DNA of 63,951 nt, the filler included, from Guillardia theta CCMP2712 (lineage: Eukaryota > Protista > Cryptophyta): the NCBI RefSeq assembly GCF_000315625.1. It is 5 parts of 4 records of this genome, joined end to end, with 100 filler letters (N's around TTAATTAATTAA, not from the genome) between each part and the next. Parts side by side here need not be neighbours in the genome. Positions count along the whole stretch, not along the records: positions 24,234 to 38,525 come from NW_005434315.1; 4 more parts are not named here. One strand, given 5' to 3'. The notes beneath the pieces are model-generated. The model did no database searches. It was not told where the DNA came from and saw nothing but the letters and a program-made list of their open reading frames with translations. The translations under genes were made by a program, and so were the position numbers. Position 1 is the stretch's first letter, and every line of letters starts with the position of its first letter. This document shows positions 1-63,951 of the stretch, one piece after another.

Positions 1-260
1 CCTCCAGGGAATGAACAAGAACCAGCCACTGATGGACTGGTGCAATGCGAACCCAAAGCTTGACTTTGTCTTCGACGAGGTGAGCTGGCTAATGCTGTTC
101 GCGGGTGACGTGAGAGGAACAGGCTGGGCGACCTGCTAAAGACATCATCATCGACTGCTGCGCTAAGATCATTCTGAGCCAGCTGGGAGCGTTTCACGTG
201 GGTGACTGTGTAACGATTCTTACTTTTTTTGTTTGTGTGCTCCGAACGGAATGGGTTTGA
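1..260 (+). CDS. 3' part of an unknown multi-exon protein (partial)
   Basis: Frame LQGMNKNQPLMDWCNANPKLDFVFDE continues as AGRPAKDIIIDCCAK after removing a 44-nt GTGAGC...ACAG intron (80-123). Confidence 0.4.
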
Positions 261-542
261 TGAAGATGGGGTATTATCGGAATGGTTGTGGATTGAGATT
301 GGTATGAACGTTCCCGGTTTCACGAAAACTGGCAATAATAAAGATGGGGTATGAGAATGGCGCGCCCCCCATGATCTAGATAGGGCATGGGCAGAAGAGC
401 GGCAGGAAGGCAGAAAAACGAAAGTGCAACCAAATTTTGGTACAAGTGAAATAGATGGAAGAAAGCCAGGGAAGAGGGATGACAAGGAAATGAGAGAATG
501 AGGAAAGAGAAGAGCGGAACATGTAAGGTAAGCATAACTCAC

Positions 543-1290
543 ATCATTCGTTCCGCGAGGACTTTAGGCTCCACCGTAACTTCATACTCATACACATGGT
601 TCTGAAACAACCTCGTCATCTGAGACCCTCCCACAAGCACAGCATACCTGCAGGTAAGGGTTGTCCTTGCTCCATCCTCCCACTCCTGCTCCTCTCCTCT
701 TGAACTCCACGACCTGAGCAACAGCCTTCACGACGCTGCGTCGCACCAGCACTCCCTTCCCACCATCTTCTCAGGAGGTGTGCGGATCAGAGTCGAGAGG
801 TAGCAGTGCCAGTCCATCTTTAGCCCCCTGAAGCCGTGGTACTTCTTGAGACCATCGTGCCCGTTCCAGCGCTCCAGCCAGTTGGCCGTGATGTCATCCC
901 TGCGGGGGCCAAAGTGAGATGCGGCCCTTGCCAGCACCGCCGCAACAGCAGCTGAACTTACCTGCCGAGGTCCCCAAGGATGAAGAGAAGGTTCTGAAGG
1001 GCGCGCTGGGTAAGAAAGTCTTTGATCTCCGACTTCTGCATGCTCCCCGCCATGCTCAGCCCCAGCGCCTTCATCGCCTGCCTGCCACTGCTCCCTATCC
1101 GAGCCTTCCCGTATTTCTGAGCTACGATGTTGCCCCTTGCTTGTACTCTAGGGCAAACAGATGCTCTTGAAGCTAGCGACAGGAAGGAAACTTCTCCTCG
1201 AGGGGCCTGAAGGAAGCATGCAGGCGACCCGTGAACTCCCACATGCAGCAGATGCGCCGCCATGGCGAGTCCGAGCAAGGCCACCGCCAT
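543..1290 (-). CDS. Putative plastid-targeted conserved algal hypothetical protein (multi-exon, 3' end unresolved)
   Basis: ATG at 1290, hydrophobic signal MAVALLGLAMAAHLLHVGVHG then SPACF and an Arg/Ser-rich transit-like stretch. Exons FLTQRALQNLLFIL, ANWLERWNGHDGLKKYHG, GGWSKDNPYL and YEYEVTVEPKVLAERM are separated by short GT-AG introns. Confidence 0.55.
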
Positions 1291-1354
1291 TCCTGTTTAT
1301 ATGTTTCGACCAGCCGTTCACATCTGGCGAGTCAGGCTGTAAAACAGTGACATT

Positions 1355-1980
1355 GAGTGCGGGCCCGTGACTCAGCCGACAGGCACTGCCGCGATCCGAT
1401 CCGATCGCCCGGCGCGGCCGGCCGGGCCCGGGCGGCCGGACCGTCCCGACCCGGACCCGGCCCGGCGGCGAGTCCGACGGTCCGCCGGCGGGACAATCGT
1501 CGTCCGCCGGCCCGGGCCGCCGGGGATCGGACTCCCGGCCGGATCGGTCGGGCCCGGGGGCCGCCGCGGGACCGTCTCCGGGCCACACTCGGCCGGTCGG
1601 AACTTTCCGAAGTTCATTCACACTGATCGGACTCGGATGGCTGATCGGCCCGGCCGGACCTGGTCGGACTCAGTGACTTGGACCCCGCGGGGGCAGGAAC
1701 CAACCGTGAAACCTCATCCTGCCGTGGGCCCCGGATAGCCTGTGACCGGACTGACCGACTCCGACACCCTCACGCTCCGCCGCAGTGACTGAGCGATGTT
1801 GCTAACGGTGGCCGCCGATCAGTGCCAGTGTGCGCCCGGCCCGTGGCTGAGACTCTAGCCCGCCGCGGCCTGACAGTGAGTTTAGAACCGGCCAGTGACG
1901 ATAACTCTAGCTTAAGTTAGTCACTTGAAACTTTCAGTAATTGCCGGCTCCGGGGCCCCGCCGGCGGCCAGCGGCCCGAT
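1355..1980. promoter_or_regulatory. GC-rich CCGG/TGACTC-rich intergenic island upstream of a gene
   Basis: Dense CCGG, GGCC, CGATCG and TGACTC/CAGTGA words, and no credible ORF. Lies directly upstream of the ATG at 1290. Confidence 0.5.
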
Positions 1981-3395
1981 ACTTTTCACGGAAAGTACCC
2001 CCACCCCCTATTTGAACCTTCCAACACCCACCCATGAGAGGTATTCGTGTGATAGTACCCCTGAAAAGTCAGGAAAGGACCCACCCCTCCTGTCTCCATG
2101 CCCAAATTGTTGACGCAATTATCAGTCTGAGGATCGAAATGTAGGAGCGGGAGGAGCAGGACCAGCTGGCGGAGCAGGAGGAGCGGCAGGAGCAGGAGGA
2201 GCAGGAGGGCAGGAGGGGCAGGAGGAGCAGGAGGAACAGGAGGGCGGGAGGGCGGGAGGAGCGGGAGCACGATAGAATGTCTGAGTGTGAGAGTAGCGAG
2301 AGTGAAAGAAATGGAACTATGAAACCAGGAATTGGCCCGAGCCTGTCGTTGATGAGCAAGAAAGTTGCGAACAAGTCCTCGAACATCGCAGTAGAGCATA
2401 GTTGCATGCTGCATGGATCACATCACATTCCTCAAGTTGGTGTTGACATGAACAATGTTGCGGAAGGAAAGATTGAAAACTTCGACTCTTTACATGACAT
2501 GAAAGCTCATCATGACAATCGATGATATGGACAATGATGTCATGCAATGACTCCTGTTCTTGTGTCGATGTTGTAGCATACATCTCAGATCTTTTCTTGA
2601 CGCGGTCCCCAGTTAGCAGCAGATGATGATGTAACTCAGTCAATCGCAGAAGGGGCATGCCGTGGCAACAAGGTTTGTAGCCCGATCGAGTACCAAGGGG
2701 AGGATGGGCTGCTGTGAGAGCAGACAAGACCCCTTCATCATCGGAGGAAGTAAGAGATGAACTCGTTTGCCTGATACCTGACTCGATGGCTGCAGGAGAA
2801 GCAAGCTACTACCAGGTCACTTGCTGCCCACCTGCTCCTTGTGTCTATCAGCTCTGTCAATCTGCAATGGGATGAAATCACTCAATGACCTCTCTCCTCC
2901 TCCTCCTCCTCCTCCTCTTCCTCCTCCTCCCATCCCTCATCTTGAGAGCTTCGAGCCATCGACTTGTTTGTGAACGGCACTGCAGTCACAGGATGCGGAT
3001 GAAAGCTCCTTCTCTGTCGTCGTTCGGGCTTCAGAGATGATCCTTGCCAGCATCGGTGAGGATTGTTCTCCTGCATGCCTCTCGCGCAACTTGCTTCTTT
3101 TTGTACCTTGTGGTCCGTCGGCTTCTTCCAGCATGCCTACTTTGCAGCACATCTGCCGTAAACATGTTGACTATCATGTTCTATCTTTCTGTTCCTTCCT
3201 TCCTTTCCTTCCTTGCTCTATCTCAGTACCTAGAGCAAGATCACTGGTGTTCAACGTATCTGATGTGCACTTCCAGGTGACGATCCAGGCCAGCAGGCAG
3301 CAACTCCTGCAATGCTGCGATCAGCTCGGCTTGCGATTCTTGAATTGGTGAGGATGCATACGACTCGTCAAAGCTTGTAAAAGTGATGGCGGTTG

Positions 3396-3458
<63 letters not shown>

Positions 3459-3651
3459 GAACAACGAGGAGGAGCAGGAGCAGGAATAGGAGCAGGGAGC
3501 AGGGAGCAGGGAGCAGGGAGCAGGGAGCAGGGAGCAGGGAGCAGGGAGCAGGGAGCAGGGAGAGAGGGAGTTGAGGAGAGGGCCGTTGCTGTGTGCTTTG
3601 AAGTCAAATCTGTGGTATGTCTCTCAAGCGACCAATGACTGGCTGGCCCTG

Positions 3652-3846
3652 CAGCCCAGGGACACAACGACTGTGCCGGAGGTGGAGAGAAAGGATCTGA
3701 AGAGGATGGTCAACGTGAGTTGCACACGTTCACTGCTGCCTGCCTGACATGCTTCCCTGCTGTTTCGAGCAGATCTTGCAGCGCGAGGTAGAGAACACCG
3801 ACATCATCCTGACTGGCCTCGTCCTCCTTCGCTACCTTGCGCAGGT

Positions 3847-3890
<44 letters not shown>

Positions 3891-4375
3891 AAATGCCAGT
3901 GATTGGATCCCCTCCCGTACTCCCCTTCTGTTCTCCCCTCCTCCGTTCCCCGTCACCTCCTCCTCCCTCCTCCCTCCTCTCTTGCCTCCCTATTGCTCCT
4001 CCTGCCCTCTTCTGACGGGCTGTCAGCGTCAATCCAACCAAAAGGCTGTCGCGTCAGAGGATGGTGTTCAGTTTGTCCTGCGTGCCATGCTCGCCCACGA
4101 CGCCAACTCGACTCTTCAGGTCACCTTCTCCTGCTCCTGCTGCTTCCTGCTGCTTCTCCACCCTTTTTTCCTCCTCCTCCTCCTCCTCCTCCTCCTCCTC
4201 CTCCTCCTCCTCCTGTGTTTCTGACCCGCAGTAGGGTGTCGCTTGCGACACGTTGGGAAATCTTCTTCAGGCAATGGATCAGGGAAGAGGGAGGAGGGGC
4301 TGAATCTCTGCGAGCAGGAGGAGGAGAACAACAGGCAGTTCTTGAAGCTCAAGGTGAGACGAGACGAGACGAGAC

Positions 4376-4434
<59 letters not shown>

Positions 4435-5687
4435 CGATGAGGAGGAGGAGGAGGAGGAGGAGGAGGAGGAGGAAATAGTAGGAGGAGGATGTCGATAGAG
4501 GGTAACTTGGGTTAGGGTGTGGACGCAATTTTCGGCGCAGTGAAGAGCAACTTGGCCAACACGCGATTTCTTGAGGTGAGAGAGGGAGAGGGAAGATGTG
4601 GAGAAGAGAAGAGAAGAGAAGAGAAGAGAAGAGGAGTGGAGTGGAGTGGAGAGCAAAGCAGAGGAGTGGAGAGCAAAGCAGAGCAGAGCAAAGGAAAGAT
4701 GAGGGAGAGAAAGAGTCACAAAACGGGGAAGAGGGAAGCAGCAAGTAAGAAATGCAGGTAAAGAGAGGAGGAGCAGGCGGACAAGGACGAGAACCAGGAC
4801 CAGGACCAGGACCAGGACGCGAGTAGGAGGGGAGAACGAGGACTGAGCGTCCTGCAGGCTGCATGTTTCCTGCTCGGCAACGTCGCGTCGAGCGAAGAAG
4901 GCAGGAGAGGAGGAGCTGTAAACTAATGTGGGTGAGGGTTACTACCGCAGGTCTCAAACAGATCACGAGCAGGGGAGGGTCGAGTATTGTCCTATCCATC
5001 CTTGAGGTTTGACTCCTCTGCGATGGCTCTGCATCCTTGCTCCCATCCCCCTCCCCTGCTGCTGCTGCTGCTGCTCCTCGTCCTCGTCCTCGTCCTCCTG
5101 CTCCTTCTCCTGCTCCTGCTCCTGCTCTTCCCTCCTTCCTCCTCTTCCTCCTCTCTCCTCCTCCTCCTTCCCTCTCCTCATTCCTTCCCCTCCTCGTCGT
5201 TGTAGTCCTGCCTTCCCCCTTCCTGTGATCCCTCCCCCTTCCTGTGATCCCTTTCTCTTGCTGCCCTCCTCTCCTAGCCATCCATCCCCCTCCCCCGTCT
5301 CCCCTCCCTCCATTCCTGCGCACGCGCTCCTCCTCCTCCTCCAGCTCTCCTGCTCTCGTGTCGTCTGTCACTGACTTCGATCCGTATCCCCCAGGCGCAT
5401 CAAAACGACGTCGATCTCATGAAAGAACTTCTCTTCCTGCTCTCAAACATGGTGCAGACTGAAGATGTTTGCGCCGAGGTGATAAGAGAACTCTTCGTCC
5501 CATCCTCACCGCTATCAACATCTGCTCCTCTTCCTCCACCATCACTACAACCACGTCCTCGTCCCCCTGCTCCTGCTCCTCCTGCTCCTCCTCGTCCTCC
5601 TCCTGCTCCTCCTGCTCCTCCTGCTCCTCCTGCTCCTCCTGCTCCTCCTGCTCCTGCTCCTCTTCCTCTTCCTCTTCCTCTTCCTTG

Positions 5688-5721
<34 letters not shown>

Positions 5722-7920
5722 CCTCGTCCTCCTCCTTGTCCTCATTTTTCTCTCAACCTCCTCATCCCCTTCTCCTCCTCTCCCTTTTCTTCCCTTCTTT
5801 CTCACTCTTCTTCATAGCTCATAGGGCACAACGCCATCGAGTCGGTGGCGTCAGTGATGGAGCTCAACAAGGAGGTCGCGGAAGTTCAGGTCAACCGCCT
5901 CCTCCTCCACGTCCACGTCCACGTCCACGCCCTCCTGCTTCTCGTTGCCCTCCTCCTCCTGCTTCTCCTCCTCCCCATCCCTGACCCACTCGCAGTCTCT
6001 CGGGTGCTCCTGCCTCTGTCACCTCTGCGGCCATGAGAGCAGCATGGGTGAACCCGAAGGGTTGAGATGCCAGGAGGCTGACGGGGCTGCAGCGAGTCTC
6101 CTCACCGTCGACGACTCTGAAGGCCTCAGCATTGTTGCTACCATCATCACAGCCCTGCAGGTCACATAGCCTTCTCCTCTTCCTCCTCCTCCTTCTCTTC
6201 CTTATCTTCTACCGCTCCCTCTTCCTCCTCTGCTTCCTTCTCAGCTTCCTCTTCCGTCCCCTATCCTTCCTCTTGATTTCTTCAACAGCTCCACCCGACT
6301 GATCCCCAACTGGTAAGAAGAGCAGCAAGGTGAGCAAACCCCTCACTTTGTTTCCACGTCTGACGATCATTTCCTCCTGCTCCTCCTGCTCCTCCTCCTC
6401 CTGCTCCTCCTGCTCCTCCTCCTCCTCCTCCTCCTCCTAGCGCCATAATTGCGCTCTCTTCGCATGAGCAGCTTGTGCCTGGACTTGTGGGTCAGACGGG
6501 TGCGAGTTGAATTTGAAGGAGGTTGCTGCTGATCGCTTCTCAGATATCATCGTCGCGCTGATAGTGGGAGGAAGGTGCTGCTGTTGCTCTTCTCCTCTCC
6601 CTTTCCTTCCATGCCTTCCTCTCCTCCTCCTCCTTCTCCTCCCCTCCTCCTTCACCTTCACCTTCTCCTCTCCTCTCCTTCTCCTTCTCCTTCTCCTTCT
6701 CCTTCTCCTTCTCCTCTCCTCCTTCTCGGTTCCTCCTCCTCCTCCTTGTCCTCCTCCTCCTTCTCCTCTCCTCGTCCTTCTCCTCTCCTCCTCTTCTTCT
6801 CCTTCTCATCTCTCCCTCGCCTCTTTCCCGTTCTCTCCTTCTTCCTTCCTCTTCTCATCCTCTTTCTCTTTTTGAGTTCCTCCATCTGAGCTGTTGTATA
6901 GGAACATGATCAAGCTTGGAGAACAGGAGACGCAGGCACTCGTCCATGGTGTGAGAGAGGAGGGAGGAGGGAGAGGAGAGAAGCGAGAAGCTGTCCTCAT
7001 GTTCTTGTTAGTCCTCAAAGCGTTGGAGTCGCTTGCCAAGTCAGTCAAGAATCGGCGGATAATGATGAGCTTGAAGGAGGAGTTTGTGATGGCCATGACG
7101 GAGGAGGAGGAGGAGGAGCAGGGGAGGATAGTTCCCCTCTGCTTGGCTGTCTGTCAAAGCTCTTCCTGTCGATCTGCGTCAGTGAGCAGGTAGTGCTTGG
7201 TGTCTGCAGGAGGAGATGGGGGAGGCGTGGGGAGCAGAGGGAGGAGGAGGAGGGGGAGGGAAGCAGGAGGCTCATTGACAAGTTGAAGCTGAGAGCACGT
7301 GCCAGGTCCCTTTCCCTCCTGTCAAAAGTGATTGAAGGGCTTGAAGGAGGAGGAGGAGGAGGAGGAGGAGGAGGAGGAGGAGGAGGAGGAGGAGGCGGAG
7401 GGAGGGNNNNNNNNNNNNNNNNNNNNNNNNNNNNNNNNNNNNNNNNNNNNNNNNNNNNNNNNNNNNNNNNNNNNNNNNNNNNNNNNNNNNNNNNNNNNNN
7501 NNNNNNTTGCTGCTGCAGCTTGCTTCATGTTCTCCGCTGCTGCTCGATCCAACGACGAGAAAGTTCGTGCGAACGTGAGGCCTTCCAACCCTCCCCCCTT
7601 TCCTGCACCTCTCCCCATCACCTCCCCCTCACCTCCTCGTCTTGGTCTCTCCCCCCCAGTCTCTCCCTCACTTCTCCTTGTCTACTAGGTCACCAACAGC
7701 GGGGCTCCTCTCCTTATCGTCATGGCGCTGAAACATTTCAGTGAAGGTGATGGATACTCCCTCCTCTGCTCCCGCACCCCCTGCTCTCCTTCCTGCTCTT
7801 GTTCCTCCTTTGCTCCAGCTCTCGCTCCTCCCCTCCTCTCGCTCCCACTCATTCCTCATCTGCTTGCGCAGCTCAAGGAGACGTTCAGCCAGTCCTTCGA
7901 CGGGTCGTGCATGCGCTGAG
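3652..7920 (+). CDS. Armadillo/HEAT-like repeat protein, many exons (boundaries approximate)
   Basis: Spliced exons ILQREVENTDIILTGLVLLRYLAQ, RQSNQKAVASEDGVQFVLRAMLAHDANSTLQ, GVACDTLGNLLQ, DLMKELLFLLSNMVQ and LLVLKALESLAKSVKNRRIM have ARM-like helical patterning. Introns are filled with simple repeats. Confidence 0.55.
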
Positions 7921-8399
7921 GATGGTAGGGACGAAGGGCGAATGTTGAGCTCTGACTAGGCGCACAGGCAAGGATCGAAGACCCAGGCACTGCTGGAGCC
8001 ATCCGCTTGGCAGGTCTGACAAGGAGGAGGAGGGAGGGGAGGGAAAGGAAGGTGATGAGGATGAGGATGATGATGATGAGGATGAGGAGGAGGAGGAGGA
8101 GGAGAGGGGAGCGGGGTTGAGATTAGTGGATAGAAGAGTTTAGGAGGCAGGTGTAAGGGAGGAGGGTCGTGCTGGAAGGAGAGAGCTCCAGGAATTCTCA
8201 TAAGCTGCAGGAGCGCCGGAGGCTCTGACGCGAGTGATGGAGAGGCACAGGGAAAACCTGATGCTGGTGAAGAATGCGAGGTGAGAGGAGGAGAGGAGAT
8301 GAGAAGAAGGAGGGAAGATGAAGAGAGAGGAGAGAGCAGGGGAAAGGAAGGGAGGGGAGGGAGGTGGTGACGGGAAGGGGTTGGCAATGGTTGGAGGAT

Positions 8400-11380
8400 G
8401 GAGAGGATGGAGAGGAGGGAGGAGGAGGAGGAGGGGGAATGAATCTGCGCACACTGCAGGGCAGCGTTGAGCGTGCTGGAGGAGCACCAGGTAGACTTGT
8501 AGTTGATATTCTTTTTCTTCCTCTCCATGTACAATAGAAAAACAAAACGAGAGGAGGCGGCCAGAGGAGGTCGTTACTTGCAGATGGGCTCGCATGCTTT
8601 CTTTCCCTGCGTCCCTCAACGTCAGATCTCCTCCTCTCCCTCCTCTTCAACGTACAATCTGCTCCGTTGCTGAGAAGTCGGAGAGAATACTGTCACACGA
8701 TGTCAGAATGACCGTCTTCCTGCTGCTTCCTCCTCACCTTTCACGCAAAGCTTGCATCTGAGCTGCAATCTGTACACGTCCTCAGCCTTGGCAACCAGCG
8801 CCTCTCCGCCACCCCACTCCCCTTCCTCCTCCTTACCTGAGCTCTCTTCGCGGGAGAAAGACGTTTGGAAGAGCTTGAGCTACACAAGACAAGTCAGCCT
8901 GACAATCAACCGCCCTCCTTTCAAATCCCTCCCCATCCCATTCGCTCCGTCCCCGACCTCATTCCCCATACCTTCCAAGGTTTGCTACTGCTCCAGGCGA
9001 GATGCCGGTGGAAGAGGAGGAGTCCGTCTGTGAGAGGTCTGTCTCCTGTCCTAAGCCACCGGGGACCTGCGCGGGGGACGGGGAACCCGAAGAGAAGATC
9101 TTCCATAGACTATCTCCTCCTCCTCCTCCTCCTACGCTGCTCGGGATGGAGCTCGCCCGCGTCTCCGTCACTCCCTGCTGTTCATCTCACTCACTTCCTT
9201 ACCATAGCCACGTTCACGGGCGATGCCGGCCTCACCTGAGCAGCAGTACTGCTGGGGTATGTCGGGGGTGCGTACGGCTGGGGGTAGGAGTAAGCCTGCT
9301 GGGGGTAGGAGTAGGGCTGCTGCTGGGGGTAGGAGTAGGGCTGCTGGGGGTAGGAGTAGGCCGCCTGGGGCTGGGCATAAGGATAGTAGGCCGTTGGAGC
9401 TGCTGCCGTCAACGCGGGGTATCTTGGGGGGTACTGATAACCAGCAGGGGACGGGTAGGTGGCCGAAGCTGGGGCTGGGTAGCTCGGAGCGTAAGGGTAG
9501 GGAGCAGGAGCCTCAGGGTACTGGCCAGCTGCCGAGTAGGCGAACGCCTGCTGGTAGGGTGGAGGAGCCATGGGCTGCTGCTGGAGCACAAGAGTGAGCA
9601 GGAGGGGGAGCTGAGAGAAAGTGCGAACCGCCGGGTATGCCGGGTAGGGTGAAACGACTTGAGCAAGCTGCGGGGTCCTCGCCGGCCCGTTCCCAGCTGA
9701 GTCAAGAGCGTCCGGGCCCTTGGCAAGCAGTTCCCTAAGGACTCGTGAGCACTCGAAGGAGGGTTGGCAGCCACTCACCGGTCGTAGCTGGAGAGCATGC
9801 CCTCCGGGTTCCCCCCCTTCGACCCTCCTGTAGCATGGATGATGCCCGGGTTGCGGTGCTGTGCCTTCGCGTCAGCTCACTAGTTGGGACCGGGCAAAGA
9901 CCACCTGAATCCTGCCTCTCGTCCTAACAGCCGTTGAAGATTGGGATGGACTGGACCACGGTCAAGACAGAGTAGAAGAAGAGCAACATGGAAGAAGGAG
10001 TGGAGACGAGCAAGGGGAAGGATATATTAGAAGGCGTGAACGAGCTTGGAAAGGATGATTACCCATGCTGATGACGCTCACGAAGACTTCGTCGTTCCTG
10101 AGGCTGTGAGCTTGTCAGACTTTCACAATAACAAGGCAGGTAGAGCCACCGTCAAAGCATTCTGAAGCACGTAGTTGTCCGTAGTGCCTTTGTTCTTGTG
10201 CATGAGCTAGGGCGATAGTCAGAGCAGTCAACCCATGGCGCCTCTGCATTCAGACCTGCTTGATCTTCGCAACTATCAAGTCATCGGTTTGATCTTGCAG
10301 ACCCTTCTTCAACTGCTTCGCCTGCAGAAAAAGCAAAGGTGAGCTCAAGATAAGAAGGCTCTGTCTCGACCAACCTGGTATGACTCCATCTCCTGTACCG
10401 CTGCCACAAGGCCTCTTGTCGTGAGCTTGTGATTCTTGATCTCACTCTCGAGCGTCTGTGCGCGGTTTGTCTTCTTGGAGCTGAACTCGCGTCACGAACT
10501 AGATGGCAATGCAACACGGAGACGGAGCAACGTGAGCTCACCCTTTGAGTGACTTGAGGTAGTTGGATGCAGCGATGATCCCTGCCGGTCACGCTCAGAG
10601 GGGACGAGTGAGTGCATCTTGGTTCACCCTTGGCTGAGTTAGCCACTGGCATCCTTGTAAGCAGCGAGGTGTCAGGCGCAGCTGCGTCTCCGTTGTCCGA
10701 GGCTCCTTTACCATGCTGTGAGAGAATCAGCGAAGAGAGCAAGTGAAGGCTGAGAAGATTGTTACAGCAGTCGATGACTTGACCGCTTTCTGATGTTGCG
10801 CATGAAGCTTGGTGACCTGCGTGTCTTCATCAACTGTTGCATCAACCAACCAGCTTCACCTTCTTCAACGCCTCATACTTCTGCCTGGCGTCATGCAAGA
10901 TGTTGTCTGCTTCATCGAGCTGGAGCACTTGAATAAGCTCTGGAAGGCGCAGGCGCAAGTGCATGCACAAACCTGACCCACAGTCGCATCCCCACGAGCC
11001 GATGGTATCTATAACCATGCAGGTCAAAGAGTAGTAGAGGAATTGTCTAGCAGTATACCCGCACATCATCCTTGTTCTTCGCCTTCCCCGTCTTGCTCTT
11101 GAAGTTCTCAGCTGACTTGCTCAACTGTAGACCCAGCAGTGAGCTCATTGAGGAGCTGGAGGAAACCAGCACGAACCAGAAACGTGCCGCTGTTGCTTGA
11201 CGGTCGTGCACCCTCCCATTGCAGGAGGGCCACGACTGCAATGCAAGCCAGTAGGAAGAAAGCCAATGGAGCCTTTGAGTTCAGCTCAGACACTAGCATG
11301 TCATCCGGTGCCATCTCACCTTTGCCATCTTCACGACCATCTCTTCCCGTCCACTCAATCAGGGCAGCATGACTTCCCAC
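8400..11380 (-). CDS. Multi-exon hypothetical protein(s) with N-terminal hydrophobic anchor and a Pro/Tyr/Gln-rich exon
   Basis: APLAFFLLACIAVVALL hydrophobic segment near 11230-11280. ORF 9191-9778 has (PYSYPQQ)n repeats. Several minus-strand GT-AG introns; may be more than one gene. Confidence 0.35.
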
Positions 11381-11919
11381 AACTTGAAGCTCGTCAGATT
11401 ACAATCGCTCCCCATTAGACATTTGACGCGAACATGGTCATGGCACTCATCTAGCAGTGTGACTTGCTAAGTGTTTTTCGCGAATGGAATGCAAAGATCT
11501 TAGTGCGCACTACACCTACACAACGGTTTATCTCGCTCTTCTACCTATGTCCTCGCCTCCTTCTTTTTTACCTATATCCTCACACTCGCATTCCTCTCCC
11601 CATTCCTTCCCTTTCTCTTTTTCTCCTCGCTTCTCTTGCTCCCCCGCGACCTCCCCCCTCCCCCCCCCTCGACACCCCAATCTGTCTCTGTCTCTGTCCA
11701 ACCACCTGCCCTCTCCCCTTTCTCTCTTCTTTCTTCCTTTCTCGCTCCTCTCCATGATCCATTGTATCATTCCTCCTGATCTACGCATCTCTCTCTTCTC
11801 CATCTTCCCTCCCCCTCCTCTCCTCCTGTCCCTTCTTTCTCTCTTGTTCCCGCACAGCCTTGCCATCACGACGTGTCTCTTCATTAAGTAACGGAATATA
11901 ACGGGTGTCTCCAAGACAG

Positions 11920-12960
11920 GGGGGCAGGCCGAGCCCGGGACTGGCCCAGGCCCGGCCCGGGCCGGGCCGGGCGGCACGGCCCGTGACGGTGGCCCGGGCC
12001 GCCGTGACACACCGGGTGCCAGTTGGCAGGATTGGGTTTGGTTCTCGCTGTCTTTTCTCTTCTCGCCGTTTGGCCAGTGCGACAGTGTCAGGGTCAAGCC
12101 TACGACTCTCAGGGCCGCCTGATTGTCCGTCCTCGTACTGATCGGATTTTTAACTCAGTTCTTCAAAGTACTGTACGGTAACAGAGTCACGGTGGCCCCG
12201 CCCGCGGCCCGGGCGCGGCGCCCGCCGGGTCACCGGGCCGGCGGCCGCCAGTCCGGGCCGCTCAGCGGCTCGGACCAGCCTGCCCGGGGCGGGCCCGGCC
12301 GGGTCAACCGTTGCCAGTGAGGGGTTTTGGTAACGACTGAGATTGGATGATGGTGCGGCCCCCGGGCCCCCCGGGGCGGCCGGCGGCGGCCCGGCCGTAC
12401 AAGTGCGGCCGCGGCCCGGCAGAGTCACGGCGGCCCCGCGGCGGCGGCCCTGCAGTGCAGTGCGCCCGCCCCACCCGGGCCATAGCGGCACTCCGAGGCT
12501 CACTGACAGTACCGGCGTACGTTGCCAACGGTTGTCCGAGTCAGCCGGAGTGCCTCACTGTGCGGCCGGGCCTGCCGCCAGCCCGGAGTCACGGTTTGCC
12601 GCCGGGCCGGGCGGGCCGGCGCGGCGTCACTGAGTCACGGGCCCGGCCCGCCGGGGCCCGGTTGACTCACGGCATGCAGTATGACTCAGCCTGGTACGGT
12701 AGCACGGACTCGCCGGTAGCACGCCGGCCCCGCGGAGCCGTGACCTGCCAGGCTGGCCCGGCCTGCCCGGCCGCCGGGAGAGGCTGGCCCACGGTGGGCG
12801 TCAGTCAGGCTGAGCTCGGACTCGGAGCCGGAGTGAAAACCGTGTCGGTCACCCGGTGGACTGCCCGGCAGACTCTCAGCCTGGCAGAGTCAGGCCCGGC
12901 CGGAAGACTTACTGGTCACGGCGGCCGGTCTGACCGTCGGACTTTGAGTAATAACTTGAA
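11920..12960. promoter_or_regulatory. GC-rich CCGG/TGAGTCA-rich island between divergent genes
   Basis: Same word content as 1355-1980, between a minus-strand gene and the + strand GT49. Contains ACTTTGAGTAA at 12941. Confidence 0.5.
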
Positions 12961-13474
12961 AAGCCTAAAAGGCTTTCATGTGTGACGTTTTTTTAGTCAC
13001 GTCATAATGAGCGGCACTGATGGGGGTAAATCGGTAATAATCATAATAATAATAATTGGTCTGTGATTATAAAATTAAAATTAAGCAACCCCCTTCAAAT
13101 ATTAGTTACTATAACAACTTTCTAGTAATAGTTTGAACACACGGACATCCCCACTGGGGTTCCTAGCGCACTGATAGGACTCGGTGCTAGCCGGGCAGTT
13201 GACAGGGGTAATTAGTACCCTGGGGGGGGGGCGGGGGATTTTAGCAGCTGCACGTGACGTGCTTGGGTCGCAAAGGGGGGGGTGTCAACTACTGGTATGG
13301 GGGAGGTGGGGGTATCCTCGGAACTCCGGGGGACATGTAGCTGGGGGTTATTTGAGAGATGAAAAGAGATCTTTTCAGAATCTCCACCACCCCGTTTAAT
13401 ACAGCCACTTGAAGGGGTCAGTCTGATCATTGCTGGCTAGCTGGCGATTGGGCTGGTCCGTCCAATCGCCGAAG

Positions 13475-16378
13475 ATGGCGAAAAGGATGAAGCAGCAGCT
13501 GATGATGGTGATGATGGTGATGATGCATGCAACCTCCTCCTCCTCCTCCTCCTCCTCCTCCTCCTCCTCCTCCTCCTCCTCCTCCTCCTCCTCTCCCAAT
13601 TCAGAATCTTCATCTCAGAACTCCTCTTGTCTACGGTGCAATGCCTCCCCTTTTCTCAATGGACCCCGCCTGTGCTCTTCGCCGATCCCAGCCTCTCTGT
13701 GCCCCTGCAGCAAGTCTGCATCGCTGTCAATGGCCCCAGTGTCCGGCGAGAGAGGCTGGTCTATGCGCTGGCAGCTCATGGATGTGAGCTCTCCAGCAGT
13801 GCAGCAGCTCTCCTTAGACGTAGACTTGTCATCTCTCCCTGCTCTCGTGCCGTGGGTGGTGCAAGTGCAGTTGCGTCAAGGGATGGAGGTGCTCGCAGTG
13901 AAGGAGTACCTGGTTGATGAGCATGCGTTATCTCACGGCTCAGGATGCCTTGCATTCGTCTACGAGGACGCGAGCCCTGGCACGTATGTCTTCATGGTCG
14001 TCCTGCACCGGATGGGAGGCGACGAGGTGGAGGTTGTTGCCATCGGGGATCACAGTGTGCAGGTCGTGAATGCGTCTGAGCCGGAGATGCTTATGGAGCA
14101 TGCGACCGTGCAGGAGAGCGAGATGTCCATCTCCATCCGCCTGCGGGGGATGACTGGGAACAACCTCCTGCTTGTCCTCCTTGTCACCGAGGTGAACTCG
14201 CTGGCGCAGTCCAGGGAGATGCTGGTACTGCGCATCAACAGCTCCGAGCATGCGCAGGACGTGCGAGTCTCAGCTCCGGGAGGAAGCGAGTATCTGATAT
14301 TGGCGACGGTCTCGGAGCTCGAGAGCCAAGTCAACAGCTCCCTCACTCCCATCCTCACAGTCCGTAAGTTCCTCAAGGTATCGAGGTGCGACAGGATCTG
14401 CGTGCTTGAGGACGATTTCTCGCGCTCGCTGCGGCAACCAGCAGACAGCAGGAGCCCCGAAGCTGCTTCCTCCCCCCGTCCCGCCAGTGCAGAGACTCGC
14501 TTCCAGCCTCATCCGGAGGAAGTGCTGTGCAACCTGATGACGAGCCTCAGTCCTGAGCATCTCGTGGCGGGGGCTCCATTCAAGGTTTGGATCAGAGCAG
14601 GAGGCCTGGTGGCTGGTGGCAGGTACAGGATCCACGTGTCCTTCAGGCACAAAGAGACGCAGGTTGTCCTCTTCCACAAGGCGGTTGTCTTTGTTGCCGA
14701 TGGCTCGACAGGCTCGGGGAGAGAGGTGGAGTTCGATGTCTCGTCCGCATGGTCCGAGCAAGTGGTGATGGTTTCGGTCTTGTACGACTTCTTTGCAGAG
14801 CGCGAGAGTGAGGATACGTTGCTTGCGCAACTATCGCGCAAAGTTGAAGCCCTGCAGCCCTGCATGGTCTCATACCTGTGGACCTCCGGGCAACCTCTCT
14901 TCCAGGGTCAGGTGCCGTACCAGCGATCTCCTTTCTCCATGTCAGTCAGGGTGACCAGGAGGCTGCCCGAAGATGAGCTGGGCTTGACATTGTCAACCGT
15001 CGCCACCCTTGACAGAGCTGTTGCGCTCATCAATTCTGCGGCGCAGTGGAATGAGCACGTGGCGGTCGCCTTCTACGCCCGGAGCGTGTCAGAGCAGGAG
15101 CAGATCAAGAAGATAGTGCAGCAGACACTAGGGCCATGGTTCACTGAGAGAAACAAGACGCTAGAAGCTGCTCTCCTGACGTCTTGCCCTGACAAGGACA
15201 AACCTGGTATTCCCTTGGTGTTTCCGATCAACATGCTCAGAAAGATCTCATGTGCGATAGCTCGCACGGACTTGGTCCTGTACGCGGACGTAGACATGCT
15301 CGCGTCGGATTGGCTGGCGTCCAACATACGGCAGGCCTACCAGGACGGAAAGGTTGGGCCGACGGAGCTGCTGGTGATCCCCTCCTTCAAGTCCTCCGAG
15401 GCCTGGCCCATGGAAGCCGGCATCTCCCTAGAGCAGCAGCGGATGCGCGTCGAGCCCGTCTCGATCTCCATGGACGCTTTGCGGCTCAACTTCCAGAGGC
15501 GTCAGGTGTGGATCCCCGGACTTGTGGGGGGCATGTGGTCAACGGCTGGCAGATGGCACGAATCTGGTGTGTTCCATGCGGGTACTGAGTACGACAGGTG
15601 GATGGAGGCAGAGGAGACGTACCAGGTCAAGTACATCCTTGGCTACGAGCCCTACGTGGTGGTCAACCGGACCGCCTGGCGGGGGAGCCACGGGGTCGGG
15701 CTGTACGACGATCGCTTTGTGCATTGGGGATGGGACAAGGTTTCCTTCGGGTTGGAGGCTTGCAACCTGGGGTACACCTTCACGGTTCTCCCCAAGAGCT
15801 TCCTCGTCCATGGGTCGTCGGGGATCACCGGCGTTGAGCACTTTGTGTTTGACAAGCTCGACATCGTTGTGCATCCCCAGCAGGGGGTTGACACCAGCTG
15901 GGGACCCCCAGACACACACGGCCGGGAGCTGCTGCAAAGCCTCGTGTCAGACTACTACACAGACGTGCAGCCCCATGTGCCAATCCGCTCCTGCCTCATC
16001 AGAGCGTTTAAGGACGACAAGTGCGACAGCAGCAGCATCCACCTCGTCCAGAGCACGACGTTGGAGCTCGTGGGCAACGAGCACCTCATCCATCTTGACA
16101 TCTTCGGGCTTTCGAGAGCGACTGGATACCAGGTGTCGGTGCGGGCATACAGACACACCGACAAGGGCGAGGCTGAGGAGGACGGGAGCTTCTTCCTCTT
16201 GCTGCCCGACACTCTTGTTGACGACCCTCACGGGATGTCGGTGTCAGTCGGGAGGCTCTCGCCGGGGCTTCACAGGGTACGAGTGGAGCTAAAGGATCTG
16301 CATGCGGCGAGGCTCCTGCAGGACAAGGCGATCCTTGCGTGGGATGAGCACAAGTACGAGGTACCCGACAGACACTGA
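13475..16378 (+). CDS. Glycosyltransferase family 49 (LARGE/B4GAT1-like), intronless
   Basis: Motifs LTLSTVATLDR, FPINMLRKISCAIARTDLVLYADVDM (DxD), LLVIPSF, HAGTEYDRW, YEPYVVV and YDDRFVHWGWDKVS...GYTFTVLPKSFLVH match GT49. First ATG at 13475, followed by a hydrophobic signal-like segment. Confidence 0.85.
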   Translation: MAKRMKQQLMMVMMVMMHATSSSSSSSSSSSSSSSSSSSSPNSESSSQNSSCLRCNASPFLNGPRLCSSPIPASLCPCSKSASLSMAPVSGERGWSMRWQLMDVSSPAVQQLSLDVDLSSLPALVPWVVQVQLRQGMEVLAVKEYLVDEHALSHGSGCLAFVYEDASPGTYVFMVVLHRMGGDEVEVVAIGDHSVQVVNASEPEMLMEHATVQESEMSISIRLRGMTGNNLLLVLLVTEVNSLAQSREMLVLRINSSEHAQDVRVSAPGGSEYLILATVSELESQVNSSLTPILTVRKFLKVSRCDRICVLEDDFSRSLRQPADSRSPEAASSPRPASAETRFQPHPEEVLCNLMTSLSPEHLVAGAPFKVWIRAGGLVAGGRYRIHVSFRHKETQVVLFHKAVVFVADGSTGSGREVEFDVSSAWSEQVVMVSVLYDFFAERESEDTLLAQLSRKVEALQPCMVSYLWTSGQPLFQGQVPYQRSPFSMSVRVTRRLPEDELGLTLSTVATLDRAVALINSAAQWNEHVAVAFYARSVSEQEQIKKIVQQTLGPWFTERNKTLEAALLTSCPDKDKPGIPLVFPINMLRKISCAIARTDLVLYADVDMLASDWLASNIRQAYQDGKVGPTELLVIPSFKSSEAWPMEAGISLEQQRMRVEPVSISMDALRLNFQRRQVWIPGLVGGMWSTAGRWHESGVFHAGTEYDRWMEAEETYQVKYILGYEPYVVVNRTAWRGSHGVGLYDDRFVHWGWDKVSFGLEACNLGYTFTVLPKSFLVHGSSGITGVEHFVFDKLDIVVHPQQGVDTSWGPPDTHGRELLQSLVSDYYTDVQPHVPIRSCLIRAFKDDKCDSSSIHLVQSTTLELVGNEHLIHLDIFGLSRATGYQVSVRAYRHTDKGEAEEDGSFFLLLPDTLVDDPHGMSVSVGRLSPGLHRVRVELKDLHAARLLQDKAILAWDEHKYEVPDRH

Positions 16379-16599
16379 GGGCCGACGATTACAGTGACTG
16401 ACGTATCACAAGCAACTCGGCGTGTTATTCTTTCACTCCTCTCTCTCCTTGGCTTCATGCCTACCCGGTCTCAAAAGATTCCGTGAAGGACCGGGCATAG
16501 CACTCATTATTATTTCTTGCGATGAGCTGTATAGCATCAGGTCTAATTCTAGTAAATCCGCCACTTCTCCATCGATACTTTTAACCGTTCTCAACACGT

Positions 16600-17460
16600 C
16601 TCATCACACAGGGTATTCTCCATTTCCTCTTCCTCTTTACAATTTGCTTGCCGTCTTGCTTGCACCTTCGACGAGTATACACACCGACAGCAGCTCTGTA
16701 CATCTTTCCTTCCTCCTTACTGCATGCTCAGCTCATTCTGCATCTCGAAAAGAGTTCGCTCCTCAGCAAACGCATCCCAGAGCGCCTGTTGACCCTCTCC
16801 ATGGCAGCCGCTTCCGACGCTGAGATTCTCTATCAACTCTCGTACTCCCCTTACAAAAGCAAGACAAACCAGGAATGCAAGTTGGTCCAAAACGACGGGT
16901 CTTGTTGGAACGACTCACGCCATATCTCCCTTTCCTGTCACAATTTCCACTCACATGAGCAAGCATGCAACTCAAGTCACTCACTTCGGCGAAGTGATCC
17001 TCCTGCTGGAAGCTCCCCAAGAAATCCTTGGGGTAGATGTCATCCCTCAACGCCCACTGAAACTCCAGTCAAAATTCGTGGAATCAGCCGACAAGGGCGT
17101 GCCTGTAGCGCGAGGAACTCCCAGTTCTTCTTGCTAGTGGCGTCGGACGATAGGCTCTCCTCCAGCTCGTGATGCCCGGGATGCACATCACCAAATGCCG
17201 GCACCCTAATGCGGCGCTCAGCTTCATGCTGACTGTCAGCAGGAAGGGACGTCCTCACCTGTTCGCAGCAAGGGATACACTTGAGCGACGATGGCCAGGA
17301 ACGAGAACGAGACCGGCGGCGGGGTGTCCAGTGCAGGTTGCTCGCGCCACGTTGGACCTCAAGGAAACTTGATGCTGCGGTGCAGGAGAGAAGCACAATG
17401 AACTCGGAATGGCAGCCAACATAAGCAGGAGATGAACGCTACATCTGACTTGGACCATCG
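16600..17460 (-). CDS. Multi-exon hypothetical protein, possibly plastid-targeted
   Basis: VHLLLMLAAIPSSLC-F signal-like segment, then exons RVPAFGDVHPGHHELEES and DIYPKDFLGSFQQEDHFAE with short introns. Confidence 0.35.
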
Positions 17461-18456
17461 GCTGAACTAATGTTCCAGCAGTAGCTGCTACAAGAATGAT
17501 GTCAGGGCTCATCAGAATCATGGGGAGTAAGACTGTTGCTAGAGAGGCATTGCTGAAAGACGAAAACTGTTCAAAACAAGGGGGGCTATTGTGCTTCCCC
17601 GCTGCAATCCAATGTACTTCATACCACATAGACGTGAAAGAAGAGATGCACCAATATTTCAGGTTACACACCGCATGATTACAATACAAAAATATTGCGC
17701 AGAGAAGAAAGGTTTTCTTCTCTTGCTATCTGATATGCAGCAAGGCCAAAGCTCGTCACAAAACCGCAAACCAGGGGAAAAGCAGTCAAAACTTCAGGGG
17801 ACACTACATAAACAGAGGCAAAGAGCGAGCAGGGGTACATGAAGATGTTGTGACGACTGTCATCTCTCTCTATGCTACTCGTCTCTCTGTCGCTTCTTGT
17901 CATGGGCATCACACAAGGGCGGCAACTGCAGCAAAAGGGCAGAGCCATGCCCGTCGCTGCATCACACCTAATAAGCTTGTAGTTGTGAAATATTGTACCC
18001 ATCTTCGGTTCAGTGGTAGTGATAATGCTATATATTTGTTTTACATTTGTATAAAGTTTATACTTTTAAAAATAACTATTCAAGATCTGGTATGTTCCGT
18101 TGGCCCCCGAAGATTCATACAGTACAAACCTCAGGTTTTAGAGAACAAAACAAAATGATTAGCTCATGATGTTTTGATGAAGATTTATTAGCTTGAAGAA
18201 GTTTCAATTTTTCAAAAACATTTTAGTTAACCAAAATTAAAACTATTTAGTTTGATATCAGAAGGATCGATGTGCTGTACTGGTAATATTTAAAAAATAT
18301 ATATTGAAAATCCGATATCTTGCTACCTTGTATATAATTATGTATATTCCTTTGACTATTGTATTTCCATGAAATCTGTACCAGACCCAATTAACATTCT
18401 AGAAAAACTTGTACAAAACAAAAAATCACAGTACTGTTTTTATCTAAATTTAGAGC

Positions 18457-18471
18457 CGAAAGTTCTCGAAG
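18457..18471 (+). promoter_or_regulatory. Heat-shock element (nGAAnnTTCnnGAAn)
   Basis: cGAAagTTCtcGAAg is a perfect three-unit HSE ~360 bp upstream of the HSP20 ATG. A further TTCtaGAA lies at 18397-18404. Confidence 0.65.
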
Positions 18472-18832
18472 TCGAATGGGACCATGTCGCATACCCACCC
18501 CACCCCATAGTTGAAATGCACCCTCTCCTTATCACCCTATGTCGGACTGCAATGACATGGTTGTAAGTACCGGTTCATTGACCATCCGCTACTCTTTATC
18601 ACAGTACCCCACCCACTTAATTGTACCATAACCTAGCCTCTGATTTTGCAGTGAACAGGACCGGTACTGGATCCGAACTCCCTGTAGATAAAAAGCTTCC
18701 CGTTCCGATCCGTAGATCCATACTTTCACTCGCGTCCCTCGCTCGCCTCGCCCCTCGTTCCTCGCTCTAGCTTTCGTCTGAAGCACTTGTCCTCCTTCGT
18801 TGCCTGCCTCTCCTCTCCACACACCCGCATCC

Positions 18833-19477
18833 ATGATGATGTACAGCTCCAGGACTACGTTGCTAAGCCTCGTGCTCTTTGCTTGCCTCCTCCCATCGTT
18901 CGCGACCAGCTGGGGAATCACCATGAGCCCCGCTCACTTCTTCGACCTGAACACTCGGTCGTTTCCAAACCCACGAAACATCATGAAGACTTTCGACCAG
19001 CTCGAGAGTGAGACTGACAGCATGCTCCGATCGTTCCTCGAGTATGCTGACGACATGGTGGGGACCGAGGTCGCTGAGACTGAAAATGCGACTGAAGTTG
19101 CCACCGTGAAGTCATCGGACAGACTTCGACTCCGCCCAAGGTTTGACTTGCAGGAGACCGAGGATGGGCACATCCTCACTGTGGCCACGCCCGGGCTGAG
19201 CAAGGAGGAGGTGAATGTCGACCTGGTGGAGAACGACGTGTCGCTGGGAGGACCGGTCCTGGTCATCTCGGGTCAGAGCAAGACCAAAGAGAACTCCACT
19301 AGGCCGGCCGAGCTCCCGCTCAGGTCCCACTACAAGAAGTTCGACCGTAAGATCAAGCTCCCCGCCGGCACCACCAGAGAAAGCCTCAAGGCGCACTACG
19401 AGAATGGGCTGCTGGAAGTCTTTATCAAGGACCATGGCAAGAAGGAAGTTCAGAGCCACAAGATTCCTCTCCTGTGA
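18833..19477 (+). CDS. Small heat shock protein (HSP20/alpha-crystallin domain) with signal peptide
   Basis: PRFDLQETEDGHILTVATPGLSKEEVNVDL, VLVISGQ, FDRKIKLP, AHYENGLLEVFI and C-terminal KIPLL. N-terminal LLSLVLFACLLPSFATS-W. Confidence 0.9.
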   Translation: MMMYSSRTTLLSLVLFACLLPSFATSWGITMSPAHFFDLNTRSFPNPRNIMKTFDQLESETDSMLRSFLEYADDMVGTEVAETENATEVATVKSSDRLRLRPRFDLQETEDGHILTVATPGLSKEEVNVDLVENDVSLGGPVLVISGQSKTKENSTRPAELPLRSHYKKFDRKIKLPAGTTRESLKAHYENGLLEVFIKDHGKKEVQSHKIPLL

Positions 19478-19579
19478 GATTGACGGGGGAGACTTTGCAT
19501 GTGCCTGTAAGCAGCTCTCGTTGTCTGCATGTAATAAACAAGTTCACTGTTACCGCCCGCCTCCCTCCTCCCTCGGAAA

Positions 19580-22500
19580 CTTCGGGCGCACGTTCCCCGC
19601 TTGTCTCCCCGGCGTGTTTTCACTGTACAAGCGTCTCGACCGTTGCGAGCGTCACCTCAGCCTCTGCGTTTCACCCTCATGCCTCTCAGTCTTGCGTCTT
19701 CCCGTCTCCTCCCTCCTCCACCGATCGAACTTTGAACGGATGCGTCCCGAAGGCCTTCGGGTCTCCCGTCGGGTTGACGCTGACGAGGAAGTCAGCAAGG
19801 TGCTGCGTGTGCATCCCCTGCCAGTGACCAGCCCCCCACTGCTCCTTGATCGCCTCATGGAGGGGAACGAGCTGATCGCCGAAGCCCAGCCTCTTGTCTC
19901 CCGAGTAATCCTGTGAGAAATCGTCAATTGAGAGAAAGCAGAGAGAGAGCTGTCTCCTACCTCAAGCTTGCCGTACATGAGGTGTCGGTTGTCCTCCCCT
20001 GCCGGCAACGCCCAGAATCTGTCCCCTATCAGCCCGTGATCGTCGTCCTGCTTCTCCATCTTCACGTTGTGCTCCACCGATCCCGTGTACGTCGATCTCT
20101 GCAGCTCCTTGTTGGAGAAGAGCCTCGGCACCATCTTGTCATCTCCTCCCACCAGGTGGTCCCCGAGCTTGCCTCGGTTCGCCTTGGAGAACTCGCTCTC
20201 GTCTACTGTCCCTATGAAGTCCTTCGGGGCTTCTCCGCTTGCCATGGCAGACGCAGGGACAGACGTCAGCTGCCCGCTAGCGTCCTCCTGCCTCCTCCCG
20301 TATCGGTATGGCACGTCGGGGTTGGTATACTTCCACTCGCTCCCATACATGGTCCGCATGTTCTCCTCCGACGCCGGGTCAAGATGAGCAAAGTGATCGT
20401 GATATGTGATCCCGCTCGTCTCCTTGTCGTGCGATGCTGCATCCTCATACCTGACAAGATCATCTCTAGCGAACCTTTCCTGGCGCTGGGGCATAGGAGG
20501 ACTATCGGACAAGACAGGCTGCGAGGCCGACGATGAGGAGGAGGAGGAGGAGGAGGCTGCCTTTGACTGAACGTTGGCGGGGAGGGCCTTCTTTACAATG
20601 GCACCAACAGTGTCCTTGAGTACGGCTGACAGAGCAGATTTGTATCCCTCTGACTCCCCTCGTTGGACTTCCAGGGAAGTTTTCATCTGCTCGATCTCGT
20701 GCTTAAGGGGCTCCACTGTCTTGTCCACCTCGGATGCGATCGCCGACTTCATCTGCCTCTCGAATCCTGTCAGAGCCGAACGCAAATCAGCAGCTGAGTT
20801 GGCTCGAGGAGTTGGATGGTGAGGAGGTTGAGCCTTTGCGATCTGCTTCTGCTCGTGATGAACGGTTGGCCGTTTCACTTGATGCGCTATGGCCGGCTGC
20901 CTCACTTCCCCGCCCGATGTCTTAGCGGCAGCGACTGCGCGGTCGAAGGGAGGGCGAACAATCAAGGAATGAGCTTTGACCTTCACTGCTTCTGACTGCA
21001 TGACTTTCTTCGCCTGCTGTTCTTGGAAACGTTTCGCTTTCAACATCCTCCTGTGAGACTTCCGCACCCTCGAAGCCGCTCGCTTCACTTGCAACTTCTC
21101 CTGCTCTAAGATGCTGTCGAGGTTCTGCTTTGCGTTGTTGGTATTGTGGTTCGATGAATGCTTCGAGAGTTGAGCAGGAGCAACCTGGATCGTCAAGAAT
21201 GAGAACTTTAGGAAGACGGAGGAAAGCTAGAGATCGATTCACCTCCTTGTGCGTCTTCAACCTCGATGCCTCATGCAGATACTTCTCGGTCAACTGCTTA
21301 TTGCGGGCAGCCTCCTTCTCCAGCTCCGATTTCTCATCTTCCATCTTCTGCAGGGAATGGGCGACCTGGGACGTTATTGTGAGGAATGGGCAGCTAGCAC
21401 AAGAGGAGCAGCCTCACGTGAAGGGCCTGTGAGTCAAACGAAGAATCAGCAAGGAGGTTTGCAATAGCCTTGTGGATCGTCATTGACTTGAGCGAAGATT
21501 CCAACGAACTCCTTGATCAAATCGATCACCAAGAAGGATGGGGTAGCAAGCTAACACTCACTTGGCCATGTCTCTTGCTTCAATTATCTTCTTCGACTCT
21601 GCAACATCCTTCTTTCTTTGCTGTTCGCTACAATGAGCTGATTCTCACTAACAGATGTCAAGTTTACCTCCTTGAGTTTCTCCACTTTACGGCGAATCTC
21701 GGCAGCTTTCTTCAGGGTGTCTCGTTTCTTCTCACTATCCATGCGGTCCTTCTTAGAACCAGCCAGAAAGGTCTTGGCATCCTTCAGCGCCTGTTGCTCC
21801 CTGCTGAGAGCAGCCTGCTCAATCATGAGCGCCTCGTTCGATCTCACTTGCTTCATCTCGGCTTGAGCAGATTTCTTCTGTTCCTCTGCCTCCTTGGTGA
21901 GAGCTTCTTGCTGCTGCAGTTCGTTCTCTAGGGAGCCAAGGAGAGGGTCTTGCTGCACTTGCGCAAGAGACGAAAGCCGAGCTTTCTGCTCCGGTGCCAC
22001 TCGTCGACCCTTATCAAGGTTCTCTGCTCCAGCCTTGGAGTGGTCCACCTTAACCATCCTCCCTCCATTCCTTGCGATGGCCTTGGTGTAGAGGTCCGGG
22101 AAAGCATCTTTCAGCCTATCCAGCCCACTGATCTGAGGAGGATCTTTCACCAGTTTGCTCTCCTTCTCGCCGGATCCTTCAGACTGAGCCATCCTCCTGG
22201 CTCTATCGAAACTTCCGCCGTTCCTCTTCATTGCCTTCTCGTAGAGGTCTGGGTCCTTGGCAGCTAGGTTGAGCAGCCCGTTCCCTAGAGCCTCCTGCCC
22301 TTGCCCAAGGAATCGCTTCCCTGCCATGTCCTCGCACTTCGGGGAATCAGGGGCACACCAGCTGGCAGGCACCTTGCCAAACTTAGAGATCATGTAGTGC
22401 GCCCTCCTTGCCGAGGCCTGGTGACCCGCATCGAACCTGGAGTCCTGCCAACATCCAGTTACAGGAAGCACGTCAAGACAGCTCGGGTTCATTACCAGCC

Positions 22501-22672
22501 CAGCCAGAAGCCTGTCATCTTCCTCGAGCTGCTTCATCAAGATCGCATCTCCCGCCGAGCTCGACAAGAGTTCAATCCGAGGAACTTTGCCATACCCCAT
22601 GTACAACAAACAGCATGTCGAAGCCAACATGACCAACAGTGAGCTCCTCAATGGCATGGTCATCTGCAGCAA
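19580..22672 (-). CDS. Multi-exon coiled-coil hypothetical protein with N-terminal signal anchor
   Basis: Long exonic ORFs 21584-22672 and 19652-21196 with heptad Glu/Lys/Gln-rich regions and N-terminal SSLLVMLASTCCLLYM. Confidence 0.55.
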
Positions 22673-23044
22673 GGTGTATCAGATACTGATTTTACAGCTT
22701 CTTGACCAAGCCATGTTCATATCATAACGGCAAAGCTACGTGAATCCTTCCATTCACAAGAAACTCTTAGCCAATCACATCCATTGGCAAAACGTTCTCC
22801 TGTCTTGTCAGGCTCTCTCCATAGGCCGTGCACTAATCTGACTTGCTCCCTACCACACGGACGTCGCTCTCATCCTCCCTTTCCTCACTCTCCTGAGTCC
22901 CTCCCCCCCTCTCCCTCCCTCCCTCCCTCCCTTCCTCCCTCCTGCTCATGTTTCTCTTCCTCTGCCTCTCCTTCAAGTACTTGTCGCAAGATGTATGCAT
23001 CACGACGAAGAGACACGAGGTCTCATACAGCCCGCATTTCCCAG

Positions 23045-23660
23045 TACAGCCGGTGGCACTTTCGGCCGGGCCGCAGCGCGGCGGCGCGGGGCCGCGCCCC
23101 GGGGCCCGGGGCGCCGCGACTCTGTGTGACTCGCCGTGACTGGCCCGGCGGGCCATCAGTTTACTCAAAGTTAAGTTACAAATCAGTACGAGCCCACAGC
23201 CATGGTGCTGCCACGTGACTGAGCCGGCGGCCCGGCCGCCCGGCGGGCGCCGGGCCCGGCGTACTAGGCCGCTGACTCAGTGACAGTGAGTCGGACGGTC
23301 CGGACTGCCCCGCCCGACTCTTACCACGCCGTTCCGAGCCGGCGGCGCGGCGGCCGGACCGAGCAACGGCCGCGGCGGGTTCCGACGACCGTACGGTTAA
23401 CGATTCAGCCTGCCACGGCTACAGGCCCTTCTGAACTTGGAGTTCCGAGTTCCGTGGCAGCCTTCGGCTGGCCGCCGGGCGGCCGGGGCTGCCTCCGGGG
23501 GCTGCCTCCGCCGGATCGGCCCGCCGGATCATCGGCGCCGGAGAGTGGCACAGTGAGTCACAAGAGTCACCCCGCCTGAGCCTCGGAGGCACTGATGCCA
23601 ACTCTTACGTTCATGACAGTCATGCTCCCGGCGAATTCACGGTGACGGTGACGGTGAATT
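23045..23660. promoter_or_regulatory. GC-rich CCGG/TGACTC-rich island
   Basis: Same composition as the other islands, upstream of the minus-strand gene at ~22670. Carries TTTACTCAAAGTTAAGTT at 23160-23177. Confidence 0.5.
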
Positions 23661-23799
23661 TGAACTCTTCTTGGGTGCCAGGTCCTCATTGAAACATTTG
23701 TTTAGAAAGAGAAACGTTGGTGCGGCTTGTGTCATTCCTCCACTGACTCCTTCTCCTCCCACCCCGCCCTCTTTCTTCTCCTCCTTCTCTGCCGGGGCC

Positions 23800-24133
23800 T
23801 CTCCCTCTCCCTCTCCCTCTCCCTCTCGCTGTCCGAGTCCCTCTCGCTGTCCCTCTCCCTCTCCCTCTCGCTGTCCCTCTCGCTCTCGCTCTCGCTCTCG
23901 CTCTCGAGGGCCTCTCGCTCTCGCTCTCGCTCTCGCTCTCGCTCTCGCTCTCGCTCTAGCTCTCGCTCTCGCTCTCGCTCTCCCTATCGCTCTCGCTCTC
24001 GCTCTCGCTCTCGCTCTCGCTCTCGCTCTCGCTCTCGCTCTCGCTCTCGCTCTCGCTCTCCCTCTCGCTCTCGCTCTCGCTCTCCCTCTCGCTCTCGCTC
24101 TCGCTCTCCCTCTCCCTCTCGCTCTCGCTCTCG
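23800..24133. repeat. (GCTCTC)n / (CCTCTC)n microsatellite running into a gap
   Basis: Directly visible hexamer tandem repeat. Confidence 0.95.
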
Positions 24134-24241
24134 NNNNNNNNNNNNNNNNNNNNNNNNNNNNNNNNNNNNNNNNNNNNTTAATTAATTAANNNNNNNNNNN
24201 NNNNNNNNNNNNNNNNNNNNNNNNNNNNNNNNNAGGTCACC

Positions 24242-26209
24242 TTGACTCACAAGCTAGAGGAATGCGTTCACTGTCCGAACTTATCTTCTTCAGCGGTTGG
24301 GTCCGGCAGGTTGGATGAGTGTGTGTGTGAGGCTGGATACCACCGTGTTGAAGGCAGCACACCCAGCGCACCGTTCACCTGTGAGATGTGCCCAGTGGAC
24401 AGCTACTGCTTTGGGGGGGTCCTCAAGGCATGCCCCACAAACTCCTTTGCTGGACAGTTCTCGTGGTCGATCTACGACTGCACTTGCGAGGCGGGATATT
24501 ACTGGGTGGAAGGGAATGGGACTGCAGGGGAGGGATCGAGGTGCGGGGGGTGCCCTGTGGGGAGCTACTGCAACAACAGTGTGATGCAATCGTGTCCATC
24601 GAATTCGCTGTCTGTAGAGCTGTCTTCTTCGATCTCGGCTTGCGTGTGCATTAATGGGTATTACCCGGCAAACGGGGATTACACTTGTACGCTATGCCCT
24701 GCGAACAGCTACTGCAAGGATGGTATGATTATGGGGTGCCCGGCGAACAACTTCTCCCTGGCGGGGTCGTCATTGCCAACGGATTGTGCGTCGTTGAACG
24801 CATGCCAGAAAAACACCTTCTCATACACTGGGGAGAAAATCAACCTGCTGTACTCATGCGGAGATGACGAGAGATCGTTGTGTTCGAGCACGTGCAGGAT
24901 TGGGTCGGCGATGACACCTGGTTTTGAACGAAAGGGAATATGGACAGGGCCAGGATCGTCAAGCACTGATGTTCGGGGTTCGTGTGAGCATGCATTAGAA
25001 GAGCCAACGACGACAGGCTTGGTGACGCAAGAGGTATCGATTGGGTGCTACGATTGCCGAACACCGCCATTCATAATCATAGACCTTGGGGTGAGTAGAG
25101 AGATTTCTAAAGTGAATATCTGGAGTATAGACAATGGGGCGTATTGGAATCTTGCGGGAGCAGGGGAACGAGTGTTGATTGGGGACAACCCAAGCGCGCC
25201 ACCAGACTCTTGCCCACAGAGCTGGGGGTGTGTGGGTTGTTGTAACAACAACAACGGACTATGTGCCTCTGGTATCAGGTGGTCAGGGCCTAACCAGAAG
25301 AATGAGATATCTTGCAACATGAAGGGAAGATATATAACGTTGACGACGGATTGCTTGCCATGCTCGGGTGGAAACCAGCATGGGCAATGGAAAGGGGTAC
25401 TGCAATCTGCTAAGGTAGAGCTCCCGTTTTGCTACGACTGTCCGGCGAATTCGGTATCGATCCCACAGTCTACGCGTTGCACGTGCCTTCCCGGATACAT
25501 AGACGCGTTGACTGGGTTGGGGTATACGGATAATACGAAGAGCGCATGCATCCCAGACACGGCGTGTTCAGACATGCCAAACGGGGTTTGGGATCTGTCA
25601 AGTAACCAGTGTATATTATGCCCGAGTGGGTACTACAAGAGTGGTCCACTGGAATGCGTGCCATGTCCCGCAGGATATGCGCTGAATTATTCTGGAGCGA
25701 TCTCACAGTCAGAGTGCACTTCGTGTACTCCGTCATATTTCAGCGACGAAGCGGGATCTTTGATTTGCAAGGAGTGTCCTGTTGATATGTATTCGAACAT
25801 GTCGGGGACATCATGCGCGTTGTGTCCCGATGGGTCATATCTGAAAAACCCATTGCAAGGGAGCGATCAATGTGCTGCGTGCGTTCCTGGTTACTTTTGT
25901 GTGAATGGGGTGATGAAACTGTGCGCAAACCACACATACTCAAACGCATCGTCGACAGCGTGTGAATATTGCCCTGAAGGATCATATTTGAAGAATCCAT
26001 TGCAAGGGAGTGAGCAGTGCTCTATATGCGAGGCAGGGAATTACTGTAGCCTAAGCCAGAAAAGTGCATGCTTTAAGAACTCAAACTCGACAGCTGGATC
26101 TTCTTTGAAAGAGCAATGTCGATGCAACTACGGATACTACCAGAGTGAGCCAGGCGTGTGCTCTGTATGCCCGAGGAACTCTCATTGCCCTGAAACGTGC
26201 TTTGGTTGA
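24242..26209 (+). CDS. Cys-rich repeat protein (GCC2/GCC3, ephrin-receptor-like repeats) with central galactose-binding-like domain; 5' truncated by gap
   Basis: Repeated CPxNSxSxxxSxxxxxCxCxxGYY units. Central FIIIDLGVSREISKVNIW...CNMKGRYITL resembles F5/8 type C / fucolectin domains. Confidence 0.8.
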   Translation: MTHKLEECVHCPNLSSSAVGSGRLDECVCEAGYHRVEGSTPSAPFTCEMCPVDSYCFGGVLKACPTNSFAGQFSWSIYDCTCEAGYYWVEGNGTAGEGSRCGGCPVGSYCNNSVMQSCPSNSLSVELSSSISACVCINGYYPANGDYTCTLCPANSYCKDGMIMGCPANNFSLAGSSLPTDCASLNACQKNTFSYTGEKINLLYSCGDDERSLCSSTCRIGSAMTPGFERKGIWTGPGSSSTDVRGSCEHALEEPTTTGLVTQEVSIGCYDCRTPPFIIIDLGVSREISKVNIWSIDNGAYWNLAGAGERVLIGDNPSAPPDSCPQSWGCVGCCNNNNGLCASGIRWSGPNQKNEISCNMKGRYITLTTDCLPCSGGNQHGQWKGVLQSAKVELPFCYDCPANSVSIPQSTRCTCLPGYIDALTGLGYTDNTKSACIPDTACSDMPNGVWDLSSNQCILCPSGYYKSGPLECVPCPAGYALNYSGAISQSECTSCTPSYFSDEAGSLICKECPVDMYSNMSGTSCALCPDGSYLKNPLQGSDQCAACVPGYFCVNGVMKLCANHTYSNASSTACEYCPEGSYLKNPLQGSEQCSICEAGNYCSLSQKSACFKNSNSTAGSSLKEQCRCNYGYYQSEPGVCSVCPRNSHCPETCFG

Positions 26210-26303
26210 TCTTTGTGTATTTTTTGTTTTTTAAAAACAAAGTTTGCTACGGTTTGGTTTTTTCCAATAAATAAAAAAGCACTGGGAAGGGTCTACGGGA
26301 GGC

Positions 26304-26672
26304 ATGTTGGCGGCTGAGGATCTCTTGTGCTTGTCCGATGAGTTTCCACCCGATATTGAGGAGTTTGCCTCTGTGGATGCGATACAACGGAAGAGGAGGA
26401 AGATCAGCACTAACAGGAATACAGCATCAAAGTGCGAGCAGAGGTGTGGGGGATCGGAGTGCTTGTCCGATGAGTTTCCAGCCGACATTGAGGAGTTTGC
26501 CTCTGTGGATGCGATACAATGGAAGAGGAGGAAGATCAGCACTGACAGGAATACAGCATCAAAGTGCGAGCAGAGGCGGGGGGGATCGGAGTGCTTGTCC
26601 GATGAGTTTCCAACCGACATTGAGGAGTTTGCCTCTGTGGAGTTTGCCTCAGGGAATCCTTTTGTCGTATAA
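26304..26672 (+). CDS. Small ORF built from ~2.4 copies of a 132-bp (44 aa) repeat with KRRK NLS-like motif
   Basis: GTGCTTGTCCGATGAGTTTCCA recurs at 26327, 26459 and 26591. ATG at 26304. Confidence 0.45.
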   Translation: MLAAEDLLCLSDEFPPDIEEFASVDAIQRKRRKISTNRNTASKCEQRCGGSECLSDEFPADIEEFASVDAIQWKRRKISTDRNTASKCEQRRGGSECLSDEFPTDIEEFASVEFASGNPFVV

Positions 26673-26810
26673 AGGTTAAAAAGGTTTTCTATAAAGAATA
26701 TTGTTTGTATCGAGAGAATATTTCGGGCGGACTAAATTTTTATTTCTTTTTCATTTCCTCTTGAATGTAAAAACTTGACTGACAGTCAAGCATAGGACAG
26801 GAAGAGCAGC

Positions 26811-27554
26811 ATGAGCTCAGTGGTGTGTTATCACTGTGGGAGGTGGGGGCACATTGCCCCGGAGTGTTGGACGAATTCCCGTTATGCGGTCTCAGAATGG
26901 AGCGTCACCTCGAATAGAAGAACATGTTTTCAATGCGGAAAAACCGGACACTTTGCCAGCGAGTGCTATGCTAACAAGAGAAGGCGGACGGAGACTGTGG
27001 AGTGCTTCAATTGTGGGAAGCCTGGGCATTTCGCTTCAGAGTGCTTCTCACGAAAATGGGGCTCATACGAACAGCGTAATGATGAGATGGATGATGAAAA
27101 GGTCAAAAGTAGTGAGTCGAGTGAAGAAAGCGAGGATGAAGAGATAAACAAAAAGCCCATCGAGTATCCTCAACTCCTCCCCGGTACGAGCGGAGTATAC
27201 ATCTTGTTATATCCCAACGGACAGGTATACGTGGGCAGATCGAAGAACGTGGATAAACGCATTGGACAGCACTTGAAGGGACCATTCGCCGAATCATGGG
27301 GTAACCCAAAATTGATAGCCCCAGAAACCCCCGCGATACCGCATGATTTGGAGTCTTGGGAAAGGAATGAGACTTTGCACCAGATGAAGAAACACGGCAT
27401 CACAAAGGTGAGAGGGTGGAAGTATACTTCCGTTGCACTCAGCGCGGAAGAACATAGAGATGCCGCAATGCAGATACGCGAGAAATACGATCTGTGTCGT
27501 ATGTGTGGCAGCGGAACTCACTTCGCAGAGACATGTCGCTTGTCACGCGCCTGA
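26811..27554 (+). CDS. CCHC zinc-knuckle + GIY-YIG nuclease protein
   Basis: Three N-terminal CX2CX4HX4C knuckles, GVYILLYPNGQVYVGRSKNVDKRIGQH (GIY-YIG with catalytic Arg), WERNE, VRGWKY and a C-terminal knuckle CRMCGSGTHFAETC. Confidence 0.9.
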   Translation: MSSVVCYHCGRWGHIAPECWTNSRYAVSEWSVTSNRRTCFQCGKTGHFASECYANKRRRTETVECFNCGKPGHFASECFSRKWGSYEQRNDEMDDEKVKSSESSEESEDEEINKKPIEYPQLLPGTSGVYILLYPNGQVYVGRSKNVDKRIGQHLKGPFAESWGNPKLIAPETPAIPHDLESWERNETLHQMKKHGITKVRGWKYTSVALSAEEHRDAAMQIREKYDLCRMCGSGTHFAETCRLSRA

Positions 27555-27625
27555 TAGTGAACTCAGCCGCTGAGCCGCTTAACAGTGCGTTTGAATAACA
27601 CTTGTTTATTACAACAACAAGAATA

Positions 27626-27985
27626 TCACAATTTACGTCGTTTGGATTGCCTTCGTACAGAATCATCTCCATTCCCAACAACTTCCTCATTCCCTCCATC
27701 AGCCGATACGTTCGACGTCGTGCGGGCGGTGGCATCGCTGCGTGCTGCATCGGTCAACTTCCTTAACTCCTCCTCAAGTTCCCGAACTCGATCTTGCTTC
27801 ATAGTCCGAGTTATAATTTGACTGTTCTTGATCGTAGTAACAACACCACTGTTGTTAGTAGTCTCAATGATCTCCTCTCTCACCCTCTTCTTCACTCCAA
27901 GCAATGAAACTCCTGAATTGTTGTAACTCTTGTACAGATCATAGGCCATACTCGCAACACCAAAGCTAAACAACAAAGTGTTCAT
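27626..27985 (-). CDS. Small hypothetical protein (hydrophobic N-terminus, coiled coil, basic C-terminus)
   Basis: MNTLLFSFGVASMAYDLYK...DRVRELEEELRKL...RRQSKRRKL; convergent with the GIY-YIG gene. Confidence 0.5.
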   Translation of the reverse strand: MNTLLFSFGVASMAYDLYKSYNNSGVSLLGVKKRVREEIIETTNNSGVVTTIKNSQIITRTMKQDRVRELEEELRKLTDAARSDATARTTSNVSADGGNEEVVGNGDDSVRRQSKRRKL

Positions 27986-28260
27986 TTTCACACCTTGACA
28001 CTTAGGCCCTTGCTTTAAGTAACGCAGTCCGCGGCCCCTAATGACACTTAGTACCCCACACAAAGCAGGTAAAATAAGGGGTAGTCAAAGTGGGGGAATA
28101 ACCAAGAGACAAACATAGAGGGGTGGTATGATACAATAAAACAACCCGTACTGTAATCAATGACACTTCGGCTAAGATCCTTGTACCCCCAATTAAAGCC
28201 TTAATTTAAGGGGTACTCACGTATTACATTTTGTGCTGAGAAACATAACACGTAACACAT

Positions 28261-28865
28261 ATGTACCCCCTATCTGCCCTATATATTCATGTATAACCAC
28301 CGGGTACACCCAGTCCACCTGTAATAGGACGACCACCCCATGTCAGTCAGGTTCATGTACCCCCAGTACCCCCTGCCTGCTCTATATATTCATGTATAAC
28401 CACCGGGTACTCCCACCCCACCTGTAATAGGACGACCACCCTATATAACCCCAAGTACCCCCTGTCTACCCCATATCTTTATATATAACCACCGGGTACA
28501 CCCAGTCCACCTGTAATAAGACGACCACCCCATATAACCCCAGTACCCCCAATCTCCCCCATATCTTTATATATAACCACCGGGTACACCCAGCCCACCT
28601 GTAATAAGACGACCACCCCATATAACCCCAGTACCCCCAATCTCCCCCATATCTTTATATATAACCACCGGGTACACCCACCCCACCTGTAATAGGACGA
28701 CCACCCCATATAACCCCAGTACCCCCAATCTCCCCCATATCTTTATATATAACCACCGGGTACACCCACCCCACCTGGAATGACCCACCACCCCATATAA
28801 CCCCCACCACCCCCATTTCCCCCATATCTTCATATATAACCACCGGGTACTCCCACTCCACTCCA
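28261..28865. repeat. ~88-bp minisatellite, about 7 units
   Basis: Core TATAACCACCGGGTAC recurs seven times; the central units have an exact 88-nt period. C-rich/G-poor top strand. One further unit at ~30400-30466. Confidence 0.9.
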
Positions 28866-28908
28866 CATATAATAAAGGGTGGGACCTAGGAAAATCTGAG
28901 AAGTCACA

Positions 28909-29526
28909 ATGCCCATCAAACGCAAGGCACGGCGCTCCTCCATTGGCATGTCAAAGAAACCCAAAGTATCTTTGGCTCTTGTGGTATATCGACCACCTCA
29001 AATACCTCGCGAATCTGATGCAGTTGTGATATACAAACCATTTGTGGATTTCGATTATGCTCGAAGTTGCATTTTTGCACATTGGACATGTAATTTGTTT
29101 TTCAGCCGTGGGAATGGAGTCGGTGGGCGAATATTGAGCCCCAAGTACAGCAACCGTGAGACTGTTCAATGGCGACTGTATGTAATCAGACTTTTTCACA
29201 TGCTTGACCGGTTTACTATCAGGAAGCTCGTTCCATTTTTGTTGCAATCTTCTATAGATTCCGATCATGATATGCTGTGTCGCAGCTTGTTGAATTTTTT
29301 TGGTGTCAAGATTGAGTCAAATGATCACTTTGATAACTTGAAGGTTGTCGAATATGAAGCCTGGATAAGAAGGATGTTCCAACATCAAGCATTCGACAAA
29401 GTGAAGCAGACAAAGCTTCAGTATGAATCTGAAATCGACAAGATGCAACAGAAACATGCTTTAGAACTAGAGAACAAAGACAGGCTGATTGCAGCCCTTC
29501 TCAAGAGGATTCCAAAGAAATTTTGA
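28909..29526 (+). CDS. Hypothetical protein, basic N-terminus and C-terminal coiled coil
   Basis: 205-aa ATG-initiated intronless ORF ending QQKHALELENKDRLIAALLKRIPKKF, 20 nt before the TTAA at 29547. Confidence 0.65.
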   Translation: MPIKRKARRSSIGMSKKPKVSLALVVYRPPQIPRESDAVVIYKPFVDFDYARSCIFAHWTCNLFFSRGNGVGGRILSPKYSNRETVQWRLYVIRLFHMLDRFTIRKLVPFLLQSSIDSDHDMLCRSLLNFFGVKIESNDHFDNLKVVEYEAWIRRMFQHQAFDKVKQTKLQYESEIDKMQQKHALELENKDRLIAALLKRIPKKF

Positions 29527-29550
29527 GTTATTCATTAAAGATACTTTTAA

Positions 29551-29687
29551 AATCTCGTAGTCACTGCATTGAATCAATGAACCGATGACACTGTTGTTCA
29601 TACATCTGCTTTCCACATTTCCTCTGATTTCCAAGAAGAGCGAACAATTGAATGTTTCTCTTGATGACCCCCAATAGTCAGTGACTA
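29551..29687 (-). ncRNA. Putative Fanzor omegaRNA scaffold (copy 1)
   Basis: Begins at the Fanzor-remnant stop codon and ends at TTAA (29547-29550). Has 9-bp perfect complementarity between 29679-29687 and 29558-29566, a hairpin CAATAGTC-AGT-GACTATTG (29672-29690) and a stem ATGAAC/GTTCAT. The terminal 93 nt including TTAA are duplicated exactly at 30092-30184. Confidence 0.6.
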
Positions 29688-29891
29688 TTGAGGGCGATGA
29701 TACAGAGGTCTTTGCAGAAATCCAGGTCTTCGAGGAAGTGACTTGAAACAAAGTAGAATATTCATGGCTGCATTGACGTCCCGGGATACAAATGGAGACT
29801 TGAAACATCTGGTGGAAGAACACCATTTCAATCCTCGAACACACGTTTTTCGCGTGTTGTGTATCCCTTTTCTTCGCATTAAGTGTCGCAT
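29685..29891 (-). pseudogene. Fanzor (eukaryotic TnpB homolog) C-terminal remnant
   Basis: VRGLKWCSSTRC...FVSRDVNAAMNILLCFKSLPRRPGFLQR gives the second Zn-finger Cys pair, the RuvC-III RDxNAAxNI motif and the RP tail. An in-frame stop lies just upstream; RuvC-I/II are absent. Confidence 0.85.
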
Positions 29892-30091
29892 AAAATCATG
29901 TTTTGGTTCGCTGACTCAGCTTTTGAGTTTGTCGCATTCATCACTTTTTATATTTTTTTTCAAGAAAATAAAAAAACCAAACCCAAGCAAATATTAACCA
30001 CTGGAGGTACAATACTCATCACGAGTTTAGGAGACGAATTTGTGATTTTGGAATTTGGGATTCCTTGTGGAATCCTTTTGACGTATAAAGG

Positions 30092-30333
30092 TTAAAATCT
30101 CGTAGTCACTGCATTGAATCAATGAACCGATGACACTGTTGTTCATACATCTGCTTTCCACATTTCCTCTGATTTCCAAGAAGACAACCTTTTGCAACGC
30201 CGCCAGCCGCAGAAAGCGCGAATGAGAGTCAACATGTATTACCACAAAGATGAACACCCATCTACTATCCACTAAGCTCTTCCGATGAAAACCACAGAAA
30301 CAGAGTCATGAGCCTCTCGCGGGCGGGAGTTAA
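30092..30333 (-). mobile_element. Non-autonomous 234-bp TTAA-flanked element with Fanzor right end / partial omegaRNA (copy 2)
   Basis: TTAA at 30092-30095 and 30330-30333. 30092-30184 is identical to 29547-29639. Both flanks match sequences elsewhere in the island up to the TTAA. Confidence 0.7.
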
Positions 30334-30466
30334 AGCCTTAATTTAAGGGGTACTCACGTATTACATTTTGTGCTGGGAAACATAACACGTAACACATATG
30401 TACCCCCTATCTGCACTATATATTCATGTATAACCACCGGGTACTCCCACTCCACCTGTAATAGGA
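30330..30466 (+). repeat. 137-bp direct repeat of 28193-28329 starting at TTAA
   Basis: TTAAAGCCTTAATTTAAGGGGTACTCACG...CCACCTGTAATAGGA, 4 mismatches by manual comparison. Confidence 0.9.
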
Positions 30467-30536
30467 GGTTCATGAATTTGAGTCAATTTCGAATTGCTTC
30501 TATATCGGGCTTGAAGCGCTTGCGAGAATCAAAGGA

Positions 30537-30821
30537 ATGATGCAGTCCTCCACACAGAACCTCACCCTCGGCGCGGCGTACCCAAACCCGCTCACCTATG
30601 GTGACATCGACCATTATCTCAGTGCTGTCGAGTATGACACCGAGGTCTCCCCAGAGGAGTTGCATCAGCAGATCACAAAAGCCGCGCTGAGATTCGTCCG
30701 GTCTAGGAACATCCCCGTGGACTCCAAGATCTACACGAAGGCAATCACATTCATGAATTCCAACTTCTGTCACATCAAGGGGGTCGAGAACTATCTTGCA
30801 AAGTTGCTTGTTACGAAGTAG
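30537..30821 (+). CDS. Small hypothetical protein
   Basis: 94-aa ATG-initiated ORF with ordinary globular composition, convergent with the GNAT. Confidence 0.55.
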   Translation: MMQSSTQNLTLGAAYPNPLTYGDIDHYLSAVEYDTEVSPEELHQQITKAALRFVRSRNIPVDSKIYTKAITFMNSNFCHIKGVENYLAKLLVTK

Positions 30822-30847
30822 TGTGAAAATAAAAACGATTCTTTATT

Positions 30848-31366
30848 TCAAGAAAGACTCTCAACAGTCTCTACACCGCAGCTCTCCCAGAACCCGACGC
30901 TCTCGGGCAGTGGGTTCCATGCCTCCCTGATCCGGAGCTTCTGTACAAACAGGCGACCGAGCCCCTGTCTCCGCATGTCTGGCCTCACCCAGATACACTC
31001 CGCGATATCGTCTTGCATGATGCAGTAGCAGGGCAGCAGGTAATCACCGGGGTCACCGTTCATGTCCACACAGAAAAGAGGATCGAGCTTGCACCCCAGA
31101 CGAAACATCTCCTCGGTCTCGATTACCTTGAGTCCATAAAGTGTTTTCTCTTTGAAAGCATTCAGAATAGTGTTATACGGCACATTTCCTGGGCTGCCCT
31201 CAATGATCTGTCGGAAGATGATCCAGAAATCACCCTCGTCCTCAACCCTGAAAGCGGTGGCATCCCCGTAGTGTTCCTTCCACAACACACGCAACATCGC
31301 GTGTGAGATGCGATAATTCCTATGGAAGCTACACAAGCCTTCATACATCGGCCATTGTTCTTGCAT
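30848..31366 (-). CDS. GNAT-family acetyltransferase
   Basis: CIWVRPDMRRQGLGRLFV (acetyl-CoA-binding motif A, R/QxxGxG) and PLPESVGFWESCG (motif B). Confidence 0.8.
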   Translation of the reverse strand: MQEQWPMYEGLCSFHRNYRISHAMLRVLWKEHYGDATAFRVEDEGDFWIIFRQIIEGSPGNVPYNTILNAFKEKTLYGLKVIETEEMFRLGCKLDPLFCVDMNGDPGDYLLPCYCIMQDDIAECIWVRPDMRRQGLGRLFVQKLRIREAWNPLPESVGFWESCGVETVESLS

Positions 31367-31472
31367 GATGGGGTACTCAACGACTTGCCTTGAAGTTTTT
31401 TCGGGGTGGGGGGGGGGGGTATTTTTGGTACCATATACGGGTGGGGGAGGATGCTGGTAGTTGAGCTGTTTG

Positions 31473-31874
31473 TTACTTAGCCATCAAAGGAAAAATTTCT
31501 TTTATTTGCTCCAGAAGTTGATTTTTCTTCTCATTGTTAGGCTCGAATTCCAATAATGCAAGTTCAAGCAATAGTTTTATAGCTACGGAATTCCGCTGTA
31601 ATATTTGCTTATTCTTTCTCAATCTCGCATTTATCTGGTCTGAATCTGCATACTTGTAACCTGCCAAAGCGCCAATTACTGGATAAGACATTGGTGCGTA
31701 TGTAGAAATCATGTTTTTTTTATTTTCCGCTGATGTTGCATACATCAATGAACCAAGAGCTGTGCCTGCACTTATTGGAATTGCATAGTTTTTGATATTT
31801 TGCATGTATTTGTTTATATCTTGCATGTATTTGTTTATATCTTGTATATATTTGTTACACTTCGTTCTTGACAT
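31473..31874 (-). CDS. Small AT-rich putative membrane protein (paralog 1)
   Basis: Two hydrophobic Gly-containing segments. 31647-31810 is near-identical to 32046-32209. Confidence 0.6.
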   Translation of the reverse strand: MSRTKCNKYIQDINKYMQDINKYMQNIKNYAIPISAGTALGSLMYATSAENKKNMISTYAPMSYPVIGALAGYKYADSDQINARLRKNKQILQRNSVAIKLLLELALLEFEPNNEKKNQLLEQIKEIFPLMAK

Positions 31875-31889
31875 GTTGAAGGATTTTTC

Positions 31890-32204
31890 TTATTCTGAAT
31901 TTTTCATTTCATCATTATCAGGGTCTTTCAATGCATATTCCAACAGTATTTGTATAGCTAGTGAATTGCTGTCTAATTGTGCATCCAAACGATCCTCTAG
32001 GATCTTAAAATTCACATCATGTAATCTCTGTTCTATCATATCATTTGCATACTTGTAACCTGCCAAAGCGCCAATTACTGGATAAGACATTGGTGCGTAT
32101 GTAGAAATCATGTTTTTTTTATTTCCCGCTGATGTTGCATACATCAATGAACCAAGAGCTGTGCCTGCACTTATTGGAATTGCATAGTTTTTGATATTTT
32201 GCAT
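31890..32204 (-). CDS. Small AT-rich putative membrane protein (paralog 2)
   Basis: Shares MQNIKNYAIPISAGTALGSLMYATSA...GALAGYKYA with the adjacent ORF; the C-terminus has diverged. Confidence 0.6.
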   Translation of the reverse strand: MQNIKNYAIPISAGTALGSLMYATSAGNKKNMISTYAPMSYPVIGALAGYKYANDMIEQRLHDVNFKILEDRLDAQLDSNSLAIQILLEYALKDPDNDEMKNSE

Positions 32205-32256
32205 GTATTGTTTTGTGATATCAAACTAATGGACTTATTTATATAGTTTGTTTGAA

Positions 32257-34809
32257 ATGAGGTATAAATTAAATCTTGCTAAAGAATTGGTGCTTATGGG
32301 GAAGGGGCAGTGTTTCAAACAGGGACTTGTTGTCTGCACCCTCACTGTTCGAATATTCATTCTTTCAGTGCTTCTTTGTTTCAAAAACGTCAATTGTTCT
32401 GGCATATCGTTCGCTCCTATATGTTCACACATCACATGCCCTGCCAACCAGTACCTTATCAATTGCGGTCCTGATAGCGAAGGACAGTGTATGGACTGCA
32501 CTTCATGCTTGCAGAATGAATATCAAACGAGAGCATGCCAGGAAGGTGATGTCCAGGTTGATAGGCAGTGTGAGGTCTGCACTTCATGCCTGCAGGATGA
32601 ATACCAAACAAGAGCATGCCAGGAAGGTGGTGTACAGTTCAATAGGAAGTGTAGAAGTTTTTTCTCCAACTGCTCCGGTTATTATCTCATTCACCGTGGC
32701 CCTGGGACGCATACAGAGTACAATGTTACTTTTAAGGAGGCGGCTTTGGTAGATGTGCTCATTGTTGCGGGTGGTGGCGGGGGAGGTTCGAGCGGGGCTG
32801 GCGGTGGAGGCGGCGGAGGTGTGATACATGCTCAGAGTGTCCCTGTCCCTGCCGGGACGCACCATGCTTCTACAGGGAACGGGGGGAATGGTGCATGTGC
32901 AAGAAATACTGGACAGTGTGGTCCTGTGTATGGTTCCAATGGACAGCCTTCATCAATATTCGGGGCGACTGCTTATGGAGGAGGTGGGGGTTGTGGACGA
33001 TATAATGGATGCGCAGCTGGTTATTCATGTCCATATTGTTCTCAGGGATTAAACGGTGGATCCGGTGGTGGTATGGGTACAGCTGCATGGATGGTTGATA
33101 CTAATACTTATCCGGGGGGCAGAGCGGATTGGGGGTCGGTTGCAGCGTCTTCAATCGTCTGGAATGGGCAATTGCTCAAGGGATATGCAAACGATGGAGG
33201 ATCTGGTGTGAGTGTAAATTTTTACTATGATAATGACGCCGGTGAACTTGTAAATGACCGTGTTTCCGGGGCCGGGGGGGGGGGTGCGGGGGGTCAAGGC
33301 ATAGATGGCTCTGTGAATCTCTCCAAGGGGATTCCGCATGGGGGCGATGGGATTCAGATTAACATCGACGGGAACAACTACTTCTGGGCTGGTGGTGGTG
33401 GCGGTTCCCAATATATAGCCTATATAGGGGGTAATGGTGGTAAAGGTGGGGGTGGGGGTGGCGCGAGAACAGGTTGTTATTATAGATACTGGGGAGATGT
33501 GGGAGATTATGAATCATTCCATTGTGAGGACAGGGAGTATGGCTGGTCCAGTGGGGGCACTGGTGGCATTTCGAATGGGGAAAGTGGTGAGGGTACAAAT
33601 AGCGTACTGTTGGGCGCTAGAGGTGGGTCAGGAGGGTCATCTACGGGGGGGGGAGGTGGCGGGGGTGCTACTGAAAAAGGCAGTGGGGGCTCCGGCGGCT
33701 CTGGGATGATTGCGATCAGGATCGTCTCTGGAGGCGGCGGTAATTTGGTGCCATTTTCAGGCGACCCTGACGGTTTCTGCTCTCTCTGCGCCCCCGGGGA
33801 AGCTGTGGTTAATTGCATCTGTATGCATAATCACTACAAAGCCACTACAGGTTCTTTGTACATGTGTGAGCCGTGTCCTGCCCATTCATCCGTGCTCAGC
33901 ATATACCCAGCTTTTAAGAGGAGAGACTGCATTTGTGATACAGGGGACTTCTATTACAATGGCACGGATGACGACTTTGAATGTCTGACATGTCCTGTCA
34001 ACTCAAGTATACCGGGTGGGGGTCCAGGGACATCCCGAGCTGACTGTGTCTGTATGAGTAATAACTACAGGGACGGCGGCGTTGATGATTTCGTTTGTAC
34101 CCGCTGTCCTGAGAACTCTTTCTTGTTGACGAGCGACCAAGCGATGTCTCGAAAAGATTGCGTCTGCCAGTCCAATTACTACAAGGATGGTGCGGATGAT
34201 GATTTCGTTTGTACCCGCTGTCCTGAGAACTCTTCCGTGTGGATCAGCGGCCAAGCGATGTCTCGTCTAGATTGCGTCTGCCAGTCCAATTACTACAAGG
34301 ACGGTGCGGATGACAGTTTCATTTGTGCTCCTTGCCCAGTTAATTCCAATGCGTTGTATGGAGGTACATCACGTTTGGATTGCTTGTGCAATTCGGGGTA
34401 CTATCGATCAGGGTCGGATGTGGCCTTTCAATGTCAAGCCTGCACAAACTGCACGGTGGGCCAGTACCAGGTCATAGCGTGTCAAGGTGGCAGCGACACA
34501 ACCCAGAACCGTGTATGCTCCACATGCAGCGGGGGATGCTCCGCGGGGACTCATGAGATACAAGCTTGCGCAGACGGCAACAATGCAGCACAACGCGCCT
34601 GTGAGCCGTGCCCGGCGCAGACGTACTCGTTGACGGACTGGAAGTATTGTTCATCATGTCCGAATAATTCGTTTATTTTAGATGATGCACCTGGCACCTC
34701 TGCATATTCATGCTGGTGTGGGCAAGGTTTCGGCCTGATTGAAGCTGAGAAACTCATGGTAATGATCTTTGTGGAGTTGATGATGTTTGCTTTACTGCTG
34801 TTGACCTGA
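32257..34809 (+). CDS. Surface protein: signal anchor, TNFR-like Cys repeats, glycine-rich domain, GCC2/GCC3-like repeats, hydrophobic C-terminus
   Basis: VDVLIVAGGGGGG...GGGGGGVI, YFWAGGGGG and GGSGGSGMIAIR are typical of the Gly-rich domain of phage/giant-virus fibre proteins and ALK/LTK. 38-aa Cys repeats with a 114-bp period at 34084/34198. Confidence 0.8.
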   Translation: MRYKLNLAKELVLMGKGQCFKQGLVVCTLTVRIFILSVLLCFKNVNCSGISFAPICSHITCPANQYLINCGPDSEGQCMDCTSCLQNEYQTRACQEGDVQVDRQCEVCTSCLQDEYQTRACQEGGVQFNRKCRSFFSNCSGYYLIHRGPGTHTEYNVTFKEAALVDVLIVAGGGGGGSSGAGGGGGGGVIHAQSVPVPAGTHHASTGNGGNGACARNTGQCGPVYGSNGQPSSIFGATAYGGGGGCGRYNGCAAGYSCPYCSQGLNGGSGGGMGTAAWMVDTNTYPGGRADWGSVAASSIVWNGQLLKGYANDGGSGVSVNFYYDNDAGELVNDRVSGAGGGGAGGQGIDGSVNLSKGIPHGGDGIQINIDGNNYFWAGGGGGSQYIAYIGGNGGKGGGGGGARTGCYYRYWGDVGDYESFHCEDREYGWSSGGTGGISNGESGEGTNSVLLGARGGSGGSSTGGGGGGGATEKGSGGSGGSGMIAIRIVSGGGGNLVPFSGDPDGFCSLCAPGEAVVNCICMHNHYKATTGSLYMCEPCPAHSSVLSIYPAFKRRDCICDTGDFYYNGTDDDFECLTCPVNSSIPGGGPGTSRADCVCMSNNYRDGGVDDFVCTRCPENSFLLTSDQAMSRKDCVCQSNYYKDGADDDFVCTRCPENSSVWISGQAMSRLDCVCQSNYYKDGADDSFICAPCPVNSNALYGGTSRLDCLCNSGYYRSGSDVAFQCQACTNCTVGQYQVIACQGGSDTTQNRVCSTCSGGCSAGTHEIQACADGNNAAQRACEPCPAQTYSLTDWKYCSSCPNNSFILDDAPGTSAYSCWCGQGFGLIEAEKLMVMIFVELMMFALLLLT

Positions 34810-35120
34810 CCTTTTTTTTGATTTGATAAAAAAGACTAACGACTGGGGATTTTGTTTTGTCCCTGATCTTTTTGGTCTCTTCCTCGTGGTGTTGCACTGT
34901 GTGACAAACCGAGCAACGAATTGAAATCATCACATGCGAAAGGTCGTCATCATATGCGAAAGGTCCGAAACAGTGACAAAGACATGTGTTTGTGGGCATC
35001 AAAAGAATATTTTTGGCATCGAAAGAATATTTTTATCATCGAAAGAATATATTATTCTATATATCGCATTTATCAATAATACAAATTCTTGCCTCGATCC
35101 GAACAAAAACCTTGCAAGAA

Positions 35121-36095
35121 ATGGGGCTTATCGGGAAGGGCCAGCGCTTGAGACTGGGACTTGTTGTCTGCACCCTCACTGTTCTCGCTATTCTGCTTAT
35201 GCTAAACCTGTTTGGTGAGAGCCACGTACTAATGTCCGCAGCGCAAGTCGTGCTTGCCGTGCACGAGCCCCCGCGTACGGTGGTGAGCATCACTACCTTT
35301 AGCGAGCGGATATTCCACATGGCCCCGTGCCTCGACAGCGTCTTCTCTCAGTCACAACAGCCAGACCGGATTATCATCTCCATCCCAAAGACATACAGGA
35401 AGCAAGAAAAAACTCTGTGCACCATCTCAGACTGTGTTTCAAACACTATGGACTATGATGAAAGCCCGGAAAACGTTTTGAAGTGGTTCAAAACGTACTT
35501 CGCTGCGAGCTTCAACGAGACCAAACACGACGTGTTCGAGTTTCCCAAGATCACGGTTCAGTTCCTTGAGAAGGACTGGGGTCCTGCGACGAAAGTCCTG
35601 GGGGCTTTGCTGCTGGAGCACGACCCCGACACCGTCATTATAACGCTCGACGACGACGTATATTACAATAGTGATACAGTCAAGTGGCTCTCTACTCACA
35701 TCGATCGCCAGGGCATGGCACTCTCGTTTGGTTGCGAGATGTGGAACAGCCAGCACCGCAACTTCGTAGCGTTCACGACGTATTCCATCTCCAACATGTT
35801 CGCAAGCACCCCGCGCGTGTGCAAGGGCTGGCTAGTCGGCTGGACGGCTGTGGCGCATCGTGTCAGCAACTTCGGGGAGGACGTCTGGACGTACCTGAAC
35901 AGACTCCCTCGGGGATGTTTCTACAACGACGATATTTGGATATCCGGCTACATCGCCAGACGGGGGGTGCTCAAGGTGTATGCGCCCTGGGTGCTTTATC
36001 ACGCGTATCATCAGCGCGACAAAGAGCTCAGCCTGAGCACCATCGAGGGCACGCGAGAGCGGTACGCTTTGCCCTGCGCAAGGGAATTGTTTTAG
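35121..36095 (+). CDS. GT-A fold glycosyltransferase (GT2-like), type II membrane
   Basis: VVSITTFSERI, LDSVFSQSQQPDRIIISIP, DWGPATKV, IITLDDDVYY (DxD) and NDDIWISGY, with an N-terminal TM helix. Confidence 0.8.
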   Translation: MGLIGKGQRLRLGLVVCTLTVLAILLMLNLFGESHVLMSAAQVVLAVHEPPRTVVSITTFSERIFHMAPCLDSVFSQSQQPDRIIISIPKTYRKQEKTLCTISDCVSNTMDYDESPENVLKWFKTYFAASFNETKHDVFEFPKITVQFLEKDWGPATKVLGALLLEHDPDTVIITLDDDVYYNSDTVKWLSTHIDRQGMALSFGCEMWNSQHRNFVAFTTYSISNMFASTPRVCKGWLVGWTAVAHRVSNFGEDVWTYLNRLPRGCFYNDDIWISGYIARRGVLKVYAPWVLYHAYHQRDKELSLSTIEGTRERYALPCARELF

Positions 36096-36136
36096 AGGTT
36101 TCTTTTAATTTTGAGATTTTTTTTAATTTTCGAACT

Positions 36137-36810
36137 TTATGTCACTTCTTTCAATGCATCCTCCAACTCCAATATCTGAATGATTTTGATGATTTTTACG
36201 ATGATTTCCACCGTTCCGCAACCATGAAACTCGAACAAAACCGACTCACCAATCCCGAGGTCGTTCACAGCGTGATAATAGCTGAACTTCCGTGTATCAT
36301 ACTCTTTTTTGGTCATCACGTGGCAATACACCCCCCCTTCGTGCGAGCAGAGAACGGCGTCGTAGTTCTTGAACGCAGGCCTGAACAAACCCAAGATGTG
36401 TGAGTTGTTGTACTCTGCTTCGGAGTTGATCTCGGCATTGAAATTCAGCCGCAAATGATCCCTCTGGTCGTGTTCGCCGTCGTCTTCAATTGACACCGAA
36501 AACAGCCCAAGCTTTTTCCTCACTAGATACTCCAGTTGTGTTTCATATTTCGATGACAAATTCTCGATGCATCTCTTTCGCTCTGCGTCCAATACAGGCT
36601 GCATGCTTTGGCTTTCTGGGGGTGGCGCGTGGTGTACATTCATGTACTTTCGTTTTTTTTCTTTACGGAAGAACTCGAAGCAGACGCCTGGGTTGAGGTG
36701 AATGAGGCAGATGGAGAGGACGACTTTGACGTTCCAGGGCTGGTCTTGTTTTTGCTGGTGCTGCTGGTGCTGCTGCTGTTGTTGTTGTTGCTGCTGTTGT
36801 TGCTGCTGCT

Positions 36811-36844
<34 letters not shown>

Positions 36845-37507
36845 CTGTTGTTGCTGCTGCTGTTGTTGTTGTTGCTGCTGCTGCTGCTGCTTCTGCTGTT
36901 TCAGGAGCCGCCTCTGCTGTTTTTTGGTTTTGTGCTTGTGTTCGTGCTTTGGTTGCTGCTTTGGTTCCTGCTTTGGTTGCTGCTTTGGTTCGTGCTTTGG
37001 TTCGTGCTTTGGTTCGTGCTTTGGTTCCTGGTTTGGGGTTGGGAGCTGCTGCTGCGTGGGGGCTTGAGTCTTGGAGCGCTTTGTTTGCCTGGGAGGGTAG
37101 TGGGAGTCGCAGTTGATCTCAGCGGCCTTGATGACGTAGCGGAGCATGACGAAGAACTTCTTTGAGCAGTCCAAGAGGGGCTTCTGGTAGATTTTTGTGA
37201 GGGCCTGGTCTTCGGAGAGGGCAGAGAATTCGTGGTCCATGATTCCGAAGGCCTTGAACTTTCGGGAGTTTGCGATGAGGCCCTTGTCTGTGGATTTGAA
37301 TTGTTTTGGGGTGAGAATTGTTTTTGGGAGATGGAAGAGGGGTTGACCTTGGACGACGACGCGGAAGAATCGCTTGAGGATCCTGGAGGCGGCGGCGGGG
37401 AGGAGGAGTGAGGGTTTGGGGGGGAGGGTGCACCTGGACCTGCGAGGGGTGAGAGGGGATTTTGGGGACTTTATGGTGTGGGGCACCTGTGGAGGCTGTA
37501 GCAGCAT
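36137..37507 (-). CDS. Hypothetical protein with poly-Q tract and EPKH repeats
   Basis: 456-aa ORF with a mixed CAG/CAA poly-Q. Its start overlaps the end of the lipase-like gene. Confidence 0.6.
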
Positions 37508-38312
37508 CGCCTGTAGTAGTTCCTGTCGTGGAGGGAGAGGTCATCGTGCGGGGGGGAGGGGGTGTCTTCTGCGTTATCGAGGAAGATGGGGGGCTTATCT
37601 TCCCAGAGGGAGTCAGGGTTGGACCTTGGGGTGATATTTCTGCAGTATGGACCGAGCATGTCGCCCTTGGCGTGGAAGGAGAACTGGAAGGGGAGGATGT
37701 TGTTGTACCACTGAGCGAACATCTTGTTTCCTGGGGGCATTTTTCCGAAGGAGATGAGGTTGAAGCCAGGGTTCCTGAGGGGGAGAGTGAGTTTTTGTGT
37801 TTGGGGCAAGGAGAGGGGTGTGACCTGGGGATGAAGAGGGCGAGGAGCTGTGCGAGCACGGCGGCGAACTCCCAACCGGTGAGGGTGAGAGATTGATCGG
37901 GGGGGAGGGAGTGTATGTAGCGGAGGAGGTCCTGGAAAGCGGGGGTGGGGAGGATTGCGTGGAGCTCGCGGAGGGAGTTAGCGATTGCCTTTGCGCCTTG
38001 GGGGGGCTTGGGGAGGCTGGGGAGGAGGTCCTGTGGGAGGAATGGGTGAGTGAGTTTGGCTTGGGGGTTTTGGGAGGGGTTTGGGGAGGAGGTGGAGACC
38101 TGATTGACGGGGGCGAGGGAGAAATCCCAGGGCGAGGGGTTGAACTCGAGTGCGATGACGGAGGATCCGGAGGGCAAGCGATAGGCGCGAGCAGTTGAGT
38201 TTGGGAAGGTCCACAGAGTGGAGGGGATGGCAGTGAGTACGGGGGAGGGTGGGGAGCCGTGCTGTTCGAGCGCGGCGAGTCCTGCGATTCCGATCAAGCT
38301 CTTGGAGAGCAT
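37471..38312 (-). CDS. Class-3 lipase-like protein, predicted inactive; two exons (38312-37825, 37774-37471), 263 aa
   Basis: SLTLTGWEFAAVLAQL aligns to (V)TGHSLGGALA with the catalytic Ser lost. Removing a 50-nt GT...ACTCAC...CAG intron joins in frame to LISFGKMPPGNKMFAQWYN (TFGxPxxGN motif) and FHAKGDML. Confidence 0.65.
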
Positions 38313-38679
38313 GGCGGGGAGGGAGTGTTGGGGTGAAGAATTTCTGGTTACTGGATTATATTTTTAAAAAGGAGGGGGGAGGAGTGTATTTTTATTTTAG
38401 AGGGGAGGGTGGGTATTTTTGGGACAAGGGGGTGGATTTTTAGGGGGTGGTGACTATATTTTTATTTTGTTGTGTGGAGGGGTGGGTATTTTTTATTTTG
38501 TTATGGGGAGGGTGGGTATTTTTTANNNNNNNNNNNNNNNNNNNNNNNNNNNNNNNNNNNNNNNNNNNNTTAATTAATTAANNNNNNNNNNNNNNNNNNN
38601 NNNNNNNNNNNNNNNNNNNNNNNNNGAGAGAGAGAGGAGAGGAGGAGGAGGAGGAGGGAGGGAGGGAGGGAGGGAAATA

Positions 38680-40149
38680 CCTTCACAATCCCCATCGTTC
38701 CATCCTCAGCAGAGTGACTGAAGAGCATCATCGTGCCCAACAGCAGGTCCATCAGCCAGCCGCCCTCCTTGGCTGTCGTCACCTGCCCCGTTGACCTTCA
38801 GCCCTCCTCTCCTTCCTTACCCTTCTCCTGCCCCTGCTCTTTTTGTTCCTGCCCCTTCTCCAGCTCAAGCTCAAGCTCCAGCTCCTGCTCCAGCTCCCTT
38901 TACCCTGCCCCTGCCTCTTCCCGTCTCCCTCGCTCACATCCTCGTCCTCGTCCTCCCTCCCCCGCCTCCTCCTCGTCCATAAGTCAAGCTCGCCTGCAGG
39001 TTGGTGGCAGACAAGCCTGGGTGAGCAACTAGCACCTTCACCTGCGACAGCAAGTCACGATGCTGCTGCTGCTGCTGCTGCACCCCCGGGACTCACTTTG
39101 CTGTTCTTCGCCTGAAGCTTGTCGTGCAAGGCAAAGGTGAAGACGCAGTTGGAAAGTTTTGTCTGCAACCACACCATCACATCCTCCCCTCCACGCCAGC
39201 AGTTTTTCCCTCCTTCACCTGCTGGTACCGCGTAATGCGGGAGTTCAAGTCGTTTCCACCCAAGTCCGTAGTCTTCTTGCTCAGGTACTGTTGTCGAGGG
39301 CAGCGAACTTCATGAGAGGACGAGCTTGAGGTCCATCTTTCCTACCTCGGGATCCAGCTTCTTTTCAGGCCTCTTCCTTGCTCCGCTGGAATGATTCACG
39401 ATCCTTGCATCTCCTGCGACGTCCTCTCACGCTCCCCTCCCCAACTCACTTCACCTCACCCGTCGACTCTGCTTTCTTCGACAGCAGCGGGAAGAGCTCT
39501 TTCGTCAGCAAGAAGTGTGACAGGTGGTTTACAGTCATCTGCCACCCACGCGTCAGCCTCTTTCCCCCCAACCCAACTCTTTCCTCTCTTCATCAATGGC
39601 TGGCTGCCTCCCTCCCCTCCCTCCCTCCCTCCCCTCCCTCCCTCCCTCCCTCCCATCCCTCTCTCCCTCCTCTCGTTTCCTCTCTCCTCGATTCCTTGCT
39701 TCCCTCCCCTCCCTTCCTCCTCCCTTCCCTCGCTTCCTCCCTGCACTTTCCTCCAGATCGTAGCCGTCCTCTCCAGTCTGGCTGTCCATCATCATCATCC
39801 CCGCATTGTTGCACAAGACGTCGATCCCTCCCGAATACTTCTTCTTGATCTCTGCCGCTGCTGCTCGCACGCTCTTGAAGGACTGCAAGTCACACTCTAC
39901 CCACACGACCTCCGACTCCGGGAACTCCTCCTTGATCTTCTTCAGCGCCTCCTCCGACCTCTCGCTCTTCCTGTTGAGCATCAGGACAGTAGCTCCCTTC
40001 TTCGCGCACGTCCTCGCTGCCACAAACCCCGTCCCTGTGGTGCAACCCGTGATGGCAATAACCTTGCCGGAGAGCGAAGGGATCGTCTCCTCGAAGTCAT
40101 TGTACCACTTCACCTCCTTCTTCGCTGGTGCTGAGTAGAACTGACCCAT
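38680..40149 (-). CDS. Short-chain dehydrogenase/reductase (retinol dehydrogenase/WWOX-like), multi-exon, 3' end in gap
   Basis: GKVIAITGCTTGTG, CDLQSFKSVRAAA, IDVLCNNAG, VNHLSHFLLT, RYQQ-TKLSN (YxxxK) and VAHPGLSATNL. Confidence 0.9.
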
Positions 40150-40468
40150 CTGCTCGCAGTGTGAGGTGTTGGAGGCGCCTCGTGTCTGAACGAGCAATGC
40201 TAGCCTGACATGTCAAACGAATATATCCCTTGCATCTGCATGTATCCGATTCTCTTCCTCACTGCTCAAATCCCATGCACTATCTAATCCTATTCTCTAA
40301 CTCCATTGTCGACCCTCTTTCTCCCGTCTAGTTCTTTCGACTTGGTTTTATTTGTCTCTTCGTTTCTGTCTCGTTGTCTTGTACCCGCCTCACCTCCCTT
40401 GACACTGCCCTATCTTCCTTCCACCTCCTTCGCACTTCCCTTCTCCAGTCAACTTGGCTCCTCCTGCT

Positions 40469-40499
<31 letters not shown>

Positions 40500-40879
40500 A
40501 TCCTGCTCCTGCTTCTCTTCCCGCTCCTGATCCTGCCTCTGCTCCTTCGTGTCCTCCTCCTCCTCCTCCTCTTCCCTCACTCTTGTCCTCTGCAACCAAT
40601 GCAGCAGCGTTCGTACGCCGCTTTGACTGGGCACGCCTCAGAAACGTACATATGATTCCAGTAATGTGACTCTGAAATGCAACGCTTCGAAGCTCTACAT
40701 GTCAGCATCCGCGAGGTGACGTGACCTTCACCCCACCCTCTAAAACCACCCCTCATTCTACTGTGCTAACAACCGGTGAATTTTAATGTGAGCCATAAAA
40801 GTCCCTTTTATTCCCCCCCTTTCCCGCGCACCCTTGCTAGGCTCTCGTCCATCGACCCGCGTCTCGGCACCACAGGAGG

Positions 40880-41563
40880 ATGAACATGGACATGCAGGAG
40901 ATCCCTTTCATGCTCAAGACAACTGAAATCGAACTTCTGCTTACCCTCCTCACCCCCTCCCTTCATCTCGATTGCTTCGACCCCTTGCCCTACCGCGACT
41001 TCTCCTACAAGTGCTCTTGCTCCCTCTGCCAGCAGCCCCACCAGCCCCCGCATCGCAGCGAGGAGGCGGCAGTGACGTGCGACGAGCTGAGGTACCTCCC
41101 GCTGGGGCCGACGGGGAGGTGGCAAAGCTCGCTCGGGGCCGAGGCCATGCGGCGGGCCGAGGCCGCGCTGGCGGAGCAAGCGAGGGAGGACGGGGCGTGG
41201 GAGGGGTCGAGGAGCAGCAGCCCGAGCGAGAGCCCGAGCGAGAAGGAGGGGGCGGAGGCTACGGCGACGGCGGGACGGGGGAAGCGGGGGAGGTCGTGGT
41301 CGGAGGAGGAGAGGGAGCGGCACAAGAAGGCGTGCCGGGGGAAGGGGAGGCTGTCGGCGGGGGAGAGGCAGGAGATCGTGAGGCTGCATCACTCCAAGGA
41401 CCCGCAGGTACACAAGAGCAAGGCGGAGCTTGCGGCGATGTTTGGGAAGAGCCTGTCAGCGATCTCGAAGGCGCTGAAGCCGGAGAATGTGAGGAAGTGG
41501 GCGAGGGGGGGGGAAGGAGATCGGGGCAAGGGAGAGACAAATTTTGAGATGAGATCTGCCTAG
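40880..41563 (+). CDS. psq/CENP-B-type HTH DNA-binding protein, copy 1
   Basis: RLSAGERQEIVRLHHSKDPQVHKSKAELAAMFGKSLSAISKALK resembles the N-terminal HTH of pogo/Tigger transposases and CENP-B. No DDE domain. Confidence 0.7.
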   Translation: MNMDMQEIPFMLKTTEIELLLTLLTPSLHLDCFDPLPYRDFSYKCSCSLCQQPHQPPHRSEEAAVTCDELRYLPLGPTGRWQSSLGAEAMRRAEAALAEQAREDGAWEGSRSSSPSESPSEKEGAEATATAGRGKRGRSWSEEERERHKKACRGKGRLSAGERQEIVRLHHSKDPQVHKSKAELAAMFGKSLSAISKALKPENVRKWARGGEGDRGKGETNFEMRSA

Positions 41564-42412
41564 GCAAGACATGTTTGTTATCATCAGGCTTTCTTTTTGT
41601 AGCTATATACGGGGTCTACATTATGAAACGATCCCATCGGACTTGAAGTCTCGTAATGTGTTACTTTCAAGATTCTGTCAATCATCCCTTCTTGGCCAGT
41701 GAAGATTTACTTGTTAAGACGCTTACCTAACCTCTGCAGCCTACAAGCTCGCCGAGTGGCTTGATTGGAACTGAGTCAGCGAGGGGAGCTCAGAGACTGT
41801 CAGTGTAAATTGTCTGAGAGTAGATTACAAAACTGTCTCAACGAGAAGTTGATTACTCGAAGAGTGCTGGATGAGAGAAGTTGTTCATCATGACTGCACT
41901 ACTGCCAGTTCACAAACGAGCTCGAAGAGAATGATTCAGTCAATTCAGCGTATGTGCAAGCCGTCATCTACTCAACTGAACGCAAGCAATCAAACTTCCC
42001 TGTGTCTGCAAGTCGCAGGTCGCACACGTGAGTCTGGCATAGTCGTCTCTTCCAAAAGGATTTCGTCCATCGACAGCTATTGTTTCCTGTTTCGGAGGTA
42101 GCTGCTGCTCTGCTTGATCAGCCCCTGGAGTCAAGTTGAGCATCCCTCGCGGGTTTACTCGTCATCGCTGAAGCAAGGAGAAGGGAGCGCCCTAGTCAAG
42201 ACTGATGAAGACAGATTTTTACACTCACAAACTCTGCTGCTTGTCCCGATGCATCAGAAGGCACATCACTCCATGCATCAAGCCATCTCCAGACAATCAT
42301 TGCAAGAAAAATGCCGTAATCGTTTCTTTATTTCTACAAAAGTGGGGAGGAGCAAAACAAAAATGAAAATAAACAAAACTCCAAAAAAACACTATCTCAA
42401 AACTCTTCGGCA

Positions 42413-43138
42413 TTAACAGGCAACTTCGCCAAGAATCATATCTCCCTCCTCCCCCACGCTCTCTCTCCTCGCCCCATCTCCTTCCCCCCCCCTCGCCCAC
42501 TTCCTCACATTCTCCGGCTTCAGCGCCTTCGAGATCGCTGACAGGCTCTTCCCAAACATCGCCGCAAGCTCCGCCTTGCTCTTGTGTACCTGCGGGTCCT
42601 TGGAGTGATGCAGCCTCACGATCTCCTGCCTCTCCCTCGCCGACAGCCTCCCCTTCCCCCGGCACGCCTTCTTGTGCCGCTCCCTCTCCTCCTCCGACCA
42701 CGACCTCCCCCGCTTCCCCCGTCCCGCCGTCGCCGTAGCCTCCGCCCCCTCCTTCTCGCTCGGGCTCTCGCTCGGGCTGCTGCTCCTCGACCCCTCCCAC
42801 GCCCCGTCCTCCCTCGCTTGCTCCGCCAGCGCGGCCTCGGCCCGCCGCATGGCCTCGGCCCCGAGCGAGCTTTGCCACCTCCCCGTCGGCCCCAGCGGGA
42901 GGTACCTCAGCTCGTCGCACGTCACTGCCGCCTCCTCGCTGCGATGCGGCAGCTGGTGGGGCTGCTGGCAGAGGGAGCAAGAGCACTGGTAGGAGAAGTC
43001 GCGGTAGGGCAAGGGGTCGAAGCAATCGAGATGAAGGGAGGGAGCGGGGAAGGAGGAGGGGGAGGCTGTGGTGCAGCAAGCATGGGGAGGAGGGAAGGAG
43101 AGCATCTGGGTGGCTTGAGGGTAGGAGATTTCAGGCAT
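42413..43138 (-). CDS. psq/CENP-B-type HTH protein, copy 2 (different N-terminus)
   Basis: Near-identical core to copies 1 and 3 from PSLHLDCFDPLPY onward. Confidence 0.7.
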   Translation of the reverse strand: MPEISYPQATQMLSFPPPHACCTTASPSSFPAPSLHLDCFDPLPYRDFSYQCSCSLCQQPHQLPHRSEEAAVTCDELRYLPLGPTGRWQSSLGAEAMRRAEAALAEQAREDGAWEGSRSSSPSESPSEKEGAEATATAGRGKRGRSWSEEERERHKKACRGKGRLSARERQEIVRLHHSKDPQVHKSKAELAAMFGKSLSAISKALKPENVRKWARGGEGDGARRESVGEEGDMILGEVAC

Positions 43139-43339
43139 GTTTCTAGCTGAACCCCGCCTTTGCCTTGCTTGTTGAGATCACAGGTTGATATAAGCGTCGA
43201 TCAGCAGCCCGTTGAACGTGGTACGCAGGGGTGCGTTTGCTTCGTTCTTGCCCTTTGCCAATGACCCTTTTTCTTTATAATTACCTTCCCTACCCTACCC
43301 ACCAATTTCAAGTCCATTGAACCGGTACACCAAACAGCT

Positions 43340-43386
43340 CCGCGAGGTAACGTGACAATCATGCTGCAGGTCACGTCACCTCGCGG
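43340..43386. promoter_or_regulatory. 17-bp inverted repeat containing GTGACGTGAC, upstream of HTH copy 2
   Basis: CCGCGAGGTAACGTGAC-13 nt-GTCACGTCACCTCGCGG, one mismatch. The same word lies upstream of copies 1 and 3. Confidence 0.6.
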
Positions 43387-44108
43387 ATTTCCTACCCTAC
43401 CCCACCATCCATGGCGATTTGATCAGAAATTTTGGTACAATTTCAAACTCCCCACCCCACCATTTTGATAAAACCCCATTGCACATGAATTCAGCGCTTC
43501 GAAACGATGTAGTAAATATGGTACTGTTTTGTTTGACCAGATTTGGGATTTGACCATTATTTTTTTCACCATGTTTTTTTTTGGGCTCCGAATCCGGCAC
43601 CCTATCAAAACGGTTTTGGTTTTACTGCTACTATTGCCGCTCGTGTGGTTGGAGTAGTGGTTTGTGCTGCCTTCTCCTATTCCTATAATTATGTTGAGGC
43701 GGGTTTGTCGGTTTTACCCTTTCCCACATTAAAAGGTTATAGCCTATCATGAACTCATCCGTGTAGTACGAATAAAGATTTTGACCCACTAATAATCGAT
43801 TGAACCATGCGACAGCAGAAGACTACAAACAGTGTTGAGTGCGACAATGAGTGTTTGGCTGGTTTGAAATGACCTCGACATGCATCAAGATTGAACAGTC
43901 GACATATTGACATTCGAAAGATTCTCGCTTTTCCCGTCTCACGTTGTTCATTTCTTCTATGGACCTATGAGCACTTTGCTGACTGTACATACTTTCATGA
44001 CATAGCAACAAAGTGGAACAGTGTTGACTGGAACTTCAATTCAGATGCATGCATCAAATCTATTTTCCTTGAAGAAAAACTTTCCAATAATGCAAATTAC
44101 ATCAATAA

Positions 44109-44774
44109 TTACTCGTCAAAACTCGAAACCACTGCCCCCCTCTCCTTCCCCCCTCTCGCCCACTTCCTCACGTTCTCCGGCTTCAGCGCCTTCGAGATCG
44201 CTGACAGGCTCTTCCCAAACATCGCCGCAAGCTCCGCCTTGCTCTTGTGTACCTGCGGGTCCTTGGAGTGATGCAGCCTCACGATCTCCTGCCTCTCCCT
44301 CGCCGACAGCCTCCCCTTCCCCCGGCACGCCTTCTTGTGCCGCTCCCTCTCCTCCTCCGACCACGACCTCCCCCGCTTCTCCCGTCCCGCCGTCGCCGTA
44401 GCCTCCGCCCCCTCCCTCTCGCTCGGGCTCTCGCTCGGGCTGCTGCTCCTCGACCCCTCCCACGCCCCGTCCTCCCTCGCTTGCTCCGCCAGCGCGGCCT
44501 CGGCCCGCCGCATGGCCTCGGCCCCGAGCGAGCTTTGCCACCTCCCCGTCGGCCCCAGCGGGAGGTACCTCAGCTCGTCGCACGTCACTGCCGCCTCCTC
44601 GCTGCGATGCGGCAGCTGGTGGGGCTGCTGGCAGAGGGAGCAAGAGCACTGGTAGGAGAAGTCGCGGTAGGGCAAGGGGTCGAAGCAATCGAGATGAAGG
44701 GAGGGGGTGAGGAGGGTAAGTAGAAGTTCGATTTCAGTTGTCTTGAGCATGAAAGGGATCTCCTGCATGTCCAT
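44109..44774 (-). CDS. psq/CENP-B-type HTH protein, copy 3
   Basis: Inverted near-identical copy of 40880-41563. Confidence 0.7.
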   Translation of the reverse strand: MDMQEIPFMLKTTEIELLLTLLTPSLHLDCFDPLPYRDFSYQCSCSLCQQPHQLPHRSEEAAVTCDELRYLPLGPTGRWQSSLGAEAMRRAEAALAEQAREDGAWEGSRSSSPSESPSEREGAEATATAGREKRGRSWSEEERERHKKACRGKGRLSARERQEIVRLHHSKDPQVHKSKAELAAMFGKSLSAISKALKPENVRKWARGGKERGAVVSSFDE

Positions 44775-45292
44775 GTCGATCCTCCTGTGGTGCCGAGACG
44801 CGGGTCGGTGGAAGAGAGCCTAGCAAGGGTGCGCGGGAAAGGGGGGGAATAAAAGGGACTTTTATGGCTCACATTACAATCCACCGGTTGTTAGCCAAGT
44901 AGAATGAGGGGTGGTTTAGGAGGGTGGGGTGAAGGTCACGTCACCTCGCGGATGCTGACATCTAGAGCTTCGAAGCGTTGCATTTCAGAGTCACGTGGTC
45001 CACTGTGTTCGTTCACTGAACTAGTGGCCGCGGGCCGGGCAGGGGAACTTAAATTGACAGGCACGCGCCGCCGGGCCGCGGGCCGCCGCTCCTACTCTGG
45101 CTCCTCAGTCACTATCACGACACCGCCGGGGCCCGCCGGGCCGTTGCCGGACTGGGCCCGGCGCCCTGCCCGGCCCGGGAACTTCAGAATCGGTGAGCCG
45201 GCCCGGGGGAGGCACCGTTGACTTGAATGCACACATACACACACATTTTTGCATGCATTCATCAAGTTTCAGTTTAGAGTACTACCGGGCCG

Positions 45293-47300
45293 CTAAGTTC
45301 TTTCAGCGTCTGCTCTCATGATACGTCGCGTCTCCTCCAGAAGGTTCTGCGGAAGTACAATACTCAGCCGATGATCGCATGATTGACACTGGCCGAGCCG
45401 CAGACAAGCAAAGTCACTGTACTCACGATGAACTCTTGCTCGTTCTTGATCTGCAGTCGCTTCAAGTACTCATCCCTCTGCAATGCACGGATATGATCAG
45501 TGCTAGTTCACGACCGCGCGACTCGTAAGGAGGAGAAGAACGGTACGGTCACCTGAAGGACAAACTCCGGATTCATTTCTCCCATGAGCTCAAACCTGAC
45601 CAAAGGTCAAGTTGACGTCACTCCGAGTCAGTGCCATCATGGTCCGGGCCCGAACTGTCGCCTTCAAGACCCCTCGCTGTCATCACTGACCTCTTCATGA
45701 AGATTCCCCAGCGATCTTCAATAGCCTCCATCTACAGCAAGAGCATGGGCAACGCTGAGGCAGCAAGACTCGCCGACGCGCTCACCTGATCGATGTACAT
45801 GAGCTTCCCGGTTCGATCCCACTTCCCGTAGCCCTCCCCTAGCTTGACCAAAGATTTGTGCTCAGCCACCATCTGCCTGAACTCTTCCTGCTCCGTCGCG
45901 CACGAAGTCAGCGAGCAACCATGCTCGGTTAGCATGCGGCATGCGCACACCTGAACCACTGGAGACTGAATGGCCTTGGACCCTTCCTTAAAGGGCAAGG
46001 CAGTGACGCCTGAAGACGACATCATCCCCTGTGACATGATCTGCGACGACTCTTGGCTCTAGCGCACGCCATGAGCGACGGCAGGGTAAGAACACAGAGG
46101 AGCAACCGATTGCGACATGATCTTCTGTACTTCAGCAGGCATGGGAGGTGGGGGTTTCCCGCTGGCATACGCTAACATGGCCTGGACTTGCCATGAGGTA
46201 GATGCCTGCAAATCATTGAAGACGTCATGCCAAAACTTGTCTTGACACGAGACAACAAACTTTCATCTGCGCAAAGTTTATGCCGTTCTGAGCAAGACGA
46301 GCTTCAGTCATCTTGAACAGCTGTTCGACAAAAGATTATGTGAGGGGATAGGCATTGCTGTCTGAAATGTCTTCCTGTAAAGCTTGGAAGTCTTCAGAAA
46401 GCTGCCAGCCCACATCTCAAAAATCGGTCTCTCAAACTACAGACTAAGACCTGAAATCTCGTCAGGAGAATGGACCACTGCTCGTTTGCCTTCTCCTATC
46501 ATTCAAGATCACAACGTAAGATCCTTTTTGCAAGATGTTGTTGTTTTTGACGCCCACCATCTCCTGCGCTATCGTCTCCACCTCTGTCGGATTCGGGGGG
46601 ACTCCGCTTTGTAGACCAGTAGAGATCGCCTGTGCCACGTTAGCCCGGCCAGTAAGAAGGCCAAGGGGAAGCACTTGGAACTTGACGCTCAAGTCTGAAG
46701 CTACCTGACGACATAACTTCAACAAGGACAGAAGAAGCACAGCGCATGGGAGCTATACCAACGTCAGCTTCATCATTTCATCATCCACATCCTAAGGCAG
46801 CTGAACGATCAGCACGTGGAGCGGAGGGAGGTAAGGGAGGCCCTCGACCTGCGACTCGCAGTAGGAGCTTCGGAAAGGGACGAAAGGACCGATCGGGCCC
46901 AACACCTCAAGTTGATCCAACTGGTCAGGCTGATGCTACTGGACATTGGCAAGTATGACACCATTTGAGCCCCCCGGAGCCGAGGACGGCAAGTCTTGAC
47001 TGCCTTGAGGGAAGGCAAGGGCGCTGACTTGGACAAGAGCGGCAATGGCCGGAGGAGACTGGTCTGCATGGGAGACTGAGGACACGTCCGTTGTGAGAAT
47101 GGTCATTCTACACCACCTGTGAAGGGAGGAACCCTGTGCACGAGGAACAAAACCAGACGAGGAGAAGGACTGTCTTGAAGGCCTTGAAAGCAATAGTCAA
47201 GCCTTTTCATCTCCTTCGCCCTTGTGATTGTGATTTGAAGTGCTCAAAAAGATAATCGAACCACAGACTCAAGTTTGTGCCATGACGAAGACATCCATCG
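45293..47300 (-). CDS. Putative plastid-targeted protein with C-terminal DUF1825-like domain, multi-exon
   Basis: LVKLGEGYGKWDRTGKLMYIDQ-MEAIEDRWGIFMKR-FELMG matches cyanobacterial DUF1825. Upstream TVLLLVWFCSSCTG-F signal-like segment; start uncertain. Confidence 0.65.
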
Positions 47301-48121
47301 GCTTCAAATCAAGCACAAACAATATGCTGAAGCATGAAACAAGCATAAAAGAGAGCATACACAACCATTGCACATAAGAACCAAATAAATGCCAGTCTTA
47401 AACCACAAATCATCTTTCACTTGGTTTGTTTGGTATGTACATGTCCGTGTGTACATAGTACGGTCATGTGTGTTGGGGAATGAGTTGGATTCATCCAAAC
47501 AAAAGCGATAGAAGCATAAAGGGATGGAGGGTGGAGGGGTCGGGGGGAGGGGGGGATGCATTGAGAACGGAGGAGTAGGATTAGGAGGAGGGAGGCGTGA
47601 GCATGGAATTAGGTAAGGAAAGGATGAGGCGTTAGGGAAGGAGGAAGGGAAGGAGGAGGGTAGTGGGGAACGTAGGAGGCGGGAAGGAGAAAGGAAGAAG
47701 AGGATGGAGGTTATCGGAGGTCAGGCGGAGGCGGAGGCGGCGGAGGCGTCAGAAATTTTGCATACCTTATTAGTGCATCCGGTCGACGCCGCCATGGCGA
47801 GGTAAGGAACTGAACCCGCCTCAACCAATATTTCTAAGGACATGAAAAAACAGTGAGAATATGTTGGATATCATTCGGTTTTCTTCAAGGCAGCAATTTA
47901 TCTGAGGCGTGCTGGCGATTGTGATTTTTAATTTTTAATTTTCGCTATGAGTAGATGACATGGTCACGTTACAACACGGAACGGCGGATATTTTATTCTT
48001 ATTAATAAAAGTACCAACGGAGAAAGATATTTCGTTGCCCCCGGTGCACCAGCGACTCGGCTCCCTTGCATAAGAAAAACTTCCTTCCCCTGTGCTTCCC
48101 CTCCCTCCTCCTCCTCCCATC

Positions 48122-48622
48122 ATGGCAACAGCGCCCAACCATGTTAGCTCTACATCACGTCCTAGCTCGCACAAGACTGAATCTTTGGTGATAATGCGAA
48201 CAATCCGCATGATTTCAGAAGGGTGGGCGTCGTCGTCATCGCCACTATCCAGGTCAACGAACATCACGTTTCTTGTATTTGTTGTGTTTCGCGGGGAATG
48301 TAAAACCGTTCGGTTCACCACTCCGTTTGATCTGAGTTCTCCTCACTGGATGACAACTGGATGCAACAATCTCATGCATCTCCATGGACATGTTCGGCAA
48401 AACTGCGATGCCACACCCCTTGAGCGAAGGCAGATGGCGTACGTGGACGCTGAAGATGACGAGATTGTGATTGAAACTGACGGGGAGCTCATCTTTGCAA
48501 TAACAAGGTTTCTTAGAAGCCCGACCGTGATGTTGATGTGGGGTAACAGGCAGGAGCGCAGTCAGATGTCACCCATTTACCGCAGGGCGTTGACAAATGC
48601 CCCCGGCAATACAATATCATAA
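48122..48622 (+). CDS. PB1-domain-like protein
   Basis: VVFRGECKTVRF and MAYVDAEDDEIVIETDGEL (OPCA-like acidic motif). Confidence 0.55.
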   Translation: MATAPNHVSSTSRPSSHKTESLVIMRTIRMISEGWASSSSPLSRSTNITFLVFVVFRGECKTVRFTTPFDLSSPHWMTTGCNNLMHLHGHVRQNCDATPLERRQMAYVDAEDDEIVIETDGELIFAITRFLRSPTVMLMWGNRQERSQMSPIYRRALTNAPGNTIS

Positions 48623-49371
48623 GGCTCATGACAACACTCGGTCTTGATGCCTCTGCAGTTGCTTCAAGTACTCATCCCTCTGCAAGCCTGGGGAATGCAA
48701 GGGGAGGTTGCAAAAATGCTTTCACCTAGCTAGACAGGGAAGTTTGTACAACGACCACGTTGTCATGTTCACCTTGTCAGCGCGCGAGAGTTATTTCACA
48801 CCTTTGACTTAAAGGTGCAGTCTGGGACCAGAACGATGAAAAAAGAGCTGATGTTGGATGGTCAAAGTTGTCGATACCAGTCATTGACAGCCTGTTGTGA
48901 AAGTAAAAGCTTCATGAGCTCTCAATTGATATTTGTTGTTACAGTAAAAGTTTTACTACTTTGCAAGTCCCACCAAATTTCGGAAGAGAGCTAGTGGTCA
49001 TCAGTCTGAGGGGCCGCTGGAATGAATTCATTAAGATTTCATTGGTTGAAAATTCAATCCAATGAGAACTCACAAGATCATTCGAAGAGGACGATGCATA
49101 GATTGGTTCCATCTTCACAAAACCCATGTCTCCTCGAGTCCTGCTTTCAGTGTAGCCGAGTTACTTTCGAAGGTCTCGTTCCAAGGAGCAAGAACTTGTA
49201 AACATTCAAAGGTCTCAGCTTGTCTTGATTTCATGGGATTTCAAAACACTTCATTCAACTCAAAGACAAATTATTCAAGCACAGGAGGTCGACGGAGATC
49301 TTTCACACACCACAGCAGTTGCAGCTTTGCCGTGTTAAATGAACCACTGACAGGTCGACTTGCGAAACCAT

Positions 49372-49965
49372 CTATTTCTTTTCCGCCTTCCCCCTTAGAT
49401 TCGCAATACTCTCGGGCTTCAGAATCTTTGCAATGGCCGACAGACTCTTCTTAAACATACTAGCGAGCTCCGCTTTTGTCTTGTGCACTTCAGGATCGCT
49501 TGAGTTGTGTAGACGGATGATCTCTAATTTCTCTTGCCTTTTGAGGCGAGTCTTCCCCTTGCAAGCTATCTTATGTTTGTTTCTCTCGATTTCTGTCCAA
49601 GCTCGCGTCATTCGCCCACCCTTGTTCGTTCCAACTGATCCTGAGCCCTGCACCCCTCCATCCCCAGCCTCCTTGCTGTGCGATTTCTCAGGAATTGCAG
49701 TGTCGTCTGAGCCATCTCTGGACATCAATATCAATATGAAGCAATCAAGGCCAGTAAATCTAACAATTGTGAGTGCGTTTTTAAAAGAACAGATTTGAAA
49801 CCATCCCAGTGGACGGGGAGACGGCGTCTGTTCTCCTTCTGCTCCAACTCTTCCCTTGCTCTTTCCCCCGTAAATTCCCCTCCTCCTCCAACTCCCAAGC
49901 TGACAACCTCTGTCTCTCGCTCGGTATTCGAGATCCCACCCTTGCTTCCTCTGGTTCACCGGCAC
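49372..49965 (-). CDS. psq/CENP-B-type HTH protein, diverged copy 4 (start uncertain)
   Basis: RAWTEIERNKHKIACKGKTRLKRQEKLEIIRLHNSSDPEVHKTKAELASMFKKSLSAIAKILKPE aligns with copies 1-3. Confidence 0.7.
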   Translation of the reverse strand: MPVNQRKQGWDLEYRARDRGCQLGSWRRRGIYGGKSKGRVGAEGEQTPSPRPLGWFQICSFKNALTIVRFTGLDCFILILMSRDGSDDTAIPEKSHSKEAGDGGVQGSGSVGTNKGGRMTRAWTEIERNKHKIACKGKTRLKRQEKLEIIRLHNSSDPEVHKTKAELASMFKKSLSAIAKILKPESIANLRGKAEKK

Positions 49966-50109
49966 CTCCTCCCTCTTCCTCCAGAGTCTCGGGGGCTGTT
50001 GTATGTGCCGCTCCTGTTTCCGTGCGGTGACGTGATCGTTCCCCTGAGAAAATTCATTTTTTTACCAAAACCACCAGGGGTGGGGTCAGTTTATTGAAAT
50101 GATAGGGGT

Positions 50110-51080
50110 GGGCGCTGTGAAGCTCCCCCCTCCCCGGACGACTGTCCGGCGGAGCCTTTTCGGAGTCACGCCGACACGCTGCTGATGCCGGCCGCCGGGC
50201 CCACTGCCAATTGGCATTCGCCGCCGCAGTCACGCGCGGCACTGCCGATCGGACTCGGCCGCGGGCCGCGGGCCCCGGCGGGCCGGGCCCCCGGCGCCGG
50301 GCGCCGACTCGGATGCCAGTCACCGTGGCACCGCACCGTGCCGTGTACCATCATGTCGATCGGACGCCGCCGCCCGGCTCGGACTCAGGCTAGCCGGGCT
50401 CCGAGTCGCCACCGGGCCCCGGGCCGGGCCGCGTGTCGGACCGCCGCGCGGCGGCGGGATCGGATGGCCGCCCCCGGGCATCGCCAGGCGCGGCCGATCC
50501 GATCGGGACCGTACCGTCGCCGGCGCCGTGCCAATCAACTTACTGGCCGCTCACAGAGCCTCGGGGTCAGCCACTTGGCCGCAGTGGATTGCCGCCCGGC
50601 GCATGATCACTGGCTAGTAGCCGCTGAGCGCTGCCAGGCTGAGCCACTGCCGCGCACACTACCGTACAGTACGGTAGTACCCCGGCACTGTGAAGCTTCC
50701 GAAGTTCTTTACTCAAAGTTAAGTTGAACTTGAAATTAAAGTAAAGAAGCTTCACTGTTATTTGCGACCGGACTCACTGTAGTGTAGCGGCCGGCCCGGC
50801 GGGCTGAGGCTACGGTAGTACTGAGCCGCAGTACGGTACGGTACCGGGCCGGTACGGTACCGTAGGTCACGGGAGTCAGCCTACCGTACGGTAGGCTCCG
50901 AGGCTCAGTAGTATGGCACGGCCCGGACCGTCCGGGACGGTCTCCCCGGGGGGCCGGTCCGAGCTGACGACACTCGGAGCTCAGTGCGCCGGTTAGCCGC
51001 TCAGCGGCCCGGCGGCAAGGGCCGATCATTCCTACACCGGCCGAGGCCGCACGTGCAGCGGCCCCCGCGCAGGCTTGCCG
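50110..51080. promoter_or_regulatory. GC-rich CCGG/GTAC-rich island between divergent HTH copy 4 and DCAF1
   Basis: Same word content as the other islands; TTTACTCAAAGTTAAGTT at 50708-50725. Confidence 0.5.
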
Positions 51081-51288
51081 GGTAACAAGATAACAGGGCA
51101 GCAGAATTCGACAGGAGAGGATTCATAGGAAATTATTGCTGCCCTTTCTCTTACAAGTTGTGTGCGATAGAGCGAAGAGAAATTCGATAGAGAACACGAA
51201 ATTTGCTGAGATGCATTGGGAACATTTCAAAACTGATCATGATAATTTCAAAATAAGAAGACAATCTGATGGAAATCTGTTTGGGGCC

Positions 51289-54200
51289 ATGGCGAACGAA
51301 TCGGAAGGGGGCGCGAAGGCGAGCCATGCAGAAGAGGAGGGGGGAGGATGGGAGGAGCAAGTTGAAAGCGGAGATATAGACCAGAGTGTTGGGTAGACGA
51401 TTTAGGAAGGTGAGCATGATGGATAATAAGCATCATGGAGGGTAAAGGCGATTGGGGCGGAATATGGTAGGTAGGGATAGCTGAGAATTCAGGAGCGATG
51501 GCATGGAGATCTACTCGGTTCTGAAAGCAAGACAGGTCAGAATTTGAGCCAACTTGAAGTCGCCTGCGATAAAGGCCGGAAGTGGTCGGTGAGACTCCGA
51601 CAAGGGAACATTGTTTCTGAAGTGCATTGGTTATCCTTCCGTAGACGATTCCTTGCCTCGCTAATTGGTTTTCCTCCCAATCTCAATGGAGGGGTCTCAA
51701 GAAGATGCAGACATGGAGGAGAATGTGGTTGCGAGAACAAAGGTATGACCAAGGCGTCTCGTATGGTTGAAGCGTTCTGACCGTCAACAAGGCCCTCCTC
51801 AGTTCCTTCATGGAAGACCCTAATGATTCAGCCAGAGCGAGCGAAGTTCTCAGCAAGGCATGCAAGGCTTGCGGCTGCTGCGTTGCAGTCTAACTTGAAG
51901 ATTCAATGCAGGCTGCTGCATTGTTTGAGCAAGAGGAGCTTGTCTTCCGGGCATCGAATCCAGATATCTTTGCAAGAGAGCGCGAACAGTTTCCGGTATG
52001 AGATTGAGGGCTCCATAGAGATTGTTTTGACTCAGGAGACAGGTCATGGAGATGTTGGCCATCATCGTCCAGAACGAGAGCATGCTCAGGCAGATCAACG
52101 AGTCAGGATGTCTTGCGATTCTCACAATGCTTGCAGCACTCTGTTCACAGCCGTTGAACAACGTAGAGACGCTGTTCTGCAAACAGCAGCGGCAAGGTTT
52201 GTTAATCGAAGCCATGATTGCATGTGTATGTGAACCCATTGTGTTAGATTTCTTGTCGCAGCTGCACCAGGGCTGTCATGTTTGCCTTCATTGCAACAAT
52301 CACTCTTCATGGAGCTTCTAACACAGGACAGGTCTAATTTTGTACTCTACGGATCAGCTTCCTTTTGATTCTTGTCTCTAGCATGGAAGAGAAACTTTCC
52401 CAGTGGGTTGCTTCTGAGGAACTGCCGATGTGCTCGGTGAGTTCCGAGTCGACCTCAAGTCTAGCCGCATGACGAGCTTGTCAGTATGGAGCTGGGCTGC
52501 TATCACTGGCCCTGTTGGACGACCAGGTTGAGGGTTACTTTTGGTCTTCCTTCTTGCTCACAAGGAGTATCAGTGTGCAGACGAGATCGTGCGGAAAGGG
52601 TTGGTCCCGAACATGTTCAAGAGACTGAGTGGGTGCGGGTTGACTTGCATGCTGTGAATGCTGCTGAGAATGCGAGGAAGGATCGTTTGGGAAGACAAGA
52701 GCATCATGCAAGCCCCGGGGGTGAAGGAATCGGAATCAGAGCCGTCGAACGACTGGGGTAGAGGATGTTCTGTGTGGGAGACGGTTGTGCTGATACTCAC
52801 TTGTCGTCTTAGAGCTGACGGGAAAGATGCTCCTTGAGAGGGAGAAAAATCATCTTGTTCAATGTTTGCGAGTCCTGATGAGCTACAAAGAGTGTCTGAG
52901 CTGCGCGCTGGAGGTGATGCTGATTTCTAGAGGTTGCAAGGGAGGCTGAGAGGGAGGCTGGTGTTTGTCAGGACAACGCTCTTGGGACAGCGATCAGGCT
53001 GATGGAGAGATCCGACAAGGTTTGTCGGCCTCAATGCTATCCTTGCGAGGTCGATCCCAACGGCTGTGCCAGATCCTGTGCCACGAGACCCTTCGCATGC
53101 TTGCGGCGCTCCTCTTTCATCGAAAGTTTGCCCTTGTCTTCGTGGAGCATGATGTAAGGAGGGAGGAGTGGGCTATGAGTGCTCCTCCCATGACGAGCAT
53201 CCTCCCCAGGGTCTTCAGCGGCTCCTTGAGCTTCCTGAGATGTCCTACTACGCAGGATCCACCGCCCTCTGTCTCCTAAACCTGGTCAGTTCACAAGCTC
53301 CCTGCCCTCCCTCCTCCTCCTCTCCTCTGTCCAACTGCTGACGGCATTTCTTGCCTCTCGTGCCCCCTGCCTCCTTCTCCTCCTCCTCCTCCTCCTCCTC
53401 CTCCTCCTCCTCCTCCTCCTCCTCCTCGCAGGTTCACTTCAGGGGCGTCATCGACAAACTCTGCGCACACCCGAGGCCCACTTCCAAGCAGCTTGTTCAG
53501 TTCCTCCTGCAGCTCGTCGAGTACAGGGACGAGGTCCTCTCATCCTGCCAGCTGCCCTCCCTCCCTCCCTCCCTCCCTCTCTCCCTCCCTCCCTCTCTGC
53601 ATTGGATTCACTTCTTTGGTTCACCAGGTTGCCACCAGCAACGTCCTGCAGTCGTTCGCTAAGGTGAGTTTGCGGTGTCGAGCCCAAGAGGATGACTGAT
53701 GGAGCTCGGGAAGGTTCTGGCGTACGAGCATGCCTTCTTGAAGCCCTTCGATGAGCTGGGAGGGTAACGTCTGACGTTTAACCGCTGTTGCTCCTCGCTG
53801 ACAGACCCTTGGAAAGCTGCCGATGCTTGATGAATGTGGTCAGGATCTGCCTGGAAAATACGGTGAGGCGACCTGCTCTCTTTATTGCCCACTCAAATTT
53901 TCCTTCCCCTCCCTCCTCCTCCTCCCTGTCCTTCTCGCTGTTGCCTCCCCTCTTGTCCCTCTCTGCCTATCTCTACATCCTCTCCTGCCCCCCCCCTTCC
54001 TCCTTCCCCTGTCCTCTCCACCACCACCCCTCTTCTGTCTTGCTCCCGGTCTACCCCTGATGCTTCCTCGTCCACGTATCCCTTGTGCTCGAGCAGGGTG
54101 AAGGAAGGCAGAGGGTGAAAGGAGGAGGGAAAAGTGTCGCCAAGTGGTGCGGGCTGGCCCTGAGGAACTTCGTCCGCGCTCATCTCCTCGTTGCTGCTGA

Positions 54201-55135
54201 GCATCTTGAGCGCGTGGAGGCGGATGGAGACGCGGCAGCGAGAGAAGCGAAGCCGAGCAACAAGGCCAACCATGCCCTTCGCCCGAACAAAGCTGTGTCA
54301 CCCGATGACGAGGAGCAAGTTGCTAAGGCGTGCATACTGCTGGAGAGAAGGTCAGGAGGAGGGAGAGATGGTGGTGGTGCAGGACGAGGATTCAGGAAGG
54401 AAGGTGGAGCGAAGACAGGAGGAGGAGGAGGAGGAGGAGGTAGTGGTGGTGGTAGTTGCACTTTGAAGAGGAATTTTTAATCATGGAGAGCGAAGAGGAA
54501 ATCGTGGATCGGGTTGTTCGTAGAAGAAAAGGAGGAATAGGAAGGAGGAGAACAAGGAAGCGGAAAAAGCTTGTTGGTAGCAAGAGAATGGTCTGGTGAA
54601 TGACATAAAAGGAGATTGGAGAGAGGATAGATGGCAGGGAGAGGACAAGCAGGGATGTGTGGGGGGGGGGGGTGGTGGTTTTGCGTATCTTTGCTGACCG
54701 TTCCTAACGCAGGGGAAGGTTTGTAGACCCTGCCGACTGGGCAGCAGCAGTGCAGGAGGTGGCTGGCAACGGAGGTCTCGAGCTCCTGCTGCAGCTGCTC
54801 CAGTTTGCCGTAAGTTTGCGGCAGTCATCCCCGGGCTCTGAACGCCAGGCTGGCAGGCGCAAACTCGTCTTTGCGAGCTGGCAGCTTACATCCTGCAGAC
54901 TATGCAGGTGGGGAGGGAGGATGGGGTCTTGTCATGGCCGTCGCTGAAGTTGATATGCTCTAGATCACGTGCCTGTTGCCGATGATAAGGATGGACCTGA
55001 TGGAGACGAGCCTTGACTCGGAGGTTTGTTCTCCTCTTGCTGCCTCTTCTTCCCTCCTACTTCGTGCTGCTGCTCCTCCTTATGCCTCTCCCGCTGCACC
55101 AGCTTGTTTGTCTGCTCCTGCTCCTGCTTCTGCTT

Positions 55136-55189
<54 letters not shown>

Positions 55190-57310
55190 TTCTAATATGT
55201 ATGCAAGGATGCTTCGTTTTCACGATCAGGAATGAGGATGCTAGTGGATGCCGCAGGGGGACCGTGATCTCGGTAAGCCCAGCCCAAACATCCTGCCTCC
55301 AGTTTGCTATCTATCCTCCTCCTCCTCCTCCTCCAGCCTCCCCCTCCTCCTTCTCCTCCTCCCCTTCCCTTCGATGCGACAGCTGTTCATCCTTATCGAG
55401 ACCATGGCTCTCTTGCCCGTTCCTCCTCCAGCCTCCTCCTCCCGTTCTGATCCTCCCCGGTCAGGACGGAGACGTCATGTCAAGTGCCCTTCACGCCATC
55501 TGCACCTGCGTCGGATGCTCCGCTCCGCCCTTCACTGGCCGGGCCCTTCACCAGCACGTCCATAGTATGGACGGCAACCGAGCTCTGACCACCTGGGGGT
55601 CCCTCCACTGGGACTCCAACGGCCCCAACGCAACTTGTCGCCGAGTGTGGAAGTCTCTCCAGGTGGGAAGTCGCAAGTTTGACAAGCTGGGAACGTCACT
55701 TTGACAACCCTGACGAGCCCCTGGTAGGACTGCGATGGGATCAGGGTGCTGAGTGCCCTGCTGAGGGGCAACAGCGAGTATACATCACATGTATAACTTT
55801 CGCTCTGCTGGGAAGGATGTTTGACAACTTTGACAACTAGGACCGTATCAGAGCTCTGGCGTGCCGGGCCCTGACTGGGCTCAGCTACGAGCCAAGGATC
55901 CAGCAAGTGAGCTTGCCGTCAGCTGGGGTTTGCGGCTGAGCGACGTCATGCAGATCCTGCAAGAGTCTCAACTTGCTCTTGCGCTGTCGGAGCTTCTGAA
56001 GCAGGTGGGCATGGGAGAGGAGAGCGAGGAAAGGCGAGTAGAGCAGAGCAGAGCTGGTGATTGGGATGTTTGAGGGAAAAACTAGGGAAGTGAAATGCAG
56101 GACAGAGGAGGAAAAGGAGAACAAGCGGATTGGAGGGTTGGGCGAGGGTAGCATATCCGAAACAAAATGATAGGGGGATGTAGTTTGGAGGGAGGGAATG
56201 GACAGGAGGAGGAGGAGGAGGAGGAGGAGGAGGAGGAGGAGGTAGCAGCCCCAAGAGCAAGAAGAGTTGTGGGCTGTCTGATCAAAACTATCACAAAGGC
56301 ACCAAGACGTGGGACTTCAGTTCGCGATGTGGAGGCATCTGCCTTCAGACTTGTAAGATTGTCGTCGATGCTCGCGAGTTCGGTGACTGAGCTGACAGTC
56401 TGCCTCCTACCTCATCTCCTGTATCACCGGTCGAGCGCAGCACACTGTGCTAGACGTGGCTGTGAGTTGAGAATAGTGCAAATCTGCTGATGATGTTCTG
56501 CTGATGATGTTCTGCTGATGATGTTCTGCTGATGATGGTCTGCTGATGATGTTCTGCTGATGATGTTCTGCGGATGATGTTGCGTATGCACCCTTGAGAT
56601 TGCGAGATTGTTGAAATGCTCCAATTTTTGTCGTGATGGCCGATGTGAAAGTCGTCAGGAGACAACAAACATTGTCATGAGCTGTTGCTATTAACAAGTT
56701 CTTGATGTTTTCTATATTGTCAGTCAGATGTTGTTTTTTGCTCCTCAGAACAGAAATTTTCATATTCCTGACCTTCGTTTTCTTTGTTCCTTCCGCTGAT
56801 CTTTCACTCAGGGCGATAGCGCGCTGCGAAAGATCGAGAAGGCAGCAACTGTAGAACAAGCCACGATATCATATGACAACAGAGAGTTGCTGAGACTTGT
56901 TCAAGCGGTGAGATATGATGTGCAATCATTCAAATTTTACTTCTCAACACGATGTCCATGAGATCTACGTTCTCCCACCGCCGATCGTTGTCTGACATCC
57001 ATCTTATCTCTGTCTTTCTGCCTCTGAGACCTCAACCTTACACATCCCCTTCCCTGTGAGATCAACATTCTTCTTTCATTTCGGCATTTTGCTGTCGCAA
57101 ACACTTCATGTTGTTCGACGTATGATCTTCGTCACTGACGATATCAAACAGCATCTTGTCTCGTCTGGTCTTCACAAGGCAGCAAGGTCTCTATATCATA
57201 ACCATCGCGTCTCGGCTGTGACCTCGTCTGCTCATCAACAGGGCGCTAGCAGAAGAAGCGCAACTTGATGTTGCTGCAGCTCCACAACATGCACCGATGC
57301 TTACTCCGAA
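51289..57310 (+). CDS. DCAF1: DDB1- and CUL4-associated factor 1 (VPRBP) homolog, ARM + LisH regions; runs into gap
   Basis: Exons ETLRMLAALLFHRKFALVFVEH, VAKWCGLALRNFVRAHL, GGLELLLQLLQ, VMSSALHAICTCV, DGIRVLSALL, DRIRALACRALTGLS, LRKIEKAATVEQATISYDNRELLRLV and KQHLVSSGLHKAARSL (LisH) follow the DCAF1 order. Confidence 0.85.
56483..56582. repeat. 14-bp tandem repeat (CTGCTGATGATGTT)n, intronic
   Basis: About 7 copies directly visible. Confidence 0.9.
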
Positions 57311-57312
57311 GG

Positions 57313-57351
<39 letters not shown>

Positions 57352-57535
57352 CGAGGAGGAGGAGGAGGAGGAGGGNNNNNNNNNNNNNNNNNNNNNNNNN
57401 NNNNNNNNNNNNNNNNNNNTTAATTAATTAANNNNNNNNNNNNNNNNNNNNNNNNNNNNNNNNNNNNNNNNNNNNGCAGCAGACGTCTATCATCAACATA
57501 CACACGCCACATATCAATATCCCAGCTCACATGTC

Positions 57536-58127
57536 CCACCTCGAGATCGTAAAGATGTTTGTTCCCAATCCTTTTGTTGGGCTTCCAAGACTTGGGGTAG
57601 TTAAGGCTGAAACAGCATCAGCGCTGAGCAGTCGACGGAGCGATCACCTGAAGCCATAGGCCGAAGGTCCCTGATATCTCTTGTTTGCTGTTATCTTCTG
57701 ACTCGCCTCATCCTCAGCAAGCACGCCTTACCAGCCATCCCTCAGTAACCGCGTTGAAGAACAACTCGCACACCTGTAGCTGATGATGCAGCAGACAGAA
57801 GAACAGCTAACTGCAGGAAGTCGCGCCTGCTGTTCTGACTGGGAGCACAAGTAAGCCCCGTCATCTCCTCCTTCCCTCCTCAGAACTTCTCGCTCGCCTC
57901 GGGGCCTCGTCGTTAACGGCGTTCACCATCGACAGGAACTGTTTGCCGGGTCTCCTTGCTGTCTTGGCGGACAAGCAACTGGAACATGTCGACTTGAGGA
58001 AGAGCTTGTTCGCTGCCATGGTTGGTGAGCATGCTGGACCATGACAAAAGCTCGTCGCCCCTTCTATCATCATCGCCGTGAACGCTGCCAGGGCCGCTCT
58101 CGCCACCATCGTCGGACTTATATCCAC
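57536..58127 (-). CDS. Plastid-targeted protein, possibly PsbP-domain family; 3' end toward gap
   Basis: Signal MVARAALAAFTAMMIEGATS-F, a transit-like region, Arg clusters and a later exon FSLNYPKSWK reminiscent of PsbP-like proteins. Confidence 0.4.
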
Positions 58128-58294
58128 CCTACCCTACCTTGAGGTTATAATCCAACTGCACCCTATTGACTCTTTGATTACCGGTCCAATTTAAATATAA
58201 ATTTGGGGGTAGTAGAAACATTATTATAACCCCTCACCCCCCATGACAATAACCCCACCCTCTATTCGAGCCTTGACACCTGTTCTTGGGGTAG

Positions 58295-58720
58295 CCCGAC
58301 GTGACCGTGCCGGTCAGTGAACCGGATTCCGGCGCCCGGCCGCCGAAGGCTTCTGAAGTTCGGAAAGCCAAGTCAAGTTACCGCCGGGCCCGGGCCACTG
58401 ATCGGGCAAATTGGTCCAGACCTGAAATATCCGATCATATGCCGCACTGGCTGCCTGGTGATCAGTGGTGCGCACTCGGCCCCGCGGGCCAGCAAGTGCG
58501 GCAGTGCCAAAGTCAGTTCCGAACTCGGAAGTGTAGGTCACCACTGAGAGCAACTTTGACTTGCGGGGGGTGTGAGTACTGGAGCTCGCCCCCCGACAAA
58601 AAAAATTTCCGTGACTGACAGTGAGCCTGAGTACTGGGCACTGCCCGCGCGGCGGCTGCGGGGTGACCGTAACCCGGACCACCGGGCCGAGTTGATCGGG
58701 GCTCGGCACTAGGGCCAAAA
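58295..58720. promoter_or_regulatory. GC-rich CCGG/CAGTGA-rich island
   Basis: Same word content; upstream of the minus-strand gene at 58127. Confidence 0.45.
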
Positions 58721-58730
58721 GATAAGAAGA

Positions 58731-58803
58731 TACTCTCGGCCGGGATTGAACCAGCGATCTTTCGCGTGTAAAGCGAACGTGATAACCACTACACCACGAG
58801 AGC
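58731..58803 (-). tRNA. trnV-UAC: tRNA-Val (anticodon TAC)
   Basis: 73-nt cloverleaf GCTCTCG...TGGTGTAGTGG (A box)...TTCGC-TTTACAC-GCGAA...GGTTCAATCC (B box)...CGAGAGTA, followed by a T4 run. Confidence 0.97.
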
Positions 58804-59212
58804 TTGAGGATCGGTCATCCCTAATGGTTATATAGCGCTATGGCGCCGGCGTCATGCCGTGAGGGAGGGAGAGAGGGAGGGAGGGAGGGAGGGAGGGGGA
58901 GCTAGTGAGGAGGGAGGAAGAGCGAGGGGGAGGAGGAGGATCGTTATGGTTATGGAGAAGGAAGACTAGTCTGGGATGGTTAAATCAAGCGAACGATCGC
59001 GTTGTAGAGAAGAAGAAAAGTTAGAGAGAAGGATTAGATTGGAAATAGCTGAGAGGAAGGGAGGTCAGGGAGCAGACAAGGATCGAAGGGAGAAGAAACC
59101 CAGTGAGGTGCCAGGGGCGGAGGAGCAGAGGAGGAGGGAGAAGGCGGGGGTTGAGAGCATGAATGGGGACTCCGAACGTGATATTCGTGCATTAACAGCT
59201 GTGAATGTCGCC

Positions 59213-59900
59213 ATGCTCCGCCTCTTCTTCCTCACGCTTCTCCTCCTTCCATGGTACATGGAAGCGACGCAGGTCAGTGAGGAGTTGTCCTCCCATCATG
59301 TCGTGATGCTGCTGCCCAGTACGAGGACGAAATAGTTCAAGAGGTGAAGGGATACTGCCAGGCCTCTCAGGCAAGATCGTGCGATAGGTTTTGTTGATAG
59401 TGAAGTCTTGGTAAGGACTCGAGCATACGAGCTCGATGCCTTCAGGTTGTCGACAATGACCGTGCAAGATCTGCTGCTAACTGCTCTGCACCAAGTTCAT
59501 GGGGAGGGTCAACGGGGCAGGGAGAAAGACATGGCGGCGCGAGTTGGCGCGTTCGCTGGGAAAGTTAGCATGGGGGATGCCGGTGCTAGGAGGAGGGACC
59601 TTGTGAAAGTTGACCGACGGCTGGCAGGATTGCGACGTTGACAGGAAACTCAAGGAAGAGAAGAGCGGAGGATGTGGTGGGTTCCTGACCCCCTGCTGTC
59701 CTGTGCGGCATGCTGAAGAACCCCAGACAATGTCTCTTCCTCCCTTGCGAGCTTCGCCTTCAAGCCTCTGGTCATACATACCGTAAACAACGCCATGGAC
59801 TGGCAGGTTTAGTACTCCTCCTGGACCTCCAACCCCTTCCTGCTCCTGCTCCTGCTCCTGCTGGTGCTCCTGCTGGTGCTCCTGCTGGTGCTCCTGCTGG

Positions 59901-59959
<59 letters not shown>

Positions 59960-61567
59960 GTCTTCTTCCCAGGCATAATGACGCTGTGCAGCACTTCTCC
60001 GTCGACTCTGTGCTTACCTGCAAGGATTCCTGCATCTGGGCGGGGCGGGTGGAGGTAGGAGGAGGAGTGCCGAAGCAGCTGCTGACGAGTGGCAGCCCCT
60101 GCGAGCAGCGGACGTTCTTGTCTTCGACTGCCTGACGACTCCGACGAGGGAGATGCGAGAGAGTAGTCGCCAAGTGCGATCATATCGTGCCGCTGATGCT
60201 GTCGATGCTCTAAGGGAACCCGCGAGCCGTCTGGTTGTTCCTCTGCATGGAGTCAGAGTTCCATGTCAGGAGGATGAAGGTTTGTTATCGTCTTTTACAG
60301 CTCTACCTCTCCTCCTACTCCTCTCCTCTTACTCCTCTCCTCCTACTCTTCTCCTCTTACTCCTCTCCTACTCTTCTCCTCTTACTCCTCTCCTTGCCAA
60401 CCTTTCAGGACCCTCAGTTCATGTCGCTCTTCGATATCGCAGCAACGTAGCATCTCTCCGCTGTCGACGTCTCCCATGTCCTCACTGCCTTCTCGCAGCT
60501 ACCGACTGACATCGCAACTCCCCCTCCTCTACGCCCCTGGGAACCTCTCCTTGTACGACTACGGGGCCGGGCAGGTGAAGCTCGTGGGCGGGTAGGAGGA
60601 GCAGAACTGAGGCAGCAGGCAGGAGCCGACGAAGCTTCTAGTCTGGATAGCTTCCAACTGCGCTCCAGCTAGAGTCGAGCTGGTGGAGGAGCTCATGTAG
60701 GAGAGAAGGCTGGTGGGGAGGAGGAGGAGCTGACGGGTGGGAGGGAGCAGGAGGGTGGTCGAAGTGCATTCGTACGGACAGTGTCTGCATAACAGAGACT
60801 TTCCGTCGGTTCTTGTGCGCGATCATGTCAAGCAATGGGCTGAGTTGAGATGCAGGTGGAGAAGGTGTTCGGATCTGAGAAGATTCCTTTGTTAGCTCAG
60901 TACAAGGTGTTGTTGCTTCCTTGCTTTGCTTCTTGTACTTTTCCCTGTGATTGTTTGTTTGTTTGTTTGTTTGTTTGTTTGTTCTTTTTGCTCTTTCATT
61001 TGCTTGTTCTTTCGTTCTTTCGTTCATTTCGTTTGTTGGTGTTGGATTGTTGAGATGATTGATTTCTATTCTGCTCGTGTTTTCTTCTCGAATTGTTTTC
61101 CAGGTGTACTCATAGTACATTCACTAACCTGTTTTGCCGTCGACAGTTTGTCTTGGCCATGGAGAATAGTTTCGTCGACGATTACGTCACTGAAAAATTC
61201 TATCAGGCCCTGATTGCAGGTTGAAGAATTCTCAAAAATACTCCAACTTCTTCCTCACAAAAACCTGCCGATCTCTGCTACACAACCAACTGTCGACCTC
61301 TCCTCCACAACAATCTTTCGATGTCTTGTTGACGTCTCGACCGCAGGCTCAGTCCCTATCTACCTTGGGGCCCCGAACATTCATGAGTTTGCACCTTCAC
61401 CAAATTCCTTCATTGACATGAGAAGGTTGGTAAACTTCGTCCATCTGTCGAGTGGTTTTCCTGACTTTCACGTTTTTCAGCTTCGAGACCGTCTCACAGC
61501 TCGCCGATTATATCCGCTACCTTGACTGGAATGCTTCTGCATACAAAGAGCTCCATGCATGGAGGAG
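59213..61567 (+). CDS. Alpha-1,3/4-fucosyltransferase (GT10), multi-exon
   Basis: Signal MLRLFFLTLLLLPW, then CMESE, YK-FVLAMENSFVDDYVTEKFYQAL (GT10 motif), SVPIYLGAPNIHEFAP, SFID and LADYIRYLDWNASAY. Confidence 0.9.
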
Positions 61568-61578
61568 GTAACTCCGTT

Positions 61579-61651
<73 letters not shown>

Positions 61652-62148
61652 TCTCTTCGTCGTCCTACGTCCTCTTNNNNNNNNNNNNNNNNNNNNNNNN
61701 NNNNNNNNNNNNNNNNNNNNTTAATTAATTAANNNNNNNNNNNNNNNNNNNNNNNNNNNNNNNNNNNNNNNNNNNNGAGAGCAGGAAAGGAGAGAAGAAG
61801 GCCATAAGGCGAACTAGGCGAATTGAAGTGGAGGGGATTTAGGAGGGAGACGGATCGAGAGGGAGAAGGGGGAGGACAGGGCAGGGGAGAAGGGAGAAGG
61901 GGAGGGGAGAAGGGAGAAGGAGAAGGGAGGGAGAAGGGGAGGGGTGGGGAGGGGACAGGAGGGGAGGAGAAGGGAGAAGGGGAGGGGAGGGGAGAAGGGC
62001 AGGGGAGAAGGGAGAAGAGAGAAGGGAGCAGGGCAGGACCGGGCAGGAGATGGGTGGGCAGGCAGGATAGGGAGGAATCGGACTTGTACTGACGTACGAG
62101 GCAGGACGACTGATGGTGACCTCCCTGCTTCCTTGAAGCTTCGCCGTC

Positions 62149-63216
62149 ATGCCTGCTGCCACGCTCTCGCGCTCGTTCTGGCAGGCCATGGCGCTAAGTC
62201 CGCTGTACCTCTTCCTCCTCCCTCCTCACACCGCCACGAGCTCCGACATGCCAGGATGCACATGGCACGAGGATCGGCCGACGGGCGTGAGCGATGCAAG
62301 TTGGACCCTCGGGTTGCGAGGAGGATCAGACTGGCACAAGAGGATCACTAAGGAGACTTACGACATCCTGAACAAGAGCGAACTCATCGAGGAATGGCGG
62401 AGGAACGACACGCGCGATGGGGGGAGCGGGAGGCGGCCGCTGCTCATGGCAGATACTCTCCTGCTCATCGCCAAGCTCCACCATGAGAGGTACACGGACA
62501 GCAAGGGGCAGCCGAAACCCGACGAGGTATCGCTGCTGTACCGTCAGCCTGTCGCATGCTCAGACAACAGGACGTACGGGGTCTGGACCAACTTCCACCT
62601 GGACAAGCCGTGCATGCTCCTGCGAGCGAACACTCTAGGGATCGGGGGAATGAAGCTGGGAGAATTCTGCCGGAGGGGAGAGAAGGGAAGGTTCAGGTTT
62701 GCGCGGCAGGACACTTGGTCGCGGGCAGGGATCAACGTCGACTGCGTCCTTGACGTGAACCTGCCGGGGAACTTCTTCTTCGGTGCCGGCGTGCGGGACA
62801 TTCTGGAGAACAGCACGGGGCGGGTGATAGGGATGGAGGACATGCGGGTAGAGCTGGCCAAGGTTATGGACGCGTACGGGGAGAAGTGGGTGGACGGGTA
62901 TGGGCAATTGCAGAATCACTGCCTGCTCAAGATCACAGTCTGGTGCAGCATCGATGCTGTGTACTCGTACGAGGTGGAGCAAAGGATGCTGCAGGAGGAC
63001 TTCCTGGAGAGGCTGACGGCGCTGCTGACTGAGCGGCTTCACTGGAAGCTGGAGGCGGCGGCTCAGCAGCAGCAGGTCATGGAGGAGAGAGAGGAACTAC
63101 GGCTGCAGTGGCATGCAAAGCCTCTTGCCGTCAGCCTCGGCGACTGCGAGGTCTGTGGGACCAAGTACTTGAACCATGTCGTCCTCACGGATCAAGAGTC
63201 CATTGACAATGCTGAG
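62149..63216 (+). CDS. Hypothetical protein (long exon; signal-like N-terminus)
   Basis: ~355 codons of complex sequence ending at a GAG|GTGAT donor before a (CCCTG)n intron repeat. Confidence 0.55.
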
Positions 63217-63909
63217 GTGATCGATTACCCTGCCCTGCCCTGCCCTGCCCTGCCCTGCCCTGCCCTGCCCTGCCCTGCCCTGCCCTGCCCTGCCCTGTCC
63301 TGTCCTGTCCTGTCCTGCCCTGCCCTGCCCTGCCCTGCCCTGTCCTGCCCTGCCCTGCCCTGACCTGTCCTGACCTGTCCTCTCCTTTCATGTCTTTTCT
63401 TCTCTACCCCATCACATCAGTCCTTCCTTGTATCAATCCCTCCGGTCGACTTCACTTGAATGCCCTTACAGAGACAAGTCGACCCTCGTCTACTCAACGT
63501 CACTTACGACGGCGCGATACCGCTCGACTTGAGGGTTGGAAGTAGCAGGAGCACAACTTTCAACAAGCTCATCTACTCATCAGGTCCAGGAAAAATTCTT
63601 GCTCTTCTCGGAGCCGGAGGAGACCGAGGGACTGAAGATTGCCCGCCGCCTTGCCAACTTGGATTTCGACGACGAGGAAGGTCTGATGAATTCATGACAC
63701 AAGTTCTCCATTCCTCTCCTCTAGTCAGCAACGGGTGCATGCGTAGCCGATCCCCTGTCCTGCTGCTGACTCTGTACCATCTCGTTTCTGTGTTGCTGCT
63801 TTTCAACCCCCCCTTCCTTTCCTGTGCGCTTCTCTCTCCCACTTCTACCGCATCCCCTCCGCCTTTCCCTCCTTTGTCCCCCCCTCTCCTCCTCTTCCCT
63901 CCTGGGATT

Positions 63910-63951
<42 letters not shown>

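What the first reader, a model, noticed from the sequence alone, without database searches (positions are those of the whole stretch)
26653..30466. TTAA-joined cassette array: one insertion site, two copies, two different nuclease-related cargos
Seen in sequence: three independent repeat pairs break at TTAA. (a) GGAATCCTTTTG[T/A]CGTATAAAGG-TTAA at 26653-26679 and 30069-30095; identity ends two A's past TTAA. (b) The 93-nt Fanzor end starting at TTAA 29547 and 30092. (c) A 137-nt repeat starting at TTAA 28193 and 30330. The same site, L-TTAA-R, therefore occurs twice: filled once by 1513 bp (26680-28192, zinc-knuckle GIY-YIG gene plus one ORF) and once by 234 bp (30096-30329, Fanzor right end). 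Neither insert has terminal inverted repeats, which argues against piggyBac. Inference: an integron-like or nested array of TIR-less modules exchanged at a TTAA core by a recombinase acting in trans (tyrosine, serine or HUH type; none is encoded here). A protein-only homing nuclease and an RNA-guided system would then occupy equivalent sites.
Basis: partly seen in the sequence, partly recalled or inferred. Interest (0 to 1): 0.9.

Follow-up and report, generated by a model that had tools for sequence, protein, structure and literature searches.

The report
Fanzor transposon inserted at TTAA
What looked like an integron-style array of cassettes joined at TTAA is mostly a truncated Fanzor-carrying transposon with inverted ends. 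It sits in a TTAA site of a duplicated region of the alga Guillardia theta, which is an ordinary kind of mobile element, though a filled and an empty copy of the site coexist.

Summary
The three repeat pairs and their TTAA boundaries are in the assembled sequence as described, but the cassette-array reading does not hold.

- **Source.** The piece is the whole 14,292-bp scaffold JH993323.1 of Guillardia theta CCMP2712.
- **Fanzor remnant.** The minus strand of 29688-29915 encodes the C-terminal end of a Fanzor/TnpB nuclease (…SRDVNAAMNIL…; E 1.3e-14 to a 598-aa Hanusia phi protein).
- **Motif L is a transposon end.** L is the terminal repeat of this Fanzor element, not part of a target site. 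Read contigs give the element's other end as TTAA|CCTATAAACGACAAAC, the inverse of L.
- **Empty site.** Read contigs with piece-type flanks lack the element and keep a single TTAA. A 98% paralogous locus also lacks it. TTAA is also the published TAM of G. theta Fanzor1.
- **93-nt repeat.** Its first copy is not supported by two read sets and is probably an assembly chimera.
- **GIY-YIG gene.** It is present in every copy seen and no empty site was found.
- **Still unexplained.** Both copies of repeat R start at TTAA, and a 154-bp stretch directly after a TTAA is missing in a metagenomic relative.

Fanzor genes inside TIR DNA transposons, piggyBac included, are already on record, so this is a new member of a known kind.

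The parts
26653..26675 (-). L1: solitary 23-nt terminal repeat of the Fanzor-element family (read on the minus strand: CCTTTATACGACAAAAGGATTCC), abutting TTAA 26676-26679
   Evidence: It matches the read-derived opposite end in 17 of 19 positions, TTAA included. No partner repeat lies beside any other TTAA of the piece. It is also present in paralog L002.
26680..28192 (.). Segment between two TTAA sites holding the GIY-YIG gene with three CCHC zinc knuckles (26811-27554, +) and an unknown 145-aa ORF (27626-28063, -). No sign that it is mobile.
   Evidence: Pfam zf-CCHC 5.2e-16 and GIY-YIG 6.5e-7. One contig spans 26583-28222 in both X1 and X2. It is present in L002 at 98% and in X6. Homologues occur only in metagenomes, at 51% identity or less, with no shared neighbours.
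28193..28861 (+). R1 (28193-28329, starting TTAAAGCCTTAATTTAA) running into a minisatellite of seven roughly 88-nt units with TATA-like motifs, upstream of the ORF at 28909
   Evidence: families D2, D3, D5. Copy number differs in L002.
28909..29526 (+). 205-aa ORF of unknown function. The annotated model GUITHDRAFT_143236 covers part of it.
29547..29550 (.). TTAA target. It is the left flank of the Fanzor element in + coordinates, which is the side of the element's 3' end.
29551..29635 (.). The part of the first 93-nt copy that exists only in the assembly. Read contigs carry the element's true end here instead (TTAA|CCTATAAACGACAAACTGAAATAGACA … CCCACC|AAGAGCGAAC). Probably a chimera of the filled and empty forms.
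   Evidence: X1 loose ends at 29550 and 29636; X2 joint 29550>29636; X1 record 7 and X2 record 15 do not branch. (none listed, 2 words).
29636..30091 (-). Truncated Fanzor element. It holds the Fanzor C-terminal remnant (29915-29688), a 13-bp RNA hairpin just past its stop codon, a 195-nt 5'-end region (29897-30091) with a 7-bp subterminal hairpin, and the terminal repeat L2 (30069-30091).
   Evidence: Fanzor identity. (hairpins). (absent from L002). (extra depth and variant contigs over 29620-29835; other copies continue past 29899 into more ORF).
30092..30095 (.). TTAA, the second flank of the element (target-site duplication)
30096..30249 (.). 154-bp stretch, the real copy of the 93-nt sequence plus 65 nt. 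It lies directly after the TTAA and is absent from the metagenomic relative X6. It has no TIR, no duplication and no notable fold. Its origin is open.
   Evidence: X6 joint 29550>30250. (present in L002 with an 18-nt deletion and TCAA instead of TTAA). (z +0.9).
30330..30474 (+). R2: second copy of R (TTAA, a leader and one minisatellite unit), 63 nt upstream of the ORF at 30537-30821
   Evidence: Present in L002.

Best explanation
The region is ordinary nuclear DNA of Guillardia theta that exists in at least two near-identical copies. A cut-and-paste DNA transposon carrying a Fanzor (TnpB-like, RNA-guided nuclease) gene has inserted into one copy.

The element lies on the minus strand between the TTAA sites at 29547 and 30092. 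Its ends are imperfect inverted repeats (CCTTTATACGTCAAAAGG… and CCTATAAACGACAAACTG…), and the TTAA target is duplicated on both sides, as in piggyBac- or Kolobok-type elements. The assembled copy keeps only the last 76 codons of Fanzor.

Motif L is this family's terminal repeat. L1 at 26653 is a leftover end of an older insertion. The '93-nt repeat' is simply the DNA next to the target TTAA. It appears twice because the assembly mixed the empty and the filled form.

TTAA is also the motif (TAM) that G. theta Fanzor1 needs next to its target. The nuclease of such an element would therefore be set to cut the empty site and favour re-copying of the element; this step is inferred, not shown.

The GIY-YIG gene is a resident neighbour, not a cassette. 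The two R copies are duplicated promoter-like leaders of a minisatellite. Why they start exactly at TTAA is not explained.
For: - **Source and paralog.** The piece is scaffold JH993323.1 of GCA_000315625.1, and a protein on it is named Guillardia theta CCMP2712. The 458-kb scaffold JH993036.1 (L002) matches 24255-29576 and 30141-31461 at about 98% but lacks 545 bp there.
- **Fanzor remnant.** The minus strand of 29688-29915 reads …VRGLKWCSSTRCFKSPFVSRDVNAAMNIL…. phmmer gives E 1.3e-14 and 71% identity to the C-terminus of P0047, a 598-aa Hanusia phi protein. P0047 and other hits carry Pfam Cas12f1-like_TNB. tblastx to the Fanzor homologue in L047 gives 55% over 65 aa.
- **Empty site.** X2 record 15 joins 29521-29546, TTAA and 30096-30359 with no mismatch over the 268 letters laid on 30092-30359. 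X1 record 7 passes 30184 without a branch.
- **Other end of the element.** In X1, 29550 is followed by CCTATAAACGACAAACTGAAATAGACA. X2 has one contig linking 29550 to 29636 through other letters. This end matches the reverse complement of L1 in 17 of 19 positions, TTAA included. My binomial estimate puts that at about 1e-5 by chance.
- **Multi-copy family.** Depth rises over 29620-29810, and variant contigs cover 29688-29835. In other copies the ORF continues beyond 29899, and the 5'-end region is preceded by a sequence encoding MPRKRKE, which looks like an N-terminus (P0047 begins MSKKRKAPD).
- **TAM.** TTAA(N) is the TAM of GtFz1 (PMC10432273, PMC11423790).
- **Literature.** A 2026 review states that the 5' duplication forms part of the TAM and that Repbase lists Fanzor in piggyBac elements (PMC13565253).
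- **RNA fold.** A structured RNA is predicted just past the Fanzor stop codon (z -2.9).
Against: - No transposase was found, so the superfamily is not assigned.
- With a single filled/empty pair, a TA duplication with ends ACC…GGT (Tc1/mariner or IS630 type) fits the same letters as a TTAA duplication.
- The inverted end rests on Logan contigs (one loose end in X1, one joint in X2), not on raw reads. Its full sequence is unknown.
- X1's copy of 29897-30091 differs from the window by 6 substitutions and 5 gaps at depth 107 against about 266 for the flanks. It may therefore come from another locus.
- X1's contig ends at 30091, which hints that not every copy is followed by T.
- The published G. 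theta Fanzor loci do not contain this terminal repeat or the 93-nt sequence, and their authors saw no inverted repeats.
- L1 has no partner end.
- The TTAA start of both R copies, and the 154 bp missing in X6 directly after TTAA, are not explained by this model.
Confidence: 0.6

Rival explanations
1. The element is the same Fanzor-carrying TIR transposon but belongs to the Tc1/mariner/IS630 kind. On this reading the duplicated target is TA, the ends are ACCTTTATACG… and …CGTATAAAGGT, and the TTAA look comes from a T-TA-A target context.
For: The filled and empty sequences fit TA and TTAA equally well. In the published GtFz1 locus, the ORF just upstream of Fanzor reads by eye like a Tc1/mariner DDE transposase (…PPYSPRCNPIEEVFS…), and shared homology starts right after a TTAA (not verified with a tool).
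Against: All three known ends (L1, L2 and the read-derived end) sit in a full TTAA. Under a TA target, the outer T and A would have to arise by chance at two independent sites, which I estimate at roughly 1 in 40. Termini starting CCT/CCC next to TTAA are typical of piggyBac-like elements (my knowledge). A multi-copy element end TTAA|CCTTTAAACGACAAATTAAATCCC turned up in one metagenome, but the search pattern itself forced the TTAA.
Confidence: 0.15
2. One reading: an integron-like array of TIR-less modules exchanged at a TTAA core by a recombinase acting in trans, with the GIY-YIG segment and the Fanzor end as alternative cargos of one site.
For: Five repeat boundaries fall on TTAA although TTAA is rare in the piece. 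The metagenomic relative X6 shows another neighbourhood for R: R after the GIY-YIG segment is followed by unique sequence, and R after 30250-30329 is followed by the minisatellite.
Against: L is a transposon end with an inverted partner. L2 is absent from the paralog, so the 'site' is not repeated. No recombinase is encoded in the piece or in the 20 kb of L002. The GIY-YIG segment shows no empty site in any source. The differences in X6 lie within or after R, which fits ordinary homologous exchange between R copies.
Confidence: 0.04
3. Some of the TTAA-bounded pieces without inverted ends are insertions made directly 3' of TTAA without duplication, as IS200/IS605 elements insert. The candidates are the 154 bp at 30096-30249 and possibly R and the GIY-YIG segment. 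They could also be products of repair after Fanzor cuts next to its TTAA motif.
For: X6 joins TTAA (29547-29550) directly to 30250, so the 154 bp begin exactly after TTAA and carry no duplication. The published GtFz1-type region also begins right after a TTAA and lacks inverted repeats. The Fanzor element's 5' end has a subterminal hairpin (z -2.7).
Against: Neither the 154 bp nor the 93 nt fold better than shuffles (z +0.9 and +1.2). No HUH transposase is present. A simple deletion in X6 explains the joint equally well. X6 is a low-depth metagenome contig set.
Confidence: 0.1
4. Nothing here is mobile. The pattern comes from segmental duplication plus assembly error in a small unplaced scaffold, and the TTAA coincidences reflect AT-rich intergenic sequence.
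For: The scaffold shares 7.2 kb with a main scaffold and then diverges. Reads show a third continuation at 31456. At least two internal junctions of the assembled element (29639|29640 and 29896|29897) are not seen in X1.
Against: The Fanzor remnant is real and multi-copy. The insertion is bounded by TTAA on both sides with inverted ends, and the read-derived empty form has exactly one TTAA. With TTAA at about 0.2% of positions, chance is very unlikely.
Confidence: 0.08

Closest known systems
Fanzor1-carrying TIR DNA transposons (Bao and Jurka 2013, PMC3627910; Repbase lists piggyBac among the carriers according to PMC13565253)
   Same: A Fanzor1-type gene inside an element with short imperfect terminal inverted repeats and a fixed AT-rich target duplication. 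The copy seen here has no transposase inside it. A structured RNA is predicted at the 3' end of the gene.
   Different: The carrier superfamily is not established here because no transposase was seen. The assembled copy is a stub holding the last 76 codons. A filled and an empty form coexist in the read sets of one organism.
GtFz1 of Guillardia theta (Saito et al. 2023, PMC10432273; Xu et al. 2024, PMC11423790)
   Same: Same organism. Its TAM, 5'-TTAA, equals the sequence that flanks the element here.
   Different: A different Fanzor family: the closest relative of the remnant is a Hanusia phi protein. Neither the terminal repeat nor the 93-nt sequence occurs in the published G. theta Fanzor loci. 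Those loci were reported to lack inverted repeats and any transposase link. The remnant keeps D in RDVNAA, whereas GtFz1 has N at its third catalytic position.
piggyBac and Kolobok superfamilies
   Same: TTAA target duplicated on both sides, short inverted termini starting CC…, and an empty form with a single intact TTAA.
   Different: No DDE transposase of either family was found in the sequences available. A TA duplication cannot be excluded.
IS200/IS605 with TnpB
   Same: A TnpB-family nuclease whose target-adjacent motif equals the element's target sequence. A subterminal hairpin sits at the 5' end.
   Different: The element here has inverted ends and TTAA on both sides, and no HUH transposase. 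It lies in a eukaryotic nuclear genome.
Integron gene cassettes
   Same: Only a superficial likeness: short conserved motifs at the joints between unrelated segments.
   Different: No integrase and no attC-like structured sites. The conserved motif is a transposon end, and the supposed site is not repeated in the paralog.

Membership tests
Fanzor / TnpB nuclease | C-terminal RuvC-III motif (RD-x-N-A-A-x-N-I) preceded by a zinc-ribbon (TNB) region | tested here: met
   …CVRGLKWCSSTRCFKSPFVSRDVNAAMNIL… on the minus strand of 29688-29915. E 1.3e-14 to the C-terminus of P0047. P0047 and other hits carry PF07282. The fragment alone reaches only E 0.11 for PF07282.
Fanzor / TnpB nuclease | Complete protein with all three RuvC catalytic residues | tested here: not met
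   Only 76 codons remain, bounded by a stop codon at 29918-29916. Read contigs continue the ORF beyond 29899 in other copies. The copy in the window is therefore a remnant.
Fanzor / TnpB nuclease | omega-RNA encoded at the 3' end, with its guide in the flank | tested here: inconclusive
   A 13-bp hairpin is predicted just past the stop codon (z -2.9). There is no RNA evidence: X16 gave only 28 reads, and Rfam found nothing.
piggyBac / Kolobok-type cut-and-paste transposon | TTAA target-site duplication | tested here: inconclusive
   The filled form has TTAA on both sides and the read-derived empty form has one TTAA. The same letters also fit a TA duplication. L002 also lacks the element, but reads TCAA at the site.
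piggyBac / Kolobok-type cut-and-paste transposon | Terminal inverted repeats | tested here: met
   The read-derived end TTAACCTATAAACGACAAA matches the reverse complement of L1 in 17 of 19 positions, and matches L2 in 14 of the 19 positions that follow TTAA (by eye). This rests on contigs, not raw reads.
piggyBac / Kolobok-type cut-and-paste transposon | Cognate DDE transposase in the genome | not testable with these tools
   None is encoded in the piece or in L002. The G. theta genome could not be searched as a whole.
Integron-like cassette array | The same attachment site repeated between cassettes, with a site-specific recombinase | tested here: not met
   L2 belongs to the insertion and is absent from L002. 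No recombinase domain turned up in the ten ORFs of the piece scanned with Pfam or among the gene calls of L002.
IS200/IS605-type element | No inverted ends, no duplication, subterminal hairpins at both ends, HUH transposase | tested here: not met
   The ends are inverted and TTAA lies on both sides. A hairpin is seen only at the 5' end. No HUH gene is present.
GIY-YIG homing endonuclease (mobile) | GIY-YIG catalytic domain | tested here: met
   PF01541 at E 6.5e-7, plus three CCHC knuckles.
GIY-YIG homing endonuclease (mobile) | Presence/absence polymorphism at a defined site | tested here: not met
   The segment is present in the piece, in L002 and in X6. Homologues lie in unrelated contexts but give no empty site.

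The most novel reading that the evidence does not exclude
In a culturable alga, a Fanzor element whose flanking duplication (TTAA) equals the nuclease's TAM coexists with its own empty site. RNA-guided 'restorative homing' of a eukaryotic cut-and-paste transposon could then be happening now. The other TTAA-bounded pieces without inverted ends (the 154 bp after TTAA, the starts of R, the GIY-YIG segment) would be by-products of Fanzor cuts at TTAA and their repair, or of a duplication-free way of inserting 3' of TTAA.
Probability: 0.1. Interest if true: 0.8.

Novelty: new member of a known kind. Interest (0 to 1): 0.4.

Why it matters
What Fanzor nucleases do for their host elements in eukaryotes is still unsettled. 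The authors who characterised the G. theta enzyme reported no inverted repeats and no transposase link at its loci.

Here a second G. theta Fanzor family shows inverted ends and TTAA flanks. TTAA is also the motif the characterised G. theta enzyme needs. Read contigs also support both a filled and an empty form of one site. That gives a concrete natural substrate on which to test whether the nuclease cuts the empty site.

The finding also flags a probable local mis-assembly in an unplaced scaffold of the reference genome. It is not a new kind of system.

Tried and rejected
- **Viral or phage origin.** megablast against phage records found nothing. Exact scans of IMG/VR with the 93-nt and R starts found nothing. 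The piece is a G. theta scaffold.
- **Exact look-ups.** The GIY-YIG protein and P0047 are not on record.
- **Published G. theta Fanzor loci.** I scanned Saito et al.'s Supplementary Data 3 with staggered 8-mers. Neither orientation of the 93-nt sequence and neither orientation of the terminal repeat is there, with about 90% of sequence phases covered for one orientation of L.
- **R as a Fanzor target.** R's first 8 nt match the native GtFz1 guide in 7 positions, but the published flank does not resemble R further, so I dropped this.
- **Metagenome scan for the terminal repeat.** There were 36 hits, about what I estimate chance would give. The exception is one multi-copy element end in a single sample. 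No contig held both ends. The two IMG/VR hits look like chance.
- **Relatives of the Fanzor.** L045, L046 and L047 gave no usable ends: no clear flanking inverted repeats in L046 or L047, and L045 is too AT-rich to read TTAA boundaries. L004-L006 are freshwater giant-virus-like contigs and say nothing about this element.
- **Full-length copy in G. theta.** The last protein search, with P0047, returned no protein named as G. theta.
- **RNA families.** Rfam found nothing.
- **Left open.** The whole G. theta genome could not be searched, so I could not tabulate the flanks of all copies or look for a transposase.

Full report
**What the piece is.** The 14,292 bases given to me are the entire scaffold JH993323.1 of assembly GCA_000315625.1. 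A protein encoded on it is named 'Guillardia theta CCMP2712' by NCBI. The gene model in question lies on two scaffolds. A locus on the 458-kb scaffold JH993036.1 (L002) aligns to 24255-29576 and 30141-31461 of the window at about 98%, then diverges completely. Downstream, L002 carries ordinary nuclear genes such as IspF, kinases and SUI1. Read contigs show a third continuation at 31456 that matches neither locus. The region is therefore a recent segmental duplication, or a diverged allele, in a cryptophyte nuclear genome. It is not a virus.

**Check of the observation.** The three repeat pairs are present as described.
- L: 26 of 27 identical; 0 of 100 shuffles reach two matches.
- The 93-nt pair: 100% identical.
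- R: 97% over 137 nt.
- TTAA occurs 29 times in the piece, about 0.2% of positions, so boundaries that fall exactly on TTAA are not chance.
- The arithmetic of the two 'inserts' (1513 and 234 bp) is right.

**What lies between the TTAA sites at 29547 and 30092.** Translating the minus strand shows …VRGLKWCSSTRCFKSPFVSRDVNAAMNILLCFK… followed by a stop codon at 29687-29685.
- A phmmer search of 1.84 billion representatives with this 76-residue piece returned 67 hits. Many of them match it with the C-terminal end of a 550-700-residue protein. The best is P0047 (E 1.3e-14, 71% identity, residues 550-598 of 598), a transcriptome protein of Hanusia phi, a cryptophyte.
- P0047 and further hits carry Pfam Cas12f1-like_TNB, the TnpB/Fanzor zinc-ribbon. 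The fragment alone scores only E 0.11 for that family.
- A metagenomic homologue (L047) aligns at 55% over 65 residues to 29900-29706.
- So 29688-29915 is the 3' stub of a Fanzor1-type gene.
- RNA folding of the stretch around the stop codon predicts a 13-bp hairpin (z -2.9). That is where an omega-RNA scaffold would begin.

**L is the end of that element.**
- L2 (30069-30091) lies 195 nt from the break in the Fanzor ORF and directly abuts TTAA.
- In the read contigs of X1, the TTAA at 29547-29550 is followed by CCTATAAACGACAAACTGAAATAGACA, not by the 93-nt sequence. Position 29636 is preceded by …GTATGTACCCCCATCGGGAGCATACCCACC.
- X2 has one contig that links 29550 to 29636 through other letters.
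- The new end is the inverse of L. Including TTAA it matches the reverse complement of L1 in 17 of 19 positions. I estimate about 1e-5 for that by chance.
- The element therefore has imperfect terminal inverted repeats and TTAA on both sides.
- The 5'-end region also carries a 7-bp subterminal hairpin (z -2.7).

**The empty site.**
- X2 contains a contig that runs from 29521 through TTAA and the 93-nt sequence straight on to 30359, with no mismatch over the 268 letters laid on 30092-30359. X1's contig 30092-30359 does not branch at 30184. A form with piece-type flanks, one TTAA and no element therefore exists beside the filled form.
- L002 also lacks the 545 bp. It reads TCAA instead of TTAA at the site and has an 18-nt deletion in the 93-nt sequence, so it is a different copy.
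- In X1, the 5'-end region of the element has depth 107 against about 266 for the flanks. That fits presence in roughly one of two copies or alleles.

**The first 93-nt copy is doubtful.**
- If the scaffold were right, the 93-nt sequence would have two successors (29640 and 30185), and the read contigs would break at its end. They do not break in either run.
- No indexed run was listed for the words spanning 29639|29640, but only two words were sampled.
- The break of the Fanzor ORF at 29896|29897 is not seen in X1 either. There the ORF continues (…QNAIVVEKDY… when read on the minus strand), and the 5'-end region is preceded by a sequence encoding MPRKRKE, which resembles the start of P0047.
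- I conclude that 29551-29635 is probably a consensus of the empty and the filled form.
- A longer, perhaps full-length, copy of the element exists in the genome, possibly at this very site. This is inference from contigs and needs long reads.

- Pairs (a) and (b) record one event: a transposon end plus a duplicated TTAA next to the 93-nt flank.
- L2 is not part of an ancestral 'site', because the paralog has L1 but not L2.
- L1 is a solitary 23-nt end. None of the other 28 TTAA sites of the piece has a matching partner beside it, and nothing beyond the 23 nt resembles the element. I take it for a relic of an older insertion.
- The GIY-YIG segment is contiguous with its flanks in one contig in both X1 and X2 (26583-28222). 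It is present in L002 and in the metagenomic relative X6.
- Its protein has three CCHC knuckles and a GIY-YIG domain. Its relatives occur only in metagenomes, at 51% identity or less, in contexts that share no neighbours.
- Nothing shows that it moved here.

**Link with what is known.**
- GtFz1, the characterised Fanzor1 of this alga, needs 5'-TTAA(N) next to its target (PMC10432273, PMC11423790).
- A 2026 review states that TTAA is the strict duplication of piggyBac and Kolobok elements. It also says that the 5' duplication forms part of the TAM, that the 3' duplication lies inside the omega-RNA scaffold, and that Repbase lists Fanzor in piggyBac elements (PMC13565253).
- In the element's own orientation, the empty site here reads TTAA followed by AAGTATCTTTAATG…. 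That is exactly the sequence that follows the element's 3' duplication. The geometry for guided cutting of the empty site is therefore present, but cutting itself is inferred.
- The published G. theta Fanzor loci contain neither this terminal repeat nor the 93-nt sequence, and their authors saw no inverted repeats. This is therefore another family in the same genome.

**What stays open.**
- *Superfamily.* No transposase was seen, and a TA duplication with ends ACC…GGT fits the one filled/empty pair as well as TTAA does. I favour TTAA because all three known ends sit in a full TTAA.
- *R.* Both copies start exactly at the first of three clustered TTAA sites (TTAAAGCCTTAATTTAA) but have different left neighbours. 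R consists of a leader plus one unit of the 88-nt minisatellite, which carries TATA-like motifs. Each R lies 50-60 nt upstream of an ORF, so I read it as a duplicated promoter-like region. That does not explain its TTAA edge.
- *R in X6.* In X6 the R after the GIY-YIG segment is followed by unique sequence, and the R after 30250-30329 by the minisatellite. Ordinary exchange between R copies would explain this.
- *The 154 bp.* X6 joins the TTAA at 29547-29550 directly to 30250, so 154 bp that begin right after TTAA are missing there, with no duplication and no inverted ends. These 154 bp fold no better than shuffles. A deletion in X6 and a duplication-free insertion 3' of TTAA both remain possible.

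**Verdict.** The integron-like reading is not supported. The best-supported explanation is a truncated Fanzor-carrying TIR transposon in a TTAA site of a duplicated region, with a coexisting empty site. That makes it a new member of a known kind, of moderate interest as a natural test case for the role of Fanzor.

Noticed in passing
window 24255-31461 and L002:5401-11988: About 7.2 kb of this small unplaced scaffold is a 98% copy of part of the 458-kb scaffold JH993036.1, and homology stops abruptly at 31461. Read contigs give a third continuation there (CATTTGTACCGCACGG…). The scaffold may be an alternative haplotype, a recent segmental duplicate or partly chimeric.
   Followed up: partly
window 26327-26650: Three tandem 132-nt units make up almost all of a 122-aa ORF (26304-26672), which is an annotated gene model. 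Its stop codon lies inside the transposon end L1.
   Followed up: no
window 28244-28861: A C-rich minisatellite of seven roughly 88-nt units, each with a TATATA-like motif, lies directly upstream of the ORF at 28909. Copy number differs between the two paralogous loci, and read depth is 2-3.5 times that of the flanks, so the unit occurs elsewhere in the genome.
   Followed up: partly
window 31644-31815 and 32043-32214: A 172-nt direct repeat at 98% identity lies within two adjacent minus-strand ORFs (31473-31874 and 31890-32204) that are paralogues of each other. This looks like a young tandem gene duplication.
   Followed up: no
window 36709-36999: A long CTG/TTG (poly-Q on the minus strand) repeat sits inside the 456-aa ORF at 36137-37507. 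That ORF overlaps a second, proline-rich ORF (37119-38312) on the same strand in another frame.
   Followed up: no
L009-L011, L013, L014, L022, L033, L035, L036, L038, L042, L043: In one metagenome sample and two related ones, a multi-copy element end TTAA|CCTTTAAACGACAAATTAAATCCC… sits at contig ends with a different flank each time. It looks like a piggyBac-type transposon of some eukaryote, with a terminus close to the one found here.
   Followed up: partly
Supplementary Data 3 of PMC10432273 (GtFz1 locus, local positions about 2050-3110): The ORF just upstream of GtFz1 reads by eye like a Tc1/mariner/IS630 DDE transposase (…DNVAFHRS…PPYSPRCNPIEEVFS…). In a second locus the annotated region starts right after a TTAA. 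The paper reports no transposase association. I did not verify this with a tool.
   Followed up: no
L048 and L047 (both from sample ERZ930071): The closest GIY-YIG/zinc-knuckle homologue (51% identity) and a full-length Fanzor homologue of the same family come from the same metagenome. A related organism may therefore carry both genes.
   Followed up: no

What the first reader, a model, noticed from the sequence alone, without database searches (positions are those of the whole stretch)
29547..29997. Internally deleted Fanzor element retaining the RuvC-III tail and a structured omegaRNA end
The minus-strand 68-codon ORF has the TnpB/Fanzor C-terminal signature (C-x4-C...RDVNAAMNI...RP). The ~137 nt from its stop codon to TTAA can fold. 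TAGTCACTG at the stop codon pairs perfectly with CAGTGACTA 7 nt from the end, like the 5'-3' pairing/pseudoknot of TnpB omegaRNAs, in competition with a local hairpin at 29672-29690. A TTAA at 29994-29997 is a candidate left boundary (~450 bp element). Established: TnpB/Fanzor omegaRNAs derive from the element's right end and take the flank as guide. From memory, the characterised G. theta Fanzor1 uses a TTAA-type TAM; this needs verifying.
Basis: partly seen in the sequence, partly recalled or inferred. Interest (0 to 1): 0.8.

Follow-up and report, generated by a model that had tools for sequence, protein, structure and literature searches.

The report
Dead Fanzor gene remnant, ends redrawn
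This is the broken tail end of a Fanzor (eukaryotic RNA-guided nuclease) gene carried on a small 456-bp mobile-element remnant. This makes it an ordinary decayed copy of a known kind, with redrawn borders.

Summary
The minus-strand 68-codon ORF (29685-29891) is a genuine Fanzor1-type C-terminus. It matches the last ~50 residues of ~600-aa Fanzor-like proteins, best a Hanusia phi transcript at E 8e-15. Nothing else of the protein survives, so it is a dead, internally deleted copy.

The borders and the RNA claim do not hold as stated:
- **Left border.** It is 30091/30092, next to TTAA(AA), not the TTAA at 29994.
- **The "93-nt end".** 29547-29639 is one copy of an exact 93-bp direct repeat. The other copy, 30092-30184, has no Fanzor sequence upstream.
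- **Structure.** The 93-nt piece folds no better than shuffles (z +1.0). The structured part is the 65 nt around and after the stop codon (29636-29700, z -6.0).
- **Right border.** Contigs from independent sequencing runs join position 29636 to other sequences. Giant-virus relatives also end 35-51 nt after their stop codons.

The element is therefore 29636-30091 (456 bp). It is a "ghost-like" non-autonomous Fanzor derivative present in at least two variants.

The 93-bp duplication may be a long target duplication, as reported for Chlamydomonas Fanzor1 elements, or an assembly chimera of two alleles. No transcript evidence was found. Interest is modest.

The parts
29636..30091 (-). Fanzor-remnant element proper (456 bp): left end, about 200 nt of non-coding sequence, C-terminal gene fragment, structured right end
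   Evidence: Left border: a variant contig ends exactly at 30091. LE+TTAAAA is seen in three different contexts: the window itself, 26653-26681, and a contig joint 30097->30330. Right border: position 29636 is joined to flank+TTAA in run X1 and to an unrelated sequence in run X5. The terminal hairpin ends at 29636.
29685..29891 (-). 68-codon ORF: second half of the TNB zinc finger, the RuvC-III motif (SRDVNAAMNI) and the C-terminal tail of a Fanzor1-type protein
   Evidence: phmmer gives E 8e-15 to P0001, residues 550-598 of 598. tblastn gives 76% identity over 46 aa. The profile match covers positions 520-581 of 593 at 74.5 bits.
29667..29695 (-). Perfect 13-bp hairpin with a 3-nt loop, spanning the TAG stop codon
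   Evidence: Giant-virus relatives have an analogous hairpin across the stop codon.
29636..29662 (-). Terminal hairpin (5+4 bp) whose 3' arm ends at the right border
   Evidence: the 65 nt 29636-29700 fold at -24.8 kcal/mol, z -5.96, and 0 of 200 shuffles fold as well.
30058..30075 (-). Left-end subterminal hairpin (GGATTCC-ACAA-GGAATCC), 16 nt from the left border
   Evidence: z -3.72, and 0 of 200 shuffles fold as well.
29547..29639 (.). 93-bp repeat, copy B. It starts with TTAAAA on the + strand and overlaps the element's first 4 nt (AAGA, 29636-29639).
   Evidence: Searches show 100% identity to 30092-30184. No fold signal. The junction to the element was not recovered in any indexed run (only 2 sampled words).
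30092..30184 (.). 93-bp repeat, copy A. It lies directly after the element's left end and has no Fanzor sequence on its other side.
   Evidence: The contig 30092-30359 is continuous into 30185+ in X1 and X5.
30185..30329 (.). 145-bp spacer between repeat copy A and the TTAA-initiated 137-bp repeat. Together with copy A it is absent from an alternative junction (30097->30330).
   Evidence: the joint that skips 232 nt (depth 5.6 in X1, 277 in X5).
26653..26681 (-). Second occurrence of TTTTAA plus the first 23 nt of the left end (28 of 29 identical). On the + strand it doubles as the last codons, stop codon and 3' flank of a 122-aa repeat ORF.
   Evidence: The same locus appears as a loose end in X1 and X5.

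Best explanation
A decayed, internally deleted copy of a Fanzor1-type mobile element lies on the minus strand at 29636-30091 (456 bp).

**What it keeps**
- About 200 nt of left end with a subterminal hairpin.
- The last ~60 codons of the nuclease gene: half of the zinc finger, the RuvC-III motif and the tail.
- A 65-nt right end made of two hairpins, one of which spans the stop codon.

**What it can and cannot do**
- It cannot encode a nuclease, because the WED, REC, RuvC-I and RuvC-II regions are gone.
- It is best seen as a 'ghost-like' non-autonomous derivative. At most it could be moved, or supply a guide-RNA scaffold, with proteins made elsewhere. This is inferred, not shown.

**Where it sits**
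- Its left end sits immediately 3' of TTAA (TTTTAA) in every context seen.
- Relative to an 'empty' form found in independent reads, it is flanked by TTAA on both sides.

**The 93-bp piece**
It is neighbouring sequence that appears on both sides of the element in this assembly.
- That could be a real long target duplication or microhomology-mediated duplication. It could also be a consensus chimera of a filled and an empty allele joined at the shared AAGA.
For: **Protein identity**
- Searches give E 8e-15 and 76% identity to the C-terminus of the 598-aa protein P0001.
- P0001 scores 30.3 bits on Pfam Cas12f1-like_TNB, above the cut-off.
- P0001 hits SpuFz1 (8gkh) at E 1e-5 over residues 40-541.
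- P0001 comes from a Hanusia phi transcriptome.

**Only the tail is left**
- The profile matches positions 520-581 of 593 and no other frame.
- tblastn with all 70 hits: every one of the 60 best alignments lies within 29643-29948; weaker ones were not printed.

**Borders,**
- A variant contig covers 29897-30091 and ends at 30091.
- There is a joint 29550->29636 in X1.
- X5 has a different sequence directly before 29636.
- A joint 29546->30092 in X1 gives a form lacking the 545 bp.
- A joint 30097->30330 occurs in X1 and X5.

**Structure,**
- 29636-29700 folds at z -5.96.
- The left-end hairpin folds at z -3.72.
- The 93-nt piece folds at z +1.01.

**Comparative evidence**
- Three copies in one giant-virus MAG (L011, L015, L016) lose similarity 35-51 nt after the stop codon.
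- They carry a hairpin across the stop codon.
- This matches a right end 49 nt after the stop codon here.

**At least two variants share the same deletion**
- The variants of 29688-29835 and of 29897-30091 both appear in X1 and/or X5.
Against: - The alternative junctions come from de Bruijn contigs of other runs, possibly other strains. Many pieces were not shown and 'a hole proves nothing'.
- The window-specific junction between repeat copy B and the element was tested with only 2 sampled words.
- TTAA is not seen after the right end in the X5 copy, so a TTAA target duplication is shown at one locus only.
- No intact gene of this lineage was found in the same genome. The best relative is 76% identical over the tail and comes from another cryptophyte.
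- No RNA evidence exists either way. The poly-A-type run X11 had almost no reads here.
- The 9-nt complement between the stop-codon hairpin and the 93-nt piece is mildly unusual (4% of shuffles) and is unexplained by my reading.
Confidence: 0.7

Rival explanations
1. The element is the whole 545-bp unit 29547-30091, and its right end or omegaRNA scaffold includes the 93 nt ending in TTAA. It inserted right after the TTAA at the end of a neighbouring ORF-less 'ghost' copy (30092-30329) that shares the same 93-nt right end.
For: - Both 93-nt copies end in TTAA on the minus strand, and the element's left end follows one of them directly.
- A form lacking exactly 545 bp exists in X1. It would be the empty site, carrying TTAA plus a guide-matching flank.
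- Ghost loci sharing the omegaRNA region are known in S. punctatus (PMC10432273).
- GtFz1's omegaRNA reaches about 100 nt past its stop codon.
- The 9-nt complement to the stop-codon hairpin is reached by only 4% of shuffles.
Against: - The 93 nt have no fold signal (z +1.01).
- The Fanzor tail is joined at 29636 to two other sequences in independent runs.
- Relatives end 35-51 nt after the stop codon.
- The 93-nt pattern is absent from the viral and metagenome collections.
- 100% identity of the two copies, against roughly 5-10% divergence between the variant pieces of the element seen, argues for a local duplication rather than two separate family members.
Confidence: 0.12
2. The 93-bp direct repeat is a genuine long target-site duplication. 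It would have been made when a truncated or deleted Fanzor1 element inserted by a rolling-circle, 'one-ended' type of event, as described for the Chlamydomonas CRe-1/2/3 (Helitron2) elements.
For: - Bao & Jurka 2013 (PMC3627910) report that 5'-truncated or internally deleted Fanzor1 CRe copies are flanked by variable TSDs. These include TSDs of 44, 50, 93, 242 and 443 bp.
- The same paper reports insertion downstream of TTTT.
- Here the left end is preceded by TTTT(AA) in three contexts.
- Hairpins sit at both ends.
- The empty form with a single 93-nt copy exists.
Against: - No asymmetric terminal inverted repeat of 6 nt or more was found between the two ends.
- No RepHel gene is seen in the piece.
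- The junction between repeat copy B and the element was not recovered in other runs.
- A form with only TTAA on both sides also exists (the joint that skips 85 nt).
Confidence: 0.25
3. The second 93-nt copy (29551-29635) is an assembly artefact. The sequenced material would hold an empty allele (flank-93nt-spacer) and a filled allele (flank-TTAA-element-TTAA-93nt-spacer). The consensus would then have followed the empty allele for 85 nt and switched to the filled allele at the shared AAGA.
For: - Both simple forms are present as contigs in X1 (joints skipping 545 and 85).
- The repeat and the element overlap by exactly the 4 nt AAGA.
- Contig depth inside 29564-29620 is 0 in X1 and 11.9 in X5, against about 266 nearby.
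- No indexed run holds the junction words.
- The two copies are 100% identical.
Against: - A 4-nt overlap is not enough for an overlap assembler to join reads by itself.
- Depth holes and a 2-word test are weak evidence.
- I could not look at the reads behind the assembly.
Confidence: 0.3

Closest known systems
Partial and 'ghost' Fanzor1 loci of Spizellomyces punctatus (Saito et al. 2023, PMC10432273)
   Same: They are short (~550 nt) derivatives that keep both element ends and the 3' RNA-coding region but lack a working Fz ORF. They are multi-copy, and a conserved motif (the TAM) lies just 5' of the left end.
   Different: The Spu elements have 30-nt inverted repeats, and their ghost omegaRNAs were shown to be expressed and active. 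Here no inverted repeats were found and no RNA was detected. Only two or three copies could be inferred, and the protein lineage is different.
GtFz1 of Guillardia theta (Saito 2023; Xu et al. 2024, PMC11423790)
   Same: It is a Fanzor1-class protein from a cryptophyte with a 5'-TTAA(N) TAM. Its omegaRNA overlaps the last 17 codons.
   Different: It is a different lineage. The GtFz1 C-terminus reads NRNVAGAFNI, with a non-canonical N, and sits next to a Tc1/mariner-like ORF. The remnant has the canonical SRDVNAAMNI and clusters with a Hanusia phi transcript and giant-virus proteins.
Fanzor1-like genes in giant-virus MAGs (IMG/VR GVMAG contigs L006-L016)
   Same: They share 29-34% identity with the Hanusia relative over the full length. 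They are compact elements with a hairpin across the stop codon and a right end 35-100 nt downstream.
   Different: They are intact genes. One group (L006, L007, L008) has ~40-nt inverted repeats. The L011 group shows no TTAA at its left border.
CRe-1/2/3 Fanzor1 elements of Chlamydomonas (Helitron2; Bao & Jurka 2013, PMC3627910)
   Same: They are often 5'-truncated or internally deleted Fanzor1 copies with intact 3' ends. They have hairpins at both ends, insert after a T-rich tetranucleotide, and occasionally carry very long flanking duplications, including one of 93 bp.
   Different: The defining asymmetric terminal inverted repeats were not found here, and no link to a RepHel gene was seen.

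Membership tests
TnpB/Fanzor nuclease (protein) | Significant sequence similarity to family members | tested here: met
   E 8e-15 to P0001. The profile of 52 relatives scores 74.5 bits. P0001 itself passes Pfam PF07282 and hits SpuFz1. The peptime alone is below the Pfam cut-off, at 13.3 bits against 26.3.
TnpB/Fanzor nuclease (protein) | RuvC-III motif RDxNAAxNI | tested here: met
   SRDVNAAMNI lies at codons 36-45 of the ORF. It aligns with the invariant D573 and N575 of alignment A1.
TnpB/Fanzor nuclease (protein) | Complete C4 zinc finger, plus RuvC-I Asp and RuvC-II Glu (a functional enzyme) | tested here: not met
   Only the second Cys pair (C-x4-C) is present. Profile positions 1-519 have no match in any frame of 29500-30200. 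Among the alignments printed (60 best of the tblastn search with the 70 hits), nothing outside 29643-29948 matches in the 14-kb piece.
omegaRNA/reRNA-encoding right end | Stable structure overlapping the ORF end and ending at the element border | tested here: met
   This holds for 29636-29700 only, at z -5.96. The border at 29636 comes from the junctions. It does not hold for the 93-nt piece (z +1.01).
omegaRNA/reRNA-encoding right end | Structure conserved with covariation across copies or relatives | tested here: inconclusive
   The other variant is identical across the hairpin region, because the bubble starts at 29688. Relatives have an analogous stop-codon hairpin but are not alignable. 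There is no Rfam match.
omegaRNA/reRNA-encoding right end | Expressed small RNA that extends into the flank as a guide | not testable with these tools
   The only raw RNA run (X11, a cDNA library with 6% read) gave almost no reads. 13 runs of the same species label, most of them only guessed to be RNA, hold next to none of the words. No small-RNA library was available.
Ghost / non-autonomous Fanzor element | Same deleted structure present in more than one copy, with shared ends | tested here: met
   A variant contig spans the left end and the start of the gene fragment (29897-30091; 6 substitutions and 5 gapped bases). A variant of 29688-29835 has 9 substitutions. The right end lies in at least two flanks.
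Helitron2 (CRe-like) | Asymmetric terminal inverted repeats (5' end paired to a site 20-30 bp from the 3' end) | tested here: not met
   No complement of 6 nt or more was found between the first 45 nt and the last 90 nt.
piggyBac-like or other TTAA-duplicating DDE transposons | Terminal inverted repeats | tested here: not met
   The ends are CCTTTATACG... and ...GTTCGCTCTT, with no inverted repeat. No transposase ORF was found in the piece.
IS200/IS605-style architecture | Fixed tetranucleotide 5' of the left end, subterminal hairpins, no inverted repeats | tested here: met
   TTAA (TTTTAA) lies 5' of the left end in 3 contexts. Hairpins are present at both ends. Whether insertion is duplication-free is inconclusive. 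No Y1 transposase was seen.

The most novel reading that the evidence does not exclude
The 456-bp remnant may be a still-mobile 'ghost' element. It is present or absent at this very site in different read sets, always with TTAA 5' of its left end. Its two-hairpin right end would serve as an omegaRNA scaffold for a Fanzor of the Hanusia/giant-virus lineage encoded elsewhere, in the genome or in an infecting giant virus. That would give a natural eukaryotic case of trans-acting, TTAA-dependent Fanzor homing.
Probability: 0.1. Interest if true: 0.7.

Novelty: new member of a known kind. Interest (0 to 1): 0.3.

Why it matters
Partial and ORF-less Fanzor loci are already documented, so the remnant itself adds little.

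Three things have some value:
- **A second lineage.** This cryptophyte-type genome once hosted a second Fanzor1 lineage. It is canonical D-E-D and related to a Hanusia transcript and to giant-virus genes. It is distinct from the characterised GtFz1, yet also sits next to TTAA.
- **Polymorphism.** The locus appears polymorphic between read sets (filled and empty forms). This is the raw material needed to study how such elements move in eukaryotes, where no transposase partner is known.
- **A caution.** The exact 93-bp repeat may be a consensus artefact. That is a warning against reading element ends from a single assembly.

Tried and rejected
- **PDB search with the 68-aa peptide.** No hit even at E<=10.
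- **Pfam on the peptide.** Only a sub-threshold TNB match.
- **Rfam on 28100-30600.** Nothing.
- **Exact protein look-ups.** None on record for the 68-aa ORF, P0001 or the 247-aa neighbour.
- **93-nt pattern scans.** Zero in viral contigs and in metagenome contigs.
- **Hairpin and left-end pattern scans.** Zero in viral contigs.
- **The search for related loci with the peptide in metagenomes.** 598 pattern hits, none confirmed.
- **The search for related loci with P0001 in viral contigs.** None.
- **Search for a close intact relative.** The word search with P0001 found no relative above 39% identity, so the test 'is the 93 nt downstream of intact ORFs in this genome' could not be run.
- **Saito et al. 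supplements.** No match to the 93-nt, left-end or tail DNA strings. Both listed G. theta loci are GtFz1-type.
- **Synonymous-change pattern between the two tail variants.** 5 of 9 changes are synonymous. I rejected this as evidence of selection, because the number is too small and both variants seem to share the deletion.
- **Helitron2 and piggyBac membership.** Rejected for lack of ATIR or TIR.

Full report
**What is in the sequence.**

On the minus strand, a 68-codon ORF (29891->29685) reads MRHLMRRKGIHNTRKTCVRGLKWCSSTRCFKSPFVSRDVNAAMNILLCFKSLPRRPGFLQRPLYHRPQ*.

29547-29639 is repeated with 100% identity at 30092-30184, 545 bp away. Both copies begin with TTAAAA on the + strand.

**Is the peptide Fanzor?** Yes.

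- The peptide alone is below Pfam's threshold (Cas12f1-like_TNB 13.3 bits against 26.3) and has no PDB hit.
- An exhaustive phmmer search of 1.84 billion representatives gave 70 hits at E<=1e-3. Most are 550-700-aa proteins matched at their extreme C-terminus.
- The best hit is P0001 (598 aa), matched at residues 550-598 with E 8e-15.
- P0001 is a Hanusia phi (cryptophyte) transcript from EukProt.
- P0001 passes Pfam PF07282 (30.3 bits). It aligns over residues 40-541 with the solved Spizellomyces Fanzor1 (8gkh, E 1e-5).
- An alignment of 16 relatives has the invariant RuvC Asp, Glu and Asp residues.

**How much is left?**

- A profile of 52 full-length relatives matches the minus frame only at profile positions 520-581 of 593 (74.5 bits). 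No other frame of 29500-30200 matches.
- tblastn with all 70 hits: every one of the 60 best alignments lies within 29643-29948; weaker ones were not printed.
- So only the second Cys pair of the zinc finger, the RuvC-III motif and the tail survive. This is a dead fragment.

**Which lineage?**

GtFz1 uses 5'-TTAAN (PMC10432273; PMC11423790).
- However, GtFz1's C-terminus is ...WWNRNVAGAFNILTRL.... The two G. theta loci in that paper are both of that type.
- The remnant belongs to another lineage. Its nearest full-length relatives, apart from Hanusia, are metagenomic. They sit in gene-dense contigs that look like giant viruses and in giant-virus MAGs of IMG/VR (29-34% identity over the full length).
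- No relative closer than 39% to P0001 was found by the word search. I therefore could not find an intact copy from the window's own genome.

**Borders.**

I laid contigs and reads of four public runs on 28880-30560. Organism names are coded. X1 and X5 carry the same species label.

Left border:
- A diverged copy (6 substitutions, 5 gapped bases) covers 29897-30091 and stops exactly at 30091.
- The last 23 nt of the left end plus TTAAAA recur at 26653-26681.
- They also recur in a contig that joins 30097 directly to 30330.
- So the left border is 30091/30092, always preceded on the minus strand by TTTTAA.

Right border:
- In X1 a contig joins flank+TTAA (29550) directly to 29636.
- In X5 the sequence before 29636 is unrelated (...CATACCCACC), at full single-copy depth.
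- In X1 another contig runs from the flank through one 93-nt copy into 30185+. This is a form lacking the 545 bp.
- The mobile unit is therefore 29636-30091 (456 bp). Compared with the empty form it is flanked by TTAA on both sides.
- The 93-nt copy B overlaps the unit by just the 4 nt AAGA (29636-29639).

**Structure.**

| Stretch | Result |
|---|---|
| 93 nt alone | z +1.01; 167 of 200 shuffles fold as well |
| 29636-29700 | -24.8 kcal/mol, z -5.96; 0 of 200 shuffles |
| Left-end 7-bp hairpin, 30058-30075 | z -3.72 |

- The 29636-29700 stretch holds a perfect 13-bp hairpin across the stop codon (29667-29695). It also holds a terminal hairpin whose last base is 29636, the border found independently from the junctions.
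- The 9-nt long-range complement is reached in 208 of 5000 shuffles. That is suggestive at best.
- Rfam has nothing.

**Comparative support.**

- In one giant-virus MAG, three copies of a related element (L011, L015, L016; about 92-95% identical to one another) lose similarity 35-51 nt after the stop codon.
- Their last 70 nt form a hairpin across the stop codon (z -3.3 and -5.7).
- They also have a perfect palindrome near the left end and no terminal inverted repeats.
- This architecture matches a right end 49 nt after the stop codon here. It does not match one 138 nt after.
- Those viral copies have no TTAA at their left border. Another viral group (L006, L007, L008) has ~40-nt inverted repeats. 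Ends therefore vary within the clade.

**What the 93-bp repeat is.**

I cannot settle this. There are three readings.

1. The lack of structure, the alternative junctions and the comparative data argue against it.
2. It is a real long flanking duplication.
   - Bao & Jurka (PMC3627910) describe exactly such variable duplications, including 93 bp, around truncated Fanzor1 CRe elements. Those elements insert after TTTT.
   - Here TTTT precedes the left end too.
   - However, the defining Helitron2 asymmetric inverted repeats are absent.
3. It is a consensus chimera of the empty and filled alleles, switched at the shared AAGA.
   - Both simple forms are present in X1.
   - Depth inside copy B is 0 in X1 and 11.9 in X5, against about 266 nearby.
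   - No indexed run holds the junction words (only 2 sampled words, so this is weak).

**Expression.**

- Thirteen runs of the same species label (X11 on record as RNA, the others only guessed to be RNA) hold next to none of the stretch's words.
- The one raw RNA run laid gave a handful of reads, from a third variant of the left-end region.
- No small-RNA data were available. There is no evidence for an omegaRNA, and this is not a fair test against one.

**Mechanism.**

Shown:
- It is a gene fragment that cannot make a nuclease.
- It has discrete ends with hairpins.
- TTAA lies 5' of the left end.
- At least two variants exist.
- Filled and empty forms exist.

Inferred:
- It is a non-autonomous, ghost-like derivative.
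- Its 3' hairpins are what remains of the RNA scaffold or right-end recognition structure.
- It moved, or was copied, with proteins supplied in trans.
- The carrier transposon class is unknown. There are no TIRs, no ATIRs and no transposase in the piece.

**Verdict.**

It is a new member of a known kind. Interest is modest.

Noticed in passing
window 28193-28861 and 30330-30466: A 137-bp repeat starting with TTAAAG occurs twice (97% identical). The first copy leads into an 88-bp tandem array of about 6-7 units. Contig depth reaches about 16 times single copy in X5. A lake-water metagenome run (X6) holds near-identical pieces (1-2 differences).
   Followed up: partly
window 26304-26672 (+): A 122-aa ORF is made of 44-aa (132-nt) tandem repeats. 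Its last codons, stop codon and TTAAAA coincide with the reverse complement of the Fanzor remnant's left end (28 of 29 nt). This may be a solo left-end fragment or a shared insertion-site motif.
   Followed up: partly
window 26811-27554 (+): A 247-aa ORF combines three CCHC zinc knuckles with a GIY-YIG nuclease domain (Pfam E 5e-16 and 6.5e-7). This is an unusual pairing next to the mobile-element remnants.
   Followed up: no
window 29733-29879, run X6: A lake-water metagenome holds a 147-nt piece of the Fanzor tail with 6 differences (96% identity). Close relatives of this element therefore exist in freshwater samples.
   Followed up: no
window 29718-29805: A second variant of the gene fragment in X1 and X5 differs at 9 sites. 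Five are synonymous, including all four in the zinc-finger/RuvC-III core. One change (G57E) moves it toward the Hanusia sequence. The depth ratio is about 70:30 in both runs.
   Followed up: partly
L006/L009 1396-1435 and 3304-3343; L011/L015/L016: The giant-virus MAG relatives fall into two architectures. One is flanked by ~40-nt inverted repeats containing TTTAAAA, with a conserved AGACGGAGGG...TATCCGTTAT stem after the stop codon. The other has no inverted repeats, a 14-bp palindrome near the left end, and three copies in one MAG.
   Followed up: partly
window 31644-31815 and 32043-32214: A 172-nt duplication (98% identical) underlies two paralogous minus-strand ORFs (31473-31874 and 31890-32204). 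A 21-nt tandem repeat sits at the 5' end of one.
   Followed up: no
window 24242-26209 and 32248-34809 (+): These are long intron-free ORFs. They encode cysteine-rich ephrin-receptor-like and TNFR-like repeat proteins, one with a glycine-rich domain. ORF 36137-37507 carries a long CAG/CAA (poly-Q) tract.
   Followed up: no
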